Shown in pieces: positions 1 to 64,000 of a stretch of 64,000 nucleotides of DNA (position 1 is the first letter of the stretch; the number at the start of each line of letters is the position of its first letter). The notes beneath the pieces are model-generated. The model saw only the letters and a program-made list of their open reading frames with translations. It had not been told where the DNA came from and did no database searches. The position numbers and the translations under genes were made by a program. Source of the DNA: Limnochordaceae bacterium (GTDB taxonomy: Bacteria; Bacillota; Limnochordia; Limnochordales; DUMU01); contig JADBKQ010000001.1 in NCBI GenBank assembly GCA_014896305.1, positions 20,066-84,065 on the forward strand. The letters are read 5' to 3'.

Positions 1-50
1 CCCAGCCTGAACCGTCCCTGGCGAGCCCACACGGGCAGGCGCCGTACCAT
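1..50 (-). CDS. 5' fragment of probable thiamine ABC permease (runs off window)
   Basis: ATG at 50-48 preceded by GAGG, just after the thiB stop; ThiP identity inferred from position only. Confidence 0.35.
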   Translation of the reverse strand, partial: MVRRLPVWARQGRFRL

Positions 51-62
51 GGCCAAGTCGCC

Positions 63-1256
63 TCAGTACGCCCGGATCTGAGCCGACCAGGCCCGTAACC
101 ACTGCTCCCGGTGGGCAGCCACCGTCTCCGCTGGCAGACGCACGGGCTGGGCCGGCGTCACGGCGTACCGGGCAAAATCGGGCGGCAATGGCGCCTGGCT
201 GTTGGCAGGGAACATCCAGTTGGTGGTGGGGATCAGCGCCTGTACCTCGGTAGAGAGCATGAAGTTGAGAAACTCGTACGCCAAACGCTGCCGGGATGAA
301 TCTACGCCGGTCACGATGCCCATGAGCTCGACTTGTTCATAGCCTTGACCGTCCAGCGTGGCAATCCGGTAGCGAGTGCTGTGATTACTGATGTAGCTGT
401 ATGCCATGTCGGTGGAGTAGCTGACCACCATGGGGGCTTCGCCTTGTTCAAACATGGAGTAGGCTTCACTCCAGCCCCCCGCAATCGTGAGCAGGTTGGG
501 GGCAAGCTGCTTCCAGTAGGCCAGGTAACCGTCGGGGCCGTCTCCAAAGCGGGCAATGGTCCAGAGTAAGAAGGCCATGCCGGGCGAGGAGGCCGCCGGA
601 TCGATGGCGATGATCTTCTTGCGCCACTGGGGCTGCAGCAGATCTGCGAAGGTTTTGGGAGCCCGATCGGGTGGAATGACCTGGCTATCGTAGACCAACG
701 TGATGAACCCATGGTCCAGCGGGACCACGCGCCGTCCGGGGTCTAGCAGGAGCCGGGCCGGTACGTCCTTGAGATTGGGCAAAAGACGATAATCCAGAGG
801 CTGAAACACCTGCTGGGCGATGGCAGCCGGTAGATCAGAATCGGCCAGGCCCACGAAGACATCGGCAGTGGGGCGGCGGGCTTGCAGTTCACCCACTAGA
901 CGGGCAAACATCGTGCCGGAGTCGCCGGGAGCGACCCAGACGAGCTCGACGCCGGGATGGGAAGCCTGGAAACGTTTCTGGATCTCCTTGGCCGGCCCCC
1001 AGTTGACGAAGCTGTCGTACGTGTAGACCACGAGTTGCTGGGTGGGCGCCGCGGCGGTCGCTGTCCCTACCCCATTGCGCGCTAGCCCAGCCAGGCCGAT
1101 CAGCAAGACAGCGGAAACCAGCACAACAGCCTGCAGGCACGACAAAGCCGGCAAGGTTCGGCGAGAAATAGTGCTGGATGCGGACGGTGCGGCTGGCGCA
1201 GTTAACCCGGACGAAGCCACCTTGCGGCCACCCGGATGCGAGACACAAAGATGCAT
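63..1256 (-). CDS. thiB: Thiamine ABC transporter substrate-binding protein
   Basis: LVVYTYDSF..WGP, DP..SSPG, GWSEAY, VVSYST, IPTTNWMFP are ThiB/TbpA motifs; lies downstream of a TPP riboswitch; start moved to ATG 1256 after AAGGAGG. Confidence 0.9.
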   Translation of the reverse strand: MHLCVSHPGGRKVASSGLTAPAAPSASSTISRRTLPALSCLQAVVLVSAVLLIGLAGLARNGVGTATAAAPTQQLVVYTYDSFVNWGPAKEIQKRFQASHPGVELVWVAPGDSGTMFARLVGELQARRPTADVFVGLADSDLPAAIAQQVFQPLDYRLLPNLKDVPARLLLDPGRRVVPLDHGFITLVYDSQVIPPDRAPKTFADLLQPQWRKKIIAIDPAASSPGMAFLLWTIARFGDGPDGYLAYWKQLAPNLLTIAGGWSEAYSMFEQGEAPMVVSYSTDMAYSYISNHSTRYRIATLDGQGYEQVELMGIVTGVDSSRQRLAYEFLNFMLSTEVQALIPTTNWMFPANSQAPLPPDFARYAVTPAQPVRLPAETVAAHREQWLRAWSAQIRAY

Positions 1257-1467
1257 AAAAAACAACCTCCTTCTCCCGCAGGGGATGGAGGTTGGGCGTG
1301 AGCAGGAAGACCCCCGGTCCAGGCCATCATTGACGTGCGTCCCCGTGCGCAACTGGCAAAACACGCACGCCACGACTCGTGTGCCGACAGCCGGACGGGC
1401 AGGATGCAGCCCGGCCAGAGAAGCGAAGCGTCCATTGGCTACGGGATCTGCAGTCCCTGGTCTCCCC

Positions 1468-1602
1468 AAAATCCCTTTCCCTACGCCGGCATTACCCGGA
1501 TGGTTCGCCGCCGGAATTAGGGGCGGCGAACTCGACAGGTTCAAAGGGTCGACGGACTATCTCCGTCCTCTCAGCCCAGTACCTGAGCTCCCCTATGGAT
1601 CT
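1468..1602 (-). ncRNA. TPP riboswitch (with inserted hairpin)
   Basis: Minus strand reads AGGGGAGC..GCTGAGA..CCCTTTGAACCTG..ATCCGGGTAATGCCGGCGTAGGGA; P1 AGAUCC/GGAUUU; upstream of thiB. Confidence 0.9.
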
Positions 1603-1608
1603 ACCCGC

Positions 1609-1637
1609 ACCATAGCAGATGCCCTACTCTCCGTCAA
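1609..1637 (-). promoter_or_regulatory. sigmaA-type promoter for TPP leader/thiB
   Basis: TTGACG-17 bp-TATGGT with TG extension, just upstream of aptamer P1. Confidence 0.6.
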
Positions 1638-1823
1638 GAAGGCCTTCCGCCGGGGACTGCCTCGCGAGAATGCGAGGCATCGCCCAACCCTGTTACCCGC
1701 CCTGAGGCGCAGGCCCTGACCATGCCCGGCGGGCAACGGGCAAGACGATGAGGAGTAGGGACCGGCCCGCATGATGATGTATGCTGCTTCTGGTCAGTTC
1801 CACCACGTCAGGAGGAGTCGAGG

Positions 1824-2573
1824 TTGGTTATGCCCACCGTCCATTCTCAGCCCGCTAGTAGCCAGCACGTCCATGGAGGCACGGCACGAACCGAAGCCGG
1901 GGCCAAAGCCGGCGTCCTGTTCGACATGGACGGAGTCCTGGTGCTGAGTAACCCGGCGCACCTGGCTGCCTGGCAGGAGTTTGCTCGCCAACGCCTTGGC
2001 CTCGAGATCACGGCGGAAATGTTCTATCGCTCCATCTCAGGACGGAAGAACGAAGAGGCACTGGCTGAGCTTTTCCCAGGCAAGTTTACGCCGGAGCAGC
2101 TGGCGGCTATTTCCCGGGAAAAAGAAGCTTTCTACCGCGAACGCTACGGCCCTACCCTCCAGCCTGTACCAGGGGTGCTGGAACTCATTGCGGACTTGCG
2201 ACGAATCGCTGCCCAGCGGCCCGTTGCCCTGGCTGTAGCCACCTCCGGCCCACCGGAAAATGCCCGGTTGGTGCTAGGCCGCTTCGGCATCACTTCTGCT
2301 TTCTCTGCCGTCCTGACCGGCTCGCAGGTAACGAAGTCCAAGCCAGATCCTACCATATACCTCTTGGCGGCGCAGGCCTTGAATGTACTGCCGCAACGTT
2401 GCGTCGTCCTGGAGGACGCGACAGCCGGCGTGCAGGCAGCCAAACGAGCTAGCATGCGTTGCCTGGCGGTCGCCACCAGTGAACCGGCCCAACGCCTGCT
2501 GCAGGCAGGCGCTGACCGGGTAGAGCCCGATTTTCGGGGAGTTACAGGCCAGCAGCTGCTGCAGATGCTGTAG
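1824..2573 (+). CDS. HAD-superfamily phosphatase (beta-phosphoglucomutase-like)
   Basis: FDMDGVL motif I, VATSG motif II, KPDP..Y, LEDA..GV motif IV. Confidence 0.85.
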   Translation: MVMPTVHSQPASSQHVHGGTARTEAGAKAGVLFDMDGVLVLSNPAHLAAWQEFARQRLGLEITAEMFYRSISGRKNEEALAELFPGKFTPEQLAAISREKEAFYRERYGPTLQPVPGVLELIADLRRIAAQRPVALAVATSGPPENARLVLGRFGITSAFSAVLTGSQVTKSKPDPTIYLLAAQALNVLPQRCVVLEDATAGVQAAKRASMRCLAVATSEPAQRLLQAGADRVEPDFRGVTGQQLLQML

Positions 2574-2716
2574 GCGGGGGCGTTCGACAGGTCGCAGGAA
2601 TCTCTGGGCTATTTGGTGAGATTCTATTCATGGACAGTAGGTGGAGAACCGGGACGTCGACGCCCGACCGCCAGAGTCTTGACAAGGGGAACAAAGGACA
2701 GCGACATGGAGGAGAG

Positions 2717-2887
2717 ATGCTCATGGCTGATGAACCGCGTGAAGCTCGCGACCCTCACGGCGAGCTATCTTCTGAGACCAGGACCGTCAACCCCGCCGGC
2801 TCTGAGGCGATCAAGTGGGGTGCCATCGTCGTCATCGTCCTGGCCATCCTCTACTTCCTCGCACGGTATGTGATTCCCCTGTTCTAG
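2717..2887 (+). CDS. Small single-TM membrane protein
   Basis: GGAGGAG RBS; C-terminal hydrophobic helix WGAIVVIVLAILYFLARYVIPLF. Confidence 0.6.
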   Translation: MLMADEPREARDPHGELSSETRTVNPAGSEAIKWGAIVVIVLAILYFLARYVIPLF

Positions 2888-2979
2888 CCCGCCCTATCCC
2901 TGCCTCCCCCCTTCACGCGCCGCTCTGCCGCCAAACGTGAGGATCGGCTACGTGGGGCGCGTTCCCCTACCTTTTTCGG

Positions 2980-3006
2980 GCAGGAATGCTCTGTCGCGCG
3001 GCGAAC
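2980..3006 (+). promoter_or_regulatory. Candidate sigmaH promoter
   Basis: GCAGGA-17 nt-GAAC, close to B. subtilis sigmaH AGGA-N17-GAAT. Confidence 0.4.
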
Positions 3007-3079
3007 ATCTGCTGGTGGTAGGTTCCCGTCTCCTGGCAAATGGTCCTAATCTAAACTACGTTGGAAAGGTGGGAGGTTC

Positions 3080-3874
3080 ATGCTTCAAGCGAGGGGATTT
3101 CTTAGGCGGGCCGGCTCTTGGCCACTGATGGCACTCGCCCTGATATTGCCGTTGCTCTCGGCCACGGTCGCGGCGGAGGCCGCCGCGCCCATCGCGCTGG
3201 TTCACAGTGAACGCACCGCTGCTGCCAAGGCCAACTACCCGACGTACGAGGACGAGTACAAGAGTGCCGCCCAGTGGCTCAGCAACTACTTCGCCTACGA
3301 TGTGCTCTCGGACCAGGACGTTGAGAACGGGAAATTGGCCGGGTACAAGCTGGCCATTCTACCGGAGAACGCGGTGATGAGCAGCGCCCACGTGCAAGCG
3401 CTCAGAGACTTCGCCGCTGCCGGGGGCAAGATTCTTGCGGTGTTCTCCACGTCGCTGCGGGACGATCAGCTGAAGCTGACCGGGTTGCAGTTGGGAGACC
3501 TGTTAGGGGTCAAATGGGTCCAGTGGTCGCCCGACAAGTCTTTCCAGCAAATCGAGTTCATCGAGAGCAGCCCCGTCTTGGCTGGAGCGCCACAGACCGT
3601 CCCGGTGTCCAGCGGCTCCACCCAACTCGTCGAAGTGCTGGACAACGGTAAGGTGCTGGGCGTACGTGCCAGCAGCGATGGCACATTGGCGATGACCAAC
3701 CCGGCCGTTGTCGTGGAGTCCGCGGCGGGCTTGTACGTCGGTTCACCCGTCTTCGCTCAGCAGCTCCTGGCCGGACCGGAGATGCAACAGCTGCTCTACG
3801 CTGTCATCAAGAACTACGCTCCCGAGGCAGTGAAGGCGGACTTTCAGCCGATGTCCTTCGCCGGCACTCAGTAG
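3080..3874 (+). CDS. Secreted protein with class I glutamine-amidotransferase-like (beta-galactosidase trimerisation-type) domain
   Basis: Signal peptide; LAGYKLAILPENAVMS..ALRDFAAAGGKIL pattern. Confidence 0.65.
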   Translation: MLQARGFLRRAGSWPLMALALILPLLSATVAAEAAAPIALVHSERTAAAKANYPTYEDEYKSAAQWLSNYFAYDVLSDQDVENGKLAGYKLAILPENAVMSSAHVQALRDFAAAGGKILAVFSTSLRDDQLKLTGLQLGDLLGVKWVQWSPDKSFQQIEFIESSPVLAGAPQTVPVSSGSTQLVEVLDNGKVLGVRASSDGTLAMTNPAVVVESAAGLYVGSPVFAQQLLAGPEMQQLLYAVIKNYAPEAVKADFQPMSFAGTQ

Positions 3875-4009
3875 TGGGAAGACGCCAGTACAAGGAGGCT
3901 TGTCGTCCTATCGTGTAATGGGGTCGTGGAATGTGTAAGCTTCCAGCCAAAGGAATTTGTAGGGGTCTATCTGCAGTCTTTTGATCACAGGCGAAAGAGG
4001 TTGGGATTC

Positions 4010-5320
4010 ATGAAAGGTTTCGTCTCTTCTCACCGCTTCTATCGGCCCGCCCCCAAACTCGCTTTCCGGGCAGTAACCCTGGTTGCGGCAGTCGCGATGC
4101 CCCTGTTCAGCATCGGCTCGCTGGCCGACGTCCAGGCCAAGACCACGATTACCTGGGCGGTGGTAGCAGGGGCCAACTACGAGGCCCGCTATAACCAAAC
4201 CGTAGCCGCCTTTGAGAAAGTCCATCCCGATATCGAGGTCAAATGGATTCCCATTGTGGTCGGGGTCAGCAGCGATTTCCAACAGAAGATCCTGACGATG
4301 GCGGCTGCTGGTGAGCCACCGGATGTCATCCGAATCGACGTGGAGAATCTGCCGCAATACGTTCGGCTCGGCCTACTGGACGATCTTGGCCCATACCTGG
4401 CCAAAGACCCCAGTTATGCCAAGAGCCTGGAGACCTCCGTCTTCCCGGCCGCCCGCGCTGCCTTCAATTACGAAGGGAAGCAGTGGGGAATCCCCTTGAC
4501 CGTAACGGTCAGCTCCACTTACTACAATGCTGACCTCCTCGACCAGGCTGGCCTGAATCCTCCCACAGACCAGTGGACCTGGGACGACATGGTCGCTATG
4601 GCCAAGCGGATGACCAAGGACCGGAATGGCGACGGCAAACCCGATCAGTTCGGCCTCCAACAAACGACGGACTACGTCGAATGGCTTCCCCTGATGTACT
4701 CCTATGGTGGCGAGATCATCGATGCTCAGCACCGCATTGTCTTTAACTCGCCGGCCAATGTAAAGGCCTTCCAGATGTACCAGAGCTGGCAACAAAAGGA
4801 GCACATCAGCCCGCGCGACGGCGAGGGCCAAAACGTAGGGTTCGACCAAGGGAACGTGGGATTCATCATGATGGCCGACTGGGTACGGCAAGTCTATCAG
4901 CACATCACCAAGTTCCGCTGGGACGTTGCGTCGATTCCGGCAGGACCGAAGGACCAGGTCGCGTTCATCGGGGGCGGTGCCATGGGTGTCAGTGCCGCCT
5001 CCAAACACAAGGAGGCCGCCTGGGAATTCGTCAAATTCGCCACGTCCGACGCCGTCCAGGGGATCATGGTGGCAAATCGGGCCGGCATTCCGGTGGTTCA
5101 ACGGATCGCAGCTGAGCAGTATGTTGGTTCCCGACCGTTGCCTGCGCACCAGTTGACGATCTTGAAGATGCTTCAGATCGCCCGGAGTGCTCCGGCTGAC
5201 GTGCGGTGGGAGCGGATGCTGGCTATCTTCCGCAAGAACCTGCCTGGATTGCTCGGAGGCGATACCAGCGCGACGGAGTTTGTCACCAAGACGGCAGACG
5301 AACTCAGTGCGTTGCGCTGA
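4010..5320 (+). CDS. Sugar ABC transporter substrate-binding protein (SBP_bac_1)
   Basis: FEKVHPDIEV, AGEPPDV, YYNADLL, WTWDD, DRNGDGKPDQFG, AAWEFVKF; signal peptide ending VQA. Confidence 0.9.
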   Translation: MKGFVSSHRFYRPAPKLAFRAVTLVAAVAMPLFSIGSLADVQAKTTITWAVVAGANYEARYNQTVAAFEKVHPDIEVKWIPIVVGVSSDFQQKILTMAAAGEPPDVIRIDVENLPQYVRLGLLDDLGPYLAKDPSYAKSLETSVFPAARAAFNYEGKQWGIPLTVTVSSTYYNADLLDQAGLNPPTDQWTWDDMVAMAKRMTKDRNGDGKPDQFGLQQTTDYVEWLPLMYSYGGEIIDAQHRIVFNSPANVKAFQMYQSWQQKEHISPRDGEGQNVGFDQGNVGFIMMADWVRQVYQHITKFRWDVASIPAGPKDQVAFIGGGAMGVSAASKHKEAAWEFVKFATSDAVQGIMVANRAGIPVVQRIAAEQYVGSRPLPAHQLTILKMLQIARSAPADVRWERMLAIFRKNLPGLLGGDTSATEFVTKTADELSALR

Positions 5321-5519
5321 GCTCAGGCTCTGTTTCGCTTGCCGGCCGGGCCACGCTCGTTCGCACCGGGCGGTGGCCGGCCCGGTCGGCAGGCTCTTGC
5401 ACCGGTGAAGAGAACGGTTGCAAACAGGGAGCCCGTGCTCCCTGTGGCAATGGGCGGTCGGTCGGCACCCCCACCCCCCAAGACCGGCAATACGTTTCCA
5501 TTAAGGAGGGCGACGATCC

Positions 5520-6140
5520 ATGCTGGCCAAGAAAGTGTGCTCGCTGGCGCTGATTCCTGTCCTCATTGCCTTGTTTGCGTTTGTCGCCTCTGCCGCACCC
5601 GGTGATGTTCTATTCACCGACGACTTCTCCAACGGCCTTCAGAATTGGATCTTTGATACCGGCACCGACGCCAATCCTAGCAACTTCTCGGCTGATGCTG
5701 CCCAGAAGGCACTGGTATTCTCGCCCGTTGGATTTGGTAACGCCTTTGCTGGAAGCGAAAATCTTACGGATTACGCGCTCGAAGGCGACGTAACCATTAC
5801 TGAGTACCCCCAGTACGGAAACCTCCGTTTCTTCGTCCGTATGAACGAGCTTTGGTATGGCTACGGCGTCTCTTTTATTGAAGACCACGTGTATATTCAC
5901 CGCTTCGACGGCAACTGGGATGTCAATACTCTCCTTGCAGAGGCCGATACTGGCATCCCGCTCAATACCAAGACCCATGTCCGCGTTGAAGTGAAGGGCA
6001 ACCAGATTACCGTCTTCGTCAACGGTAACCAGGTCGCTCAAGCCGAAGATCCAGACAACGTCTACCCGGCCGGCCGGTTTGGTTTCCGTTTTGACTATGT
6101 GAGCGGCCAAGTGGCCAACATCAAGGCTACCTCCCTCTGA
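5520..6140 (+). CDS. Secreted DUF1080 / concanavalin-A-like beta-sandwich protein
   Basis: AAGGAGG RBS; signal peptide; LFTDDFS, HVRVEVKGNQITVFVNG, GRFGF. Confidence 0.7.
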   Translation: MLAKKVCSLALIPVLIALFAFVASAAPGDVLFTDDFSNGLQNWIFDTGTDANPSNFSADAAQKALVFSPVGFGNAFAGSENLTDYALEGDVTITEYPQYGNLRFFVRMNELWYGYGVSFIEDHVYIHRFDGNWDVNTLLAEADTGIPLNTKTHVRVEVKGNQITVFVNGNQVAQAEDPDNVYPAGRFGFRFDYVSGQVANIKATSL

Positions 6141-6475
6141 TCGCTGCCACCGGACGAGTTACAAGGTCAGCATCCACCGGCAGCGGCAAGCGGCCAAGTA
6201 CCTTTCAAGCACATCCCTCCCCGTCCCCGGGTCCGCTGGGGGGCGGGGACTTTTGCCGATCCCCCCGTGCCGTCCACCCCGGACCGTGGGCAACTACGCC
6301 GACATGCAGCAGATAACCGGCCAGCTCTGGCAGGCCGACGAGGCCGCCAAAGCCGGTGGCCGCCAACAAAGTGATGTGGGAGGCGAGATGCTCCGCCCAC
6401 TCTACGGGAATGATCATCGCAACACCGACTTCCCCCGCCTGCAATCAGATTCGTTGACGGCGTTACTGGCCTTGG

Positions 6476-7051
6476 CTAGTGTTCTGGTTCAGTCCGGTAA
6501 GCGACCCAGAAGCGATGGGATGCTTCCTCTCCGGTCGGCCCCGACTCGGGTTGAAATCCGGCTCGTTCCAGAATGGGCCCGAGCCAAACCGCGGCAGGGC
6601 GGATCGATGTCCGCAGCCGCTCGAGGTCGAGGCTGGAAAAGGCATACTTGCGGCAGGCTAGGAGGGCATCTTCCTCCAACCCCCGATTCCACAGGTGCGA
6701 GTCACCGAAGAACATTACGAGGTTACCTTTAGCATTCCCATCGTTCGACGTATGGCGTAGGATCGTGAGATCCCCGATGTACCGGGCGGTGCCCAACGCC
6801 ACTACAGCGAGGAGGAGGGCACTTGGATCATCCCGCAGCCGGCTGTACCAGCTGTGCAAGGCAGTCATGTCGGCTTTTTCACCGGCCGCCAAGCCTGAGT
6901 CCATGCTATCCTGTACCCTCTGGTCTTCCAGGTAGGCCAACCTCCACGGCAGATCCAACGGAGTGAACGGATGGAGGACCACCAGTCGGCCACGCACCTC
7001 AAAACTCGCTCGCGGAATGGCCACGATTCTCGCCCCCAACCCTTTCAGCAT
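6476..7051 (-). CDS. GNAT acetyltransferase, RimJ/RimL-like (divergent)
   Basis: GRLVVLHP, YIGDL, GDSHLWNRGL, YAFSSLDLERL, LERAGFQPE. Confidence 0.65.
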   Translation of the reverse strand: MLKGLGARIVAIPRASFEVRGRLVVLHPFTPLDLPWRLAYLEDQRVQDSMDSGLAAGEKADMTALHSWYSRLRDDPSALLLAVVALGTARYIGDLTILRHTSNDGNAKGNLVMFFGDSHLWNRGLEEDALLACRKYAFSSLDLERLRTSIRPAAVWLGPILERAGFQPESGPTGEEASHRFWVAYRTEPEH

Positions 7052-7189
7052 CGCTCAGCGAATGGTTGCCTCTTCCATCATATGCCGTGCCTCACTGTCC
7101 GGCAAGTGGCCAGCATAACATATCCCCCCTCCTGGGCAAACCAGAGTCAGAAGTCCGGCACTGTGCCAGTCGAGGTGAACGGTCTGCGT

Positions 7190-8755
7190 ATGGAATCTGG
7201 AACGAATGCCAGGTTGGCCTTATTGGGTGCACTGGGGGGAACCACCCTGGCTCTCGCTGCTGCCGCCTGGGCCGGTCGCTTTTGGCTAGGGCAAATCACC
7301 CGCAAGACTGTGCGCAACCTGCTGACCGACCCCTACGCCGAAAACCTCCTGGAGCTGCTATCTGCTACGCGTCGTACCTCCCTGCAGACCATCCTGGAAA
7401 ACAGCCTGCGGGCAGAGACCGGCCAGGTGATCAAGCGACCCTTGGGCAGCCCCAAGCATTACCCGGGCTTAGACCATCTCATCTTCGACTTTGCCCAGCT
7501 CCATCGCCTTCCGACCCCGGAGGACACCCCGGTTGACCTTTCCGTAACCCTGGGCCCGACCGCTGCCCGACCCCTGCACCTGCAGATTCCTCTGATCGTC
7601 GCCGGCATGGGATATGGGGTGGCCCTCAGCGCCCAAGCTCGCATCGCCATCGCCCGGGGCGCCGCCTGGGCCGGCACCGCCAGCAATACCGGCGAGGGAG
7701 CCTGGTTACCTGCCGAACGGCGGGAAGCTCATCACCTGATCTTGCAGTATAACCGTGGGTCATGGGCCAAGGACCCAGCTATTCTCGAGCAGGCCGACAT
7801 GATCGAGATCCAACTGGGGCAGGGAGCATTGGGTGGACTGGGCCACAAGATCCCGGCTCATCTTCTGGATGATCGCTTGCGCCAGGCGTTCCGCCTGCCC
7901 CCCGGTGAATCCCTCATCAGCCACGCCCGCCAGCCTGGCGTCCACTCCCCCGCCGACCTGCAAACCCTGGTGAACCATTTGCGCGAGATGACAGCCGGTA
8001 TCCCCATCGGCGTCAAGCTGGCCGCCGGCCACCACCTGGAGCAGGACCTTGATTGGGCGCTGGCTGCTGGGGTGGACGTCATTGCCATTGACGGAGGCCA
8101 GGCAGCAACCAAGGGTGGCCCCCCCATCGTGGAAGACGACTTTGGTCTGCCCACCCTGTACGCGCTCTGCCGGGCCGCCCGCCACCTGGGCAAGGTACGC
8201 CGCAGCGGCAACGGTAACTCGGTCCCTGCTTTGAGCAGCCCGAGCCTAATTGTTGGAGGAGGCTTGGCCACCCCAGGGGAATACCTCAAGTGCCTCGCCC
8301 TGGGGGCGGACGCCGTCTACCTGGGCAGCCAGCCCCTATTTGCCTTGACCCACACGCAGCTGCTCAAGGCGGTCCCCTTTGAACCGCCAACCCAGGTCGT
8401 CTTCGCCGCAGGCCGGTTCCATCAGCAACTCGATGTCAACCAGGCCGCCCGCAACCTGGCGAACTTCCTCACCTCGTCCGCCTTGGAGATGGCCGAAGGC
8501 GTGCGCGCCCTTGGCAAGCATTCCCTGCGTGAACTGGGCACAGAGGACCTGTGTGCACTCGACCCTCTGACTGCGGCGATCACCGGAGTCGATTTGGCCT
8601 ACAAACCATCCCATGACCATATGCCTCGCCCCGCCGCTACACGCCGTCAGACGCCCAATCAGACCGGCACTCACCCACGCTGGCAACACCGACCGATCCC
8701 GGTGGCCTCCGTCTCCACGCACCCGTCCCCGCCCACCCAGAGGTGGTCCTCGTGA
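7190..8755 (+). CDS. FMN-binding glutamate synthase family protein (GltB FMN domain only)
   Basis: GMGYG.ALS, SNTGEG, MIEIQLGQGA, PIGVKL, IDGGQAAT, KCLALGADAVY; N-terminal TM helix. Confidence 0.85.
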   Translation: MESGTNARLALLGALGGTTLALAAAAWAGRFWLGQITRKTVRNLLTDPYAENLLELLSATRRTSLQTILENSLRAETGQVIKRPLGSPKHYPGLDHLIFDFAQLHRLPTPEDTPVDLSVTLGPTAARPLHLQIPLIVAGMGYGVALSAQARIAIARGAAWAGTASNTGEGAWLPAERREAHHLILQYNRGSWAKDPAILEQADMIEIQLGQGALGGLGHKIPAHLLDDRLRQAFRLPPGESLISHARQPGVHSPADLQTLVNHLREMTAGIPIGVKLAAGHHLEQDLDWALAAGVDVIAIDGGQAATKGGPPIVEDDFGLPTLYALCRAARHLGKVRRSGNGNSVPALSSPSLIVGGGLATPGEYLKCLALGADAVYLGSQPLFALTHTQLLKAVPFEPPTQVVFAAGRFHQQLDVNQAARNLANFLTSSALEMAEGVRALGKHSLRELGTEDLCALDPLTAAITGVDLAYKPSHDHMPRPAATRRQTPNQTGTHPRWQHRPIPVASVSTHPSPPTQRWSS

Positions 8756-10425
8756 ACTACTCGCTCTCTCGACGCTTCCGCCCCCAGGCACCCAAGCAAC
8801 GTACGCCGGGACCGCACTCGGCGTCTCCCGTCTCGACCGTTACCCCCGGCCCCAACATCCGGCCCGGGGCACCCGCTGAAGGCACGCCGCCCATCTACTC
8901 TCTGCTGGACCAGGCAGCCCAAGCCCCCCTGTTGCCCCGGGCCGAGCAAAACCTTGAGCAACTCAAGGTGATGCTGGGCAATACGGCCGACTTGACCACG
9001 CGTATCCTGCACAGTCCCGTGTTGAGCGATCAGGTGGCAGCCCTGGCCTGGATCGACGGTCTGGTCGACTCCGAGCTCCAGAGCGAGAACATCATCGGTC
9101 CTCTGCTGGCCGGAAACCCCACCGCCAAGAAGGGGCCGCCCCAGCCGCTCCTGGCCGTGCTGCACCAGCGCTTGATCTCCGGCGCGGACGTTTCCGCAGG
9201 GCGTACCTGGCAAGAGGTGCTCACCGGCGTCCTGACGGGAAAGACCGTCATATTTGTGGATCGTGCCTCTGCCGCGGTGCTGGTGGATACCCGCAGAGCC
9301 CCCCAACGCGACCCCCAGGAGCCCGAGGTCGAAGCGGTCATCCGGGGATCCCGCGATGGTTTCACGGAAGACCTTCGCACCAACACCGCCCTCATCCGCC
9401 TGCACCTGCAAAGTCCCGCCCTCCGCTTTGAGGAAATCCGCCTGGGTCGCCAGTCCCAGATCCCGGTCAACATCGCTTACATTGCCGGTATCGCCCACCC
9501 GCAGCTGGTACAGGAGGTACGAGCCCGGCTGTTGCGGATAGCTCCCCGTTTCTCGTTCAATGTGGGGTCTGGCCCTATAGAGCAACTCATCGAAGACCAC
9601 CCGTTTTCTGTCTTCCCCACCATTCATCACTCGGAGCGGCCCGACAAGATCTGTGCTCAGCTAGCGGAAGGAAGGGTAGCCATCGTCGTTCAGGGGACGC
9701 CTGTGGTGTTGACCGCCCCCACGCTCTTTTGGGAGTTTCTGCAGTCACCCGATGATTACTGCGAACGCCCGTTCCTTGCCTCGTTCGTGCGCTTCCTTCG
9801 CCTGACCATGCTCGTTGCCTCGTTGACTTTACCGTCGATATATGTAGCGTTGATCTCTTTCCACCAGGAGTTGGTTCCTACTGTGCTGGCAATACGGATT
9901 GCCGGCGGACGGGAATCCGTCCCCTTTCCGGCGTTGTCTGAGGCAATGATGATGGAGCTATCGTTCGAGGTTCTGCGCGAAGCTGGACTCCGGATCCCAC
10001 GCCCGTTGGGCCAAGCCATTTCTATTGTCGGCATACTGGTGATTGGACAGGCAGCCGTATCCGCCGGGATCGTCAGTCCCATCATGGTAGTTGTGGTCGC
10101 TTTGACCGCCGTAGCCTCCTTCGTCAGCCCCAGCTACTCGGTGGCCATCAGCCTGCGGCTCCTCCGCTTCCCCCTGCTCATCACAGCCGGGATCGCTGGT
10201 CTATACGGCATCGCCTGGGTCCTCTTTGCCCTCGTCATACACCTGGCCAGCCTGCGTTCCTTCGGAGTCCCGTACCTGTCGCCGGTAGTGCCGTTCATCG
10301 GGGAAAACTGGCAGGACACGCTGATCCGCGCCCCCATCTGGATGACCCGCAGGCGTCCGTTCCTGTATACGCGCGGCTCCACACGGGTTGCTCCCCAACT
10401 GAGCCCTCGGCCGCCTGTGTCGTAG
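8752..10425 (+). CDS. gerKA: Spore germination receptor subunit A (GerKA/GerA family)
   Basis: EPEVE.VIRGSRDGFTE, SERPD, EGRVAIVV.GTP, QSPDDY, RESVPFP, EVLREAGLRIP, SLRSFGVPYL; GTG overlaps upstream TGA. Confidence 0.92.
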   Translation: MNYSLSRRFRPQAPKQRTPGPHSASPVSTVTPGPNIRPGAPAEGTPPIYSLLDQAAQAPLLPRAEQNLEQLKVMLGNTADLTTRILHSPVLSDQVAALAWIDGLVDSELQSENIIGPLLAGNPTAKKGPPQPLLAVLHQRLISGADVSAGRTWQEVLTGVLTGKTVIFVDRASAAVLVDTRRAPQRDPQEPEVEAVIRGSRDGFTEDLRTNTALIRLHLQSPALRFEEIRLGRQSQIPVNIAYIAGIAHPQLVQEVRARLLRIAPRFSFNVGSGPIEQLIEDHPFSVFPTIHHSERPDKICAQLAEGRVAIVVQGTPVVLTAPTLFWEFLQSPDDYCERPFLASFVRFLRLTMLVASLTLPSIYVALISFHQELVPTVLAIRIAGGRESVPFPALSEAMMMELSFEVLREAGLRIPRPLGQAISIVGILVIGQAAVSAGIVSPIMVVVVALTAVASFVSPSYSVAISLRLLRFPLLITAGIAGLYGIAWVLFALVIHLASLRSFGVPYLSPVVPFIGENWQDTLIRAPIWMTRRRPFLYTRGSTRVAPQLSPRPPVS

Positions 10426-10442
10426 GGGGTGCGAGGAGGTAC

Positions 10443-11699
10443 GTGTCCATGGTCACTCCACCATCTGGCGTATCACCGGGCAACATGGCCATCCCCAGGT
10501 CGGCGCAAGCAGACGAACCTATCTCTACCGGTGAAATGGCTGCCCTGGGAACTCACCTATTGATACCCACCACTCTCATGTTCCTGCCGACGGCGGTGAT
10601 TCGTATCGCTTTCCAGGATGGGTGGCTCTCGAACATACTGGGGTTCGGCCTCACCCTGATGCTGGCTGCTATCTTGTTGCCGCTCCTGGCTCACGCCGCA
10701 CCCGGCCAGGGATTGCTGGAAGCCCTGCGCTGGCGAGCCCCCTGGATAGCCCGCTGGCTCGGTCTCGTTTTTGGCTTCGCCCTCGTCCACCTGGAAGCGC
10801 TGGTGGTCATCGAAATTGGTATCCTCTGGCAACAGGCGGTGATGCCGGAGACGCCGGATACTTTCTTTGCCATTACAGCCCTTGTCCTCGCCGCCCTCTC
10901 CGCCCGAGCTGGCATCGAGCCGTTGGGTCGCACGGCTCTGCTGTTTGCCGGGATCTTGCTGATCTTCACCCCCGTGATACTGTTCATGAGTTTCGACCTG
11001 ATCCATCCGGCAGAGTTTCAGCCTGTGCTGGCCAACGGTATGAAACCGGTCGTCGTCGCCACCCAGCCGGTCCTCGGGTTTGGCGAGGAACTCCTTTTGC
11101 TAGCCCTGGGCTTAGGCTACCTGCGCCCCCGTCCGGGCTCCTCACCCGCGAAGGCTTCCTTTCAAGTGGTGGCGCTGGCGACCGGGATCAGTATGGGGGT
11201 TACGGTGCTCTTCTTCGCTGCCACCATCGCCGCCTTGGGGCCGCGCGAGGCATCCAGGGATCTGCTGCCGACGTTGACATACATGCACCTGATCCGGCTG
11301 GGGGAATTTATCCAACGAATCGAGGGGGTGGTGCTCCTGTTCTGGACCTGGTCGATTCTCACCAAGGCGGGGCTGGTGCACCTGCTGGCCTGTCAAGCCT
11401 GGGGAGCCGTCTTCGCCATACGCGATGCCCGCGTTCTGAGCCTGCCCCTGGTCGGACTGGTATTTGCTGAGTCTCGTATCCTGATTCGGGATACCATCGA
11501 GTTGGTTCACTACCTGATGATTTGGGGATTGATCGCTACTATGTTTTTCCTTGTCCCTCTGTTGATCGGCCTGGTCGCCATCGGGCTTACACCCTCTCCC
11601 AATCGTCCAGCTCCGCCACCGAACGCGGCTGTACCAGGACAGAACACTCTCAGCCCGAACGGTCCTTCTCCCGCGCCAGGGGGGCAACCGGTGCCATGA
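10443..11699 (+). CDS. gerKB: Spore germination receptor subunit B (GerAB/APC family)
   Basis: About 10 TMs; QDGWLS, MPETP, GIEPLGR, FIQRIE; position in operon. Confidence 0.88.
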   Translation: MSMVTPPSGVSPGNMAIPRSAQADEPISTGEMAALGTHLLIPTTLMFLPTAVIRIAFQDGWLSNILGFGLTLMLAAILLPLLAHAAPGQGLLEALRWRAPWIARWLGLVFGFALVHLEALVVIEIGILWQQAVMPETPDTFFAITALVLAALSARAGIEPLGRTALLFAGILLIFTPVILFMSFDLIHPAEFQPVLANGMKPVVVATQPVLGFGEELLLLALGLGYLRPRPGSSPAKASFQVVALATGISMGVTVLFFAATIAALGPREASRDLLPTLTYMHLIRLGEFIQRIEGVVLLFWTWSILTKAGLVHLLACQAWGAVFAIRDARVLSLPLVGLVFAESRILIRDTIELVHYLMIWGLIATMFFLVPLLIGLVAIGLTPSPNRPAPPPNAAVPGQNTLSPNGPSPAPGGQPVP

Positions 11700-13054
11700 C
11701 CTGCACGAGCAGTCGGCAGGGAACGGTCAGGCGTGGGGGCAGGCACTACTGGCTTGCCTTCTGGGTCGTCCTGGTCACCGTTTGCACAGGGCTCAGCAGC
11801 GGTGGTTGCTGGAGCCGCAAAGAGGTCACCGAACTGGCATGGGTCAGCACCATGGCCATTGATCGTGGCCAAAAGAGCGGCTGGTACCGGGTGTCCAGCT
11901 CGCTCCTGAACACTCGCACGGCAGTCGGCATGACCACCGCTACGGCCGTGGAGCCGCCTGAGTTCGTCGTATCGGTTGAAGCGCCTTCGATTCTGGAGGC
12001 CACCCGGCAGACCACTGCCATGTTGGGAAGGAGAGCGTTTTACGTCCACTGCGAAGTGATCGTGATCTCGGAAGAGGTAGCCCGCCAGGGACTCCGCCCC
12101 ATCATCGACTTCCTCACCCGGGACCGGCAGTTTTTGCAGGCAAAACGCCTGATCATCGCCAAAGGAAAAGCCAGCGACATCCTGGACGTGCGCGGCAGCG
12201 TGGAAGAGCGGGTCGGACGTCTGATCATGACCGCCCTGGACTCGGCCAGCGTGTACGGTCTGGCGGAGTCGGTGACCGTCGGCCAATTTGCCGAGGCTGC
12301 CTCCAGCCCCGGGATCGATCCTGTGTTGCCCGTCGTCGAGCGGGTGTCGCTCGAACCGCAAAATGTCCAGCGTTACTCCACCAGTGTGCCCGAGTTGAGC
12401 GGAGCCACCGGCCAGACAGAGCAGCACAGCCCCAGCAGCGCAATCATGGAAGGAGGTACGCGCCGGACGGTACGGGTGGTGGGATTGGCCGCCTTTCGCA
12501 ACGACCGCCTGGTGGGGTGGTTCAACGACGAGGAGAGCTTCGGGTTGACGGCCTTGCTGCGCGGTCTGCGCAACACACCGCTGACCCTGACATCACCTCG
12601 GGTCGCCGTCAGCCTTACCGGGGGACCGTCCAAGCTTAGAGTGAAGGTTTCGCCGGACGGGAACCTTGAATACACCTCGGAGTTGGCCGTTGATGTCTCT
12701 TTTCTCCAGGTCTTCGGCAGCCTGGACCTCTCCCGCCAGGAGGTCCATGATCTTCTGATGCAACAAGTGGCCCATGAGATCCAGCGGCGAATTGACAAGG
12801 CACTGTCCAGGGCGGCGGAACTCCGTGTGGATCCGGCCGGGTTCGGGCTGGCCTTGTATCGAGCGAACCCGAAGCGCTGGGCGCAGGTACAGGCCGGCTG
12901 GCGAGACCGTTGGCCCACCGTTCCCGTTCATTACCGGGTGGACATTCGCAGCCTGAAAACGGGGTTGGCGGTAGATGTGCCGCCTGTGAGCACCGATGAC
13001 GTGCCCCAACAAGCTGCTTCCCGAGTGATCCAACGATTGGAGGAACCAGTCTGA
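11696..13054 (+). CDS. gerKC: Spore germination receptor lipoprotein subunit C
   Basis: Lipobox ..SGGC-W then SRKEVTELAWV.TMAID; G.AAFR.DRLVGW; DP.GFG; ATGA overlap with gerKB. Confidence 0.88.
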   Translation: MTCTSSRQGTVRRGGRHYWLAFWVVLVTVCTGLSSGGCWSRKEVTELAWVSTMAIDRGQKSGWYRVSSSLLNTRTAVGMTTATAVEPPEFVVSVEAPSILEATRQTTAMLGRRAFYVHCEVIVISEEVARQGLRPIIDFLTRDRQFLQAKRLIIAKGKASDILDVRGSVEERVGRLIMTALDSASVYGLAESVTVGQFAEAASSPGIDPVLPVVERVSLEPQNVQRYSTSVPELSGATGQTEQHSPSSAIMEGGTRRTVRVVGLAAFRNDRLVGWFNDEESFGLTALLRGLRNTPLTLTSPRVAVSLTGGPSKLRVKVSPDGNLEYTSELAVDVSFLQVFGSLDLSRQEVHDLLMQQVAHEIQRRIDKALSRAAELRVDPAGFGLALYRANPKRWAQVQAGWRDRWPTVPVHYRVDIRSLKTGLAVDVPPVSTDDVPQQAASRVIQRLEEPV

Positions 13055-13293
13055 TGGCCATGGTTCTTTTCGCCACAGCCTTGTACGCGGTCGCAGCATG
13101 GTTGGAACTACCCCGGCTGTTACGCTACCGGGACTGGTCGGCCATCACCGGCTTTGCCGCGCTCAGTCTGCTGGGCATCGGAGCACTGATCGCCAGCGGG
13201 TTACAGCTGCTGCCGGAGGCGGTACTGATGCCGGTGATTGATGCCGGCCACGCGATTTTGCACAAACTCGGCCTGGGTGTGCCGCCTGGCTGA
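13054..13293 (+). CDS. Small membrane protein, probable germinant-receptor D subunit
   Basis: 79 aa, two TMs flanking ELPRLLRYRDW; start overlaps gerKC stop. Confidence 0.6.
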   Translation: MAMVLFATALYAVAAWLELPRLLRYRDWSAITGFAALSLLGIGALIASGLQLLPEAVLMPVIDAGHAILHKLGLGVPPG

Positions 13294-13375
13294 TCTCGCA
13301 CGAATCGAAAGCAACGAGCGACACGTCCCAGGCCGGTTCTTGACCCTCGCTAGCCTAGCTCAAATCGGATACCCC

Positions 13376-15565
13376 TCACGCTTGGGTCACCGATCCGGCT
13401 ACGTTGGCTGCAGCCACCTGTTCAGGTGCGGGGTGCTCCGCCACTACCACTGGTGTCAGGGCAATCTTCACATCCAGGGCCACAGCGCCCTTCCCCTTTT
13501 CGTAGGCGAAGAGCGGGTTGATGTCCATCTCCTTGATCTCCGGAAAGTCGTGAACCAGTTTCGCCACCCGCAACAGCATCTGCTCGATGGCGGGTAGGTC
13601 GGCCGGCGTCTCGCCCCGGAACCCTTTCAGCAACGTGTACGCTTTCGTCTCCCGGATCATCGCCGCCACGTCGCTCGTACGCAGGGCCTTGACCAGCCGG
13701 AACGAGACATCGCCGAACAGGTTCACGTAGATGCCGCCGAGTCCAAACATGAGCATCGGCCCGAAGACGTTGTCCCGGGCCATGCCGATGATCAGTTCAC
13801 GCCCGGCCGGCATCATCTTTTGTACTTCGACTCCGTAATGGTCGTTTTCGCCCAGGTACGGGGCGCAATTGCGCATGATCTCCTCGTATGCCGCCTGTAC
13901 CTTCGCCGCCGTGTCCAGCTTGAGGCGGACGCCACCCACATCCGTCTTGTGCAGGATCTTGGGCGAGGCAATCTTCAAGACCACCGGGAAACCAAATTCT
14001 TCGGCCAGTTGCGCAGCCTCCTGGGCCGAATGAGCCAGCCCCGACGGCGCTACGGTGATTCCATACGCCGCCGCTGCTTGTGCCGCTTCCACTCCCAGCA
14101 GCGTAGATCGGCCGTCCGCCCGTACCGCCGCAAAGATCTCTTCCACTCTGGCCCGGTCCACGGGCAGGGATTCGAAGTCCACCAACTCGCCGGCCTGTTG
14201 CTGGTACTCTGCATACTGGGCCATACCGGCAAAGCTGGCGACCGCCCGTTCCGGGAAAGTGAAGGCCGGAATGCCTTGCTCCTGCAACCGTTTCATCGCC
14301 TGGCCCACCGCTGGCCCACCCACCATGGAAACCAGCAGGGGTTGGTCCGGCCGCCGCCGGTGCGCCTCCAGAATCACATCGGTTACTCCGGGTGGATTGG
14401 TCTGCGCTTGCGGCGTAACTAGCACGAGGATCTCATCTACGTTCGGGTCTGCCTGTACCGCCTCGAGAGCTGCTGCATACCGCTCCGGTGGTGCATCGCC
14501 CACCACATCGACCGGGTTGTTGACGTTCGCCTCCGGCGTCAGCTGTTCCCGCAAATGTTGCTTGGTCGTGTCAGCCAGCGGAGCCATCTTGAGACCCATC
14601 TTTTCGATGGCGTCTGTTGCGATAATGCCAGGACCGCCGGCGTTGGTGACCAGGGCGACATTGCGGCCCTTCGGCAACGGCTGGGCGGCAAAGGCCGTGG
14701 CCAAGTCGAAGGCCTCTTCCATCGACTCTACCCGGATCGTCCCCGTCTGCTTGAAGGCCAGATCGTAGGCACGATCGTTGCCGGCCAGCGCTCCCGTGTG
14801 GGAACTGGCTGCCTTCGTCCCCGCCTCACTGCGGCCAGCCTTAAGAATCAGCACTGGCTTGCGGGCGGAAGCGGCCGCGGCCACCTTGAGGAACCGTTCA
14901 CCATCGTGGATATCTTCGAGGTAACAAAGAATGACCTTCGTATTGGGATCTTCCGAGGCATCTTCAATGAAATCCACTTCGTTGAGATCTGCTTTGTTGC
15001 CCAGACTCACGAATTTGGAAAAGCCAATATTACTCTCCAAAGCCCAATCCAAAATTGCTGCGCCGAAAGCGCCACTTTGCGAAATGAAGGCGATGGAACC
15101 ACGAGCCGGAGCGACCGCGGCAAAGCAGCCGTTCATCGGCACGTGCGTGTCTACGATACCGAGACAGTTAGGACCGACCAGCCGCACCCCGTATTGCCGG
15201 GCAACCCGGACCAATTCTTGTTCACGGATCTTCCCCTCGCCGCCGATCTCCTTGAAGCCTGCCGTAATGATGGTGCAGTACCGGACTCCGTTCTTGCCGG
15301 CCTCCTCCACCACAGGTACCACTGCTTTGGCCGGAATCACAATGATTGCGGACTCCACCGGCCCGTCTGCTGCCGCCGCCGTCAAGGAGGGGTACGCCTT
15401 ATGCCCCAGGATCTCACTCTCTTTGGGGTTAACCGGAACGATGCGGCCGGAATAGCCGGACTCCACCAGGTTCTTGAGAACGCTGTACCCAACTTTGCCC
15501 GGGGTTTTCGACGCCCCGACCACTGCGATGCTGCGTGCACCAAACAGGTCCCGCAAATTCGCCAT
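13376..15565 (-). CDS. Acetate/acyl-CoA ligase (ADP-forming), fused alpha-beta subunits
   Basis: SIAVVGAS..PGKVG, GPNCLG, SQSGA, GNKADL, SSHTGALAG, TNAGGPG, LHKTDVGGV, EMDINPL; no GNAT domain. Confidence 0.9.
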   Translation of the reverse strand: MANLRDLFGARSIAVVGASKTPGKVGYSVLKNLVESGYSGRIVPVNPKESEILGHKAYPSLTAAAADGPVESAIIVIPAKAVVPVVEEAGKNGVRYCTIITAGFKEIGGEGKIREQELVRVARQYGVRLVGPNCLGIVDTHVPMNGCFAAVAPARGSIAFISQSGAFGAAILDWALESNIGFSKFVSLGNKADLNEVDFIEDASEDPNTKVILCYLEDIHDGERFLKVAAAASARKPVLILKAGRSEAGTKAASSHTGALAGNDRAYDLAFKQTGTIRVESMEEAFDLATAFAAQPLPKGRNVALVTNAGGPGIIATDAIEKMGLKMAPLADTTKQHLREQLTPEANVNNPVDVVGDAPPERYAAALEAVQADPNVDEILVLVTPQAQTNPPGVTDVILEAHRRRPDQPLLVSMVGGPAVGQAMKRLQEQGIPAFTFPERAVASFAGMAQYAEYQQQAGELVDFESLPVDRARVEEIFAAVRADGRSTLLGVEAAQAAAAYGITVAPSGLAHSAQEAAQLAEEFGFPVVLKIASPKILHKTDVGGVRLKLDTAAKVQAAYEEIMRNCAPYLGENDHYGVEVQKMMPAGRELIIGMARDNVFGPMLMFGLGGIYVNLFGDVSFRLVKALRTSDVAAMIRETKAYTLLKGFRGETPADLPAIEQMLLRVAKLVHDFPEIKEMDINPLFAYEKGKGAVALDVKIALTPVVVAEHPAPEQVAAANVAGSVTQA

Positions 15566-15792
15566 CTGCACATCCACCTTCGTAAACAGTCTCGGGGCTG
15601 GGCGGGGTCCCGCTATCCGGATCGCCCCGTCTGGCCGCGCGCGACGATGGCCCGGCCGGTCCGTACGCTGCGGTCGACGGATGGCGATGCGGCCATTCCC
15701 TATCACAGCTGCGGCTCACCACCGGTGTAAGGATGCACTCGCGGCAGACAGTGCCCCTAATAAGGTAACGGAATCGGCCCGGGAATTCAAGG

Positions 15793-16593
15793 TCAAGCTA
15801 GTACCAACTGGCGCAAGACAGCCGCTACTGCATCCGGCCCAGGGGGTGCCACGACCTTGACCTTGGCTTTGATTTCCGGGTCGGCGATATCCATCGCTAC
15901 CGATATTCTGGCCTGCTCCAACAAGGCGAGATCAACAATCCCGTCCCCCATGGCCACCGCCTCCGCCAAGGTGAGGCCGTCCAGCAACTGCTGGCCCACC
16001 CAGGCCGCCGCTTTCTCCTTGGACGCTCCTTTGTCCAAAATCAAAAGCCGGTGTTTCCCCTTGTGGCTACGGATCGGCAACAGCGTGAGACGAGAAGAGT
16101 ACAGGGTCAGCAACTCCAGCGCTCGCTGGATTCGTTCTGGAACGGTCCGCACGGCCAGCTGAAACGGTGCCTCGGGGAGCTTCTCCCGCAGCCGGGCGTC
16201 GATTCGCAGGCGGGCCGTGGGCTCTTCGGCGGGGCGATCCGTCCAGTATGTGTGATCGTCTAATGCCACGCCGACGGCAAAGCCCTCAACTGCCAGTGTC
16301 TGGATGATTTTCTGGGCAAAGGCTCGTTCCAGGCGCTGTTGCCGCACAACTTTCCCATCGGACTGCCGGATGTCTGCTCCACAAAGGCAGATCACAGGGG
16401 TCGTCAACCCGAGCGGGGAAATGAATTCCCGGCACGCCGCCCAGCGTCTACCAGTCGCCAAGATGACCGGTAGGCCGCGGCTCACCACCTCTTGCACAGC
16501 CCTGGCGTTGGCCAGGGAGAGATGGCCCTGAGCATCTAGCAAGGTATCGTCGAGGTCTAGAATAACCCAGCGAGGTCTGGCCAGCTCGCTCAC
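15793..16593 (-). CDS. Cof-type HAD-IIB hydrolase
   Basis: LDLDDTLL, LATGR, ASKEKA, AMGDG..DL. Confidence 0.85.
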   Translation of the reverse strand: MSELARPRWVILDLDDTLLDAQGHLSLANARAVQEVVSRGLPVILATGRRWAACREFISPLGLTTPVICLCGADIRQSDGKVVRQQRLERAFAQKIIQTLAVEGFAVGVALDDHTYWTDRPAEEPTARLRIDARLREKLPEAPFQLAVRTVPERIQRALELLTLYSSRLTLLPIRSHKGKHRLLILDKGASKEKAAAWVGQQLLDGLTLAEAVAMGDGIVDLALLEQARISVAMDIADPEIKAKVKVVAPPGPDAVAAVLRQLVLA

Positions 16594-17798
16594 CCCCTAT
16601 GGACGCGCGATGGAGAGGTCTTCGGAGAGAACGGGAAAATCCCGGCTTGCTTCTGCGCCGCCACGATGGCTTCCACCTCTTCCTGGAGAGGCATCTCCAC
16701 GGCCTGGCCAGTCTCGGCCGCCCGGTATACCGCCAGCACCAGTTCTATGGCGTGCCGTCCTTGCACCCCGTCCACCGCTGGACTACGGTCTTCCCGGATG
16801 GCCTGGCAAAAGTCGGCCAGGAGCGGCAGGTGGCCCAGCCCGTAGACGGAACGGATCGCTTGCGCCGTCTCCTGCTGGACCTGCTGCTCTTCGCCGGGCG
16901 CTGCGTCAGCGAAGCGCCACGTCCGAATCTGATTGAGCGCCAGGCCGCCCACTATTACGGTACCCCGTTCACCAAAGATCGACAGCGTCTCTTCCAGATC
17001 CTGCGGCTCGACGGTGGTCGCGGCCTCGATCCCCCCCAACGCCCCACTCTGGAACTGCAAAGCAGCGACAGCGACATCCTCTGCCTCGAGCGGCCGGTAA
17101 CGGCGGGCGATTACCGCTTGAACCCGCGACGCCGGGCCCATCATCCAACGCAACAGGTCAATATCGTGAATCGACTGGTTGAACAGCGCCCCGCCGTCCA
17201 GCGCCCACGTCCCCCGCCAGGTGTCCGACGCGTAATACTCCGGGGTGCGCCGCCACCGGATGGCCGCCATTCCGTGGCTGAGACGGCCGAAGCGGCCGGC
17301 AACCAGTGCCTGGTGCAAACGAACAATCGTGGGATTGAACCGGTTTTGAAAAGAGACCGCGAGCTTGACGTGGTAGGCAGACGCCGCGGCAATCAGCTGA
17401 TCGGCGCCGGCCAAGGTAAGGCTCATGGGTTTCTCCACAACGATGTGCTTACCGGCCTGGGCCGCGGCGACTCCCATCTCCGGGTGAAGGCCACTGGGCG
17501 TACAAATGCAGACGGCATCCACTTCGGGATCGGCCAGGAGTTTTTGATAATCCGTATAAACCTTGACCGGCTGGCCTGGCCCATGGCTGAGACCGCCCCC
17601 CGCGGCATCTCCACCCGCAGCGTCGGCCTGTGCGGCCAGGGCGCGGGCTCGCTCGCTGCGTACATCGGCCACAGCTACCACCCGCGCGTCAGGAATACGC
17701 TGCAACGCCCCCAAATGGAAGGGCGCAATACGGCCGCAACCAATGATTCCGAACCGTAAGGGTTCGCCCGTGACTTGCTGATGTACCTCGTCGCCCAT
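16590..17798 (-). CDS. Gfo/Idh/MocA oxidoreductase (WlbA/WbpB-like)
   Basis: GIIGCGRIA, ICTPSGLH, VEKPM, FQNRFNP, WRGTWALDGG..NQSIH.ID; start uncertain (17798/17813). Confidence 0.85.
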   Translation of the reverse strand: MGDEVHQQVTGEPLRFGIIGCGRIAPFHLGALQRIPDARVVAVADVRSERARALAAQADAAGGDAAGGGLSHGPGQPVKVYTDYQKLLADPEVDAVCICTPSGLHPEMGVAAAQAGKHIVVEKPMSLTLAGADQLIAAASAYHVKLAVSFQNRFNPTIVRLHQALVAGRFGRLSHGMAAIRWRRTPEYYASDTWRGTWALDGGALFNQSIHDIDLLRWMMGPASRVQAVIARRYRPLEAEDVAVAALQFQSGALGGIEAATTVEPQDLEETLSIFGERGTVIVGGLALNQIRTWRFADAAPGEEQQVQQETAQAIRSVYGLGHLPLLADFCQAIREDRSPAVDGVQGRHAIELVLAVYRAAETGQAVEMPLQEEVEAIVAAQKQAGIFPFSPKTSPSRVHRG

Positions 17799-18058
17799 CC
17801 CAGACTCCCCCATTGCCACCCCGCAAGTTCTGTGCCAGTATACCACGCCGGCAGGTGGCGGCACGTGCGAGACGCAAGGAGTCCAGGCCGGTGTGTCGAA
17901 GGAGGAGGAGATGCTCGGTGAGCGACGGCAAAGATTGGAGTCGAAGACTGCCAACCGTCTTGTTGACGTCAATACCCATTTGTTCTCTGCCGACCTGCTC
18001 CCTGTGACCCAAGGCGACTGCCCTATTCGTGACCGTTTTCTGGAGGTGTAAACCACCC

Positions 18059-19423
18059 ATGGAATTGACTCGTGTGAGCCGGCCGGCGGGGAGCCGGCAG
18101 CTGTTTCCCTTGAAGCTTTCGGTTAGCTTGCTCGCCTTGTTCCTGGGGCTAGTAGTGATACCGGCACGGCTGGGCCACCCCTTCTGGCCGTTCCCAGCCA
18201 TGGAGAAGGCCTTCGCCGGCAACCTTGGTAGCCGCATACCGGATCAGATCGTGCTGAGCTGGACTGGCTCGCCCAGTTCCACCCAAGCAATCACCTGGCG
18301 AACGACTACGGATGTGGAGAAGTCCGTGGTTCAGTATTGGGTGATGGAGGGTAGGCAGTCACCGTCCGAAGCTGGGAAAACCACGGATACCCAGGTGCCA
18401 CCCGCCGAGTCCTCCACTACAACGGGGACGTCGGCCATTTTCCAATCGGACTTGGGGGTCATGCGAATCCATGAGGTGAACCTGACGGGGCTCAAGCCGG
18501 GCACTCGCTATGCCTATCGCGTCGGGGATGGCACAGCAGACGGATGGAGTCCTGTGTACACGTTCGTCACCGCCGTCCAGCAGCCACAGCAGGTCTCGGT
18601 CCTGGTAGCCGGTGACTCGCAGAGTCTTCCCACCAACTATAGCCTTTGGCAGAAGGTATTGCAAACAGCGGTTCACGATGAGACGCCTGAGAATTTCCTG
18701 GTCCAGACGGGGGATCTGGTAGACGCTGGGGCAGAAGAACAGCACTGGGAGAGCTGGTTTGCGGCCGGACGGGGCGTGCTCGAAGGGCTGCCGGAAATGC
18801 CGGCCCTGGGCAATCACGAGAATGCGCGAGGCGGAGCTGGCTACTTCACGGCCCATTTTCAGCTGCCGACCAATGGACCGGAAGGACTGAAAGAGCTGGC
18901 GTACTCATTCGATTACGGCGACGTCCACTGGATCGTCCTGGACAGTGAGGCGACATCCTGGTCCGCCCGGGAGCAACAGCTACAGTGGCTGGAGGCCGAC
19001 CTGCAAGCAGCAAAGGATCGGCCCTGGAAAGTGGTGGTCTTTCACCGAACTCCGTACGAGGTCAAGCGGTGGCGGCCCAATAGCGACCTGGTCAATTTTT
19101 ACGTCCCTCTCTTCGATCGCTACCACGTCGATCTGGTTCTCAGCGGGCACGATCATTCTTACGCCCGCAGCTACCCGCTACGCCAGGGACAGGTCGCCAA
19201 AGCCACTCCCACCGACCTGACGCAGGGAACGGTTTACATCGTGACCGGACGCAGTGGAGTGAAGACGTATACCGACACGTACCAGCCCGATTGGGCGGCG
19301 GCCTTCGCCAGCGGCGTTCCTCAGCCCAACTACCTCAATCTGATCTTCTCCGGTCGGACCGTGCGCATCATCAACCGCTACCTGGATGGCACAGTAACGG
19401 ATGACGTGGTGTTGAGCAAGTGA
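18059..19423 (+). CDS. Exported purple-acid-phosphatase-family metallophosphoesterase with FN3-like N-domain
   Basis: LTGLKPGTRYAYRVGD; GDSQ, GDLVD, GNHE, VFH, SGHDH motifs; N-terminal hydrophobic segment. Confidence 0.88.
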   Translation: MELTRVSRPAGSRQLFPLKLSVSLLALFLGLVVIPARLGHPFWPFPAMEKAFAGNLGSRIPDQIVLSWTGSPSSTQAITWRTTTDVEKSVVQYWVMEGRQSPSEAGKTTDTQVPPAESSTTTGTSAIFQSDLGVMRIHEVNLTGLKPGTRYAYRVGDGTADGWSPVYTFVTAVQQPQQVSVLVAGDSQSLPTNYSLWQKVLQTAVHDETPENFLVQTGDLVDAGAEEQHWESWFAAGRGVLEGLPEMPALGNHENARGGAGYFTAHFQLPTNGPEGLKELAYSFDYGDVHWIVLDSEATSWSAREQQLQWLEADLQAAKDRPWKVVVFHRTPYEVKRWRPNSDLVNFYVPLFDRYHVDLVLSGHDHSYARSYPLRQGQVAKATPTDLTQGTVYIVTGRSGVKTYTDTYQPDWAAAFASGVPQPNYLNLIFSGRTVRIINRYLDGTVTDDVVLSK

Positions 19424-19557
19424 GTAAGTGAGCAACTGACCCACAGGCCCAGAGGCCGACGAGCTGGGCTTTCGCAACGCCCCGCCAGCACTGAGGATGA
19501 ATCCAGGACGGGCAGCCAGGATAGCCTGACCGAAGAAGCACTGTAAGGAGTAGACGG

Positions 19558-20319
19558 GTGGACGGTAGTCAACTGAACCTGTTGCCCAATGGCGCGCAAA
19601 TCGCTTTGTCCCTGACGGCTTTGCTCCTGAGCGTCATCTTGCACGAGATCGCCCATGGCTGGGTGGCTCTGCTGCGAGGTGACTACACCGCCAAGAGCGC
19701 CGGCCGGCTCAGCCTCAACCCACTGGTTCACCTAGACCCGATCGGCAGCGTCCTGTTGCCACTGCTTTTGGTGCTCTCGCACTCGCCAGCGGTGTTCGGG
19801 TGGGCGAAGCCGGTCCCCGTGAACCCCGCCAACCTCTACCGGCCCCGCCAGGACGACCGGCTGGTCGCCTTGGCCGGGCCGGCCACCAATCTCCTTCTGG
19901 GGTTGGCCGCTATCGTGATCCTATTGCTCCTCGGGCTCGGGAGCAAGCTGATCCTCGCACCCGAACGTGGGGTTATCCTCGGCCTGCCGCTGTTGTTGCA
20001 ACCGACCATCCTGGTCAGCTCGTTCCCGGGTGACGTCTTCTTGCAGGTTCTGGTGCAATTCCTCAAAGACATGGTCCTGATCAATTTCGTCCTCGCCTTG
20101 TTCAACCTTATACCTATCCCGCCCCTGGACGGCTTCCATGTCGTCTGGAGCGTCCTCCCTGAACGGCTTCTCCCCAAGCTCCAATCCGTCTGGCAGCTGG
20201 GCTGGCTGCTTTTCCTCGTGCTCATCTACACAGGTGCGACGGATTTCATCATCCGCCCGGGGCTGGTCGCCGCCCAGTGGCTGCTACTGCGGGGGGCCGC
20301 ATGGATTGGCCTGTTCTGA
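19558..20319 (+). CDS. Site-2 protease, peptidase M50 family
   Basis: LHEIAHG, GRLSLNPL.HLDP, FGWAKPVP, FNLIPIPPLDG. Confidence 0.92.
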   Translation: MDGSQLNLLPNGAQIALSLTALLLSVILHEIAHGWVALLRGDYTAKSAGRLSLNPLVHLDPIGSVLLPLLLVLSHSPAVFGWAKPVPVNPANLYRPRQDDRLVALAGPATNLLLGLAAIVILLLLGLGSKLILAPERGVILGLPLLLQPTILVSSFPGDVFLQVLVQFLKDMVLINFVLALFNLIPIPPLDGFHVVWSVLPERLLPKLQSVWQLGWLLFLVLIYTGATDFIIRPGLVAAQWLLLRGAAWIGLF

Positions 20320-20359
20320 GCGGTGCCGGGCTGGTTGGTGGCACGTTACGCGTTCGTGC

Positions 20360-20389
20360 TTGTCGAAACGGCCGGTAAGGTGGTATAAT
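20360..20389 (+). promoter_or_regulatory. sigmaA-type promoter of fluoride operon
   Basis: TTGTCG-18 bp-TATAAT with TG extension, 7 nt before the aptamer. Confidence 0.75.
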
Positions 20390-20396
20390 GACACAA

Positions 20397-20447
20397 GGCG
20401 ATGGAGCTCGCCTGCAAGCGCCGGAAATCCGGATGATAGCTCCTACC
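20397..20447 (+). ncRNA. Fluoride riboswitch (crcB motif)
   Basis: GGCGATGGAGCTCGCC..CCGGAAATCCGG-ATGATAGCTCCTACC; pseudoknot GGAGCU/AGCUCC; crcB downstream. Confidence 0.9.
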
Positions 20448-20468
20448 AGGTAGGGTAGGAGCTTTTTT
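20438..20468 (+). terminator. Riboswitch expression-platform terminator
   Basis: Perfect 10-bp stem AGCTCCTACC/GGTAGGAGCT then T-run; left arm overlaps the aptamer. Confidence 0.88.
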
Positions 20469-20528
20469 GTGTTCTTTTTTGGCCTTCCTTGCGGACAATG
20501 AAAAGAACACGCCAGGGGGGGGAGTACT

Positions 20529-21368
20529 GTGCGAGCGACGGGCGTCGGGGTCCACACTATCCCGGTGCTGGATGCATTCTACCGTGCCACTGAGCCGGAT
20601 GTTTGTCCGTTGTGTGATCTTCAAAGACGCACGGAACAATCGGTGATGGAGCATCTGCTGGGTGAAGACTTAATGGACGCGACCTTTCGCTCCAGGTTGG
20701 AGAATCTGGGGCTTTGCCCCCGGCATGTTGCGCTACTCTTGAACGAGCCCGATCGTCTGGGCATCGCCCTTGCACTACAAACACTGGTGCGCCACCGGGC
20801 AGGTCGATTCGGCACCGTGCTAGCCCAGCCACCAGCTTCTGTCGGCAGTCACTTATGTCAAACGCTGTGGCGGAAAGTAAGACGATTGACCCGCTACCCA
20901 CGTGGAGCCCGGGACATCAAACCCTCGCCCATGAATACGGCGTCTCCACCCGCGGCCAAGAGCCTGGACACAGACCTGGGGACGTTCGATGAAGCAGACG
21001 AAAGCTGTCTGGTTTGCAGTCAGATTCAAAAGTCCATGCAGTTGTATGCCCGGACGGTAACCGACCTGTATCGGCGCGACCCGGAATTCCGCGCCCGACT
21101 GGCTACTTTTGACGGAATCTGCCTGCCCCACACCCGCTTGTTGATCCGGGAAAGCTATAGCGGACTCCCTGCCGCGACTCGCTCACAGTACACCCACTTA
21201 CTACGACGCCAGTTACACGACGGCTTGACCAGGCTTGACCAGGAATTGGGGTGGTTCATCCAAAAGTTCGACTACCGATTCCGGCAGGCAGACTGGCACA
21301 ACACGAAATCCGCTCCCGAACGAGCTGCTGCTCGATTGGCAGGAGTCTCCGTTTCCGCAGGCAAGTAG
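20529..21368 (+). CDS. DUF6062-like protein with two CxxC...CxxH motifs
   Basis: CPLC..GLCPRH and CLVC..ICLPH; L.WFI.KFDYRF; GGAG RBS before GTG. Confidence 0.72.
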   Translation: MRATGVGVHTIPVLDAFYRATEPDVCPLCDLQRRTEQSVMEHLLGEDLMDATFRSRLENLGLCPRHVALLLNEPDRLGIALALQTLVRHRAGRFGTVLAQPPASVGSHLCQTLWRKVRRLTRYPRGARDIKPSPMNTASPPAAKSLDTDLGTFDEADESCLVCSQIQKSMQLYARTVTDLYRRDPEFRARLATFDGICLPHTRLLIRESYSGLPAATRSQYTHLLRRQLHDGLTRLDQELGWFIQKFDYRFRQADWHNTKSAPERAAARLAGVSVSAGK

Positions 21369-21392
21369 ATTAATCTCGACTCATCTGGAAGG

Positions 21393-21980
21393 ATGCGGAA
21401 CCGCATGAGATCTTTGTCGTTGTATCTTGCGATCGCCCTGGGCGGCGCTCTGGGAGCTCTATCCCGTTACGCGCTCTCCAACTGGATTGGCACTCGCTGG
21501 ACCACCAACAGCTTCCCCCTGGGCACTTGGGTTGTTAATCTGCTAGGGGCCTTCGCCCTGGGTTTCGTCTTTACCTACGCGCTGGGCCACGAGCTGTCTC
21601 CCGTCTGGCGGACCGCCATCACCAGCGGCTTCATTGGGGCTTTTACTACTTTCTCCACGCTCAATTACGAGGCGTGGGTTCTCCTGAGCGAAAGCAACTG
21701 GCAACCAGCCCTGGTCTATCTTGGCAGTAGCTGGATTCTGGGGTTGGCCGCGGTGGCGGCGGGGGTGGCGGTAGCGCGGGCGTTACCCGACGTCCTCATG
21801 GTCAGCGTAACCGCCCTGGTCAGTCTGGTTGCAACCCTTGGGATCGCCCGTCACGCTCCCGATGCGGCTCGCACCCAGCCCAGGCCCGGCCTGGCTCCCC
21901 AGTCCCAAACCCCTCTCTCTGCCAAGATTCATCAGACTACCCAGCTGGAACCGGAAAAGACGGGAGGAGGTTCAAGATGA
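21393..21980 (+). CDS. crcB: Fluoride channel CrcB/Fluc
   Basis: GGALGALSRY, FPLGTWVVN, GFIGAFTTFST. Confidence 0.93.
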   Translation: MRNRMRSLSLYLAIALGGALGALSRYALSNWIGTRWTTNSFPLGTWVVNLLGAFALGFVFTYALGHELSPVWRTAITSGFIGAFTTFSTLNYEAWVLLSESNWQPALVYLGSSWILGLAAVAAGVAVARALPDVLMVSVTALVSLVATLGIARHAPDAARTQPRPGLAPQSQTPLSAKIHQTTQLEPEKTGGGSR

Positions 21981-22339
21981 CAGTTCCCAAGACGGCCGAA
22001 CGTTTGCGCATCTACATCGGCGAGACCGATCGCTACCGGGGACAATCGCTCTACCACGCCATCGTACTGAAAGCGAAAGAACTTGGCCTTGCCGGAGCGA
22101 CTGTCCTGCGAGGACTCGAGGGCTATGGTGCCAACAGCCGCATACACACGGCGCGCATTCTTGACCTATCCAGCGACCTTCCCATTGTCGTGGAGATCAT
22201 TGACGAACCGGCCAAGCTGGATAGGCTTCTGCCCTTCCTTGACCAGGCCGTGACGCAAGGTTGTTTGATTACCCGCGAGCCGGTCCAGGTCTATCGCTAC
22301 CACCACACAACCTCATCGGACATCAGAGCGCGGAGTTGA
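21977..22339 (+). CDS. DUF190 (PII-like) protein
   Basis: LRIYIGE.D, GLAGATVLRG.EGYG, LSSDLPIVVEIID; usual crcB neighbour. Confidence 0.9.
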   Translation: MTVPKTAERLRIYIGETDRYRGQSLYHAIVLKAKELGLAGATVLRGLEGYGANSRIHTARILDLSSDLPIVVEIIDEPAKLDRLLPFLDQAVTQGCLITREPVQVYRYHHTTSSDIRARS

Positions 22340-22527
22340 CGGTCAGAAACAGTAGGAAACCGAAGACTACCCTGACCGCCGACAGATTTGGTTCCGCCCC
22401 GGCCGCTTTCATGTCGCCTACATCACTTGGCTATTGCCCACATATAGTCCTCCCCTCCCATCACGGCCCTGGTGTCCGGCGAGTATATCACTCCTGACAT
22501 CCTTGCCTGTCAAAGGAGGAAGATCTC

Positions 22528-23325
22528 ATGCCTGAAGTGAGTCCACGCCGGCACGGATTTGGTTGGGGACGCGCCCCCCAGCCCACCCCTCCGGCGTCCG
22601 AATCGACCTCATCCACACCCGCTCAGCCTCGAGGGGCGGCAGCCCCCCAAAACCCACCTGTGGCTGCCCAGCCACCAGAGCCTGAGCCGGGCCGCCGGCC
22701 CATACCGCCTATTGCTACCGAGCCTTCCCCGACGACCACGCCCAGCTCCTCGTCCCCTGCAGCCCGGACGGAGCCGGCTACTGAACCCGATTCGTCCCGC
22801 AGCACCCCCTGGTTTGGGCGCCCCCGTCGTTCCCGCTGGCTGCGCGACGCAGAGCCGGCACCCCCTATGGAGCCTTCCGACTCCGCTGCGCCTCCCTCTG
22901 CACCGTCCCTAACGCCGCCCCCTGCTACTCCGGCTTCTCCGCCTACGCCGACCGCTGGCGTTGCTCCCGCACCGGCCGCGACCCAACCCGCCGAGCCTGG
23001 GTGGGTAGCTGAACCCGACGCCGGTCCCATCGAGGAGAGCTGGTGGTGGCCCTGGGACCGCGGCGGCACCCGCCGACCCGACGAGACCGAGCTCATCCAC
23101 CGTCTGCAAGTCGAGGAGTTCCGGGCTATCGATTGGATGCTGGCTGGCGATATGGATCCCGACAACCGCCAGATCCTGGACTCTTACAACCGGGCCGCCG
23201 CAGCCACCCAACGGCTCATGGACGAGTTCCGCAGCCGCCTCGGGCCGTTCATGTGGATGGACGAAGACTGGCCGGGTGAACGCCCGGGTGGCCCCTATGC
23301 AGTCCCCCCCACCGGCAATCGCTAG
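22528..23325 (+). CDS. cotJB: Pro-rich protein with C-terminal CotJB-like domain
   Basis: AAGGAGG RBS; C-terminus LQVEEF..IDWML..DMDPDN.QIL..YN...F.SRLGPF..WP resembles CotJB; directly upstream of cotJC. Confidence 0.6.
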   Translation: MPEVSPRRHGFGWGRAPQPTPPASESTSSTPAQPRGAAAPQNPPVAAQPPEPEPGRRPIPPIATEPSPTTTPSSSSPAARTEPATEPDSSRSTPWFGRPRRSRWLRDAEPAPPMEPSDSAAPPSAPSLTPPPATPASPPTPTAGVAPAPAATQPAEPGWVAEPDAGPIEESWWWPWDRGGTRRPDETELIHRLQVEEFRAIDWMLAGDMDPDNRQILDSYNRAAAATQRLMDEFRSRLGPFMWMDEDWPGERPGGPYAVPPTGNR

Positions 23326-23345
23326 AGTCGGGAGGCGAAAGGTCT

Positions 23346-23990
23346 ATGTGGTATTACGTGCGCAAACTGGAGCACCCTGCCCGTGTCTCCAAAACCGACC
23401 CTCGCATGGCTAAGCTGATTCTAGCCCAATATGGTGGGCCGCAAGGAGAGCTGGCAGCGGCCATGCGCTACCAGACGCAGCGCTTTTCCATGCCGGATAC
23501 GCGCGCCCGGGCGCTGCTCACCGACATTGCTACCGAGGAAATGGCCCACCTGGAGATTTTGGGCGAGTGCTATCACCGCCTGGTGGATGGCCTGACGCCT
23601 GAGGAAATGCGCCGCCATGGGCTGGCCGAGCAGTACGTGGAATTTGGCAAAGATCCATTCTATGTAAACGAATCGGGCGCACCATGGACCGCGGCGTATA
23701 TCAATGCCGTCGGCGACCCCATCGCCAATCTGGCCGAAGACATTGCGTCAGAAGAGAAGGCTCGCACCGTCTACGAACACCTCATCCATGTTACCGACGA
23801 TCGGGACCTAGAGGAGACGCTGCGATTCCTCTGGAGCCGTGAGGTGGTCCACTCGCAACGCTTTCAGCAAGCCAAGCAACGCCTGGAGGACCTGCTGCAA
23901 GAGCGGCGGGTTATCCTTCCCGGTGAGCGGATCGAGCGCCACAATCGCTACGAAAGCCTCACCTGGTCCGTCTCGGAAATGGAACGGTGA
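23346..23990 (+). CDS. cotJC: Spore coat Mn-catalase-family protein CotJC
   Basis: MW.Y.RKL..P, QYGG..GELAAA.RY..QR, LTDIATEE.AHLE, EDIA.E.KAR..YE, REVVH.QRF. Confidence 0.9.
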   Translation: MWYYVRKLEHPARVSKTDPRMAKLILAQYGGPQGELAAAMRYQTQRFSMPDTRARALLTDIATEEMAHLEILGECYHRLVDGLTPEEMRRHGLAEQYVEFGKDPFYVNESGAPWTAAYINAVGDPIANLAEDIASEEKARTVYEHLIHVTDDRDLEETLRFLWSREVVHSQRFQQAKQRLEDLLQERRVILPGERIERHNRYESLTWSVSEMER

Positions 23991-24018
23991 ACGAGCGGGG
24001 CGGTTCGGGCCCTCCTCC

Positions 24019-25182
24019 TCACCGCAACTGCAAGATGCCAGGCCGAAGCAGCTCTTGCCCGTCTACCTGGAGGCGGAGCTGGGGCCAATCCGCTTCGCTG
24101 CGGGTTACGCGTTCCCAGCCCGCCTCTGTGATAAGGAACGTGTCTTCTGTCTTGGTACCTGTGATACTGGGGTTCCAAGCGACGGCCTGATTCGAGCGCA
24201 GGGTTTCGCTTCCGTCGGGAGTGGCCAGCAGCTCACGGTTTCGGTAACCGATCGTTCCCCCCTGGTGGTGCAGCCGTTCCTCGCCAGGATATCCCTGGGC
24301 AGCGTAGGCCGTGGCCGCCGCCTGATAGACATCGGCCAATGTACGGCCAGGCCGGGACGCCGCCAGCATGGCCGCTTCCACCTGCAACACCGCCTGGTGC
24401 CGGTGGACCAGGTCTGCCGGCGGGGTGTCGAACTGCACCAGCCGCGTGGCCGCCGTTACCAGACCGTAGCGCCGGGCGCAGGTGACCAGCATGCAGCGAC
24501 TCCAGACCGGCGTGTTGGTTGGCACCGGGTGGCGAAAGGCGCTGATTCGCTGGTCGGCCGCCACCAGCGTCACGGTGGGCTCAAGGCCGGCCGACTGCAA
24601 CCGGTTGTCCAGCTCCGCCGCAATCTGCGCCTCGGTCTGACCCATGCGAATCGACCGGGCCGCACTTTCCAGGCAAGCCGCCGTCAATCGGCCCACCTCC
24701 CGGTAGCGCTCCACTTCCTCCGGCCGGAGGGCATAACGGAGTGCGGCCAGGGCCTGCCCATCCAACCGCAGCGTCGGGCCCAACTCGGGATCGGACAACG
24801 CCCAGGCGAGTCCCGGATCGTCTGTCAACCAATGGCCCTTTCCGCCTGCCTCTTCTTGCAGTACCCGGCTGAGCTGCTGAGCTGGACTCTCCGTCCAGGG
24901 GCGTACGTTCATCTTCCAACCGGAGGTGGCCGCCACCGGGGCAAACTCCTCCCGCTCCAGTCGCTGCGCTTCGATGGCATTGGTCAGAATCGTAATCGAC
25001 TCGGCGGTCACCAACAGACTGGCGACCAGTTCGCCCCTGGCGACATAGACCTGCGCTCCGCCGGTCAGCCAGGCAATACTCGGCTCCGTGGCCAGTACGA
25101 CCCCATCCAGCTTCTCCTGGGCCAGAAGTTGGCGAATCTGCTCCCACTTACCCCGCCACTCCGCGGCTTGCGCCTGCATCAT
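24019..25182 (-). CDS. M24 (pita-bread fold) peptidase-like protein
   Basis: Creatinase-like N-domain; RHPVPT, HHQGG.IGY..RE, WNPSITGTK.EDT. Confidence 0.8.
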   Translation of the reverse strand: MMQAQAAEWRGKWEQIRQLLAQEKLDGVVLATEPSIAWLTGGAQVYVARGELVASLLVTAESITILTNAIEAQRLEREEFAPVAATSGWKMNVRPWTESPAQQLSRVLQEEAGGKGHWLTDDPGLAWALSDPELGPTLRLDGQALAALRYALRPEEVERYREVGRLTAACLESAARSIRMGQTEAQIAAELDNRLQSAGLEPTVTLVAADQRISAFRHPVPTNTPVWSRCMLVTCARRYGLVTAATRLVQFDTPPADLVHRHQAVLQVEAAMLAASRPGRTLADVYQAAATAYAAQGYPGEERLHHQGGTIGYRNRELLATPDGSETLRSNQAVAWNPSITGTKTEDTFLITEAGWERVTRSEADWPQLRLQVDGQELLRPGILQLR

Positions 25183-25399
25183 CTGTGACTACTCCTTCCT
25201 CCGTAACATGCTGCACAAGCTGCCCACCCGACGGCTTCTCTTTTCATCGGCGCGCCCACCGCTGGCCATTGGCCTGGCCGATCCTCGCTTTCATCGGCCC
25301 GGCCAGCGGGCATCCTACTCCTGCGACACCCATGCACCCGTCGAGCTGTCAGAAAGGAATCTTTTGGCTGCCAAAAAGCAATCACGGGAGGTCTTCCCC

Positions 25400-25840
25400 A
25401 TGCCGTTTCTTCTCGCCCTCCTGCTGGCCGCCGTAGCTGGCACGCTGATGCCCGTTCAGGGGGCCCTCGACTCCTGGCTGGCTCGCAGCAGCAGTCTAGC
25501 CGTTGCCACCCTCTGGGTCCATACCTCCGCCGCCATCGCTACCGCCCTGACCCTTCTGGTTCCAGCCGCCCGCGGCTCGTGGCTCGGTCTCATCCAAGCC
25601 CCTACCGCCGCTTTTTTCGGCGGAGTGGCCGGTGTGGTTATCACCTGGACGGTGGCCGCCGCGGTCACACGGCTGGGCATGGTCAATGCCACTACCGGCA
25701 TACTGGTTGCCCAGATCGCCACCGCGGCCGTACTTGACCACTTTGGCTGGCTCGGCCTCGAGCGGCTGCCCTTCACCCTCTCCCGCGGCGTCGGCGCATT
25801 GCTCCTGCTGATGGGTGCCTGGCTGTTGATCCGCCACTAA
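25400..25840 (+). CDS. DMT-family transporter (YdcZ-like)
   Basis: AG.LMP.QG.L, GG..GV, GQ-like AQI..A.VLDHFGWLG; GGAGG RBS. Confidence 0.8.
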   Translation: MPFLLALLLAAVAGTLMPVQGALDSWLARSSSLAVATLWVHTSAAIATALTLLVPAARGSWLGLIQAPTAAFFGGVAGVVITWTVAAAVTRLGMVNATTGILVAQIATAAVLDHFGWLGLERLPFTLSRGVGALLLLMGAWLLIRH

Positions 25841-25909
25841 CACTTAACACTGGCAAAAGAGCCCAGCCGCCCGCACTCCATCCCCACCCGCAAACGTGTG
25901 GTCCGGTCG

Positions 25910-27301
25910 CTAATTGACTTGAGTACTGCCTTTCTCAGTTGCCTCCAGCCAGGCTTGTCGCACCACCGCTGCGTACGGCTGGTCACCCAGGAAGATTTGC
26001 GCCGAAGGCCGTACCTCATGCAACAGGTGAACCATCAGCCGCACGACGCTATTCGCACAGGCCCCTTCCGGAAACAAGGCAATGAGCTGGCGCGGCGAAA
26101 AGTCGATCACCACGGATCTGCGTCCATGCAAATCCAGCGCTTCGACCTCCACCCGTTTGACTGCCAGCGACCGTGCTTTGCCCCACAACCGCAGCGAACC
26201 GCCACCGCTTTCCAACTCCGCCAGCAGCGCTTCGTACTCCTCATCCGTCAACGCTGGCTGAAACACCGCCGTGACCGGCGTTCCCCGCCAGCGAACCTCC
26301 CCCACGGTCTCCACTTCCTCCTCTTGAACCGCCGGCCTCCCCGCTGTCGACCCCGTCCGGCTCCCAGCCTCGCCCAGGCCAGAGGTGGCCGACGCAGATG
26401 GTACCGCAGCCGCTGCCGCTGGTGCGATGGTCGCTGCCGAACCGGTGCCCGTCCCTGTGGCCTCGTGCCGGCTCGCCCCTGGCCACAGGCGCTCCTCCAC
26501 CTTGCGGAGCAAAGCCAGGTAGGCGCGTATTAGGTTATCCACAAAAGCCGGATTGCCTGTGGCGCTGGCAATGACCCCCGCCCGGTCGACCCCCATCCAT
26601 TCACCCGCCTCCTCTGTCGCCGCCCTGAGGCCATTGCCCCCTTTCCCAACGCGGAATGACTGTCCCGCCGGCTCGGTCCACTCACAGCGGAATCCCGCCA
26701 AGGCCAGGGGCAGCGGCCAATCCGAACGAAGGGGTCCTCCCACTGCCTGAATCCATTCGCTGCTATCTGACCAGATCAGATGCGTACCCCCGCTGGGCTT
26801 TTCATCCCAAACCGAAGAGAGCCAGCTTCCCATTAGTGGCCCAGTCGGGCTGGTCCCACTGCCGACCTTGGGTAGTCGTTGCCACGTATACAAGAGGTCC
26901 GTACGGTCGGCCGTTCCGTAGGCCCTTCCTGATCCCACCCCTCTCCGCCTACCCGCTGGCCCCACCACCCGTTGCCACACCTGAGCCAGGAACGCCGGCA
27001 CCAGCCAGACCCGGTCCACGGCACTGCAGCGGCTCACCAACTGCCGCACCAGCGGTTCACCGGATACGTCGGCAGCCGGCGAAAACGCCCATAGCCGCCC
27101 CTTCGTGTCGCAGGCCGCCAGCTCCCCCAGAGGCAGCTGCCGGCCCGCCTGTTCCACCAAGAACCGGCCGCTCGCAGCCGTCTCCCTGCCTGCCACATGC
27201 TGGATCGAGGGACGTAACACCCATTCCGCCTCGGCAAGCGCTTCCCCGAGGCGCTCCGGGGTAAGCGCAGGGGGGGTGGTCTCCAACAAGAAGGTCTTCA
27301 T
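25910..27301 (-). CDS. Hypothetical protein
   Basis: 463-aa ORF with GGAGG-like RBS, 3 nt after upstream stop; ordered N- and C-terminal parts around an Ala/Gly/Thr linker. Confidence 0.65.
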   Translation of the reverse strand: MKTFLLETTPPALTPERLGEALAEAEWVLRPSIQHVAGRETAASGRFLVEQAGRQLPLGELAACDTKGRLWAFSPAADVSGEPLVRQLVSRCSAVDRVWLVPAFLAQVWQRVVGPAGRRRGVGSGRAYGTADRTDLLYTWQRLPKVGSGTSPTGPLMGSWLSSVWDEKPSGGTHLIWSDSSEWIQAVGGPLRSDWPLPLALAGFRCEWTEPAGQSFRVGKGGNGLRAATEEAGEWMGVDRAGVIASATGNPAFVDNLIRAYLALLRKVEERLWPGASRHEATGTGTGSAATIAPAAAAAVPSASATSGLGEAGSRTGSTAGRPAVQEEEVETVGEVRWRGTPVTAVFQPALTDEEYEALLAELESGGGSLRLWGKARSLAVKRVEVEALDLHGRRSVVIDFSPRQLIALFPEGACANSVVRLMVHLLHEVRPSAQIFLGDQPYAAVVRQAWLEATEKGSTQVN

Positions 27302-27304
27302 AGC

Positions 27305-28096
27305 CTACCTTCCACCTGCGCTCTGGCCCAGCGGGTTCTCGTCCCAGCCGAGCTCCACAACCACCGGGCGATGATCCGAGGCTGTCGGGCTAGGCCACAC
27401 CACCGGCTGTCGCACCCGCAGGGAGCGTGAGACAAACACCAGATCGATCCGTTTGGTGGGATGATCGGCCGGATAGGTGGGAAGTGTCCCCCCAGCATCG
27501 ACCAGCCCGCTGTCGGCAGCAAAAAGCGGCGCCAGCTCTGCATCCCCTGGCTCAGCATTGAAGTCCCCCACCAGGATACAGAGCTCACCCTGCTGGATCA
27601 GTGGCTGCAGAATCTGCACTGTTTCTTCCGCCTCGAGTCGGCGTACGGCCGCGTCTCGCCAGTACAGGTGCGTACAGAAAAAATGGCAACGCCGGCCCGG
27701 AGCCGGCTCGACCACGACCTCTGGAAAGCCGGGTAACCGGTGCAGCTGCCGGGCAGGGTCATAGGTGCCAATACGGGAGAGCCCGTGATCCTGGGCCGAC
27801 CGCAGCGGCCAGCGAGACAGAATGCCGCAGCCGTACTGGCGGCGGCCCAGCCCTGGGCCGGCCGGCAGGTCGTTGATGGGCGCAAAAAACGGGAAGTATC
27901 CCACCGCCAAGGCCAGCTGCACCAGTTCATCATCGAACTGGCTATCGGGCAACCAGCGCCGGCCCACCTCCTGCAGCCCGATCAGATCTGCGTCAGCGGC
28001 TCGTATCAACCGCTCCAGGCGAATCAGGTCGTAGCGACCGTCACCGCCGATCCCGTCGTGCACATTCCATGTCATCACCCGAAACGTACTCGTCAT
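27305..28096 (-). CDS. Endonuclease/exonuclease/phosphatase (EEP) family protein
   Basis: RVMTWNV, IGLQEV, YG.GILSRWP, THL, GDFN, RID, SDH. Confidence 0.9.
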   Translation of the reverse strand: MTSTFRVMTWNVHDGIGGDGRYDLIRLERLIRAADADLIGLQEVGRRWLPDSQFDDELVQLALAVGYFPFFAPINDLPAGPGLGRRQYGCGILSRWPLRSAQDHGLSRIGTYDPARQLHRLPGFPEVVVEPAPGRRCHFFCTHLYWRDAAVRRLEAEETVQILQPLIQQGELCILVGDFNAEPGDAELAPLFAADSGLVDAGGTLPTYPADHPTKRIDLVFVSRSLRVRQPVVWPSPTASDHRPVVVELGWDENPLGQSAGGR

Positions 28097-28177
28097 CCTG
28101 TTTCGTCCTGTCCTTTTCTTGTTCTTGACGTCGCCGCTTCGAGGCGGAGTGGGCGGGTGGGACCTCCCCCTTCCCGT

Positions 28178-29437
28178 CTATTGCTCGTCGACAAACCGCC
28201 CCTTCACGAACTCGTAGGTCGCGTCGTACATGCGGCGCACCTCGGGGTCTAGTGAACTGAAGGCGTAGAGCAGCGCCTTCGCATCTTGATAGTAGGCTTT
28301 GAGGGCGCCGTTCATGTACCCAAACTGGACGCCGGCGCGCAGGTAGTCCAGGTAGCGCTGACGACCGCTTTCAGAGCTCAGGATTGAACTATCGGCCTCG
28401 ATCTCCACCCCCATCCCTTTCGCCCTGGAAATAGCGGCTGCTTCCTCCAGCCGGCTCTTGGGGATACTGGTGTTAAACATGTAGTTGGGTTGGTGAATGG
28501 CCACATCAAACCCCCACCTCTGCCAGTTTTGTACTCCCGGGGCGTTGAACCAGGGAATCCAAAACAGCAGGTAGCCGTCGGCCGCCAGCTGGTCGTGCAC
28601 AGCTTGCAAGGTACTCCCCTCGCTGCTGACCCCCATGTGCACCTCTTCTTCCACCCAGTAGAAGCCGATCAGCTCGAGGTTTTGGTACTTCTTCGCCTGC
28701 CAGCGGGCGAGCACTTGCCGCACGTACCATTGCACCGCCCGAGTGCGAGCGGCAGTCGCCTGGGCGCTGCTCTGCCTGATGACCGTGAAATCCTCGCTCA
28801 CGCCGTCCCCGTCCACATCGCCAAAGTCTCGCTGCGTGGTGATGGGGTTGGGAATCATGATGATCACTTTGCCGCGGTAGTCAGCCGGCCCCAGCCCCCG
28901 CTCTTTCGCCAACGCCACCGCTTGGTCAAAGGCATCCAGCTGCATCCCGTCGGCGAAGAGGTGGTCGATATACCACTGCCAGTCTTCCATGCGGGCGGGC
29001 GTCGCACGCGCCGGAGAATCGAACGCACGGCCCGACGGTGCTTGCAAGCCCAAGAACAGGTACGTATCAAAGAACCAGTCCTTCCAGTCCATCTGCAACA
29101 GGCGCTGGCCATTCTCATCTACTTTGGGTGTGCCATAGGCCACATACGGCAGAGCCGAGGCCACGTCCCAATCGCCTGCGCCGCTGCTATAGTAGCCTGT
29201 GTACACCAGGATGATATTCGAAGCGCCCCTTGACTTCGGTGTGCCTGGCGGAAAATACCCTGGTTCCGAGGGAGTGGCGGCAGCCGCTGCCAGCGAGCCC
29301 GCGATCCCCATGATGAACATCACCCCTCCAAAAACCTGCGCCCATCGCCGCCACCGGCTGGATGGCTGTCCCACCCGCCTCGGCTTGCCGGTTCGGCCCT
29401 TCTGATTCCCGGCATCACCTGTAACTCGCTTGCCCAT
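28178..29437 (-). CDS. Secreted DUF4855 protein (putative glycoside-hydrolase-like TIM barrel)
   Basis: DWFFDTYLFL, LIGFYW.EE, WIPWF.APG..W..GFD.A..QPNY, MGVEIE, YYQD; signal peptide. Confidence 0.8.
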   Translation of the reverse strand: MGKRVTGDAGNQKGRTGKPRRVGQPSSRWRRWAQVFGGVMFIMGIAGSLAAAAATPSEPGYFPPGTPKSRGASNIILVYTGYYSSGAGDWDVASALPYVAYGTPKVDENGQRLLQMDWKDWFFDTYLFLGLQAPSGRAFDSPARATPARMEDWQWYIDHLFADGMQLDAFDQAVALAKERGLGPADYRGKVIIMIPNPITTQRDFGDVDGDGVSEDFTVIRQSSAQATAARTRAVQWYVRQVLARWQAKKYQNLELIGFYWVEEEVHMGVSSEGSTLQAVHDQLAADGYLLFWIPWFNAPGVQNWQRWGFDVAIHQPNYMFNTSIPKSRLEEAAAISRAKGMGVEIEADSSILSSESGRQRYLDYLRAGVQFGYMNGALKAYYQDAKALLYAFSSLDPEVRRMYDATYEFVKGRFVDEQ

Positions 29438-29634
29438 GGTCATCCCCTTCCCACACGTCTGTACGGTCTGCCCACGCACCTACCTGGAGCAACGGGGAAT
29501 TCCACCTGGCACTCTCCAATCCTCCTGGGTACAATGGGAGCAGATTGCCGCAATGGCCTGTGACGCCTGGGCCAACCCCCGCGCGAATCGGCGAGAAAGG
29601 CAAGCCGCACAGACCATCCAGGGAGGAGCATGGT

Positions 29635-30612
29635 ATGCAGTCACGAGGTGCGCAACAGTATAAACCTGGCCGAGCCATCCATGGGACCTGGCTGGATTTC
29701 CACCATCCAAACTACCGGGAAGGCGACTACTGGAACGACACTACCGCTCAGTTTACCCCAGAAGATTGGGATGCCAAAATCGGGGAAATGATCGAGGCTG
29801 GCATGCGCCATCTGGTGATCATGTCCGTGGCGCTACGGGGTCGCTCGTTCTACCCGTCCCAGGTGATTCCCGAACGGTGGCCGCTCAAAACCGAAGATCC
29901 GATTGAGGCGGTGCTCCGGGCGGCGGACGCTCGCGGCGGGCGAGTCTACCTGGGAGTCGGCTTTTTCCACGAAGACACTGGTCGCTTCCTGCAGGATCCG
30001 GAAGGGGAGAGCGTGCAACGTTCCGTCTGTTCTGAACTGGCCCAACGCTACGCTTCCCATCCCTCGTTCGCTGGCTGGTATTTGCCGGTCGAAGCGGGCG
30101 TGCAGGGGCATTTCCCCGATGGGTACATCGAGTATACCAACACACTGGGAGGCATTTGTCGCCGGGCGGCGGACCAGCCCGTGTTCATTGCTCCGTATGG
30201 AACACGGTTGATCAAGCCGGACGACCGCTTTGTGGAACAACTCCGCCAGTTGGAGGTCGACTGGCTAGCCTGGCAAGACGAGGTGGGGGTTCGCAAAACC
30301 CGTGTCGATGAGCTGCCAGAGATCTACGAGCGGCTAGTCCGCACCCACCAGGCTGCCGGGCGGCGGCTTTGGATGGACATCGAGATCTTCGTTCACGAGG
30401 GAGAAGTGTATAAGAGTCCCCTGATTCCAGCGCCCTGGGAACGGGTGCGGGCACAGTTAGAAGCCATTCCCCTGGAGGTAGAAGAGGTTCTTTGCTATCA
30501 GTATCTGGGCATGATGAACAAACCGGGAAGCCCCGTCTTCGCCGGTCACCCCACGTCCAGTGCCCTCTACGCCAGCTACCGGGCGTGGCGTCAGCAATTG
30601 GAAGAAGGCTGA
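29635..30612 (+). CDS. DUF4434 glycoside-hydrolase-like protein (no signal peptide)
   Basis: IHGTWL, W...I.EM..AGM..LVI, YPS, DPIEAVL.AAD, HPSFAGWYLP.E, QDEVG. Confidence 0.75.
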   Translation: MQSRGAQQYKPGRAIHGTWLDFHHPNYREGDYWNDTTAQFTPEDWDAKIGEMIEAGMRHLVIMSVALRGRSFYPSQVIPERWPLKTEDPIEAVLRAADARGGRVYLGVGFFHEDTGRFLQDPEGESVQRSVCSELAQRYASHPSFAGWYLPVEAGVQGHFPDGYIEYTNTLGGICRRAADQPVFIAPYGTRLIKPDDRFVEQLRQLEVDWLAWQDEVGVRKTRVDELPEIYERLVRTHQAAGRRLWMDIEIFVHEGEVYKSPLIPAPWERVRAQLEAIPLEVEEVLCYQYLGMMNKPGSPVFAGHPTSSALYASYRAWRQQLEEG

Positions 30613-30748
30613 TCATCAGCACCCGACCTGTGGCCAGGCCGCCCGGGCCAGGCAAACCTGGCCCAGGCCGGGCTGCGGCCCGGCTGCCACCTGTGGCGAT
30701 CGTGGCAATAACAGGAGCAACAAATCTAGAAGAAAACCGAGGACGGGC

Positions 30749-30961
30749 CTAACGGCTCCGCTGCCGGGTAGCCTCCTCCACGGACAGAACCCCTGCCTTC
30801 ACCAGGGCCCGCTGGCGTTTGGTCAGCAATGAACATGGAACGCAATACTTGGCCGGCCCCGGCCGCTTGCTGATGTCCGCCCCGCAAACCTCACACACCT
30901 TGGTCCGCTGGGCCAGGCCCTGGCCGCTTTCGGCGCGGCTGGTGATTCTTGTCACACTCAT
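30749..30961 (-). CDS. Small Zn-ribbon protein
   Basis: CEVCG..AKYCVPC; GGAGG RBS. Confidence 0.55.
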   Translation of the reverse strand: MSVTRITSRAESGQGLAQRTKVCEVCGADISKRPGPAKYCVPCSLLTKRQRALVKAGVLSVEEATRQRSR

Positions 30962-31227
30962 TTCCCCAACCTCCGCGCAAACGTCAGCCAACCCTGGCTA
31001 CCGACTTCGTTACGCCATCGATAGCGTGCGACTGCAGACGTTGCTTGTCATTTCTGTTAATAAATTATACACCCATAGACTCTCGAATGGAACCGAGTCG
31101 CAGTGCTCCGCCGTGGAGAAGGAATCCCGCTCTGGCCGGCGAAGAATTGAATGGGTTTACCTGCTGGGAGCGTTATGACTCCACAGGTTCAATGATTTAT
31201 GCATCCAAAAGGAGGGTCTGTAGTACC

Positions 31228-31809
31228 ATGGCTCAGAAGAGAATCGCTTCGTTCCGGTTGTTGCGCCCCTTGCTGGCGACTGCGGCCAGCGCGGCGGTGG
31301 CTCTCTCGCTCAGCGCAGTTGCGATGGCAGAGCCGACCAACCTGGCCCTGGGACGTCCCTACGAAGTGACCGCATGGGAACCCAACCCTGAGCACGAAAA
31401 GATCGCGGCCACCTATCCGGATACGAACAATGTAGAGTTGACCGATGGCAAGGTCGACGACTCTGCCAACCTGTACAATGACGCCTGGGTCGGGTTCCTG
31501 CGCCAGGGTGGACGTACAGTGACGATTGACCTGGGACGTGAGGCCAATCTCTCGAAAGTGTTGATCCGGTTCCTGCATGCCCAAGGTGCCGGTATCGGTT
31601 TGCCCAATATGGTACAGGTCAGTTTCTCCCTGGATGGGACCAAGTATGGTCCGGCGATGGACCTGACCCCCCAGGAGGACGTCGAAAAGGATGCGACGGT
31701 CATTCCTTTCGCTGCCGATCTGCAAGGGGTGAAAGCCCGCTACGTCCAGGTCAGCTGGGATAACCCGATCTGGGTCTTCGTTGACGAAATCCAGGTACTG
31801 GGTGAATGA
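31228..31809 (+). CDS. Secreted discoidin/F5-8 type C (CBM32-like) single-domain protein
   Basis: AAGGAGG RBS; signal ending AMA; NLALGRPY, YPD..ELTDG, VTIDLG, ARYVQV, WVFVDEIQV. Confidence 0.8.
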   Translation: MAQKRIASFRLLRPLLATAASAAVALSLSAVAMAEPTNLALGRPYEVTAWEPNPEHEKIAATYPDTNNVELTDGKVDDSANLYNDAWVGFLRQGGRTVTIDLGREANLSKVLIRFLHAQGAGIGLPNMVQVSFSLDGTKYGPAMDLTPQEDVEKDATVIPFAADLQGVKARYVQVSWDNPIWVFVDEIQVLGE

Positions 31810-31854
31810 CTCATGTGCATGGAGGTCCGTGCTAGGTAGGTAGCTGGGGGCGAT

Positions 31855-31884
31855 GGGGGGTAAGATGATTACCCCCCTGTTTCT
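31855..31884 (+). terminator. Intrinsic terminator between convergent genes
   Basis: GGGGGGTAA-GATGA-TTACCCCCC stem followed by TGTTTCTT. Confidence 0.65.
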
Positions 31885-31917
31885 TGTAGGTTACTTTTCT
31901 TGCCAGGCGACGTTGAC

Positions 31918-33420
31918 TTAATAGGCCCACTCGAAGGGTTGTACCTCAGGGTACTTCATCAGCTCCGCTTTCATCAACGCCTCGATCCGGTGCAACGCCG
32001 CCTCGCTGCGCCCCTCACAACGAGCCACAATGACTGGCTGGGTGTTAGAGGCCCGCACCAGACCCCATCCGTCTGGAAAGACCACCCGTGCCCCGTCCAC
32101 CGCAATGACCTCTACAGGCCGCCCGGGATCTGATCTCTCTGCTGTCTCCAGCCGGGATCGGAAGGTATCCCGGATCCCCGCCACGATGTGGAACTTGGAC
32201 TCTTCCGTGCAGGGTACCCGTGTCTCCGCGGTGCTGCAGTAGTGAGGAATGGTGGTCCGCATCTGCGATAGGGACTGAGAGCTGTGAGACAGAATACGCA
32301 GTAAGCGGCCGGCCGCGTAAAAGGCGTCATCGAACCCGTAGTACTCGTCGGCAAAGAACATGTGGCCGGACATCTCGCCCGTGAACACCGCGCCAATCTC
32401 CTTCATCTTTGCTTTGATCAAGGAGTGGCCCGTCTTATACCACAAGGGCCGGCCCCCCAGCCGCTGGATCTCTTCTACCAGCGCCTGCGAACACTTCACC
32501 TCGACGATGGCGGTAGTACCAGGGTGACGGGGCAGAATCTCCCGCCAAAACAGTACCATCAACTCATCGCCCCAAAGAATCTGACCCTGATCGTCCACCA
32601 CCCCGATCCGATCCGCATCCCCATCGAAGCCAATGCCGGCATCCGCCTTCTCTGCCACGACCCGCGCGGCCAGGTCTTTCATGTTGGCTGAAACAGTTGG
32701 GTCGGGCTGGTGGTGCGGGAAGTGCCCGTCGGATTCACAGTACAAGGGAATCACTTCGCAGCCCAGGCCCTTCAGGTACGGAACGGCAAACAGGCTGCCC
32801 GTCCCGTTTCCGCAGTCTACCACGATCTTCAAACGACGAGGCCCGAGGCGGATCTTATCCTGGAGCATGCGCAGGTAATCGGGACCTTTATCGACTTGAG
32901 TCACCTGCCCGGAAGTAGCGGCCGCAGCCCCAGGCGTCTCCGCTCGGCCCTCGCTTGCACCTGCGACACCCGCTGGGCCGGGCGACACACCCCCCTGCAC
33001 TAGGCGCGCCGCCACCTCCTCGGCCCGCTTCCGCAAGTCCTGGATCTGCTCCCCGTAGATAGTGGCAAACCCGTGGGCCACCTTCAGCCCGTTATACTGA
33101 GGGGGATTGTGACTGGCGGTGATCATCAAACCGGCGTCGATCCCCATATCGATACGGGCGAAGTAAAACAGAGGGGTCGTGACTACCCCCAGGTCGACTA
33201 CCTGTTGGCCCCCGGCCGTGAGCCCACGCACCAACGCGTCTCGCAGGGCGAAAGAACTCCATCGATTGTCCCGCCCGACCAACGTTACGCTGTCGCCCAC
33301 GTCGCGGTAGTATTCAGCAAGGGTGCGCCCCAAGACCTCCATGACTGGCGGGGTTAATTCGGTATCAGCGAGCCCTCGTATGTCATACTCACGGAAAATC
33401 TCTGCTGGTATGCTTACCAC
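31918..33420 (-). CDS. Phosphomannomutase/phosphoglucomutase
   Basis: IFREYDIRG, ITASHNP, FDGDADR, GEMSGH, VRASNT.P. Confidence 0.95.
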   Translation of the reverse strand: MVSIPAEIFREYDIRGLADTELTPPVMEVLGRTLAEYYRDVGDSVTLVGRDNRWSSFALRDALVRGLTAGGQQVVDLGVVTTPLFYFARIDMGIDAGLMITASHNPPQYNGLKVAHGFATIYGEQIQDLRKRAEEVAARLVQGGVSPGPAGVAGASEGRAETPGAAAATSGQVTQVDKGPDYLRMLQDKIRLGPRRLKIVVDCGNGTGSLFAVPYLKGLGCEVIPLYCESDGHFPHHQPDPTVSANMKDLAARVVAEKADAGIGFDGDADRIGVVDDQGQILWGDELMVLFWREILPRHPGTTAIVEVKCSQALVEEIQRLGGRPLWYKTGHSLIKAKMKEIGAVFTGEMSGHMFFADEYYGFDDAFYAAGRLLRILSHSSQSLSQMRTTIPHYCSTAETRVPCTEESKFHIVAGIRDTFRSRLETAERSDPGRPVEVIAVDGARVVFPDGWGLVRASNTQPVIVARCEGRSEAALHRIEALMKAELMKYPEVQPFEWAY

Positions 33421-33575
33421 TGGCGCGGCTCCTTTCCATCCTCGTGCCCACTACGGACGGCTGTCTCTCCCACATTTTGCCCTCTTCGTTTCCGTTTTTC
33501 GCTTCTCCTGCCAGGGTGTCCGGCTCCAGCATGTCCTCCCAGAGGCCCACTACCCGCCCGCTGACCATCGGGTCG

Positions 33576-33604
33576 TATAATCTCCCCGGGGTTACCTAAG
33601 GTAA
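33576..33604 (+). promoter_or_regulatory. -10 box followed by palindromic operator-like site
   Basis: TATAAT 33576-33581; TTACCT-A-AGGTAA 33592-33604. Confidence 0.45.
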
Positions 33605-33724
33605 ACGTCCTAATCCTCATGGTCGCACCCCTCTGGTGGCCGGCGGCGACTGTGGCCGCGCTTCGCTTCGCCATAGCACCTGGGGATAGCGGCCTCCAGA
33701 TCGTCAGAAAGGGGCTTACTCACT

Positions 33725-34282
33725 GTGGACAGCCTTAAGAGAGTACTTCTGGCCGTCGTGCGCGTATACGTCGGTGCTCAATGGTTGCAGGCCGCCTGGG
33801 GCAAACTGACCAACCCGGCCTGGGTGGGCGACCATGCCGGGACGGCCATCACCGGATTCTTCCAGCACTCATTGCAGCTGGCTTCCGGTGAACACCCGGC
33901 CGTTCAATGGTGGTATGCCTGGTTCATCCAGCATGTCGCTCTGCCTTCGGCCGGTTTTTTCAGCTACCTGGTGCCTACCGGCGAGGCACTGGTGGGCATT
34001 GGACTCACTCTGGGCGCATTCACAGGCTTTTCCGCTCTGGTGGGAGCGTTCATGAACCTCAACTTCATGCTGGCCGGCGCCACTTCAACGAATCCGATTC
34101 TTTTCACTCTTGAAATCGTGCTTGTGGCTACCCGGAAGCTGGCCGGCGCGTATGGCCTGGATGCATGGTTGCAGCCACGGCTTCTCCCGCTGCAACAGTG
34201 GCTGCGGGCCCGGCTGCAAACCCTCTGGCCGCTGTCTCAGACGAGGGCGGCAGCCGCCTCTACTGACCAGGGCGCACGGTGA
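33725..34282 (+). CDS. DoxX/DoxD (TQO small subunit) family membrane protein
   Basis: RVYVG.QWL.A.W.K, WYAWF, GE.LVG.GL.LG, FMNLNFMLAG..STNP, GLD. Confidence 0.85.
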   Translation: MDSLKRVLLAVVRVYVGAQWLQAAWGKLTNPAWVGDHAGTAITGFFQHSLQLASGEHPAVQWWYAWFIQHVALPSAGFFSYLVPTGEALVGIGLTLGAFTGFSALVGAFMNLNFMLAGATSTNPILFTLEIVLVATRKLAGAYGLDAWLQPRLLPLQQWLRARLQTLWPLSQTRAAAASTDQGAR

Positions 34283-34504
34283 GGCTCATTCACTCGCTCC
34301 TGTTTCCTGGATGACGCTCTCCAGAGGACCTGTTGGATAGTCTACTTCCTTCCCAAGATGCATACAACGGCTCCGTGGCCGGGCTGGTAATGCGGGGATG
34401 GGTGCCGCCACCAGCCTGTGCCCGGAGCACATACTACCACCCCTCGATCCAATGCACACCCCCGACACTTTCGGCCGGCAAACCTGTTAAAGGAGGGGGC
34501 CATC

Positions 34505-35332
34505 ATGCGTTTGGACAGCTTGCCCGGCGCCCCATCCCCTTCGCCGTCATCCGGAGGCACGCCAGGCGGGTCCTCTGATGCTGCTTCTCTCATGGTCTCC
34601 GCCTCCAGCGTCGCTGCCTCCGCCCGTCAACCCATTTCGCTCCGCCAATTGCCTGGACGCCTTGTCCTGGCAGTCGATCGTGGGGAAGCCGTGGGGTACG
34701 TTCTTCAGCCCCTTTTTTCCGCTTCCTCACTACGGCTCGACGGGCTGCTGCTCGAACCGGCCACGCCGGCGACGACTCCTTCCCCTTCGGCCGCCACTCC
34801 CTCCCACAGCCCGGCGGGCCGAGGGGCTCGTTGGTTCCTGCTGTCCCTCACCGACCTGGTGGCCGTGGGCCCGGAAGCAGTGACGGTCCCGAGCCGCCTT
34901 CACCTGCACACGGTAACGGAACGTCCGGCGCTCGCCTCCCTGATCGACTGGTCCGCCCTCCCCGCCGGGCCCGACTCCCCCACTCATCGGCGCTGGCACT
35001 TCCCGTTCTGGGGCAAGTTCGGCTCCGCCGGGTTGCCGCCATGCGATGCACCCTCTTCTCTACCGGCTCGACCCGCCGCGCAACCGGCCTGGAGTGACCT
35101 GTTCTCGCTGCCGATCTTGACAGACCAGGGCGAACACCTGGGAACGCTGGACGACATCCTGGTGGAAAGGGTGGGGGGACGGCTGGTGCGGATCCTTTAC
35201 CGCCCTCCCGGCTGGTGGGCCCGCTGGAAAGCTCCGCTCGCCATGGGCAGCTCGCAGATCCGCACCATCGGGCCGGACGCGTGCGTCGTCACGACGCCGG
35301 AAGCGCCGTTCCCCCCGCCAACAGAGCGGTAA
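34505..35332 (+). CDS. Tandem PRC-barrel domain protein
   Basis: AAGGAGG RBS; two repeats of G+.+G..,+..+GP(E/D)A; L.I.TDQGE.LG.LDDI. Confidence 0.7.
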   Translation: MRLDSLPGAPSPSPSSGGTPGGSSDAASLMVSASSVAASARQPISLRQLPGRLVLAVDRGEAVGYVLQPLFSASSLRLDGLLLEPATPATTPSPSAATPSHSPAGRGARWFLLSLTDLVAVGPEAVTVPSRLHLHTVTERPALASLIDWSALPAGPDSPTHRRWHFPFWGKFGSAGLPPCDAPSSLPARPAAQPAWSDLFSLPILTDQGEHLGTLDDILVERVGGRLVRILYRPPGWWARWKAPLAMGSSQIRTIGPDACVVTTPEAPFPPPTER

Positions 35333-36374
35333 GAATCGCTTTATGAGCGTGGAGGCGGTTCTCGGCCTCGTCGAAAATGACCGAGGTCGGTCCGTCCAAC
35401 ACCTCATCCGTCGCCTCTTCCCCGCGATGAGCAGGCAGGCAATGGAGCACGAGTGCCCCGGCAGCCGCCCGGTTCAACAACTGCAAGTTGAGTTGATATG
35501 GACGCAGAACTGCCCGTTTGCGTTCGGCCCCCTGCTCCTGGCCCATGCTGACCCAAGTGTCAGTATAGACTGCATGTGCCCCGGCGACAGCGGCGATCGA
35601 ATCGGTGGTCCAAACGAGCTGAGCACCGGTGCGCCAGCGTTGGGCCAACGCCTGGGCTTGTTCGAGGATCGCGGCTTGGGGCGGATAGTCGGGCGGAGTA
35701 GCCACACGCAGGTGAAGGCCAGTCAGCGCGGCGCCAAACAGCAGCGAGTGAGCCATGTTGTTGCCGTCCCCGACGTACGCCATCGTATGGCCGGCCAGCT
35801 TGCCCCACTTCTCGGTCAATGTAATAAGGTCGGCCAGTACCTGAGTGGGGTGAAGGAGATCGGTCAACCCGTTGATGACGGGGACGCTGGCGTACCGGGC
35901 CAGCTCTTCTACCTCGTCCTGGCTGTATGTGCGAATTAGAATGGCGTGCACAAAACGGGAAAGGACTCTGGCCGTGTCCGCAATGCTTTCCCCCCGGCCC
36001 AGTTGCAGGTCAGCAGCGTTCAGGTAAAGCGCCTGACCCCCTAATTCGAACATTCCCACTTCAAAGGCTACCCGCGTGCGGGTGGAAGGTTTCTGAAAGA
36101 TCATGGCCAACGAACGTCCGGTCAGTACCGGCGTGGGTTCACCCCGCTGCCGACAAGCCTTGAGTGTACGGGCAAGGCCGATGAGAGCTTGGAGTTCCGC
36201 GGGCGAAAAGTCCCGTAGCGAAAGGAAATCTCGCCCTCGCAATCCGGCCAGCACCGGTGTGACCAGCCATTCTGCCAACGAGCGCGGCTCCTGAGCTTCC
36301 TGGCCTCCTGCCTGTTGGGCTTCACCCATTCCTTGTGCCTCCTGTCTGCCGCTCCTGGAGTATTCTTCGGGCAT
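35289..36374 (-). CDS. argF: Ornithine carbamoyltransferase
   Basis: KPSTRTR, HPTQVLAD, GDGNN, DTWVSMGQE, HCLPAHRGEE, AENRLH. Confidence 0.95.
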   Translation of the reverse strand: MPEEYSRSGRQEAQGMGEAQQAGGQEAQEPRSLAEWLVTPVLAGLRGRDFLSLRDFSPAELQALIGLARTLKACRQRGEPTPVLTGRSLAMIFQKPSTRTRVAFEVGMFELGGQALYLNAADLQLGRGESIADTARVLSRFVHAILIRTYSQDEVEELARYASVPVINGLTDLLHPTQVLADLITLTEKWGKLAGHTMAYVGDGNNMAHSLLFGAALTGLHLRVATPPDYPPQAAILEQAQALAQRWRTGAQLVWTTDSIAAVAGAHAVYTDTWVSMGQEQGAERKRAVLRPYQLNLQLLNRAAAGALVLHCLPAHRGEEATDEVLDGPTSVIFDEAENRLHAHKAILTALLAGGTALPAS

Positions 36375-36487
36375 CGACGCTGATGCCCACCGCCAACTCT
36401 CTCTTTCTCGCTCTCGCCGCCCTCACTGCGGCGGCTGCCTTTCGTTCCGCACAGAGTCCTGCGGGGAACGGCCACCTGTAGCTTGTG

Positions 36488-39241
36488 CTATCGCGCAGAA
36501 GGCCGTGCACTCGCCGGCACGGCGGGTACCCCGCTTGGGCTGGGCGGCACGGGCCCCGGCGGGATTTCCTGGGGTTGCGGCAACGGCCGCTCCCCGTTCA
36601 CCGGTAGACAGGGCGCCGGCTCCGGGCTGACGACGCTATCGGCAGCAGCGGCCACTTCTGGGGCAGGCCGGGCTGCCAAAGCGGGACTACAACTGCTCGT
36701 GGCCGGCAGCAGCGCCGCTTCCAGCACTTCATCCATCGTCTCTACCAGACGAATCTGAAGGCGCTTGCTCACTGACTCCGGCATCTGGACCAGCTCCGGT
36801 TCGTTCTCGGCCGGAATCAAGACCTGCCGGAGCCCGGCCCGGACCGCAGCCAACAGTTTCTCCTTCAGTCCCCCGATGGGCAGGATTCGTCCCTGCAGGG
36901 TGATCTCGCCTGTCATGGCCAGGTCGTGCCGCACCGCCCGCCCGGTCAACGCCGAAGCCAAAGCAGTAGCAATCGTGATCCCTGCCGACGGGCCGTCCTT
37001 GGGGATGGCCCCTTCGGGCACGTGAATGTGAATGTCCTGATGGTCCGGAAAGTCCGCCGTAATGCCCAGCGTTTTACTGCGGGTCCGTATGAAGCTAAAC
37101 GCCGTCTGGGCGGACTCCCGCATGACCTCTCCCAGCTTTCCGGTGAGGATCAGCCGCCCCGAGCCGCGGCTCACTGCCACCTCGATTTCCAGTAAGTCGC
37201 CCCCCGTTTCTGTATAGGCCAGGCCGGTGGCCACGCCTATTCGGTCCTGGGACAGGGCCTCACCCCAGCGCACACGCGCTGGCCCCAGGTAGCGCGGCAG
37301 GGAACGGCGGCCGATGTTTACCCGGGCCGGCTTCTGGCTGGCCTCTCTTTCTACCCAATCCAGAGCGATTCGCCGGCACAGACGGGCCAACACCCGCTCC
37401 AGCTGGCGAACGCCTGCCTCCCTGGTGTAATGCTGGATAATGTCCATCAAGGCCCCATCCGATAGGTGAACCAGCTCGCCGTTGAGCCCGCTTTCGCGCA
37501 GTTGCCTGGGCCACAGATAGCGGCGGCCGATCTGGAATTTCTCTTCCTCGGTGTAACCCGAAATTTCGATAAGCTCCATCCGGTCGAGTAATGGGCGGGG
37601 AATACCCCCCAGGTAATTGGCCGTGGTGATGAACAGTACCTGGGACAAGTCAAAGGGTAACTCTAAATAGTGGTCAGAAAAAGCCTTGTTTTGCTCGGGG
37701 TCAAGCACTTCCAGCAAAGCAGCGGCCGGGTCCCCCCGGAAGTCCGCCCCCATTTTGTCGATTTCATCCAGCAAAAGGACAGGGTTCTTGGTCCCTGCCT
37801 GTCGCATGGCATGTAGAATCCGGCCGGGAAGCGCACCCACGTAGGTCCGCCGATGGCCGCGGATCTCCGCCTCGTCGCGGATGCCCCCCAGCGAGATCCG
37901 GACAAACCGGCGATCGAGCGCCTCCGCAATGGAACGGGCCAGCGACGTCTTCCCGACCCCTGGCGGCCCCACCAGGCAGAGCAACGAACCCCGGGTCGTT
38001 GCCGTGAGACGCCGGACAGCCAAAAACTCCAGAATCCGGCGCTTCGGTTCCTCCAGACCATAGTGGTCTCTTTCCAGGATTTTGCGCGCCAGATCCAGAT
38101 CGAGCCGATCCTTGCTCTGCTTTTGCCAGGGCAGGGCTGCTATCCACTCCAAATAACTGCGAATAACCGTGGCCTCGGGTACGAGTGGGGGCATCTTGGC
38201 CAGCCGGTCCAATTCTTGAGTCGCTCTTTCCTTCGCTTCCGGCGACAGGCCCACCTCTTCCAGCTTTTTACGTAAAGCGGCGACCTCGCCCGCGTTGCCG
38301 TCCCCTTCGCCCAGCTCACGCTGAATGGCACGCATCTGCTCCCGCAGGAAGTACTCCCGCTGAGAGCTTTCCATCTGCTGGCGGACCCGTTCTTTCACCC
38401 GCTGCTCCACGCCGGCCAGCTCCGTCTCCCGGACCAGCGCCTCGTACACCTTGCGCAACCGGGCTTCGGGGTCATCCGTTTCGAGCAGCTGCTGGCGGAC
38501 TTCCACTGCCAGCGGCAAACGGCCGGCCAGCAAGTTGGCCAATCGACCCGGCGAACTGTCCAGCTCCGGCGAACGGAAATCCTCCAAACCCGGCAGTACC
38601 CGGCCTGCCTGCAGATAGAGGCCGATCTGCCGGCGGACGAGAGCGCTCAAATCAGCTACCGGTAACCGGACTTCCGCTCCTGCCTCCTGGCCTGCCGGAG
38701 CGTCGGCAGCCTGCCGCCTTGCCGGGCGTGTGCCGGCCGCAGCCGCCGGCGGCTTGCTCTCTAACCGGAAGTACACTGTTGCCCGGGGGTATGGTGTCTG
38801 CCAGACCCGGCGCAAGTCAACCCGCTCGAGACCTTCCAGAATCACTCGAAAGGCTGCATTACCCTCCGGTGAACCGCCACCCTCGCCGGTCACTTCCTCT
38901 TCCTCCGCCTCTGCCGCCTCTTCGGCCGTCACCAGGCGGGCTTCCCCCGACGCCGCCTGCTGGCGGATCAACTGAGCCAACCCGGAAGATGGGTGCAGGC
39001 GGGCCAGCGTGCCCACATCAAACAGGTCCTCGCGGCTGGGTTCAACGACCGAGCTGTCTCGTTGGGCGACAACCACCAGAAGACCGTCTCGCAGTAACGC
39101 CTGGCGAATGGCCTCCATCGAACGCGGTCGGCCCACCTCTATGGCCACCGCTTGACCGGGAAACAACACGATGCCCCGCAACGGAAGCAGAGGCAGTGCA
39201 CGGTTCATCACGCTCTTGGGCGAAAAGGTAGGCCTTGCCAT
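36488..39241 (-). CDS. lon: ATP-dependent Lon protease (LonA)
   Basis: LPLLPLRG N-domain, [39 protein letters not shown]. Confidence 0.96.
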
Positions 39242-39411
39242 CCAGCGGTGCTCCCATCTACGAATCCGTACATACCACGGTTATTCGTAGCCGGAGCGCC
39301 TCTTCCTGTCGGAAACGTCTGGTGGGGCAACAAGATCCGGGGACGAGCAGGCCGGACCGGTCTGGGCGGTCGGCGCACCAGCTCAGCTACCGTCGAGGGA
39401 GAGCCAAAGGG

Positions 39412-41088
39412 TCAGCTACCCTCGGCCACCCGCCAGTCCTGTTGCCCCAGCGTCGCCGGGAGAGCGTGGGCAGGCTCGTCTACCCAGGCAAGGTCCAATA
39501 TTTCCCGGAGGGAACGTACGGGTTGCACTTTGATGCCCTCCAACCGGGCGAACTGATCCTGCCAGTTGTCTTCAGGAATGAGAACCAGTTTAGCTCCAGC
39601 CAGGCGGGCCGCTTCCACCTTGGGGACAATGCCTCCGACCGGCTTGACCTCCCCCAGCAACGAGACTTCGCCGGTCATAGCCATGTCTGCACGCACCGGA
39701 CGTCGCAGCAGGGCGCTGGCTACCGCGGTAGCCAGCGTTACCCCTGCAGAAGGGCCATCCACCGGCACACCGCCCGGGAAGTTTACGTCGATATCGTAGT
39801 CAGCTGGACGCAAGCCCAGGTGCGCCCGGAGAACCGCCATGACGTTATCGACCGATCCTTTGGCCATGGATTTCCGGCGCATCGTCTTCCCGATGCTGCC
39901 CAGTTCCTCTTCATCGATCACGCCCGTCACGCGCAACTGTCCCTGGCCTTTCTCCGCAGGAACAGCCAGAGCCTCCACTTCTACCAGCATTCCCTGCCCG
40001 GCGCCGGCCACTGCCAAACCGTAGGTAACGCCGATGCGGGGTTTACCGGACATCTTCTGCTGTGGGCGGGGCGAATACTGCCCACTAGCCACCACCCACT
40101 CCACGTCTTCCCGCCGGATCTCGTGCCGGCCCTCCACTGCCGCCAGGCCGGCAGCCAGCTGCACGATATTAACGGCATCCCGCCCATTCGTCGCGTACTG
40201 GCGGATCACCTCGACCGCGCCGGCGGCCAATGTCAGATGGACACGCAGGGCGGCATTGACCGCAATGGTAGCCACCTCGTCGGGCGTCAGCGCCCGGAAG
40301 AATACCTCGACGCAGCGGGAACGGATGGCCGCTGGGATCTCCTCGGGCAAACGCGTGGTCGCTCCCACCAGCCGGAAATCCGCCGGCAACCCCTTTTGGA
40401 AAATGTCGTGGATGTGGGCAGGAATATGCGGGTCTTCGCTGCTGTAATAAGCGCTTTCCAACATCACCTTTCGATCTTCCAGAACTTTGAGCAACTTGTT
40501 GAGCTGGATGGGGTGGAGCTCGCCAATCTCATCGATGAACAGGACGCCGCCGTGGGCCTTGGTGACTGCCCCCGGCTTGGGCTGTGGAATTCCGGCGATT
40601 CCCAGCGCCCCTGCCCCCTGGTAGATCGGGTCGTGGACCGATCCGATCAAAGGATCCGCGATTCCCCGGTCGTCGAACCGGGCGGTCGCCCCATCCATCT
40701 CCACGAAGGCTGCCGACTGCCGAAACGGAGAACGAGGGTTGCGCTTGGCTTCCTCCAGGATGATGCGGGCAGCCGCTGTCTTCCCCACTCCAGGCGGGCC
40801 GTAGATGATCACATGTTGGGGATTAGGGCCGCATAGGGCTGCCCGCAACGCTCGCAAGCCCTCCTCCTGGCCTATGATCTCAGACAACTCACGGGGGCGG
40901 GTTCGCTCCGACAACGGTTCCGTGAGCGAGATCGCCCGCAACCGTTTGAGCTTTTCCAGCTCTTTCTGGGCTTCCCGGTCTAGGGCGGAGCGATTGACCT
41001 GCTGGCTGCGGATCAGGCTGGCAAAGTAGCTTCCAATCACCACCATGAACGCGATATTGAGCAAGGTGAGCAAAACCATGAGGTTCAT
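39412..41088 (-). CDS. lonB: Sporulation Lon-like protease LonB
   Basis: N-terminal TM; [48 protein letters not shown]; between clpX and lon. Confidence 0.93.
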
Positions 41089-41115
41089 GCCGGCGCCCCC
41101 CTACTTTATCGGGGG

Positions 41116-41145
41116 TATTATGCCCGGCGGCCAGCCGACAAAAAC
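41116..41145 (-). promoter_or_regulatory. sigmaF/sigmaG-type forespore promoter of lonB
   Basis: GTTTT-15 nt-GGGCATAATA; lonB is sigmaF-dependent in B. subtilis. Confidence 0.65.
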
Positions 41146-41232
41146 GCCTGAGCAGATCGCCCGTCCACCTACCTGCTCAGGCTCCCACCTTTTCCCGTAT
41201 TCTCCCCTATCTTCCGCAGCGCCCCGAACGGT

Positions 41233-42522
41233 CTACGCGGAAGCTGGTTCTTCTTTCTTCTTGCCACCTTTACGGGTTTCCCTGGGTTCCTCCACCCGGA
41301 TGAGCCGCGGTGGTTCCTTGCCTTCCACGCATTCCGGCGTAATGACACACCGCTTGACTTCCTTGTTTGTCGGCAAGTCAAACATGGTGTCCAACATGAT
41401 CTCTTCCATGATCGCCCGCAAGCCACGGGCTCCCGTCTTACGTGCCAGCGCCTTCTGGGCAATCGCCCGCACCGCCGCTTCCGTCACTTCCAGCTCAACG
41501 TCCTCCAGGGAGAAGAGCTTCTGGTACTGCTTGACCAGAGCATTCTTCGGCTCGGTCAGAATACGCACCAGGGCTTCCTCGTCCAGCGCATCCAGGCTGA
41601 CCACGATCGGAACCCGGCCGATGAACTCCGGAATCATCCCGAACTTGAGCAAGTCCTGAGGCATCACCTGGGCGAGCAACTCACCAACCTTGCGTTCAAC
41701 CCGCCTCTTGATGTCCGCACCGAACCCGATGGCCTTCTCGCTCACCCGGTTCTCGATGATCTTGTCGAGGCCCTCGAACGCGCCACCGCAGATAAACAGG
41801 ATGTTGGTCGTATCGATCTGGATGAACTCCTGGTGCGGATGCTTGCGCCCTCCTTGGGGGGGAACGCTGGCCACTGTACCTTCCAGGATCTTGAGAAGCG
41901 CCTGCTGTACACCCTCGCCGGACACATCGCGGGTGATCGAGGGGTTCTCACTCTTGCGCGCGATCTTATCGATCTCGTCGATGTAAACGATACCCCTCTC
42001 GGCCTTTTCAACGTCGTAATCCGCATTCTGGATCAGCCGCAGAAGGATATTCTCTACATCCTCGCCGACGTAACCAGCCTCTGTCAGCGATGTGGCATCA
42101 GCAATGGCAAACGGAACATTGAGAATCTTCGCCAGGGTCTGTGCCAAGTATGTTTTCCCCGAGCCTGTCGGCCCAAGCAGGAGGATATTACTCTTTTGGA
42201 TCTCTACGTCGTCAATCTGCCCACCAGAATTGATCCGCTTGTAGTGGTTGTATACGGCGACAGAGAGGACCTTCTTCGCCTTTTCCTGGCCAATGACATA
42301 CTGGTCCAGGATGGCCTTGATCTCCCGGGGAGTAGGCAGATTCCGTAGCTCTACCTCGTTCTCTTCGCCCAGCTCCTCGGCGATGATCTCGTTGCACAGC
42401 TCGATACATTCGTCGCAGATGAACACTCCAGGACCGGCAATGAGCTTCTTCACCTGCTCTTGGGGCTTGCCGCAGAAGGAGCACTTCAACTGGGACGTCT
42501 TCTCGTCACCGAACTTGAACAC
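41233..42522 (-). CDS. clpX: ATP-dependent Clp protease ATP-binding subunit
   Basis: CSFCGK Zn domain, [23 protein letters not shown] loop. Confidence 0.98.
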
Positions 42523-42533
42523 GCTGTTCCCTC

Positions 42534-43136
42534 CTACTTGCTGGCCCGGGCTTGCGTCTGCACCATCACGTCATCGATGATGCCGTACTCCTTCGCCTCC
42601 TGCGCCGTCATGTAGAAGTTACGATCGGTATCCTTCTCGATCCGTTCCATCGGTTGACCCGTATGCTTTACCAGGATCTCATCGAGAGTACGCCGTACCC
42701 GCAGCACCTCGCGGGCCTCGATCTCGATCTCGGTCGCCTGTCCCTGTGCTCCTCCGGAAGGCTGATGGATCATGATACGGCTATATGGAAGCGCATACCG
42801 CTTCCCCTTGGTTCCTGCCGCCAACAACAAAGCAGCCATACTGGCGGCCATACCCACGCAAATCGTGGAAACATCGGGCTTAATGTACTGCATCGTGTCA
42901 TAAATCGCCAGCCCTGCGTACACGACCCCGCCCGGGCTGTTGATGTAAATATTGATATCCTTGTCAGGATCTTCCGACTCCAAAAACAGCAACTGCGCAA
43001 TGACCAGGTTGGCCACATGGTCATCGATCGGCCCGCCAATGAAGACGATTCGGTCTTTCAACAGGCGGGAGTAGATATCGTACGCCCGTTCCCCACGCTG
43101 CGACTGCTCGACTACCATCGGCACCAACAAGCCCAT
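42534..43136 (-). CDS. clpP: Clp protease proteolytic subunit
   Basis: [28 protein letters not shown]. Confidence 0.97.
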
Positions 43137-43173
43137 CTGCATCCCCACCTTCCCTGGCACTAGAATATGAAGG

Positions 43174-44673
43174 TCAATCCTTCTTTGCCGTTTCCCGGTC
43201 CTGCTCTGCCTGCGGAGGAGCCGCTGGCCCATCACCCGACTCAGCCGCCGCGGGCGGTTCCGCCGCCGGGGCAGATTCCTTCGCCGGCTCCGTTGCAGAT
43301 GCCGCTTCCGCCGGTGCGGCTGCGGGTTGTTCTCCGGCAGGCGAGGCGGGCGGCTCGATTTCCACCGTCTGCACCTGGGCGTGATCCATCAAGAAGCGTA
43401 ACCCCTTTTGAATCCGGAGCGAGCGGCGGATGGTCTCCTGACCTCCCTCGCTCTTCCAATACGTCAGGGCCTTCTCTTCCGTACTACCCGTACGCCGCGC
43501 CGTCTCCGCAGCCTCCTCATGGGTGGCCTTCTCGACTTCATCGGGGGACGGCTCGAGACCCTCCTCTTTGGCCACCGCCTCCAGACACAGTTGCGCTTTT
43601 ACAAACTCCAAAGCGTCGGGGCGCAGCTGCTGGTGCAGCTGCTCCATCGTCTGCTTGGTCGTGGTCAGGTAATCCTCAAGGCGGATGCCCTGATAAGCCA
43701 ACCGGAGTTGCAGGTTGCGGATCCGGCTATCCACCTCCTGCTCCACCATGGCCTCCGGCACGTCCACCTGGCTACGCTCCACCAGCTGTTTGACCGCTGC
43801 CTCCTCGGCAGCCTGATCGGCCCGGCGCGCCGCCTGGTCGAGCAGTGATTCCCTTATGTGTTGGCGTAACTGCTCTAGCGTCTCGTAGTCACCGACGGAA
43901 CGGGCAAACTCATCGTTCAACTCAGGCAGCTTCAACGTTTTGATCTCCTTCACGGTAACCGTGAAGGTGGCGTCTTTGTCGGCCAGCTCAGCGTTGGAGT
44001 AGTCAGCCGGAAAGCGGACCGGGATCTCCCGCGTCTCTCCAGCCTTCATCCCTACCAGTGCATCCTCGAGCTGTGGCAGAAACTCGCCTGCCCCGACTTG
44101 CAGGCTGTAGTCCCGGGCTGCCCCGCCATGGAAGGGACGGCCTCCCACCAACCCCTGGTAGTCAATGAGGACGGTATCGCCCCTTTTCACGGGCCGATCC
44201 GTAACCGGCACCAGTTCGGCCTGGCGCTGCTGGTAAACCCGCAGTCCCGCCTCTACATCTGCATCGGTTACCTTGGTGAGCGGGCGTTGCACCTGCAGTC
44301 CGTGATATTCGCCCAACGTCACCTCCGGACGCACGCTGACATCCGCCTCAAAGACCACCGGCGCGCCCACCTCCACCTTGTCCAGGTGAACGTCGGGCTC
44401 GGCCACCGGTTCGAGGTTCTCCTGGCGGAGCGCCTCTCGATACGCATCGTTGATCAGGTCGTCCAGGGCTTCCCGCAACAGGTAGTCTTTCCCCAAGCGC
44501 ATCTCCACGATACTGCGTGGCGCTTTGCCGGGGCGAAAGCCTGGAATCCGCAGGCGGGGACGCAGGCGCTGGAACGTGCGCTCCATAGCATTTTCCACTT
44601 CGTCCGCTGGCACTTCGACTCGCAACTTCACACGACTGTGCTCAAGCTTCTCGACTGCTACCGACGTCTTCAT
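43174..44673 (-). CDS. tig: Trigger factor
   Basis: [14 protein letters not shown]-type domain, ELNDEFA; AAGGAGG RBS. Confidence 0.96.
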
Positions 44674-44838
44674 CTCAGGGCCAATGTCCTCCTTGCGCCG
44701 GCGTGCCGACAATGCCGACGGACTTTTACTCCTTATCGAGCCTTTGCCCAAACCGAGCATCTCTAGCCGGGATGAATCCAACAGCAAAAACGTAAAGAAT
44801 GGGCAGTGTCCCCCAGGGAACAGCTGCCCGTAAACCTC

Positions 44839-44923
44839 TGGTGCGAGAGGGGGGACTCGAACCCCCACGCCGTTAGGCCGACGATCCTAAGTCGCCGATG
44901 TCTGCCAATTCCATCACTCTCGC
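44839..44923 (-). tRNA. tRNA-Leu(TAG)
   Basis: GCGAGAG..anticodon loop CTTAGGA, long variable arm, GTTCGAGTC, CCA. Confidence 0.95.
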
Positions 44924-44961
44924 CCACAAATGCCGCCGGGGTAGTACTACCGGATAAGCAC

Positions 44962-45037
44962 TGGTGAGCCGGGAGGGAATCGAACCCTCGACCCGCGGAT
45001 TAAAAGTCCGCTGCTCTACCTACTGAGCTACCGGCTC
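44962..45037 (-). tRNA. tRNA-Lys(TTT)
   Basis: GAGCCGG..CTTTTAA loop..GTTCGATTC..ACCA. Confidence 0.96.
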
Positions 45038-45075
45038 AAACCCCCGCCCAGGCTGCCGCGGGGCCTGCATCCGGT

Positions 45076-45105
45076 ACTATAGCACACGCGCGCGAACCCT
45101 GTCAA
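45076..45105 (-). promoter_or_regulatory. sigmaA promoter for tRNA-Lys/Leu (and possibly tig)
   Basis: TTGACA-18 bp-TATAGT with TG extension. Confidence 0.75.
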
Positions 45106-46598
45106 AAGGCGGCGGCCAGCTCCCGTTGGCGGACTTTGGCCACGGCCGAGGCGTACAAGGCCATGTACTCGCTGGCCGAATGATTCCAAGAGAAATCGGC
45201 CCGCAGGTCCGCCTCGACCACCCCCCGCCAGCGATCTGGACTGGCATAGACCCCCAGAGCGCGCCGGACGGTGTTCACCAGGCTGGACGCGTCCAGGCGG
45301 TCGAAGGAAAAACCTGTGCCGATGCCCTGTTGCTCATCATAATCCATCACGGTGTCCGCCAATCCTCCTGTCGCATGTACAAGGGGGACCGTGCCGTACC
45401 GCATGGCAATCAGCTGGCTGATGCCGCTGGGTTCGAAACGACTGGGCATCAGGAAAATGTCTGCTCCTGCGTAGATCCGCTGCGCTAACACGGAGTTGAA
45501 CCCGATCGTGACCCCAACCCGCTCGGGGTAACGACGCCGCAGCTGCCGCCACCCGTCTTCGAAGCGTGCCTCGCCTTGCCCCAACACAGCCAACTGCACG
45601 TCGCTCTGGAGAATGTCGTCGGCAGCCGCCAGTAGAAGGTCTATGCCCTTTTGTTCCACCAGGCGGCTGACTACGGCGAGAACGGGTACCTCGGCTATGG
45701 GCAGGCCCAGTTCTTTTTGCAAGGCGTGTTTGTTTTCCCGCTTGCCCACAACCCAATTGGCTTGAGAGTAATTGCGGTAAATGCGGGGGTCGGTGGCAGG
45801 GTTGAACTCGTGGTAATTGATCCCGTTCTGGATTCCAAATAGTTCGTCTGCCCGCTGGGCAAAGACCCCTTCGAGACCAAAGCCGCGGTCGCGCTGTACC
45901 TCCTGCGCGTACGTTCGGCTAACCGTGTTCAGCAGGTCCGCATAGAGAAGGCCTGCCTTCAAATAGCTCACTTTCCCATAAAACTCGAGCTGATCCGGAC
46001 TGTAATAGCTGGCGTCCAGCCCAAGATCGTCCAGCGCCTCCCGTCCGAAGTTTCCTTGGTACTGAGCGTTGTGCACGGTCAGCAGGGTGGCCATCAAGCT
46101 GTAAAACGGATCGCGACCGTAATGAGCCTTGAGTAATACCGGAATGGGTGCGGTATGCCAGTCGTGGACGTGAATGACATCAGGTTTCCAGCTGAGTACC
46201 CGGAGCCACTCGAGCACGGCGCGGCAAAAGAACGCCCAACGCTGAGCATCATCCCCGTACCCATGCAAACGCTCACGATCAAAATAGTGATAATTGTCGA
46301 TCAGGTAAGTAGGAACCAATCGCTCGACCCCGTCCAGCTGGGCCCGGATGTACGCCTGGCGAACGATCGCCGTCTCCCTCCGGTTGCCCACCTGGACAGG
46401 AAAATCGCCCAACGTGGTCAAGTCTTCGATTCCCCGGTAACGAGGGATAATGACCCGCACGTCATTGCCGTATACCGCCAGCGCTTTCGGCAATGAGCCG
46501 ACCACATCGGCCAAGCCACCCGTCTTGGCAAACGGGACGGCTTCGGCAGCCACCATCAGGATCTTGTAAGTCTCGTCGTACTGCTGCTCCAGGCCCAT
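45102..46598 (-). CDS. glgA: Glycogen synthase (ADP-glucose)
   Basis: AEAVPFAKTGGLADV, HVHDWH, TVHN..YQG, RLVEQKG, MPSRFEP.G. Confidence 0.95.
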   Translation of the reverse strand: MGLEQQYDETYKILMVAAEAVPFAKTGGLADVVGSLPKALAVYGNDVRVIIPRYRGIEDLTTLGDFPVQVGNRRETAIVRQAYIRAQLDGVERLVPTYLIDNYHYFDRERLHGYGDDAQRWAFFCRAVLEWLRVLSWKPDVIHVHDWHTAPIPVLLKAHYGRDPFYSLMATLLTVHNAQYQGNFGREALDDLGLDASYYSPDQLEFYGKVSYLKAGLLYADLLNTVSRTYAQEVQRDRGFGLEGVFAQRADELFGIQNGINYHEFNPATDPRIYRNYSQANWVVGKRENKHALQKELGLPIAEVPVLAVVSRLVEQKGIDLLLAAADDILQSDVQLAVLGQGEARFEDGWRQLRRRYPERVGVTIGFNSVLAQRIYAGADIFLMPSRFEPSGISQLIAMRYGTVPLVHATGGLADTVMDYDEQQGIGTGFSFDRLDASSLVNTVRRALGVYASPDRWRGVVEADLRADFSWNHSASEYMALYASAVAKVRQRELAAAF

Positions 46599-46687
46599 GA
46601 ACCATCGCTCCTCCCCCTCGACCTTGCGGTCACACGCTAGTGTGGGGTGAAAGCATGGGCCTTTATCCGCCTGTTGCCGTATAACCC

Positions 46688-48154
46688 CTACAAAGTACCA
46701 GCAGCGGCCGGAGCAGTCTGCGCCTGCTGTTCACAGGCGTACGAAGAGGACGAGATCGTATCTCCCATACCCACCGTGCTCACGGGGTTCGGAATGATGT
46801 GGGCCGGCACCGCCAGCAGAACATGGTCTTCGCGGGCCAGTATGCCCTCGGCCAAAAACTGATCCAGCGCTTGACCGGTAAGCCCCAGGTCCTTCCCGAT
46901 CAGTTCCAGATTCTTGAAGCCTGTGTCGGACAGCGCCCACCCGGCTGCCTCCGGCAACTGATCGCGATGCACGTAGCCGCCATAGCGGGCTTTCAACGCA
47001 TTCACGCAGGAGGCAAACAAGCAGGCCTCCCGCACCGCCTCAGGCTCGATGGGATACGGTCGCCGCAGGATCAACACATAGTAACCCAGGTTGTGGATTT
47101 GGATCCGCTGGAGATGCAACGCCCGCAACAACTCCAGACCGCCCAAGTACAATGTGTACGCCGATTCCGCCTGCTCGATCGCATGGGCTTGGTCGGCAAA
47201 GCCAAACTCTCGCAAGACCTGGCGGATCTCATTCTCGTTGATCCCGAAACTGGACATCTCCGCCAGGATGGCTGTCAATACCCGCTTCTCCCGTTCCTCG
47301 TCCGCCATGGGTACGTACTCCAGATGCAACCGGAGTTGCGGGTTGGACGACTTCAAAGCCCGGAGATCGTGCACACTATCGGCCAAATAGGCATCAAGCG
47401 AGCGACCGTCTGGCATGGGATCCGTTGCATAGTGATAGCCCGCCAAGAAGGCTACATCCAATTGCTGGCCCAACTGCGGCAAGAAGGGGCGCAGTACCGG
47501 CGGGAAGCCCATTATGGCCTCCTTCGGCCGGGTAGCCAGAATCACTCGATTGGCTCTCGGAGTAACGATGGTTTCATCCCCAAAGTGAATGGTTAGCCCC
47601 TTGGCATACTCCAAGATCCAGTTAATCTTGGTCGGGGTCTGCGGGTCCGCCGCCTCCCGGGCAGGGCACCAGCACAATCCGGCCCCTCCCCGCACGGAAG
47701 GGCTTATCACTTGAGGGTGGAACAGGCGCGCCTGTTGAGGGGAGAGAACAGGCGTATAGACCGCAGAGGTCGCACCCAACTCGGCCATCTGGTTCGCAAT
47801 GATGCCTGCCTGGCCGCCCATGCACTCTTCTTCCTCAGAAAAATGCCGGTCCAGCCAGCGGAGCAGATCTGGATTACTCACCGTAATGTGAAAGGATTTG
47901 CCCGTCCGCAACCGGTCCCTGAGCACCACGAACAGGTCCTCGGGCGAAACGATCTTTTCCACATCTGCGATGGATCGCTCCGGCAGCTGCCTGGGATCGA
48001 TCCCAGCAGCCTGCAAGAGGCGAGCGACTGTGGCATCATTCACATGAACAACGATATCTACGTTGGTGTTGAAGGCAGCAAACGTCCTTGCAGTAATGGC
48101 TCGCGACGTTACCTGGTCCAGGCGTCGTCGCCACAGTTCGCGCAATTCTTCCAT
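46688..48154 (-). CDS. pfkC: ADP-dependent phosphofructokinase/glucokinase (PfkC family)
   Basis: AFNTNVD, MGGQAGIIAN, KINWILEY, PRANRVI, HLEY, S.GINE.E, IHNLGYY, PVSTVGMGDTIS. Confidence 0.85.
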   Translation of the reverse strand: MEELRELWRRRLDQVTSRAITARTFAAFNTNVDIVVHVNDATVARLLQAAGIDPRQLPERSIADVEKIVSPEDLFVVLRDRLRTGKSFHITVSNPDLLRWLDRHFSEEEECMGGQAGIIANQMAELGATSAVYTPVLSPQQARLFHPQVISPSVRGGAGLCWCPAREAADPQTPTKINWILEYAKGLTIHFGDETIVTPRANRVILATRPKEAIMGFPPVLRPFLPQLGQQLDVAFLAGYHYATDPMPDGRSLDAYLADSVHDLRALKSSNPQLRLHLEYVPMADEEREKRVLTAILAEMSSFGINENEIRQVLREFGFADQAHAIEQAESAYTLYLGGLELLRALHLQRIQIHNLGYYVLILRRPYPIEPEAVREACLFASCVNALKARYGGYVHRDQLPEAAGWALSDTGFKNLELIGKDLGLTGQALDQFLAEGILAREDHVLLAVPAHIIPNPVSTVGMGDTISSSSYACEQQAQTAPAAAGTL

Positions 48155-48180
48155 GGTTGTCCCCCCAACCGTGCCCATTC

Positions 48181-48209
48181 AAAAACCGCCGGGCCCTGGC
48201 GTCCGGCGG
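48181..48209 (-). terminator. Intrinsic terminator of tRNA operon
   Basis: CCGCCGG stem followed by TTTTT on the minus strand after tRNA-His. Confidence 0.7.
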
Positions 48210-48220
48210 AAGAAACAAAC

Positions 48221-48298
48221 TGGGGTGAGCGGTGGGAGTCGAACCCACGACCTCCAGGGCCACAACCTGGCACTCTAACCAACTGAGCTACGCCCACC
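48221..48298 (-). tRNA. tRNA-His(GTG)
   Basis: G-1 GTGGGCG..TTGTGGC loop..GTTCGACTC..CCCA. Confidence 0.96.
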
Positions 48299-48314
48299 AC
48301 AAGCTTCTTCAGAC

Positions 48315-48393
48315 TGGTGCGCCTGGAGGGACTCGAACCCCCGCAAGACAGGGCTTAGAAGGCCCCCGCTCTGTCCACCTGAGCTACAGGCGC
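48315..48393 (-). tRNA. tRNA-Arg(TCT)
   Basis: GCGCCTG..CTTCTAA loop..GTTCGAGTC..ACCA. Confidence 0.93.
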
Positions 48394-48407
48394 TTGCACC
48401 CGAAGCA

Positions 48408-48481
48408 TGGAGCGGGTGAGGGGAATCGAACCCCCGTACTCGGCTTGGAAGGCCGATGCTCTACCATTGAGCTACACCCGC
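48408..48481 (-). tRNA. tRNA-Gly(TCC)
   Basis: GCGGGTG..CTTCCAA loop..GTTCGATTC..TCCA. Confidence 0.96.
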
Positions 48482-48504
48482 TCGGTCTCCGATTGTCAAA
48501 CCAC

Positions 48505-48581
48505 TGGTCGGGGTGCGCGGACTTGAACCGCGGACCTTCTGCTCCCAAAGCAGACGCGCTACCAAACTGCGCTACACCCCG
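48505..48581 (-). tRNA. tRNA-Pro(TGG)
   Basis: CGGGGTG..TTTGGGA loop..GTTCAAGTC..ACCA. Confidence 0.96.
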
Positions 48582-48605
48582 ACCACGCCAGCCATTCACT
48601 TGCTA

Positions 48606-48635
48606 ATCCTAGCATTCGCCCCAGGGCACTGTCAA
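48606..48635 (-). promoter_or_regulatory. sigmaA promoter of tRNA-Pro/Gly/Arg/His operon
   Basis: TTGACA-18 bp-TAGGAT with TG extension. Confidence 0.72.
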
Positions 48636-48669
48636 CCGTGGCTCCCCTGCTGCATCCGCCTTCCGCAGC

Positions 48670-49419
48670 TTACCCCTGCCCGCCAGACCGGGTCGCGGCC
48701 TCGCCCAACCATTGGCGTCCAACCGCCTGCAAGATCGGCCAAACCGCTCGTACCGCCCGCCCCCGGTGACTCCAGCGGTTCTTCTCCTCCAGGCTAAGCT
48801 CCGCCAGGGTACGACCCAACTCGGGAATCTCAAAGATCGGGTCATAGCCAAACCCGCCGTAACCCCGCTCAGTGAGGGCAATCCGGCCTGGCAGGACACC
48901 TTCCATTGTGTGGACGGCGATCAACCTCTTGTTCTCCGGCGGCCCTTCCCTCCCCGGAACCGCCAGCGCCATCACCGTTCGAAACCGGGCTGTCCGCTGC
49001 TCCAGGGGCACACCGGCCAACTCCTGCAAGAGCCGGTGGCGATTGTCGGCGTAAGTAGCTCCCGGCCCCGCGTAACGGTGGGCAAAGACCCCGGGCCGCC
49101 CACCCAGCGCATCGACTTCCAACCCTGTGTCATCGGCTAGGCTGGGCAGCCCAGACCAGGCAGCAACCTTCTCCGCCTTTTTACGCGCATTCCCTTCCAG
49201 AGTGGACTGGTCCTCCTCTACCTCCGGCGCCGCGCCCAGATCCGTCGCCGCCACGATCTCCCACCGGAGAGGACGATCGGCCGCGCCCGCTGGCGAAAAA
49301 CGGTCAACCAAACCGGCCTCTTGCTCGAGATCCAGAAGAAGCCGGCGCAATTCGCGAACCTTATCCTGGTTATGGGTGGCTAATACCAGGACGAGCTGGG
49401 TCTGCTGCGTGCTACTCAT
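48670..49419 (-). CDS. rdgB: dITP/XTP pyrophosphatase (HAM1 family)
   Basis: [43 protein letters not shown]. Confidence 0.94.
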
Positions 49420-50206
49420 CTACCTTTCGTACCACCGTCGGGCGCCGGCCCTCCTGGCTGCGAATGCGGCCCACCAGGTCTGCCGGCAGGATCTCCTGCT
49501 GCAACTGAATCAGCTGGCTCACCCCTCGCTGGCCCAGTTCCAGCATCGTCTGCAACTGTTCGAAGGTGAAAGGATTCCCTTCCGCCGTCCCCTGGATCTC
49601 CACGAATCGACCGCTGCCGGTCATGACGACATTGAGGTCGACCTGGGCCTGGGAGTCCTCTTGAAACGTAAGATCCAATGCCGGTTGCCCGTCCACTACA
49701 CCGACACTGATGGCAGCAATGAAATCGTATAATGGATAGGTCTCCCACTTTTCCGCCACGGCCAGGCGTCCCAGGGCCTCCGCCAAAGCGACGAATCCGC
49801 CTGTAATCGAGGCTGTACGAGTCCCTCCGTCCGCCTGGAGTACGTCGCAGTCGACCCAGACCGTACGCTCACCCAATGCCCCCAGGTCCACGGCAGAACG
49901 GAGTGAACGCCCGATCAAGCGCTGGATCTCTCCTGTCCGCCCCGACACTCGTCCCCGGGAGACCTCCCGCTGCGTTCGGCTGCTCGTCGCCCGCGGCAGC
50001 ATCGAGTACTCCGCGGTTATCCACCCCTGCCCTGTCCCCCGCAGGAAGGGAGGGACTCGGTCTTCCACCGAAGCCGTGCAGACGACCCACGTATCCCCAG
50101 CCTGGATCATGACCGAACCCTCTGCCCATTTGGTGTAGTTTCGCAGAATACGGACCGGCCGCAGTTCATCCGGGCGTCGACCATCGGGTCTGCTCAATGC
50201 AGTCAC
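49412..50206 (-). CDS. rph: Ribonuclease PH
   Basis: [53 protein letters not shown]. Confidence 0.96.
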
Positions 50207-51684
50207 ACTCCTTGTTGATCCGCCGGCGTTGCCGGGGCGGCCAACGGGGCTTCGTCTTGCCACACCCGCTCTTTGACGAGTTGGCGGAAAACCTCTCCCC
50301 GTTCCTCAAAGTTATGGAAAAGGTCGTAGCTGGCACACGCAGGCGATAGCAAAACCGCATCTCCGGGGCGGGCCTGCCGTCCGGCCAGCGCCACGGCCTC
50401 GCGAAACGAGCCAGCTCGCAGCACTACCGGTGTCTGGGCACCGCTCATGCCAGCTTGAACAGCCGCTCGTTCCAAAGCTGCGGCAATCTTTCCGGCCGTG
50501 GCCCCCAGCAGCACGACAACTCGTACCCGGCCACCCGGACGCATGATCTCCTGGGCCAGTTCATCGAAGGGAAGGTGCTTGTCGTAGCCGCCGGCAATCA
50601 ACACAATGGGCCGCTCTACCGCCCGGATGCCTGCCAATGCCCTCGAGGGCGTGGTGGCAATGGAGTCATTGTAGAAGAGGACACCATCCACCTCATCCAC
50701 TCGCTCCAGCCGGTGCGGCACTCCCCGAAACCGCGTGAACACTTCCCTTATGGCTGCCACCGGAAGGCGCGCCGCCAGCCCTGTGACGGCCGCCGCCGCC
50801 AGGACGTTTTCTACATTATGCCACCCGGGCAACACAATCTCCTGCCGTAAGCCCAGTTCCTCGACGTTACCGTGAGGTTGGCGGCGCAGCAGCAACCGGT
50901 CTCCTTCCACCCATGCTCCCACCTCGACTGGCTCTTCCCGGCTGAAGAACGCCACTTGCCCAGGAGCTCGCACCGCCATCGCCCGAGTGGTGGTGTTCCC
51001 TTTGTTGAATATCGCCCAGTCATTCTCACCCTGGTAGCGGAAGATATGTTCCTTGGCCGCGATGTACTCCTCCATGCTGGCATGAACATCCAGATGGTTG
51101 GGAGTTACATTCGTCACCACCGCGGCCTGGGGACTTTGCTGGAGCATCTCCAGCTGAAAGCTGGATAGCTCCAAGACCACCCAAGCTCCCAAGGGAATGT
51201 GGGCTGCCTGTTCGATCAACGGCTGACCAATGTTGCCGCCGACAAATGTCTGCAGGCCGGCTGCCTGTAGCATTTTCCCGACCAGCGTCGTCGTGGTGGT
51301 TTTCCCACTGGAACCCGTGACCCCGATCACGGGGGCTCGACACTCGGCCAGCACGATCTCGATTTCGCTGTGAATTTCAACTCCCCTGGCCATTGCCAGC
51401 TGCAGTTCTGGCAGGTGCTTGGGGATTCCGGGAGTTAAGAAGAGAGCATCGAACTGGTCCAATCCGTCCAGGTACCCTGCACCCAGTCGCAAGTCCACCG
51501 GCAGGGCGGCAAGCTCTTTACCAATTTCACCCAGCTGATCCAGGGTTTTCTTATCGCGCCCACTGATGATAGCTCCATGCTTCATCAAGTAACGGATGAC
51601 GGCCAGGTTGCTGATCCCTAGCCCTACGACAGCCACTCGTCGCCCCCGCCACTGGTGTGGGCCGGGTCGACCTATGTTGTCCAC
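50203..51684 (-). CDS. murD: UDP-MurNAc-L-Ala--D-Glu ligase
   Basis: [60 protein letters not shown]. Confidence 0.95.
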
Positions 51685-51750
51685 GCAGCAATCACGCTCC
51701 TATGCAGCGCCCACCGCGCTCTGGTAAATCCTACCCCTTCCTCTGCTGGT

Positions 51751-52416
51751 TCACAAGAGTTGTGCCCTTCGAACATTCATCAAGGCCTGGCGAGCCTGGC
51801 GCAGTGCTACCATGTCTACCAGTGAAAGATCGGACGTCAAAGGTCCCCGCAGGTCCAGATGCCCGGCCAGCGTATCCAGCGGCCGCCCCTCGACCCAGAG
51901 TTCTACCGCCTTTACGCCAGGCAGCAACGTCAGGGTGTCGACCAGGGTGTAAACAGTGGCCAGCTCACCGCTGGTGCCTCCACCGTGCCCAGCCACTAGT
52001 TCCCCACTGAGGTTGACGCGCAGAACTCCCTGCGTCGGCTCGACCCACTGCCACCCCAGCAAGCGGGTACCGGCGGGAAACGGGTTGACGAGGTAAAGGC
52101 CTGCTGGAGGACCTGCCAATAAGCGACCGATGACCTCGCTGATCACCCCACCGCCAGAAGCGGCGACAACCGGCAGACGAACGACCACTGGCTTGAGGTT
52201 CATGCTTTCCTCGCTGGGAAACAGGAGAATCGCTACTCCCTGCGAATCCACCGGCCCGCTAGTCCAAACGTACCCTGCCCGCATCTGTTGGCCCTGCCAC
52301 CAGCCCGCCGCCACCAGCAATAGCAGCAAAGCAGCCACGATGCTGTGCCGCGCCCATCTACCCAGCACTGTTGCACCTCCCCAGATGGAATCTCCATCCG
52401 CGACAGGTTCCGCCAA
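51751..52416 (-). CDS. GerMN domain protein
   Basis: TM anchor; LL.GP, P.GTRLL, VNLS.E, GG.SGE..TVY.LV.TLT, V.L.VEG, LAGH.DL..PL. Confidence 0.85.
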   Translation of the reverse strand: MAEPVADGDSIWGGATVLGRWARHSIVAALLLLLVAAGWWQGQQMRAGYVWTSGPVDSQGVAILLFPSEESMNLKPVVVRLPVVAASGGGVISEVIGRLLAGPPAGLYLVNPFPAGTRLLGWQWVEPTQGVLRVNLSGELVAGHGGGTSGELATVYTLVDTLTLLPGVKAVELWVEGRPLDTLAGHLDLRGPLTSDLSLVDMVALRQARQALMNVRRAQLL

Positions 52417-52422
52417 TAACCA

Positions 52423-54897
52423 TTATGGGAGGTTTCCGGCAAAATAACGATCCAACCCGTCTGCTATAGCTTGTACAGCCCGCGCTTGATAGCCGGGATC
52501 GGCGAGATGGGCGGCCTCATCCGGGTTGCTCAGATAGCCCACTTCGATCAGCACGGCCGGCACCCAGCTTTGTCGAACGACATATAGATCGTCACGGGCA
52601 CGGGCGCCCCCGTCAAACGCCGCCAACTTCTGGACGAGCGCTTCCTGCAAGGCCTGGGCCAGTCGCCGAGCCTGAGCCTGGTCGGAACGATAGTAAGTTT
52701 CTACGCCGTGGGCGCTCGGACCTTGATAGGAGTTGAGGTGGATGCTGAGCAGTGCATCCGCATGGTTGAGGTTCGCCGGCGCGACCCGCTGCGCCCAGTC
52801 CACCAATGTGTCGTCCTGACGCGTCAGCAGCACCCTGGCGCCATCGGCCTCCAGTACCTTCTGCAACTGCAAGACAAGCGCCAGAGCGACATCTTTCTCC
52901 TGCAGCCCATTGACTCCGATCGCACCGGGATCCCGGCCGCCATGCCCCGCATCCAAGACAATGAGCCGCCCCTTTAGATGGGTGCGGGTGGACGCCGCCG
53001 GCGCCATCACGGAGTCCTGGGCTTCCGGGCGGCTTCCAGAGGCTCCGGTCCGGTCCGACTCGGCTGGGGGATATGGCAACAGAGCGCCCTGTGTGACGTT
53101 GGAGGAAGGAGGGGGAGCAGTGGTACGGGCCAGCGCCGAGGCCGTCCCGTTCACCGGCGTGGCCTCGGTTCCCGACGGAAGCTGGAGGAACACCGGACCT
53201 GCGTCGTCAGGGGGGTGCAATGCCCCTACATCGATAGTGGTGACCTGGCCGGCAGGAGGCCCGAGAGTAACCATCAGCGAACTGCCATCGGGACTTTGGG
53301 TAATATGAACGGCGGCGGGCGACGCCAGATCCACCACGACCCGCACCGTTCTCGGGTCGAACTGGGAAACCCGTACTTGACGCACCCAGGAGTTCGGCTG
53401 GGTTTGCAGCCTCGGCCCGCCCACTGGATTGGCGGCACCCTCCAGATCCAGAACCAGTCGTTCCGGATCAGGTAAGCGAAACGCCCGGCGCAGCCGCACC
53501 GGCCCCGATGTGTCCACTCGCAGCGCCACATCGCCGCCAGCGCCCGACGAGCTGGCGTCCGCAACCATCGCCAACGTCACCTGTTGAACCAGCCGCAGGA
53601 CGTCTAAAAAGAGGGTATCAGCTTGGTCGCCGGTGCCCCGAACCACCCGCACCCAGCCGGGGTGGCGCTGCCAAAGGACGACCTGGACAGAAGGGGCATT
53701 GCTGGCATCCCCCGGCTGAGGGTTGACAGCAATGGCCTGAAAATCGGGATCGGCCAGTTCCAGTCGCTGAGAAGGAAACGGCCACTCCCAGCCGGTGAGG
53801 TTGAGCACCAGCCGGTCCGGGTCTCGCAACACCTGCGTCTCCAGCTGCAGAGAATGCCCGTCTCCACCAGCCAGCGTCAGTTGTGCAGACTCTCCGGGCC
53901 GGCGGGTGAACGTCAGGACAGGCCCAGCCGGTCCGGGGGCCGTGCCACGAGCGGGCGTCTGTACCGGCGGTAGTGCGCTCGAGGACGCGGTCCGGCTGAG
54001 GCGCAGCCGTGCCTCATAGCGGCCGTCCCCTCCGCTGGCAGCAGTCGCCCGCAACGGCCAGGGACCCGTCAGGGTGAACCCCGGCTGAACCCACAGCTCG
54101 AAAGCAATCCCTGTGACATGCGGATCCTGAGAGGACGGGGGCAACTGGCGTACTTGCTGCCAGGGAGCCGGCCAGTGCCCGGGTAGGATCGCTGGCAAAG
54201 CCACTTGGGTGGTGGGCAAGATTCCCTCGACCCACACTTGCCATCGCTGTACCGGCCCATCCGCTCCTGCCGGCCCCGGCAAGGTTTCAGCCGCCGGGGC
54301 CGTCAACTGGACCGAAAACGGGCGCTCCGATCGGAAAAGCAGAGTTGGTGTCCCCTCCGCGGTTTCCAGCGTGACCTGGAGGGAGGAGGAAGAGCCAGGT
54401 CCAGAGCCAGGAGGACTGGCGGCCGGCGCTCGCGCTGTTTCAGGCTTCTCCAACTGAAGGGATCGCAACTGGTTATCCCAGTACAAATTGAGGTTGAGAG
54501 CGATGGCCACGGCCGACAGGGGTACCAGCCACTCGTCTCCGGCTAGTTGCGGCGTCACGGGTAGGGGGCGCGGCTGGCCATCGAGGTAGGCGGTGCGGCT
54601 GCCCAAGCGAAGGACTAGCTTCCGGTCGGCGTTTTGCAGGTGCAGTTCACCAGGGGTCGGGGTCCCCACCTGGATACCCAGCGGGCCAAACGTAGCGGCA
54701 GCGGGTACCAGCAAGTACCCTTGTTCCGAACGCACCGGTACGCTGCTTTCCAGGGGTCGGCCTGCCACCCACAAGACGGCCGCAGCTGCTGGCATCGGTT
54801 GGAGCAAAAACATCCCGCTGGACAAGGTGAGCACGCATGCCAAGAAAAATCGACGGAAGGCCAAACCCAGGGAGGTCATGGCCTGCGAGCCTGGCAT
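52423..54897 (-). CDS. N-acetylmuramoyl-L-alanine amidase (Cu-amine-oxidase N-domain + AMIN domains + Amidase_3)
   Basis: Signal peptide; LVPL..VA; two L.DP.RLVL(N/D)L AMIN repeats; IVLDAGHGG.DPGA, LSIH.N, AVLIEVGY. Confidence 0.9.
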   Translation of the reverse strand: MPGSQAMTSLGLAFRRFFLACVLTLSSGMFLLQPMPAAAAVLWVAGRPLESSVPVRSEQGYLLVPAAATFGPLGIQVGTPTPGELHLQNADRKLVLRLGSRTAYLDGQPRPLPVTPQLAGDEWLVPLSAVAIALNLNLYWDNQLRSLQLEKPETARAPAASPPGSGPGSSSSLQVTLETAEGTPTLLFRSERPFSVQLTAPAAETLPGPAGADGPVQRWQVWVEGILPTTQVALPAILPGHWPAPWQQVRQLPPSSQDPHVTGIAFELWVQPGFTLTGPWPLRATAASGGDGRYEARLRLSRTASSSALPPVQTPARGTAPGPAGPVLTFTRRPGESAQLTLAGGDGHSLQLETQVLRDPDRLVLNLTGWEWPFPSQRLELADPDFQAIAVNPQPGDASNAPSVQVVLWQRHPGWVRVVRGTGDQADTLFLDVLRLVQQVTLAMVADASSSGAGGDVALRVDTSGPVRLRRAFRLPDPERLVLDLEGAANPVGGPRLQTQPNSWVRQVRVSQFDPRTVRVVVDLASPAAVHITQSPDGSSLMVTLGPPAGQVTTIDVGALHPPDDAGPVFLQLPSGTEATPVNGTASALARTTAPPPSSNVTQGALLPYPPAESDRTGASGSRPEAQDSVMAPAASTRTHLKGRLIVLDAGHGGRDPGAIGVNGLQEKDVALALVLQLQKVLEADGARVLLTRQDDTLVDWAQRVAPANLNHADALLSIHLNSYQGPSAHGVETYYRSDQAQARRLAQALQEALVQKLAAFDGGARARDDLYVVRQSWVPAVLIEVGYLSNPDEAAHLADPGYQARAVQAIADGLDRYFAGNLP

Positions 54898-54936
54898 CTT
54901 GTGGCTCCCCCCTCTCGGACAAGCACTTCTTCTCTG

Positions 54937-54963
54937 ATTCTCACGAAGGAGAACGATTCCTGT
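54937..54963 (-). promoter_or_regulatory. sigmaH-type promoter for amidase operon
   Basis: ACAGGA-17 nt-GAAT, exact AGGA-N17-GAAT spacing. Confidence 0.6.
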
Positions 54964-54984
54964 TTCCTTCAGCGAAGAAAGGCG

Positions 54985-55047
54985 AAAAACGGGGAAACGC
55001 GGCCGGAGCGGTCGGACCTTACGGTCCCGACCGCTCCGGCAGGCGTT
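54985..55047 (-). terminator. Long GC hairpin terminator after ABC operon
   Basis: GCCGGAGCGGTCGG/CCGACCGCTCCGGC inverted repeat; T-rich tract follows on the minus strand. Confidence 0.65.
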
Positions 55048-55102
55048 ACAGTGGGTTGGTGTCAGGATACGCGTTTGCTACCGAGACCTCTGGTCGAAAG
55101 CC

Positions 55103-56635
55103 TCAGGCCACCGGTGGCGCTTTCGGACGGCGGCTACGACGCCAGCCAAAGGCGACCAGCCCCAACGCCAGCGGAATTAGAGACAGTCCATACAACGTCC
55201 AGGGTGAACGCTGACCAACGGAACGAATCTCGCGTTCACTGCCGGGGATTACCTTCCCCTGGGCGTCGATCACGCGAATCTGATATCCGTCGCCCTCGGG
55301 AATCGTGACCCGGAAGCCCCACAGCGTGGGCTTCTGTCCCTGCATGGCAGGATCCTTCGGGTCAAAAGGCACGATCTGGTACCCCAACGCGTAGCCAGGC
55401 GATTGTTTCACGAAGAACGGCTCCCGGACCACGGTCTGGAGCACATCACCATTGCGCACCAGTTGCAGCTTTACATCCGTCCGTTCCTTGGTATGTACCC
55501 ACTCCCAGTCTGTCTCCGTGCCCTTGCCGGCCAGTGGCTGGTGGACTTGGGTCAGCTGGGTGTAACCATACCGGTTGTATTGCTGCTCGTCGAAGGCAGC
55601 CAGGTAGACGGTGCGACTTCCCCAGGCGTACAGGACCTGGGTCTCGTCGTCGCTGCTGATCGGTACCGTCCACTTGCTCTCCGGAACGATCACGTAGCCG
55701 AGCCCATTCCGGCGCGGGCCTATCACAATCAGCTTCTTCTGGCTGCCGGCCACTACTGCCCCCTTGGGATCGACCGCCTGAACCTGATATTCGCCTGGCG
55801 GCAAGTTGACCAGGTATGAGTCGGCCGGTTCCGTCACGTAGAAGCCGACCGGATCTGGTTGCTTGGGGGCAGGGGGAATCTCGCTCTGCTTGGCCGGCTT
55901 ACCTGTCTTCTGCACCCGCTGGATCAGGTTGTTCATGTACTGCTGCCACTTGTCGTAATCGTCGTAGTACTTGGTGACCGCTTTATAGTAAGCGTCGTTG
56001 GCCTTATTGTAGCGGTCGTACTCCTTGACTGCCTCATCCCCGATCAACAACCGGGGCGGGTCACTGAAGTTTTCCCCCCCATAGTAGTAGGCGTATTTGA
56101 CCTTCTCCAGGGTCTTGATAACCTTGCCGTTTTGAAGGATCTGTAACTTCCCTGGCACATCCTCTCGGTAACCAAACCAGTCCGCCATGTACTCCCCCGT
56201 GATGGGCCAAAAGTAAACTTCGGTCCGCACCGGGTTTACGAGGCTGTCATGGTTGGCCACCAGGTAGAACGTATCCGCTTGCTTGGGTACGAACGTGCCG
56301 CCATACGGATCATCCGTTTTGCCCGTCCATGGGCTCAGCGAGTACACCAGCTGCTTCTCTTTGGCTGGCATACCTTCGCTCTGCAGCTGCTCTGCGCTGG
56401 GTTGCTGCGGCATTCCCGGCAGATTGGCCTCGGGTGGAGTAGCTTTCCCGCTGGTGGAATTGCTTTCCCCGGCGGGCGAAGTGGCGGTCGTCGTCGACGA
56501 ACTGGTCGTAGTAGAGCTCTTACTAGTAGAGGGGCTGCTGCTCGCTCCCGTTGCTGCCCAGGCTACCGAGGTCGCCGTCAAGGCCACGAGCAGACCCGAG
56601 AGGGCCAGCCACGGCGTCAGTTTCGTTCTCCTCAT
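55103..56635 (-). CDS. Exported, C-terminally membrane-anchored hypothetical protein (ABC accessory)
   Basis: Signal peptide, Ser/Thr linker, C-terminal TM + RRSRR; overlaps permease stop. Confidence 0.75.
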   Translation of the reverse strand: MRRTKLTPWLALSGLLVALTATSVAWAATGASSSPSTSKSSTTTSSSTTTATSPAGESNSTSGKATPPEANLPGMPQQPSAEQLQSEGMPAKEKQLVYSLSPWTGKTDDPYGGTFVPKQADTFYLVANHDSLVNPVRTEVYFWPITGEYMADWFGYREDVPGKLQILQNGKVIKTLEKVKYAYYYGGENFSDPPRLLIGDEAVKEYDRYNKANDAYYKAVTKYYDDYDKWQQYMNNLIQRVQKTGKPAKQSEIPPAPKQPDPVGFYVTEPADSYLVNLPPGEYQVQAVDPKGAVVAGSQKKLIVIGPRRNGLGYVIVPESKWTVPISSDDETQVLYAWGSRTVYLAAFDEQQYNRYGYTQLTQVHQPLAGKGTETDWEWVHTKERTDVKLQLVRNGDVLQTVVREPFFVKQSPGYALGYQIVPFDPKDPAMQGQKPTLWGFRVTIPEGDGYQIRVIDAQGKVIPGSEREIRSVGQRSPWTLYGLSLIPLALGLVAFGWRRSRRPKAPPVA

Positions 56636-57465
56636 CCCCTCTTCACTCCTTTCCGGTTAAAGAAGAAGACCGAACCGGCCAACAGGACGAGGGCATATAC
56701 GAGCGCTTCGCCCACGGCAACCAGGTAGCCAGTGGGACTCTGAAGGGCTACAGCCATTGCTCCCCGATTCAGGTAGCCGACCGGAGACAACCAGTTGATT
56801 CCCCGGCTCAGGATGTCTGCTGCCTGTCGCAGGTAGATCAGGCCGGTGCTCAAGTCCTTGTCCGGCAAGTTCATCAGATACTGGTACCCGTAAGAGAAGC
56901 CAATTAGAGCAACCATGAGCGCAACAAAGAGAACCACCGACGCTCTACTACTCTTCGTCACAGAGGAGAGGAAGATCCCAAACGCGACTACAGAAGCCGC
57001 CACGAAGAATGAAATGACCAGCAGAGCCAGAAGCTCCCAGTTTAGCCCCAGATTGGTCACCAACGAAAGGATGAGGAAGAACACTAAATCAACGATGAGA
57101 ACGGCTCCAAAAACCAGCATCTGCTCGACGAACTTCCCCAACACATAGCTGATCGAGTCGACTGGGCCGTAAAAGAGCACCTCCAGCGTTCCCTGGTCTC
57201 TTTCCCGGGAAATGGAAAGCGACGATAGTAACGCCAAATACACAGAGCTGATAAGGACCGCGATGAATAAGGGGCCTACCAGCGGTGGCGGCACGACCAG
57301 GACTCCATTTTGCGAGATCGTCCAAAGAGCCTGGTTGAGAAAGTACGATGACGCCACAAACGAGAGCGCCATCACGATATAGATGCCAATCCCATAGAGC
57401 GTGGATCGAAGCTCCCGGCCAGCCACCAACCGAATCACGCGCAGGCGCTGTGCGGTGACACTCAT
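56632..57465 (-). CDS. ABC-2 type permease (GldF/NosY-like)
   Basis: RELRS, SISRERDQGTLEVL..GP, VLGKF, six TMs. Confidence 0.85.
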   Translation of the reverse strand: MSVTAQRLRVIRLVAGRELRSTLYGIGIYIVMALSFVASSYFLNQALWTISQNGVLVVPPPLVGPLFIAVLISSVYLALLSSLSISRERDQGTLEVLFYGPVDSISYVLGKFVEQMLVFGAVLIVDLVFFLILSLVTNLGLNWELLALLVISFFVAASVVAFGIFLSSVTKSSRASVVLFVALMVALIGFSYGYQYLMNLPDKDLSTGLIYLRQAADILSRGINWLSPVGYLNRGAMAVALQSPTGYLVAVGEALVYALVLLAGSVFFFNRKGVKRG

Positions 57466-58427
57466 GCAACACCCTCCTCCGCCAACAGCGAGATATTGTT
57501 TTCCGTGATCGTCACAAATGCCTCTTCCAGGCTCATTTCCACTGTCTGCATGCCCAGGACCAGCGCACCGGCTTCTGCAATGGCTCGCGCCACCTGCGTG
57601 CGACGTTCACTGCCTGGTTTGGCCTTGATGATCAACGTAGCTCCAGCGCCAGCTGACGGCTGCTCCGAGACGTCGATGCTGGATACCCCTGGGATCTGCT
57701 GCAAAGCCGGGATCAGGCTGGCCGGCAGCTGGTCCAGATCGACCCGGAGCTCCATTTCCTGGGAAAGGCGCTGGCGGAGTTCATCCATGGTCGCTTCTGC
57801 TAACAGGCGCCCCTTATTCATGATGCCAACCCGCCCGCATATCCGTTCGACCTCTGACAGCAGGTGCGAGGAGATTAAAAGCGTCCGGCCCCTCTCATGC
57901 TCTTCCATCAAAATGTCGCGGACTTCCCGCACGCCGTACGGATCGAGGGAGTTGGTTGGCTCGTCCAGGATCAGGATCTCCGGGTCATGCAGGAGCACCC
58001 GGGCCAAGCCCAGCTTCTGCTTCATTCCCTTGGAGTACCCCCCCACTAACTCCTGCTGGCGGTCGCGCAGGCGAACTCGCTCCAAGACCTCCTGGATGCG
58101 CTGGTTGGGGTGCTCCACGGCGTACAGGCGGGCGAAAAACTGCAGGTACTCCAGGGCTGTCATTTCGTCGTACATGTACTGGTACTCGGAGAGTACCCCC
58201 AACCGCCGCTTGATGCCGAAGTAATCTTCGGGCAAGAGCTTCCCAAATAGGCGGACACGTCCGGCCGTAGGCTGCAACAGCCCCAGGATCATCATGATCG
58301 TGGTCGTCTTCCCCGCGCCGTTAGGCCCAAGGAACCCAAATATCTCGCCCTTCTCCACGTGCAGGTTGAGGTTATCCACCGCCGTCAACGTGCCAAATCG
58401 TTTGGTCAACCCCTCCGTTACGATCAT
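57462..58427 (-). CDS. ABC transporter ATP-binding protein
   Basis: GPNGAGKTT, YSKGMKQK, LILDEPT, SSH; C-terminal SLEEAF. Confidence 0.95.
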   Translation of the reverse strand: MIVTEGLTKRFGTLTAVDNLNLHVEKGEIFGFLGPNGAGKTTTIMMILGLLQPTAGRVRLFGKLLPEDYFGIKRRLGVLSEYQYMYDEMTALEYLQFFARLYAVEHPNQRIQEVLERVRLRDRQQELVGGYSKGMKQKLGLARVLLHDPEILILDEPTNSLDPYGVREVRDILMEEHERGRTLLISSHLLSEVERICGRVGIMNKGRLLAEATMDELRQRLSQEMELRVDLDQLPASLIPALQQIPGVSSIDVSEQPSAGAGATLIIKAKPGSERRTQVARAIAEAGALVLGMQTVEMSLEEAFVTITENNISLLAEEGVA

Positions 58428-58461
58428 TCAGGCGACCCCCTTACAAACAAAATGCGTCCTC

Positions 58462-58491
58462 TTGACATCTCTGGCAAAACCTTTCTATGAT
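58462..58491 (+). promoter_or_regulatory. sigmaA promoter of smpB
   Basis: TTGACA-18 bp-TATGAT. Confidence 0.75.
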
Positions 58492-58497
58492 GAGGTC

Positions 58498-58983
58498 ATG
58501 AACGCACCAGCCGACTCCGTCCGGCTCATCGCAGAAAATCGCCGAGCCCGTCACGATTACTTCGTAGAAGAGACCTTCGAGGCCGGGATCGTGCTCACCG
58601 GAACCGAGGTCAAGTCCTTGCGGCTCGGCCGCCTCAACCTCGGTGACGGGTACGCCTCTATCGAGCACGGCGAAGTCTTCCTACGCAACGTCCATATCTC
58701 CCCCTATGAGCAAGGCAATCGATTCAACCCCGACCCCCTTCGCCCTCGCAAGCTCTTGCTGCACCGCCGGGAAATCCTGCGGCTGCAAGTACGGTTACGG
58801 GAGCGAGGAATGACGCTGGTGCCCCTCTCTTTCTACTTCCGCAAAGGTCGAGTGAAGGTGAGTTTAGCCCTCGCCCGGGGCAAGAAGCTGTATGACAAGC
58901 GGGAGTCCCAGGCCCGGGAAGAGACAGCCCGTCGTCTTCGTCAGGTGCTCCGCGAACGAGAACGGACGAGCCCTTCCGAGTAA
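58498..58983 (+). CDS. smpB: SsrA-binding protein
   Basis: IAENRRARHDY, EAGIVLTGTEVKSLR, RKLLLHR.EI, GKKLYDKR. Confidence 0.97.
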   Translation: MNAPADSVRLIAENRRARHDYFVEETFEAGIVLTGTEVKSLRLGRLNLGDGYASIEHGEVFLRNVHISPYEQGNRFNPDPLRPRKLLLHRREILRLQVRLRERGMTLVPLSFYFRKGRVKVSLALARGKKLYDKRESQAREETARRLRQVLRERERTSPSE

Positions 58984-59242
58984 GTCACCCGCACTGATCC
59001 AACCACGTGCCCACACGCCGCTTCTTCCCCTTCTCCCCCAGCTCTTTGCTTGTCTTTCGACAGCCCAAGGTCAATTCCCGCCAGTAGTTTCCGGTGAACC
59101 AGGAGGCCCGTATCCTTGTTCTCCAGAAGTTGGCGGGATGTCTCATTCGCTGTCCAGAGGTTTACATCCTGCCAGCCCCGCCGATTTCACCTGCCCTGTC
59201 GCAGGCGGAGCAGTCATGATATACTCATACTGTATCGAGTTT

Positions 59243-59591
59243 GGGGGTGAATCAGGTTCGACACAGGGCGGGATGGCATTCGCAGCGAGCCGAGCCTCTC
59301 CGACTCGTAAATCCGGGGAAAGAACCATAAGTGCCAACAACGATTACGCTCTAGCGGCTGCGTAAGTAGCCTCTACGCCGGCCCGATGACGCCCGCTATT
59401 CGGTGCCCGGTGTCATGCAGCGGGATGGCTCTGACCGCAAGCCTGGACGGTCAGGGGACTCAACAGGCTGGCTGATGCAGGACCCTGCTTTGGGGGGCCG
59501 GCATGAGCGAGATGCAAAACCAAGGCTACGCTCGTAGACGCGGGTGTGGTCCTCCTTGTGGACAGCGGTGCAACTCCGCTCACCTCCACCA
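59243..59591 (+). ncRNA. ssrA: tmRNA; tag ANNDYALAAA
   Basis: 5' GGGGGTGAATCAGGTTCGAC; ATAAGT before GCC resume codon; tag ORF ending ALAAA-stop; 3' CACCTCCACCA; TG-TATACT upstream; follows smpB. Confidence 0.95.
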
Positions 59592-59605
59592 TCTTTGTGA
59601 AGCAC

Positions 59606-59650
59606 AACTCGCCGCCCGCTGGCCAGCAGGGGGCGGCGAGTTCTTATTTA
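59606..59650 (+). terminator. Terminator after ssrA, facing the convergent porV-like gene
   Basis: AACTCGCCGCCC/GGGCGGCGAGTT stem then CTTATTT. Confidence 0.75.
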
Positions 59651-59695
59651 CCTATCTTTCCCTGCCCCTCTTGCGGATCGGCCTGGGAGGTCCTG

Positions 59696-60601
59696 TCAGA
59701 AGCGAATGCCTGCCGAGAACCGATGGCTCACGGGCAAATACGCCTCCAACTGGAGGGCGTAGTCAACGGCCAGATTCCCGCTCACCACTCCCAGTCCGGC
59801 CGTCACCGCTGAGCTGCCGCGACCGCTCCAGCCCCCCAGCCGCAACATCAACCGGCCACTAGTGAGTTCGACTCCGCCCCGCAGCGTGTTCGGCGCCTGG
59901 AAATCGCCGACCCAAAGGAGATTGCCGTGACGCCACGCCATGCCAAACACATACTCGCTATCGAAGCGGTCACTGACTCCATTGTCATAGACCACCGTGC
60001 CGGCTGCATTCCGGACTACAGCTGCCAGCGAGACTGGTCCCTGGGTGAGGAGCACCCCGGCGTCAGCCGTCAGCCCCCACCCCTTCACCCCCGGCAGGTT
60101 CTGACGATAGTACTTGGCAGCCACGCCAATGGCCACGGCACCCGCCTGGCGCGCTCCCCCGACCACCACCACCGACTCCGACAGGTCGAAGACCCCTGTC
60201 GGATTCCCGAACGAATCCCGGTACTCATTCCCGGCCGAGCCGAGCTGCACCAGACCTGCTCCCCAGCCCCCACTGGCTGCCCCGACCGATAGGTAGTCGG
60301 CCACATCGAACTGAGTGGCATACATTGAGGAGAGCTGTGTTCCCCCGACCCGGACCAGCGCTGCCGGATTATAAAAGATGGCCGTGCCGTCGGCAACCGC
60401 GGCCACTCCCGCCCCCCCTAGCGCCAACAAACGTGCGCTGGTGCCCAGGCCCAACAACCCGGCGGTCCCCGCATAGTCGTTCGTTTCACCTGCCGCCGCA
60501 GCGGCCGGGCTACCGACCAGCCCGGCTATGGCCACGACAAGGACCGACGCTGCCAGAGCGGCCCATCGCCCTGACCACTTTTCGTTCACAGGATGCACCA
60601 T
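59696..60601 (-). CDS. PorV/PorQ-family outer-membrane beta-barrel protein
   Basis: Signal peptide; hatch motif GTSARLLALGGA.VA..D..AIFYNPAAL; amphipathic Gly-rich beta strands; C-terminus VDYA..HRFSAGIRF with terminal Phe. Confidence 0.8.
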   Translation of the reverse strand: MVHPVNEKWSGRWAALAASVLVVAIAGLVGSPAAAAAGETNDYAGTAGLLGLGTSARLLALGGAGVAAVADGTAIFYNPAALVRVGGTQLSSMYATQFDVADYLSVGAASGGWGAGLVQLGSAGNEYRDSFGNPTGVFDLSESVVVVGGARQAGAVAIGVAAKYYRQNLPGVKGWGLTADAGVLLTQGPVSLAAVVRNAAGTVVYDNGVSDRFDSEYVFGMAWRHGNLLWVGDFQAPNTLRGGVELTSGRLMLRLGGWSGRGSSAVTAGLGVVSGNLAVDYALQLEAYLPVSHRFSAGIRF

Positions 60602-60622
60602 GCTGCCCACTCCCTTCCCCTC

Positions 60623-63600
60623 TCAGCGAACGATCGTCAGCCGCCCGACCCGACTGGCCGCTCCATCCGCTGTCACCACGGTGAACAGGTACAGCCCACT
60701 GGCCAGTGGCCGGCCGGATAGGTCGGTCAGATCCCACGTGTAATGATTGGCCGCCGGATTGAGATCCCGCTGGAAGACCAACTCGCCGCTGATGCTGTAG
60801 ACGTACAACGTAGCCGGGCCGGTCACTGTGTAGTAGAAGGTTACGGAGTCGTGCGCCGGGTTCGGGCCCGTGGTTACCGTCCCGTTCACCACGGCGATGG
60901 TGAAGATCCCGCTCTTCGCCTGCACGCTGTGCCCCAGCGGGTCAGTGGCCGTTACCCGCACCTGGAACCGGTCGCCGCCCCTACCGACCTGCCGGGTGTC
61001 CCAAGAGTACACCCCGTCGTTCTCCGTCTTCTGCACGATGGTCTTCCATGTGCTTCCACCATCTGCACTGTACTCGATCCGAATGGACAGTTCGTCCCCG
61101 TCCGGATCCTGGGCCTGCCACCGGATCTCGTGCTCGCCGGTCCAGACATCCCCTGCCTGAGGTGCCGTCACCTCCACCTTGGCGTCGGCTACGTGCAGCA
61201 CCACCGGTACAGTGATCTCTGACTTGTTGGGATCGTTGGTTGTGATCTTCACCATTGCCGAGTACTCCCCCACCGCCAGACCGGCTGTATTGACGGTCAC
61301 CTTGAGCACTCGTTGTTCACCCGGCGGAATGCTTCCGGTCGCTGGCTCGAGAGACAACCAGCTGGCAGAGGAAACGACCTGCGTCTGGAAGTCAAGAGTA
61401 CCCTGGACGCCCTGGACACGGGGGTTGGCTACTGTCAACGTTGCTTGCGCCGTCGTCTCCCGGTTCAAGGTGAACTCCAGCTGGTTTGGCGTAACGACGT
61501 ACGCAACGGTCACCTGCCCGACAGCTACGCTCTGGGCACCCTCGTTATCCTCGTAACTGACCCGGATGGTGTACTTCCCAGGCTGCTGGTAGGCATGTTT
61601 CTGGTTGACCTGCGCGGGCTGTGGCGGCGTTCCGTCTCCCCAGTCCACCGTGGCCGTTTTGATCGAGCCATCCACATCCTCAGCTGCCGTGACGAGCAGG
61701 ATTTCTGTCCCTGGTTCCACTGGACCGGCAGCATCGATGCCAGCCAACAGGATGACCGGGGCCACGTTGGTCGCACCGCCAAAGTTGTGGTAGGCCCGAG
61801 CCAGTACCTGCGGCAAGGTGCCAGTAACCGGCACCAGAGCCTGTGAGCTTACCCTGCCGTTGGGATAGTTGGGATAGTAGACAGGCCACTTCAGCGGGAG
61901 CAGTTGAGTCCCTCCCTGCTTCCGGTTGGGCAGACTGAGTTGCCCCCGGCGGGCCGGCTGAACCACGAAGGAACCAGCCTGCGCCGCTGCCAAGGCCGCC
62001 TGTTGCTCATCGTTGGCCACCAGGCTCTGAAGGGGGATCGCCTCCAGGGGGAAGGTGGTAAACGCGACCCAGTAGTCATCGCCACGATACACCAGGCCAT
62101 TGGGGACAAAGCCCTGGCTGTAATCGTTCGGGTCAGCCGGACGAAGGAAAAACGGAGAGATCGTACGCCAGTCGCTAGTGATCGCATCACTCCAGTCGCT
62201 GAACGGAAAGTCCGGCTGAATGACCAGGTCTTTCGTAATGGGTTCACTCTGCCAGCCGATGACGAGCGGCGATCCAACGTCGTGTTGCACGTTATCCACG
62301 TGCAGGTAGGTTCTGGCAAACGCTTGCCCTTCAGGGGTCGGCCAAAGATTGAAGAGCTCGTCCTGCCCGGACAGAATCAAACGGCCGCCGTGATCCAGGA
62401 ATTCGGCCAGAGCCGCCACCTGCGCTCTGCCGGTATAACCTGTTTCACCCGTCGTCCATAACAGCAGGTAGTCCCAGGCTCCATCGAGGATTCCCTGGCT
62501 GTCCACCAGATCATCTGGGTTCACCACGACATAGGGCAGGCGAAGCTGGTCGAGAGCGGCGGTCAACCTCTGCCAGGCGACCAGGTGCGTTTCTTCGCTG
62601 GAATATGTACCGCCGTCGACCACCAGGAGACGGGTTCCCACCGGAACGACCACAAAGGTACGAGTCGCCCAGGTGTCTTCCCCTTGATCGTCCACCGCCT
62701 GTAAGCGGGCCTGGTAGACGCCCGGCGCTGTATAGGTGTGGGATGCCGCATAATCCGGCCCCTGCACTCGCACCCTCGGCGAACCATCGCCGAACTCCCA
62801 GTAGACCTCGGCGACCGCAGCGACTTGCACCGGGTCGGTCACCTGGGCCCGTACTTCGACAGTCAACGGCGCGTCACCCAGCTGGCGATTGCTGCCAACA
62901 CTGACGACGGGGGGCAGGTTGACATCGAAACCGGTCAAGAAGTGGTAGATACGCTGCGCTACGTCGGCAGCGCCGGTCACCCCGGAGGGCAGAGCCGCGA
63001 ATTCAAACGCGGCAAATACCGACCGCGCCCCCTTCGGATCTGAGGAGATGAACCGAACCGCCGGCGTTATGCCAGCGGGAGACGTCAACGTCGCATCCGC
63101 ATCCAGGGTGGGAACCAGCGAGTCGGCTCGATCGGTATATCCCACTGGATACTGAAGCTCGATCGCCCCCAGCCCCCTGCTGATGGGGTCTGCTGGGATA
63201 CCTGCAATCGCAGCCAACCCTACGTCCTGTTGGGTCCTGTCCACATGCAATACTGTCTTGGCAAATGAGGTACCTGCCAAGTCCTGCAGAATGTCCTGGC
63301 CGGTCAGGAAGAACTTCCCTCCGGCCTGGTGCAAAGCAGCCAGGAAAGCCTGTTCATCCGGGTTCAGGGCACCGCTGGATACTGCCCCCGTCTCCCAGAA
63401 TACCGGCTCGGGCAGCTGAGCAGGGTCCAGCCGCAACAGGGATGCAGGATCGGTCACAGTGAAAGGAATCCGGGCTGATTGCAGTGCGTTGGCCAGCGCT
63501 TGCTGGTACTCCGCCCCCTGATCATCATCCACGACCAGGGCCAGCGGCGGCTGACCGGGTGGTGGAGCCACCTCCACCGTTGCGTACACGGTCACCGCAT

Positions 63601-64000
63601 CGCCATCCGCATCCGTAGCGGTGACGGCAACCACATACACTCCTGGCTCGCGGTACGCGTGTGTCACCTCCGCTTGTGTGCCCGTCACTGGTGCACCGCC
63701 ATCGCCGAAATCCCATTTCAAGGAGGCCAGCGTGCTAAACGGCGTCTTGACCGTGGCCGCAAAGCTCACCTCTACCGGAGAAGCGTTGTCCGTCTTGGCC
63801 ACGCGCTGCCCCCAGGGCCGTCCGTTTACTTTCACCTCCTCAATTACGGGCAAGATCCGTTGGCTCACCGCATTCCAGGCGTTCAGCCGGACCGGAGAGA
63901 CCATCTTGCCCTGGAACGATGGCTGGTAGTCTCCAGAGTACATTAGAAGCTCCTTGAGGGTTAGCTGCCCTTGCTGGTAGCCTGGTGCACCTGGGAAAGC
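60623..64000 (-). CDS. Large multidomain protein (5'-truncated): S8-like C-end, 3x PKD, 2x GATase-like, BACON/Ig, T9SS type-A-like CTD
   Basis: Frame open to window edge; LKELLMYSGD...GKM...RLNAWNAV resembles the end of a subtilase domain; W(D/E)FGDG..H.Y..PG.Y PKD x3; WLSLEP.TGSI.PG BACON; tail GPNP..TFYY..LYVYSISGELV..WDL.D.SG.PLASGLY..V..GRL.IVR. Confidence 0.85.
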   Translation of the reverse strand, partial: AFPGAPGYQQGQLTLKELLMYSGDYQPSFQGKMVSPVRLNAWNAVSQRILPVIEEVKVNGRPWGQRVAKTDNASPVEVSFAATVKTPFSTLASLKWDFGDGGAPVTGTQAEVTHAYREPGVYVVAVTATDADGDAVTVYATVEVAPPPGQPPLALVVDDDQGAEYQQALANALQSARIPFTVTDPASLLRLDPAQLPEPVFWETGAVSSGALNPDEQAFLAALHQAGGKFFLTGQDILQDLAGTSFAKTVLHVDRTQQDVGLAAIAGIPADPISRGLGAIELQYPVGYTDRADSLVPTLDADATLTSPAGITPAVRFISSDPKGARSVFAAFEFAALPSGVTGAADVAQRIYHFLTGFDVNLPPVVSVGSNRQLGDAPLTVEVRAQVTDPVQVAAVAEVYWEFGDGSPRVRVQGPDYAASHTYTAPGVYQARLQAVDDQGEDTWATRTFVVVPVGTRLLVVDGGTYSSEETHLVAWQRLTAALDQLRLPYVVVNPDDLVDSQGILDGAWDYLLLWTTGETGYTGRAQVAALAEFLDHGGRLILSGQDELFNLWPTPEGQAFARTYLHVDNVQHDVGSPLVIGWQSEPITKDLVIQPDFPFSDWSDAITSDWRTISPFFLRPADPNDYSQGFVPNGLVYRGDDYWVAFTTFPLEAIPLQSLVANDEQQAALAAAQAGSFVVQPARRGQLSLPNRKQGGTQLLPLKWPVYYPNYPNGRVSSQALVPVTGTLPQVLARAYHNFGGATNVAPVILLAGIDAAGPVEPGTEILLVTAAEDVDGSIKTATVDWGDGTPPQPAQVNQKHAYQQPGKYTIRVSYEDNEGAQSVAVGQVTVAYVVTPNQLEFTLNRETTAQATLTVANPRVQGVQGTLDFQTQVVSSASWLSLEPATGSIPPGEQRVLKVTVNTAGLAVGEYSAMVKITTNDPNKSEITVPVVLHVADAKVEVTAPQAGDVWTGEHEIRWQAQDPDGDELSIRIEYSADGGSTWKTIVQKTENDGVYSWDTRQVGRGGDRFQVRVTATDPLGHSVQAKSGIFTIAVVNGTVTTGPNPAHDSVTFYYTVTGPATLYVYSISGELVFQRDLNPAANHYTWDLTDLSGRPLASGLYLFTVVTADGAASRVGRLTIVR

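Follow-up and report, generated by a model that had tools for sequence, protein, structure and literature searches.

The window, the whole 64,000-nt stretch of DNA analyzed here, ends in two adjoining genes that share an orientation on the minus strand, as the sequence-only reading had placed them. ORF reading confirms its observation of a cargo protein with a C-terminal domain (CTD) paired with a PorV-type barrel, and every motif it quoted is present in the two translations. The features are:

59696-60610, minus strand: barrel gene, an ORF of 304 aa with a GTG start, PorV/PorQ-family-like
60611-60622, minus strand: spacer of 12 nt from the cargo stop codon to the barrel start codon, operon-like
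60626-60910, minus strand: cargo CTD, the last 95 codons, type-A-like, of FlgD_ig/Por_Secre_tail type
60623-64000, minus strand: 3' part of the cargo gene, 3378 nt, or 1125 of 1581 codons

On the minus strand the order is cargo, then barrel, and the cargo gene extends 1368 nt beyond the window end; the whole gene lies at window coordinates 60623-65368 (G000:C1:80688-85433) and encodes 1581 aa. An alternative barrel start, the ATG at 60601, gives the recorded 301-aa form (P0004) and a spacer of 21 nt. RNA-library contigs span the cargo/barrel junction (X11 record 7, 60361-61107; X12 record 15, 60561-61147), and these bridges from two libraries are a weak hint of co-transcription.

Pfam searches on the full translation (P0001) identify the cargo as an S8 subtilase of the secreted-protease type. 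Its N-terminal part consists of a signal peptide, a Fervidolysin-like prodomain, the subtilase domain (Peptidase_S8, residues 204-455) and three PKD domains, followed by a middle region with no domain assignment, then BACON-like and Ig-like domains, and the CTD. The catalytic motifs DTG, HGTH and GTSMATP are readable in the translation, and the C-terminus carries GPNP, VYSISGELV, LASGLY and RLTIVR. Of the tail models named for comparison in the sequence-only reading, both TIGR04183 (31.6 bits against a cut-off of 23) and FlgD_ig (30.8 against 27) are passed, and Pfam Por_Secre_tail stays under its cut-off of 27 at 18.1 bits. The tail alone scores 34.2 bits against TIGR04183, with the genome-level match at C1:80718-80930. 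When it is aligned with 11 CTDs of the lineage, the invariant residues are P16, P18, A19, Y38, G42, W59, G72, L73 and Y74, with R90, at position -6, nearly so. Cargo orthologues in seven cluster loci share 35-38% identity across ~1100 aa. The window cargo is the sole match of the lineage CTD profile over the window genome, which thus holds a single cargo.

The barrel protein carries a signal peptide and, in its N-terminal hatch, an NPA motif (SARLLALGGAGVAAVADGTAIFYNPAAL in the ORF translation); its last residue is Phe. The NPA hatch motif is a general feature of the FadL/PorV superfamily; it is common to FadL, and a FadL "delta NPA" mutant entry is among the structure matches. The best NCBIfam family is PorV_fam, at 53 bits (E 3.9e-14) against a curated cut-off of 90, followed by PorQ (46.7) and PorV2 (E 4.5e-10, 39 bits vs. 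a cut-off of 325). All 80 of the 80 nearest homologues match PorV_fam, and six of them match TIGR03519 (PorP/SprF), weakly. Pfam returned no family at E <= 1, FadL-type included. Judged by the TIGR04183 score of the tail and the PorV_fam E-value of the barrel, the motif and family matches of both proteins exceed chance. An AF2 model of the barrel (pLDDT 91.9) has PorV chains 8gl6_F and 6h3i_F as its top PDB matches (Foldseek), nearly tied with FadL in structural Z (31.8 and 31.3 vs. 30.2), and the FadL/TodX/TbuX channels score 27-30. The earlier assignment to PorV/PorQ rather than FadL/TodX thus stands by sequence, and structure leaves the two nearly level. The barrel loops are short, with 304 aa in total vs. 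345-367 modelled residues in solved PorV chains. In the phylogeny, the window barrel groups with 11 PorV-like proteins in a 12-row clade that has 99% support; the 11 come from this phylum or a Bacillota MAG, and nine were read in three-gene clusters.

That the barrel may bind the neighbouring CTD, as had been proposed, is supported by prediction: the modelled complex reaches an ipSAE of 0.88 vs. 0.00 for the best control, and the pass mark is one that 58 of 80 solved complexes and 2 of 110 mismatched pairs attain. Contacts agree between runs in 96% or more, the partners each have a pLDDT of 83 or higher, and the predicted CTD contact sits on one face of the barrel loops. Because a complex of similar kind has been solved (8GL6), this outcome may stem from resemblance to it and not from binding.

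Spo0A and LpxC are both over cut-off in the window genome, and BamA has two matches, one above cut-off; the host belongs to a diderm, LPS-making lineage of Spo0A-encoding Bacillota. An unrecognised T9SS-like machine elsewhere in this genome had been raised as a possibility, and a candidate part of one lies on contig C8, apart from the cargo/barrel pair on C1: an SprA-like outer-membrane protein of 1603 aa (G000:C8:35198-40009) whose orthologues adjoin a PorV-like gene in relatives. A profile of seven SprA homologues matched this protein alone among 5545 ORFs of at least 150 aa (E 1.7e-15), and found the same ORF again when run as a genome search (E 1.6e-13). By hhalign, the Bacillota SprA-like family aligns with the SprA set over 550 columns (99.6%, E 8.4e-25), and with only the three bona fide SprA sequences that pass TIGR04189 over 514 columns (97.6%, E 3.7e-12; reversed control 0.2%). 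The homologous part is the first ~600 residues, and similarity after residue ~650 is not significant (hhalign 11%), so that the giant pore is putative only; on these alignments we regard the protein as a distant SprA homologue over its N-terminal third. A terminal Phe is nearly invariant in the family. TIGR04189 itself had no match in the window genome at E <= 0.01, Pfam found no SprA_N in the C8 protein, and the family profile, searched against PDB sequences at E <= 1, missed F. johnsoniae SprA and matched beta-propeller entries only. Searches of the genome found no PorU core (with working controls), no GldK match and no motor or ring parts; PorK, PorL, PorM and PorN were not detected, the PorL/M (GldL/GldM) searches having run without a working control.

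Genes for a CTD cargo, a PorV-like and an SprA-like protein occur together at 11 of the 12 loci of the same phylum read at ORF level, and the twelfth begins, as read, at its PorV-like gene. The cargos of these three-gene clusters are orthologues of the window cargo. By coordinates, a PorV_fam match lies beside, or one gene from, the SprA-like gene in 14 of the 23 genomes that carry one. Among 400 other genomes sampled from the phylum, 20 carry an SprA-like gene (by P0156), 63 a PorV_fam match and 98 BamA. Both families are restricted to BamA genomes (20 of 20 SprA-like carriers and, as we read the tables, each of the 63 PorV_fam carriers), and a PorV_fam match is present in 18 of the 20 SprA-like genomes. 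The closest sampled relative, G351 of the same family, has no SprA-like match and no full PorV-like match. At least six adjacent CTD cargo/PorV-like pairs occur in G400, a relative with a complete genome, and in other phyla 27 of 76 loci have an upstream-gene tail matching TIGR04183, while among 150 control tails fewer than 3 do. The pairing is therefore recurrent, in keeping with the dedicated PorV-like barrel for a neighbouring CTD protein that the sequence-only reading envisaged; its two proposals, a dedicated barrel and a machine elsewhere, are supported jointly.

A subtilase, its own PorV-like carrier and an SprA relative in one genome suggest that two-membraned Firmicutes operate a reduced relative of the Bacteroidota type IX secretion system. 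On balance, the pair probably supplies the cargo and the carrier of a compact T9SS-related secretion module, with the putative SprA-like pore encoded elsewhere in the genome and each cargo apparently having its own carrier gene. The 1581-aa pre-pro-subtilase would pass the inner membrane via Sec, and the neighbouring PorV-like 14-strand barrel would recognise its C-terminal beta-sandwich domain. The loaded barrel would then dock on the large C8 protein, whose pore would let the cargo through the outer membrane; the cargo would exit attached to its own carrier, to be retained at the cell surface or released by proteolysis. Such a module with one carrier per cargo is not reported in the literature searched, and its function, including binding, translocation, surface retention and energy coupling, is one that we infer.

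The barrel might instead anchor or export the neighbouring CTD protein alone, as a two-gene system like two-partner secretion, leaving the SprA-like protein some other job, such as an outer-membrane function via its beta-propeller insert. The isolation of the pair from the SprA-like gene in the window genome would fit this, as would the limited reach of the SprA homology, the 45 of 63 PorV_fam-positive genomes with no SprA-like match (P0156), and G400, where a single SprA-like gene was found by profile searches, 11 kb from the closest of its pairs. However, a hatch-plugged 14-strand barrel of FadL type cannot pass a folded 1500-aa protein (established fold knowledge), and with the three-gene clustering and the co-occurrence of SprA-like genes with BamA and PorV_fam, we consider export by the barrel alone unlikely. 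It is less likely still that the neighbours are unrelated, the barrel being a FadL/TodX-type channel for hydrophobic compounds and the tail a generic FlgD-like Ig domain for adhesion or surface binding. The near-equal tail scores, the sub-threshold PorV_fam match and the closeness of FadL, TbuX and TodX structures leave some room for this, but the leading NCBIfam families, the empty Pfam search, the enriched adjacency, its retention with orthologous cargo in seven loci and the complex prediction all argue against it.

Were the segment foreign, as a chimera made in binning or assembly or as DNA recently acquired from an FCB-group bacterium, it would say nothing on Firmicutes. The pair does lie 104 nt from the tmRNA gene (ssrA), tmRNA genes are common island insertion sites, and the closest PorV-like proteins outside the phylum come from FCB and candidate phyla. 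Yet contig C1 is 356 kb long and uniform in composition, the 3' end of the tmRNA has no second copy in it, and GC3 is within the genome range (mean 0.717, sd 0.05) for barrel (0.74), cargo (0.71) and SprA-like gene (0.70). Contigs of two other metagenome studies span the ssrA/barrel junction (X2 record 18, X4 record 26), the barrel/cargo junction is likewise covered by independent contigs, and the chimera suspected at ssrA can be set aside. With orthologous clusters in 20 of the 400 genomes, three of them single-contig, and the barrel clade described above, a foreign origin is highly improbable.

Several known systems resemble the proposed module. Like the FadL/TodX/TbuX channels, the window barrel has 14 strands, an N-terminal hatch and the NPA motif, but its linkage to a CTD cargo and an SprA homologue is conserved and it lacks a FadL-type Pfam match. 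NCBIfam carries models (NF052324, NF052325) named "PorU2/PorV2 type IX sorting system", and porU adjoins porV in P. gingivalis. Here too, the gene immediately before a PorV-family barrel codes for a CTD-bearing protein, and the barrel matches PorV2 at the sub-threshold score given above. The protein from that upstream gene is, however, an S8 serine protease and not a C25-type sortase.

Gorasia and colleagues reportedly described, in 2022, F. johnsoniae substrates that bear a type B CTD and have cognate PorP/SprF-like shuttles. Such substrate/shuttle pairs also appear in Paillat et al. (2025; PMC12618676), where, as here, the substrate gene is linked to that of its own outer-membrane shuttle and several pairs are possible per genome. 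In contrast, the signal here is type-A-like and its partner PorV/PorQ-like rather than PorP/SprF.

In F. johnsoniae, the T9SS core translocon comprises the SprA/Sov pore, PorV as carrier and cargo with a type A CTD, and its description has the CTD bound by PorV loops and a near-invariant Lys at position -6 (Lauber et al., 2024; PMC10994853). The window system shares a C-terminal beta-sandwich signal that passes TIGR04183, with a basic residue, here Arg, at -6; a FadL-fold carrier of the PorV/PorQ family with a predicted CTD contact on its loops; and an outer-membrane protein of very large size whose homology to SprA spans ~550 columns. It differs from the Bacteroidota in that no PorU core or GldK match accompanies it, and in its SprA-like proteins, which are 1350-1690 aa vs. 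2319 positions in TIGR04189, the SprA model, and have a beta-propeller insert and no detectable SprA similarity past the N-terminal third. Where one PorV serves all type A cargos in Bacteroidota, each cargo here would have its own carrier, the cargo, PorV-like and SprA-like genes form a single cassette, and the host is a diderm, Spo0A-encoding member of the Bacillota.

The two genes at the end of the window encode an S8 subtilase (hereafter the cargo) and a PorV-like outer-membrane protein whose ORF starts 12 nt after the cargo stop on the minus strand, by ORF reading. When the contig is read past the window edge, the cargo gene is complete at G000:C1:80688-85433 (G000 being the genome under study) and encodes 1581 aa.

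Genes of the pair and features of the cargo protein
59696-60610, minus strand: PorV-like barrel gene, 304 aa
60623 to past 64000, minus strand: cargo gene, S8 subtilase
Cargo N-terminus: hydrophobic signal-like segment, read in the translation
Cargo residues 61-146: Fervidolysin-type prodomain (Pfam)
Cargo residues 204-455: Peptidase_S8 (Pfam), with DTG, HGTH, and GTSMATP motifs in the translation
Cargo, central part: three PKD domains, then a long unassigned middle region (Pfam)
Cargo, ahead of the C-terminal sorting domain: BACON-like and Ig-like domains (Pfam)
Cargo residues 1508-1568: FlgD_ig, C-terminal (Pfam)

A sequence-only reading of the window had described type A sorting hallmarks in the cargo tail and a hatch motif in the barrel, and all of the motifs it quoted are found in the translations. 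The C-terminal sorting domain (CTD) occupies the last ~70 residues and reaches the final residue of the cargo. It passes NCBIfam TIGR04183, “T9SS type A sorting domain” (31.6 bits for the window fragment and 34.2 for the tail alone; cut-off 23), as well as Pfam FlgD_ig (30.8–33.8 bits; cut-off 27), and fails Pfam Por_Secre_tail (PF18962; 18.1 bits vs. a cut-off of 27), so the proposed type A assignment hinges on the model chosen. Within G000 the cargo is the sole TIGR04183 match, and a profile made from 12 lineage CTDs matched the cargo alone among 5545 ORFs of at least 150 aa.

No Pfam family was found for the barrel protein. Its top three NCBIfam matches are the PorV/PorQ family model NF033709 (PorV_fam; 53 bits, E = 3.9e-14), PorQ (46.7 bits), and PorV2 (39 bits); the PorV/PorQ identity suggested from the sequence holds as the best-matching family, at a score below the curated cut-off of 90. 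Operon-linked PorV-like genes elsewhere in the phylum do pass that cut-off, with up to 117.8 bits, and 17 of 401 phylum genomes have a match over it. An exhaustive profile search from the barrel returned 25,115 representative proteins at E <= 0.001, and PorV_fam matched all 80 of these homologues that were aligned (best E = 9e-75). On these profiles we file the window barrel as a divergent relative of PorV/PorQ, not as a certified member. Its AlphaFold model (pLDDT 91.9, pTM 0.84) consists of an N-terminal hatch and a barrel, and in a Foldseek search with this model the top-ranked structures were the PorV chains 8gl6_F and 6h3i_F (E = 8.7e-10). Alignment with VIA-align gave Z-scores of 31.8 (rmsd 4.2, 264 residues) and 31.3 (rmsd 3.6, 260 residues) for PorV, nearly tied with 30.2 (rmsd 2.6, 249 residues) for FadL, so fold alone cannot tell PorV from FadL, whereas sequence profiles can.

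Binding between the two proteins was modeled by complex prediction using barrel residues 40–304 and a 95-residue CTD, with an alignment supplied for each. The pair scored 0.88 and the best control 0.00; of 80 solved complexes 58 attained the same mark, as did 2 of 110 mismatched pairs. The runs shared no less than 96% of contacts, and the pLDDT of the partners was 83 or higher. On the barrel, predicted contacts fall in alternate loops (100–104, 123–135, 170–175, 208–217, 263–268, and 289–293), all of which, by reading of the strand order, appear to lie on one face; on the CTD, they involve the GPNP region, central strands, and the C-terminal RLTIVR. Lauber (2024; PMC10994853) describes the extracellular face of PorV as the one that binds CTDs, and the predicted contact face of the window barrel would be the same. 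This check of the proposed binding passed its controls, but a similar complex from F. johnsoniae (8GL6) is already solved, so the result may stem from that resemblance instead of true binding; the prediction supports recognition of the CTD by the barrel and does not demonstrate it.

The sequence-only reading saw no sprA in the window and allowed for an unrecognized T9SS-like machine elsewhere in the genome. The curated SprA model TIGR04189 gave no match in G000 at E <= 0.01 (927 bits in the control MAG G004), and a profile made from seven SprA homologues of other phyla points to a distant candidate on contig C8. TIGR04189 itself aligned weakly but collinearly to an Elusimicrobia MAG and to a “Clostridia” MAG. 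In the genome that encodes the closest PorV-like relative it had one weak match, within a 1417-aa gene; a PorV-like gene and a window-cargo orthologue lie immediately upstream of that gene. The C8 ORF, 1603 aa long, is the G000 homologue of this 1417-aa gene (E = 1e-90, with 27% identity across 1459 residues) and is also the only G000 match to the seven-sequence profile (E = 1.7e-15, or 1.6e-13 in a genome search with the same alignment). Profile-profile comparison of the family with the SprA set gave 99.6% (E = 8.4e-25, 550 columns), pairing family positions 44–653 with SprA-set positions 163–779; against only the three sequences that pass TIGR04189 it gave 97.6% (E = 3.7e-12), and 0.2% for the reversed control. 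The C-terminal 650 residues compared with SprA C-termini using hhalign gave a non-significant 11%. From these profiles, the C8 protein is probably a distant SprA homologue, demonstrably SprA-like in its N-terminal ~600 residues only.

Pfam and NCBIfam gave no SprA match on the C8 protein, and a word-based homologue search with it returned only itself. The family profile searched against PDB sequences matched beta-propeller entries only, leaving SprA unmatched at E <= 1, and single SprA-like sequences gave nothing useful there. Thirteen of the 14 aligned family members end in Phe. A Reg_prop-type beta-propeller is inserted mid-protein, at positions ~575–870 of the family alignment A4 (roughly 650–1000 of the SprA-like protein P0156); it resembles sensor domains of Bacteroides hybrid two-component systems (PDB 4a2l, 3v9f), and the region is much shorter in a 1035-aa (L133) and an 803-aa homologue. 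The family is currently without annotation in Pfam or NCBIfam, and its nearest ESM Atlas cluster is labeled “hypothetical protein” (107 members). Reduced SprA-like genes of 1700–2150 aa with several collinear weak TIGR04189 matches were also seen in “Clostridia”, Elusimicrobia, and Poribacteria MAGs (G003:C187, L091:1752-6998, minus strand; G005:C43, L092:1444-6594, plus strand; G008:C187; G010:C1).

Genes around the SprA-like gene and the second PorV-like gene of G000
L093:3892-6099, plus strand: second S8 subtilase, 735 aa, with a CarboxypepD_reg domain, adjoining the NAGPA protein
L093:6128-9163, minus strand: 1011-aa NAGPA (phosphodiester glycosidase) and Ig-like protein, directly downstream of the SprA-like gene
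L093:9199-14010 (G000:C8:35198-40009), minus strand: SprA-like gene, starting 312 nt from the end of contig C8
L009:4531-5913 (G000:C26:11530-12912), plus strand: second, very divergent PorV-like gene (P0002, 460-aa ORF), following an ABC exporter gene (P0003) and stopping 357 nt short of the contig C26 end

The lineage CTD is in neither the NAGPA protein nor the 735-aa subtilase. Contigs C26 and C8 placed end to end would give the order of the relatives, PorV-like then SprA-like; no overlap was found when their ends were compared.

Among 400 other sampled genomes of the same phylum, SprA-like proteins were found in 20 with P0156 as query and in 21 with the independent SprA profile (18 common to both sets, plus G129, G260, and G287), PorV_fam in 63 (16 over cut-off), and BamA in 98. 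All 20 SprA-like carriers are BamA-positive, as are, by reading of the tables, all 63 PorV_fam carriers, and PorV_fam is also present in 18 of the 20. Twelve loci were read at ORF level. Eight have the order cargo, PorV-like, SprA-like (in one of them, L123, the PorV-like gene is displaced in the ORF list and was placed from PorV_fam match coordinates); two start with the PorV-like gene, followed by cargo and then SprA-like; one combines cargo and PorV-like genes with a shorter, 803-aa SprA-like gene; and one begins at the PorV-like gene. By coordinates, a PorV_fam match adjoins the SprA-like gene or lies one gene off in 14 of 23 SprA-like genomes, and in the remaining nine the genes are apart, on short contigs, or without a listed PorV match. 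The window cargo shares 35–38% identity over about 1100 residues with seven cluster cargos. Likewise, the window barrel and 11 PorV-like proteins from the phylum or a Bacillota MAG form a clade with 99% SH-aLRT, nine of whose 12 rows come from the ORF-read clusters. Searches for the SprA-like protein gave no match in G351, the closest sampled relative (same family), or in two genomes of the same order, so its distribution is patchy.

Recurrence of the CTD–PorV pairing, on which the sequence-only reading had staked its proposal, is borne out within the phylum: the three genes are together in 11 of the 12 loci, and G400, which is of the same order and assembled as one contig, carries six or more neighboring pairs of CTD-protein and PorV-like genes. 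The G273 genome has two SprA-like genes, each with its own cargo and PorV-like gene. Outside the phylum, the gene directly upstream was taken in 76 of 80 loci, the other four having no same-strand upstream ORF. Of these 76 tails, 27 match TIGR04183 and 32 the CTD portion of the PorU model (E <= 0.001), or 28 and 33 of 77 when the window's own tail is counted; neither family is among the 25 commonest (the last listed having three members) in a control of 150 random tails from 391 other ORFs in the same loci. Ten upstream proteins scanned at full length include one M6-like protease, one PorU-like protein, and one delta-60 repeat protein, and the other seven match in the tail only or not at all.

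Two further arrangements were observed around PorV-like genes. Calditrichota and allied MAGs have a recurring trio in which a giant CTD protein (1100–2700 aa) precedes a longer PorV-like fusion (420–690 aa) and then a ~1000–1300-aa protein (L021, L022, L033, L039, L043, L046, L051, L060, L068, and L089). In Poribacteria, the gene preceding the PorV-like gene encodes a conserved ~653-aa membrane protein, not a CTD protein, and a CTD protein is often downstream (L049, L054, L055, L059, L062, L063, L066, L071–L073, L076, L077, L080, L081, and L083).

We also searched for other T9SS parts. The PorU model NF033707, which scores 892 and 732 bits in the control genomes G004 and G007, has no match in G000 (92% complete), and in five relatives (G400, G273, G175, G394, and G063) matches in its CTD part only (positions ~960–1094), with no PorU core. 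With the GldK model, G000, G273, and G394 were negative, and G400 had a single weak partial match (E = 6e-4). Searches for GldL and GldM (TIGR03513, TIGR03517, and PF12081) yielded one weak partial GldL match, in G175 (E = 0.007, 17 bits), and no GldM match in any genome searched. Because the intended controls (a “Cytophagia” MAG with SprA and PorU, and Rhodothermales, Ignavibacteria, Zixibacteria, and Eisenbacteria MAGs) were silent too, these searches are uninformative either way. The FCB-group MAGs G004, G007, G006, and G411–G413 (loci L039, L023, L011, L057, L082, and L017) have clear SprA and PorU yet no GldL/GldM match; either the search misses these proteins, or the organisms have a different motor, or none.

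The host genome comprises 2.56 Mb in 58 contigs, and its nearest named records are “Bacillota bacterium” MAGs. It contains two BamA matches (one over cut-off), LpxC, and Spo0A over cut-off, which together indicate a diderm, LPS-type lineage encoding Spo0A.

Genes beside the PorV-like barrel gene in the window
55103-56635, minus strand: 510-aa protein with signal peptide, Ser/Thr-rich stretch, C-terminal hydrophobic anchor, and basic tail
56632-57465 and 57462-58427, minus strand: two genes, one ABC ATPase-like and one ABC-2-type permease-like, upstream of the gene for the 510-aa protein
58441-58983, plus strand: candidate smpB ORF, just before the tmRNA gene
59243-59591, plus strand: tmRNA gene (tag ANNDYALAAA), 104 nt from the barrel gene and converging on it

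The proximity of ssrA had raised the question of a chimera or of foreign DNA. Metagenome contigs from two other studies, X2 and X4, bridge the tmRNA/barrel and barrel/cargo junctions (X2 record 18, 59319-59791; X4 record 26; X2 record 23, 60417-60789), and GC3 values are in the genome range (barrel 0.74, cargo 0.71, SprA-like 0.70; genome mean 0.717, sd 0.05). Composition is even along the window, and the 3' end of the tmRNA is unrepeated in the contig, giving no support for an island at ssrA. The locus looks native, and a foreign origin is close to excluded. Contigs from two RNA libraries cross the cargo/barrel junction, a weak hint of expression; in both libraries, 2 of 30 bins of the barrel gene lack contig cover (60117-60318). 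RNA contig depth was in the thousands over the tmRNA and in the tens over its neighbors.

The pair is most economically read as part of a compact system related to the translocon core of the T9SS. The pre-pro-subtilase would be exported by Sec, its CTD would be recognized by its own PorV-like carrier at the SprA-like pore, and it would end on the cell surface, either carrier-bound or freed by proteolysis. Two rivals to this account are less likely. One makes the barrel and cargo a two-gene anchor system with no part for the SprA-like protein; the location of that protein on a separate contig in G000 is compatible with this, and the clusters of relatives place it beside the pair. The other holds that barrel and cargo are unrelated neighbors, against which stands their conserved pairing across the phylum. 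Returning to the compact translocon, a stronger version would make the three-gene cassette a minimal type IX secretion system sufficient in itself, with neither PorKLMN motor/ring nor PorU, one dedicated carrier per cargo, and an old origin, whether in a two-membraned Firmicutes ancestor or as the core behind the Bacteroidota machine; we consider this version unlikely.

Abby et al. (2016; PMC4793230) and several abstracts treat T9SS as restricted to Bacteroidota or the FCB group. We found no report linking Limnochordia with type IX secretion, although supplementary tables could hold such matches, and a Limnochordia paper (PMC11456536) has no occurrence of T9SS or PorV; as far as we found, literature on T9SS with diderm Firmicutes, Negativicutes, Halanaerobiales, or Elusimicrobia reports no T9SS parts there. 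Part of the picture is already implicit in databases, as NCBIfam would label some members as PorV-like or CTD proteins. Judging from sequence matches, T9SS-like translocons may be more widely spread outside the FCB group than the literature states. If the proposed account is correct, a SprA-PorV-CTD core in diderm Firmicutes would widen the reach of T9SS, and a natural minimal version would show which parts outer-membrane crossing needs; the question of energy would be sharpened, since no motor was found. It would also offer a candidate route by which diderm Firmicutes place large enzymes on the surface, in the form of a three-gene cassette small enough for heterologous expression.

Two further comparisons can be made with the known system. 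According to Lauber (2024), type A CTDs have a near-invariant Lys near the C-terminus, and a K-x-x-x-x-[RK] ending is common among the FCB tails we compared. Here position -6 is likewise basic, yet it is Arg in the window cargo and in 10 of 11 further CTDs from the lineage, the remaining one having Lys. Furthermore, whereas many type A cargos share one PorV in the Bacteroidota T9SS, G000 has a single cargo and G400 at least six cargos paired with PorV-like genes.
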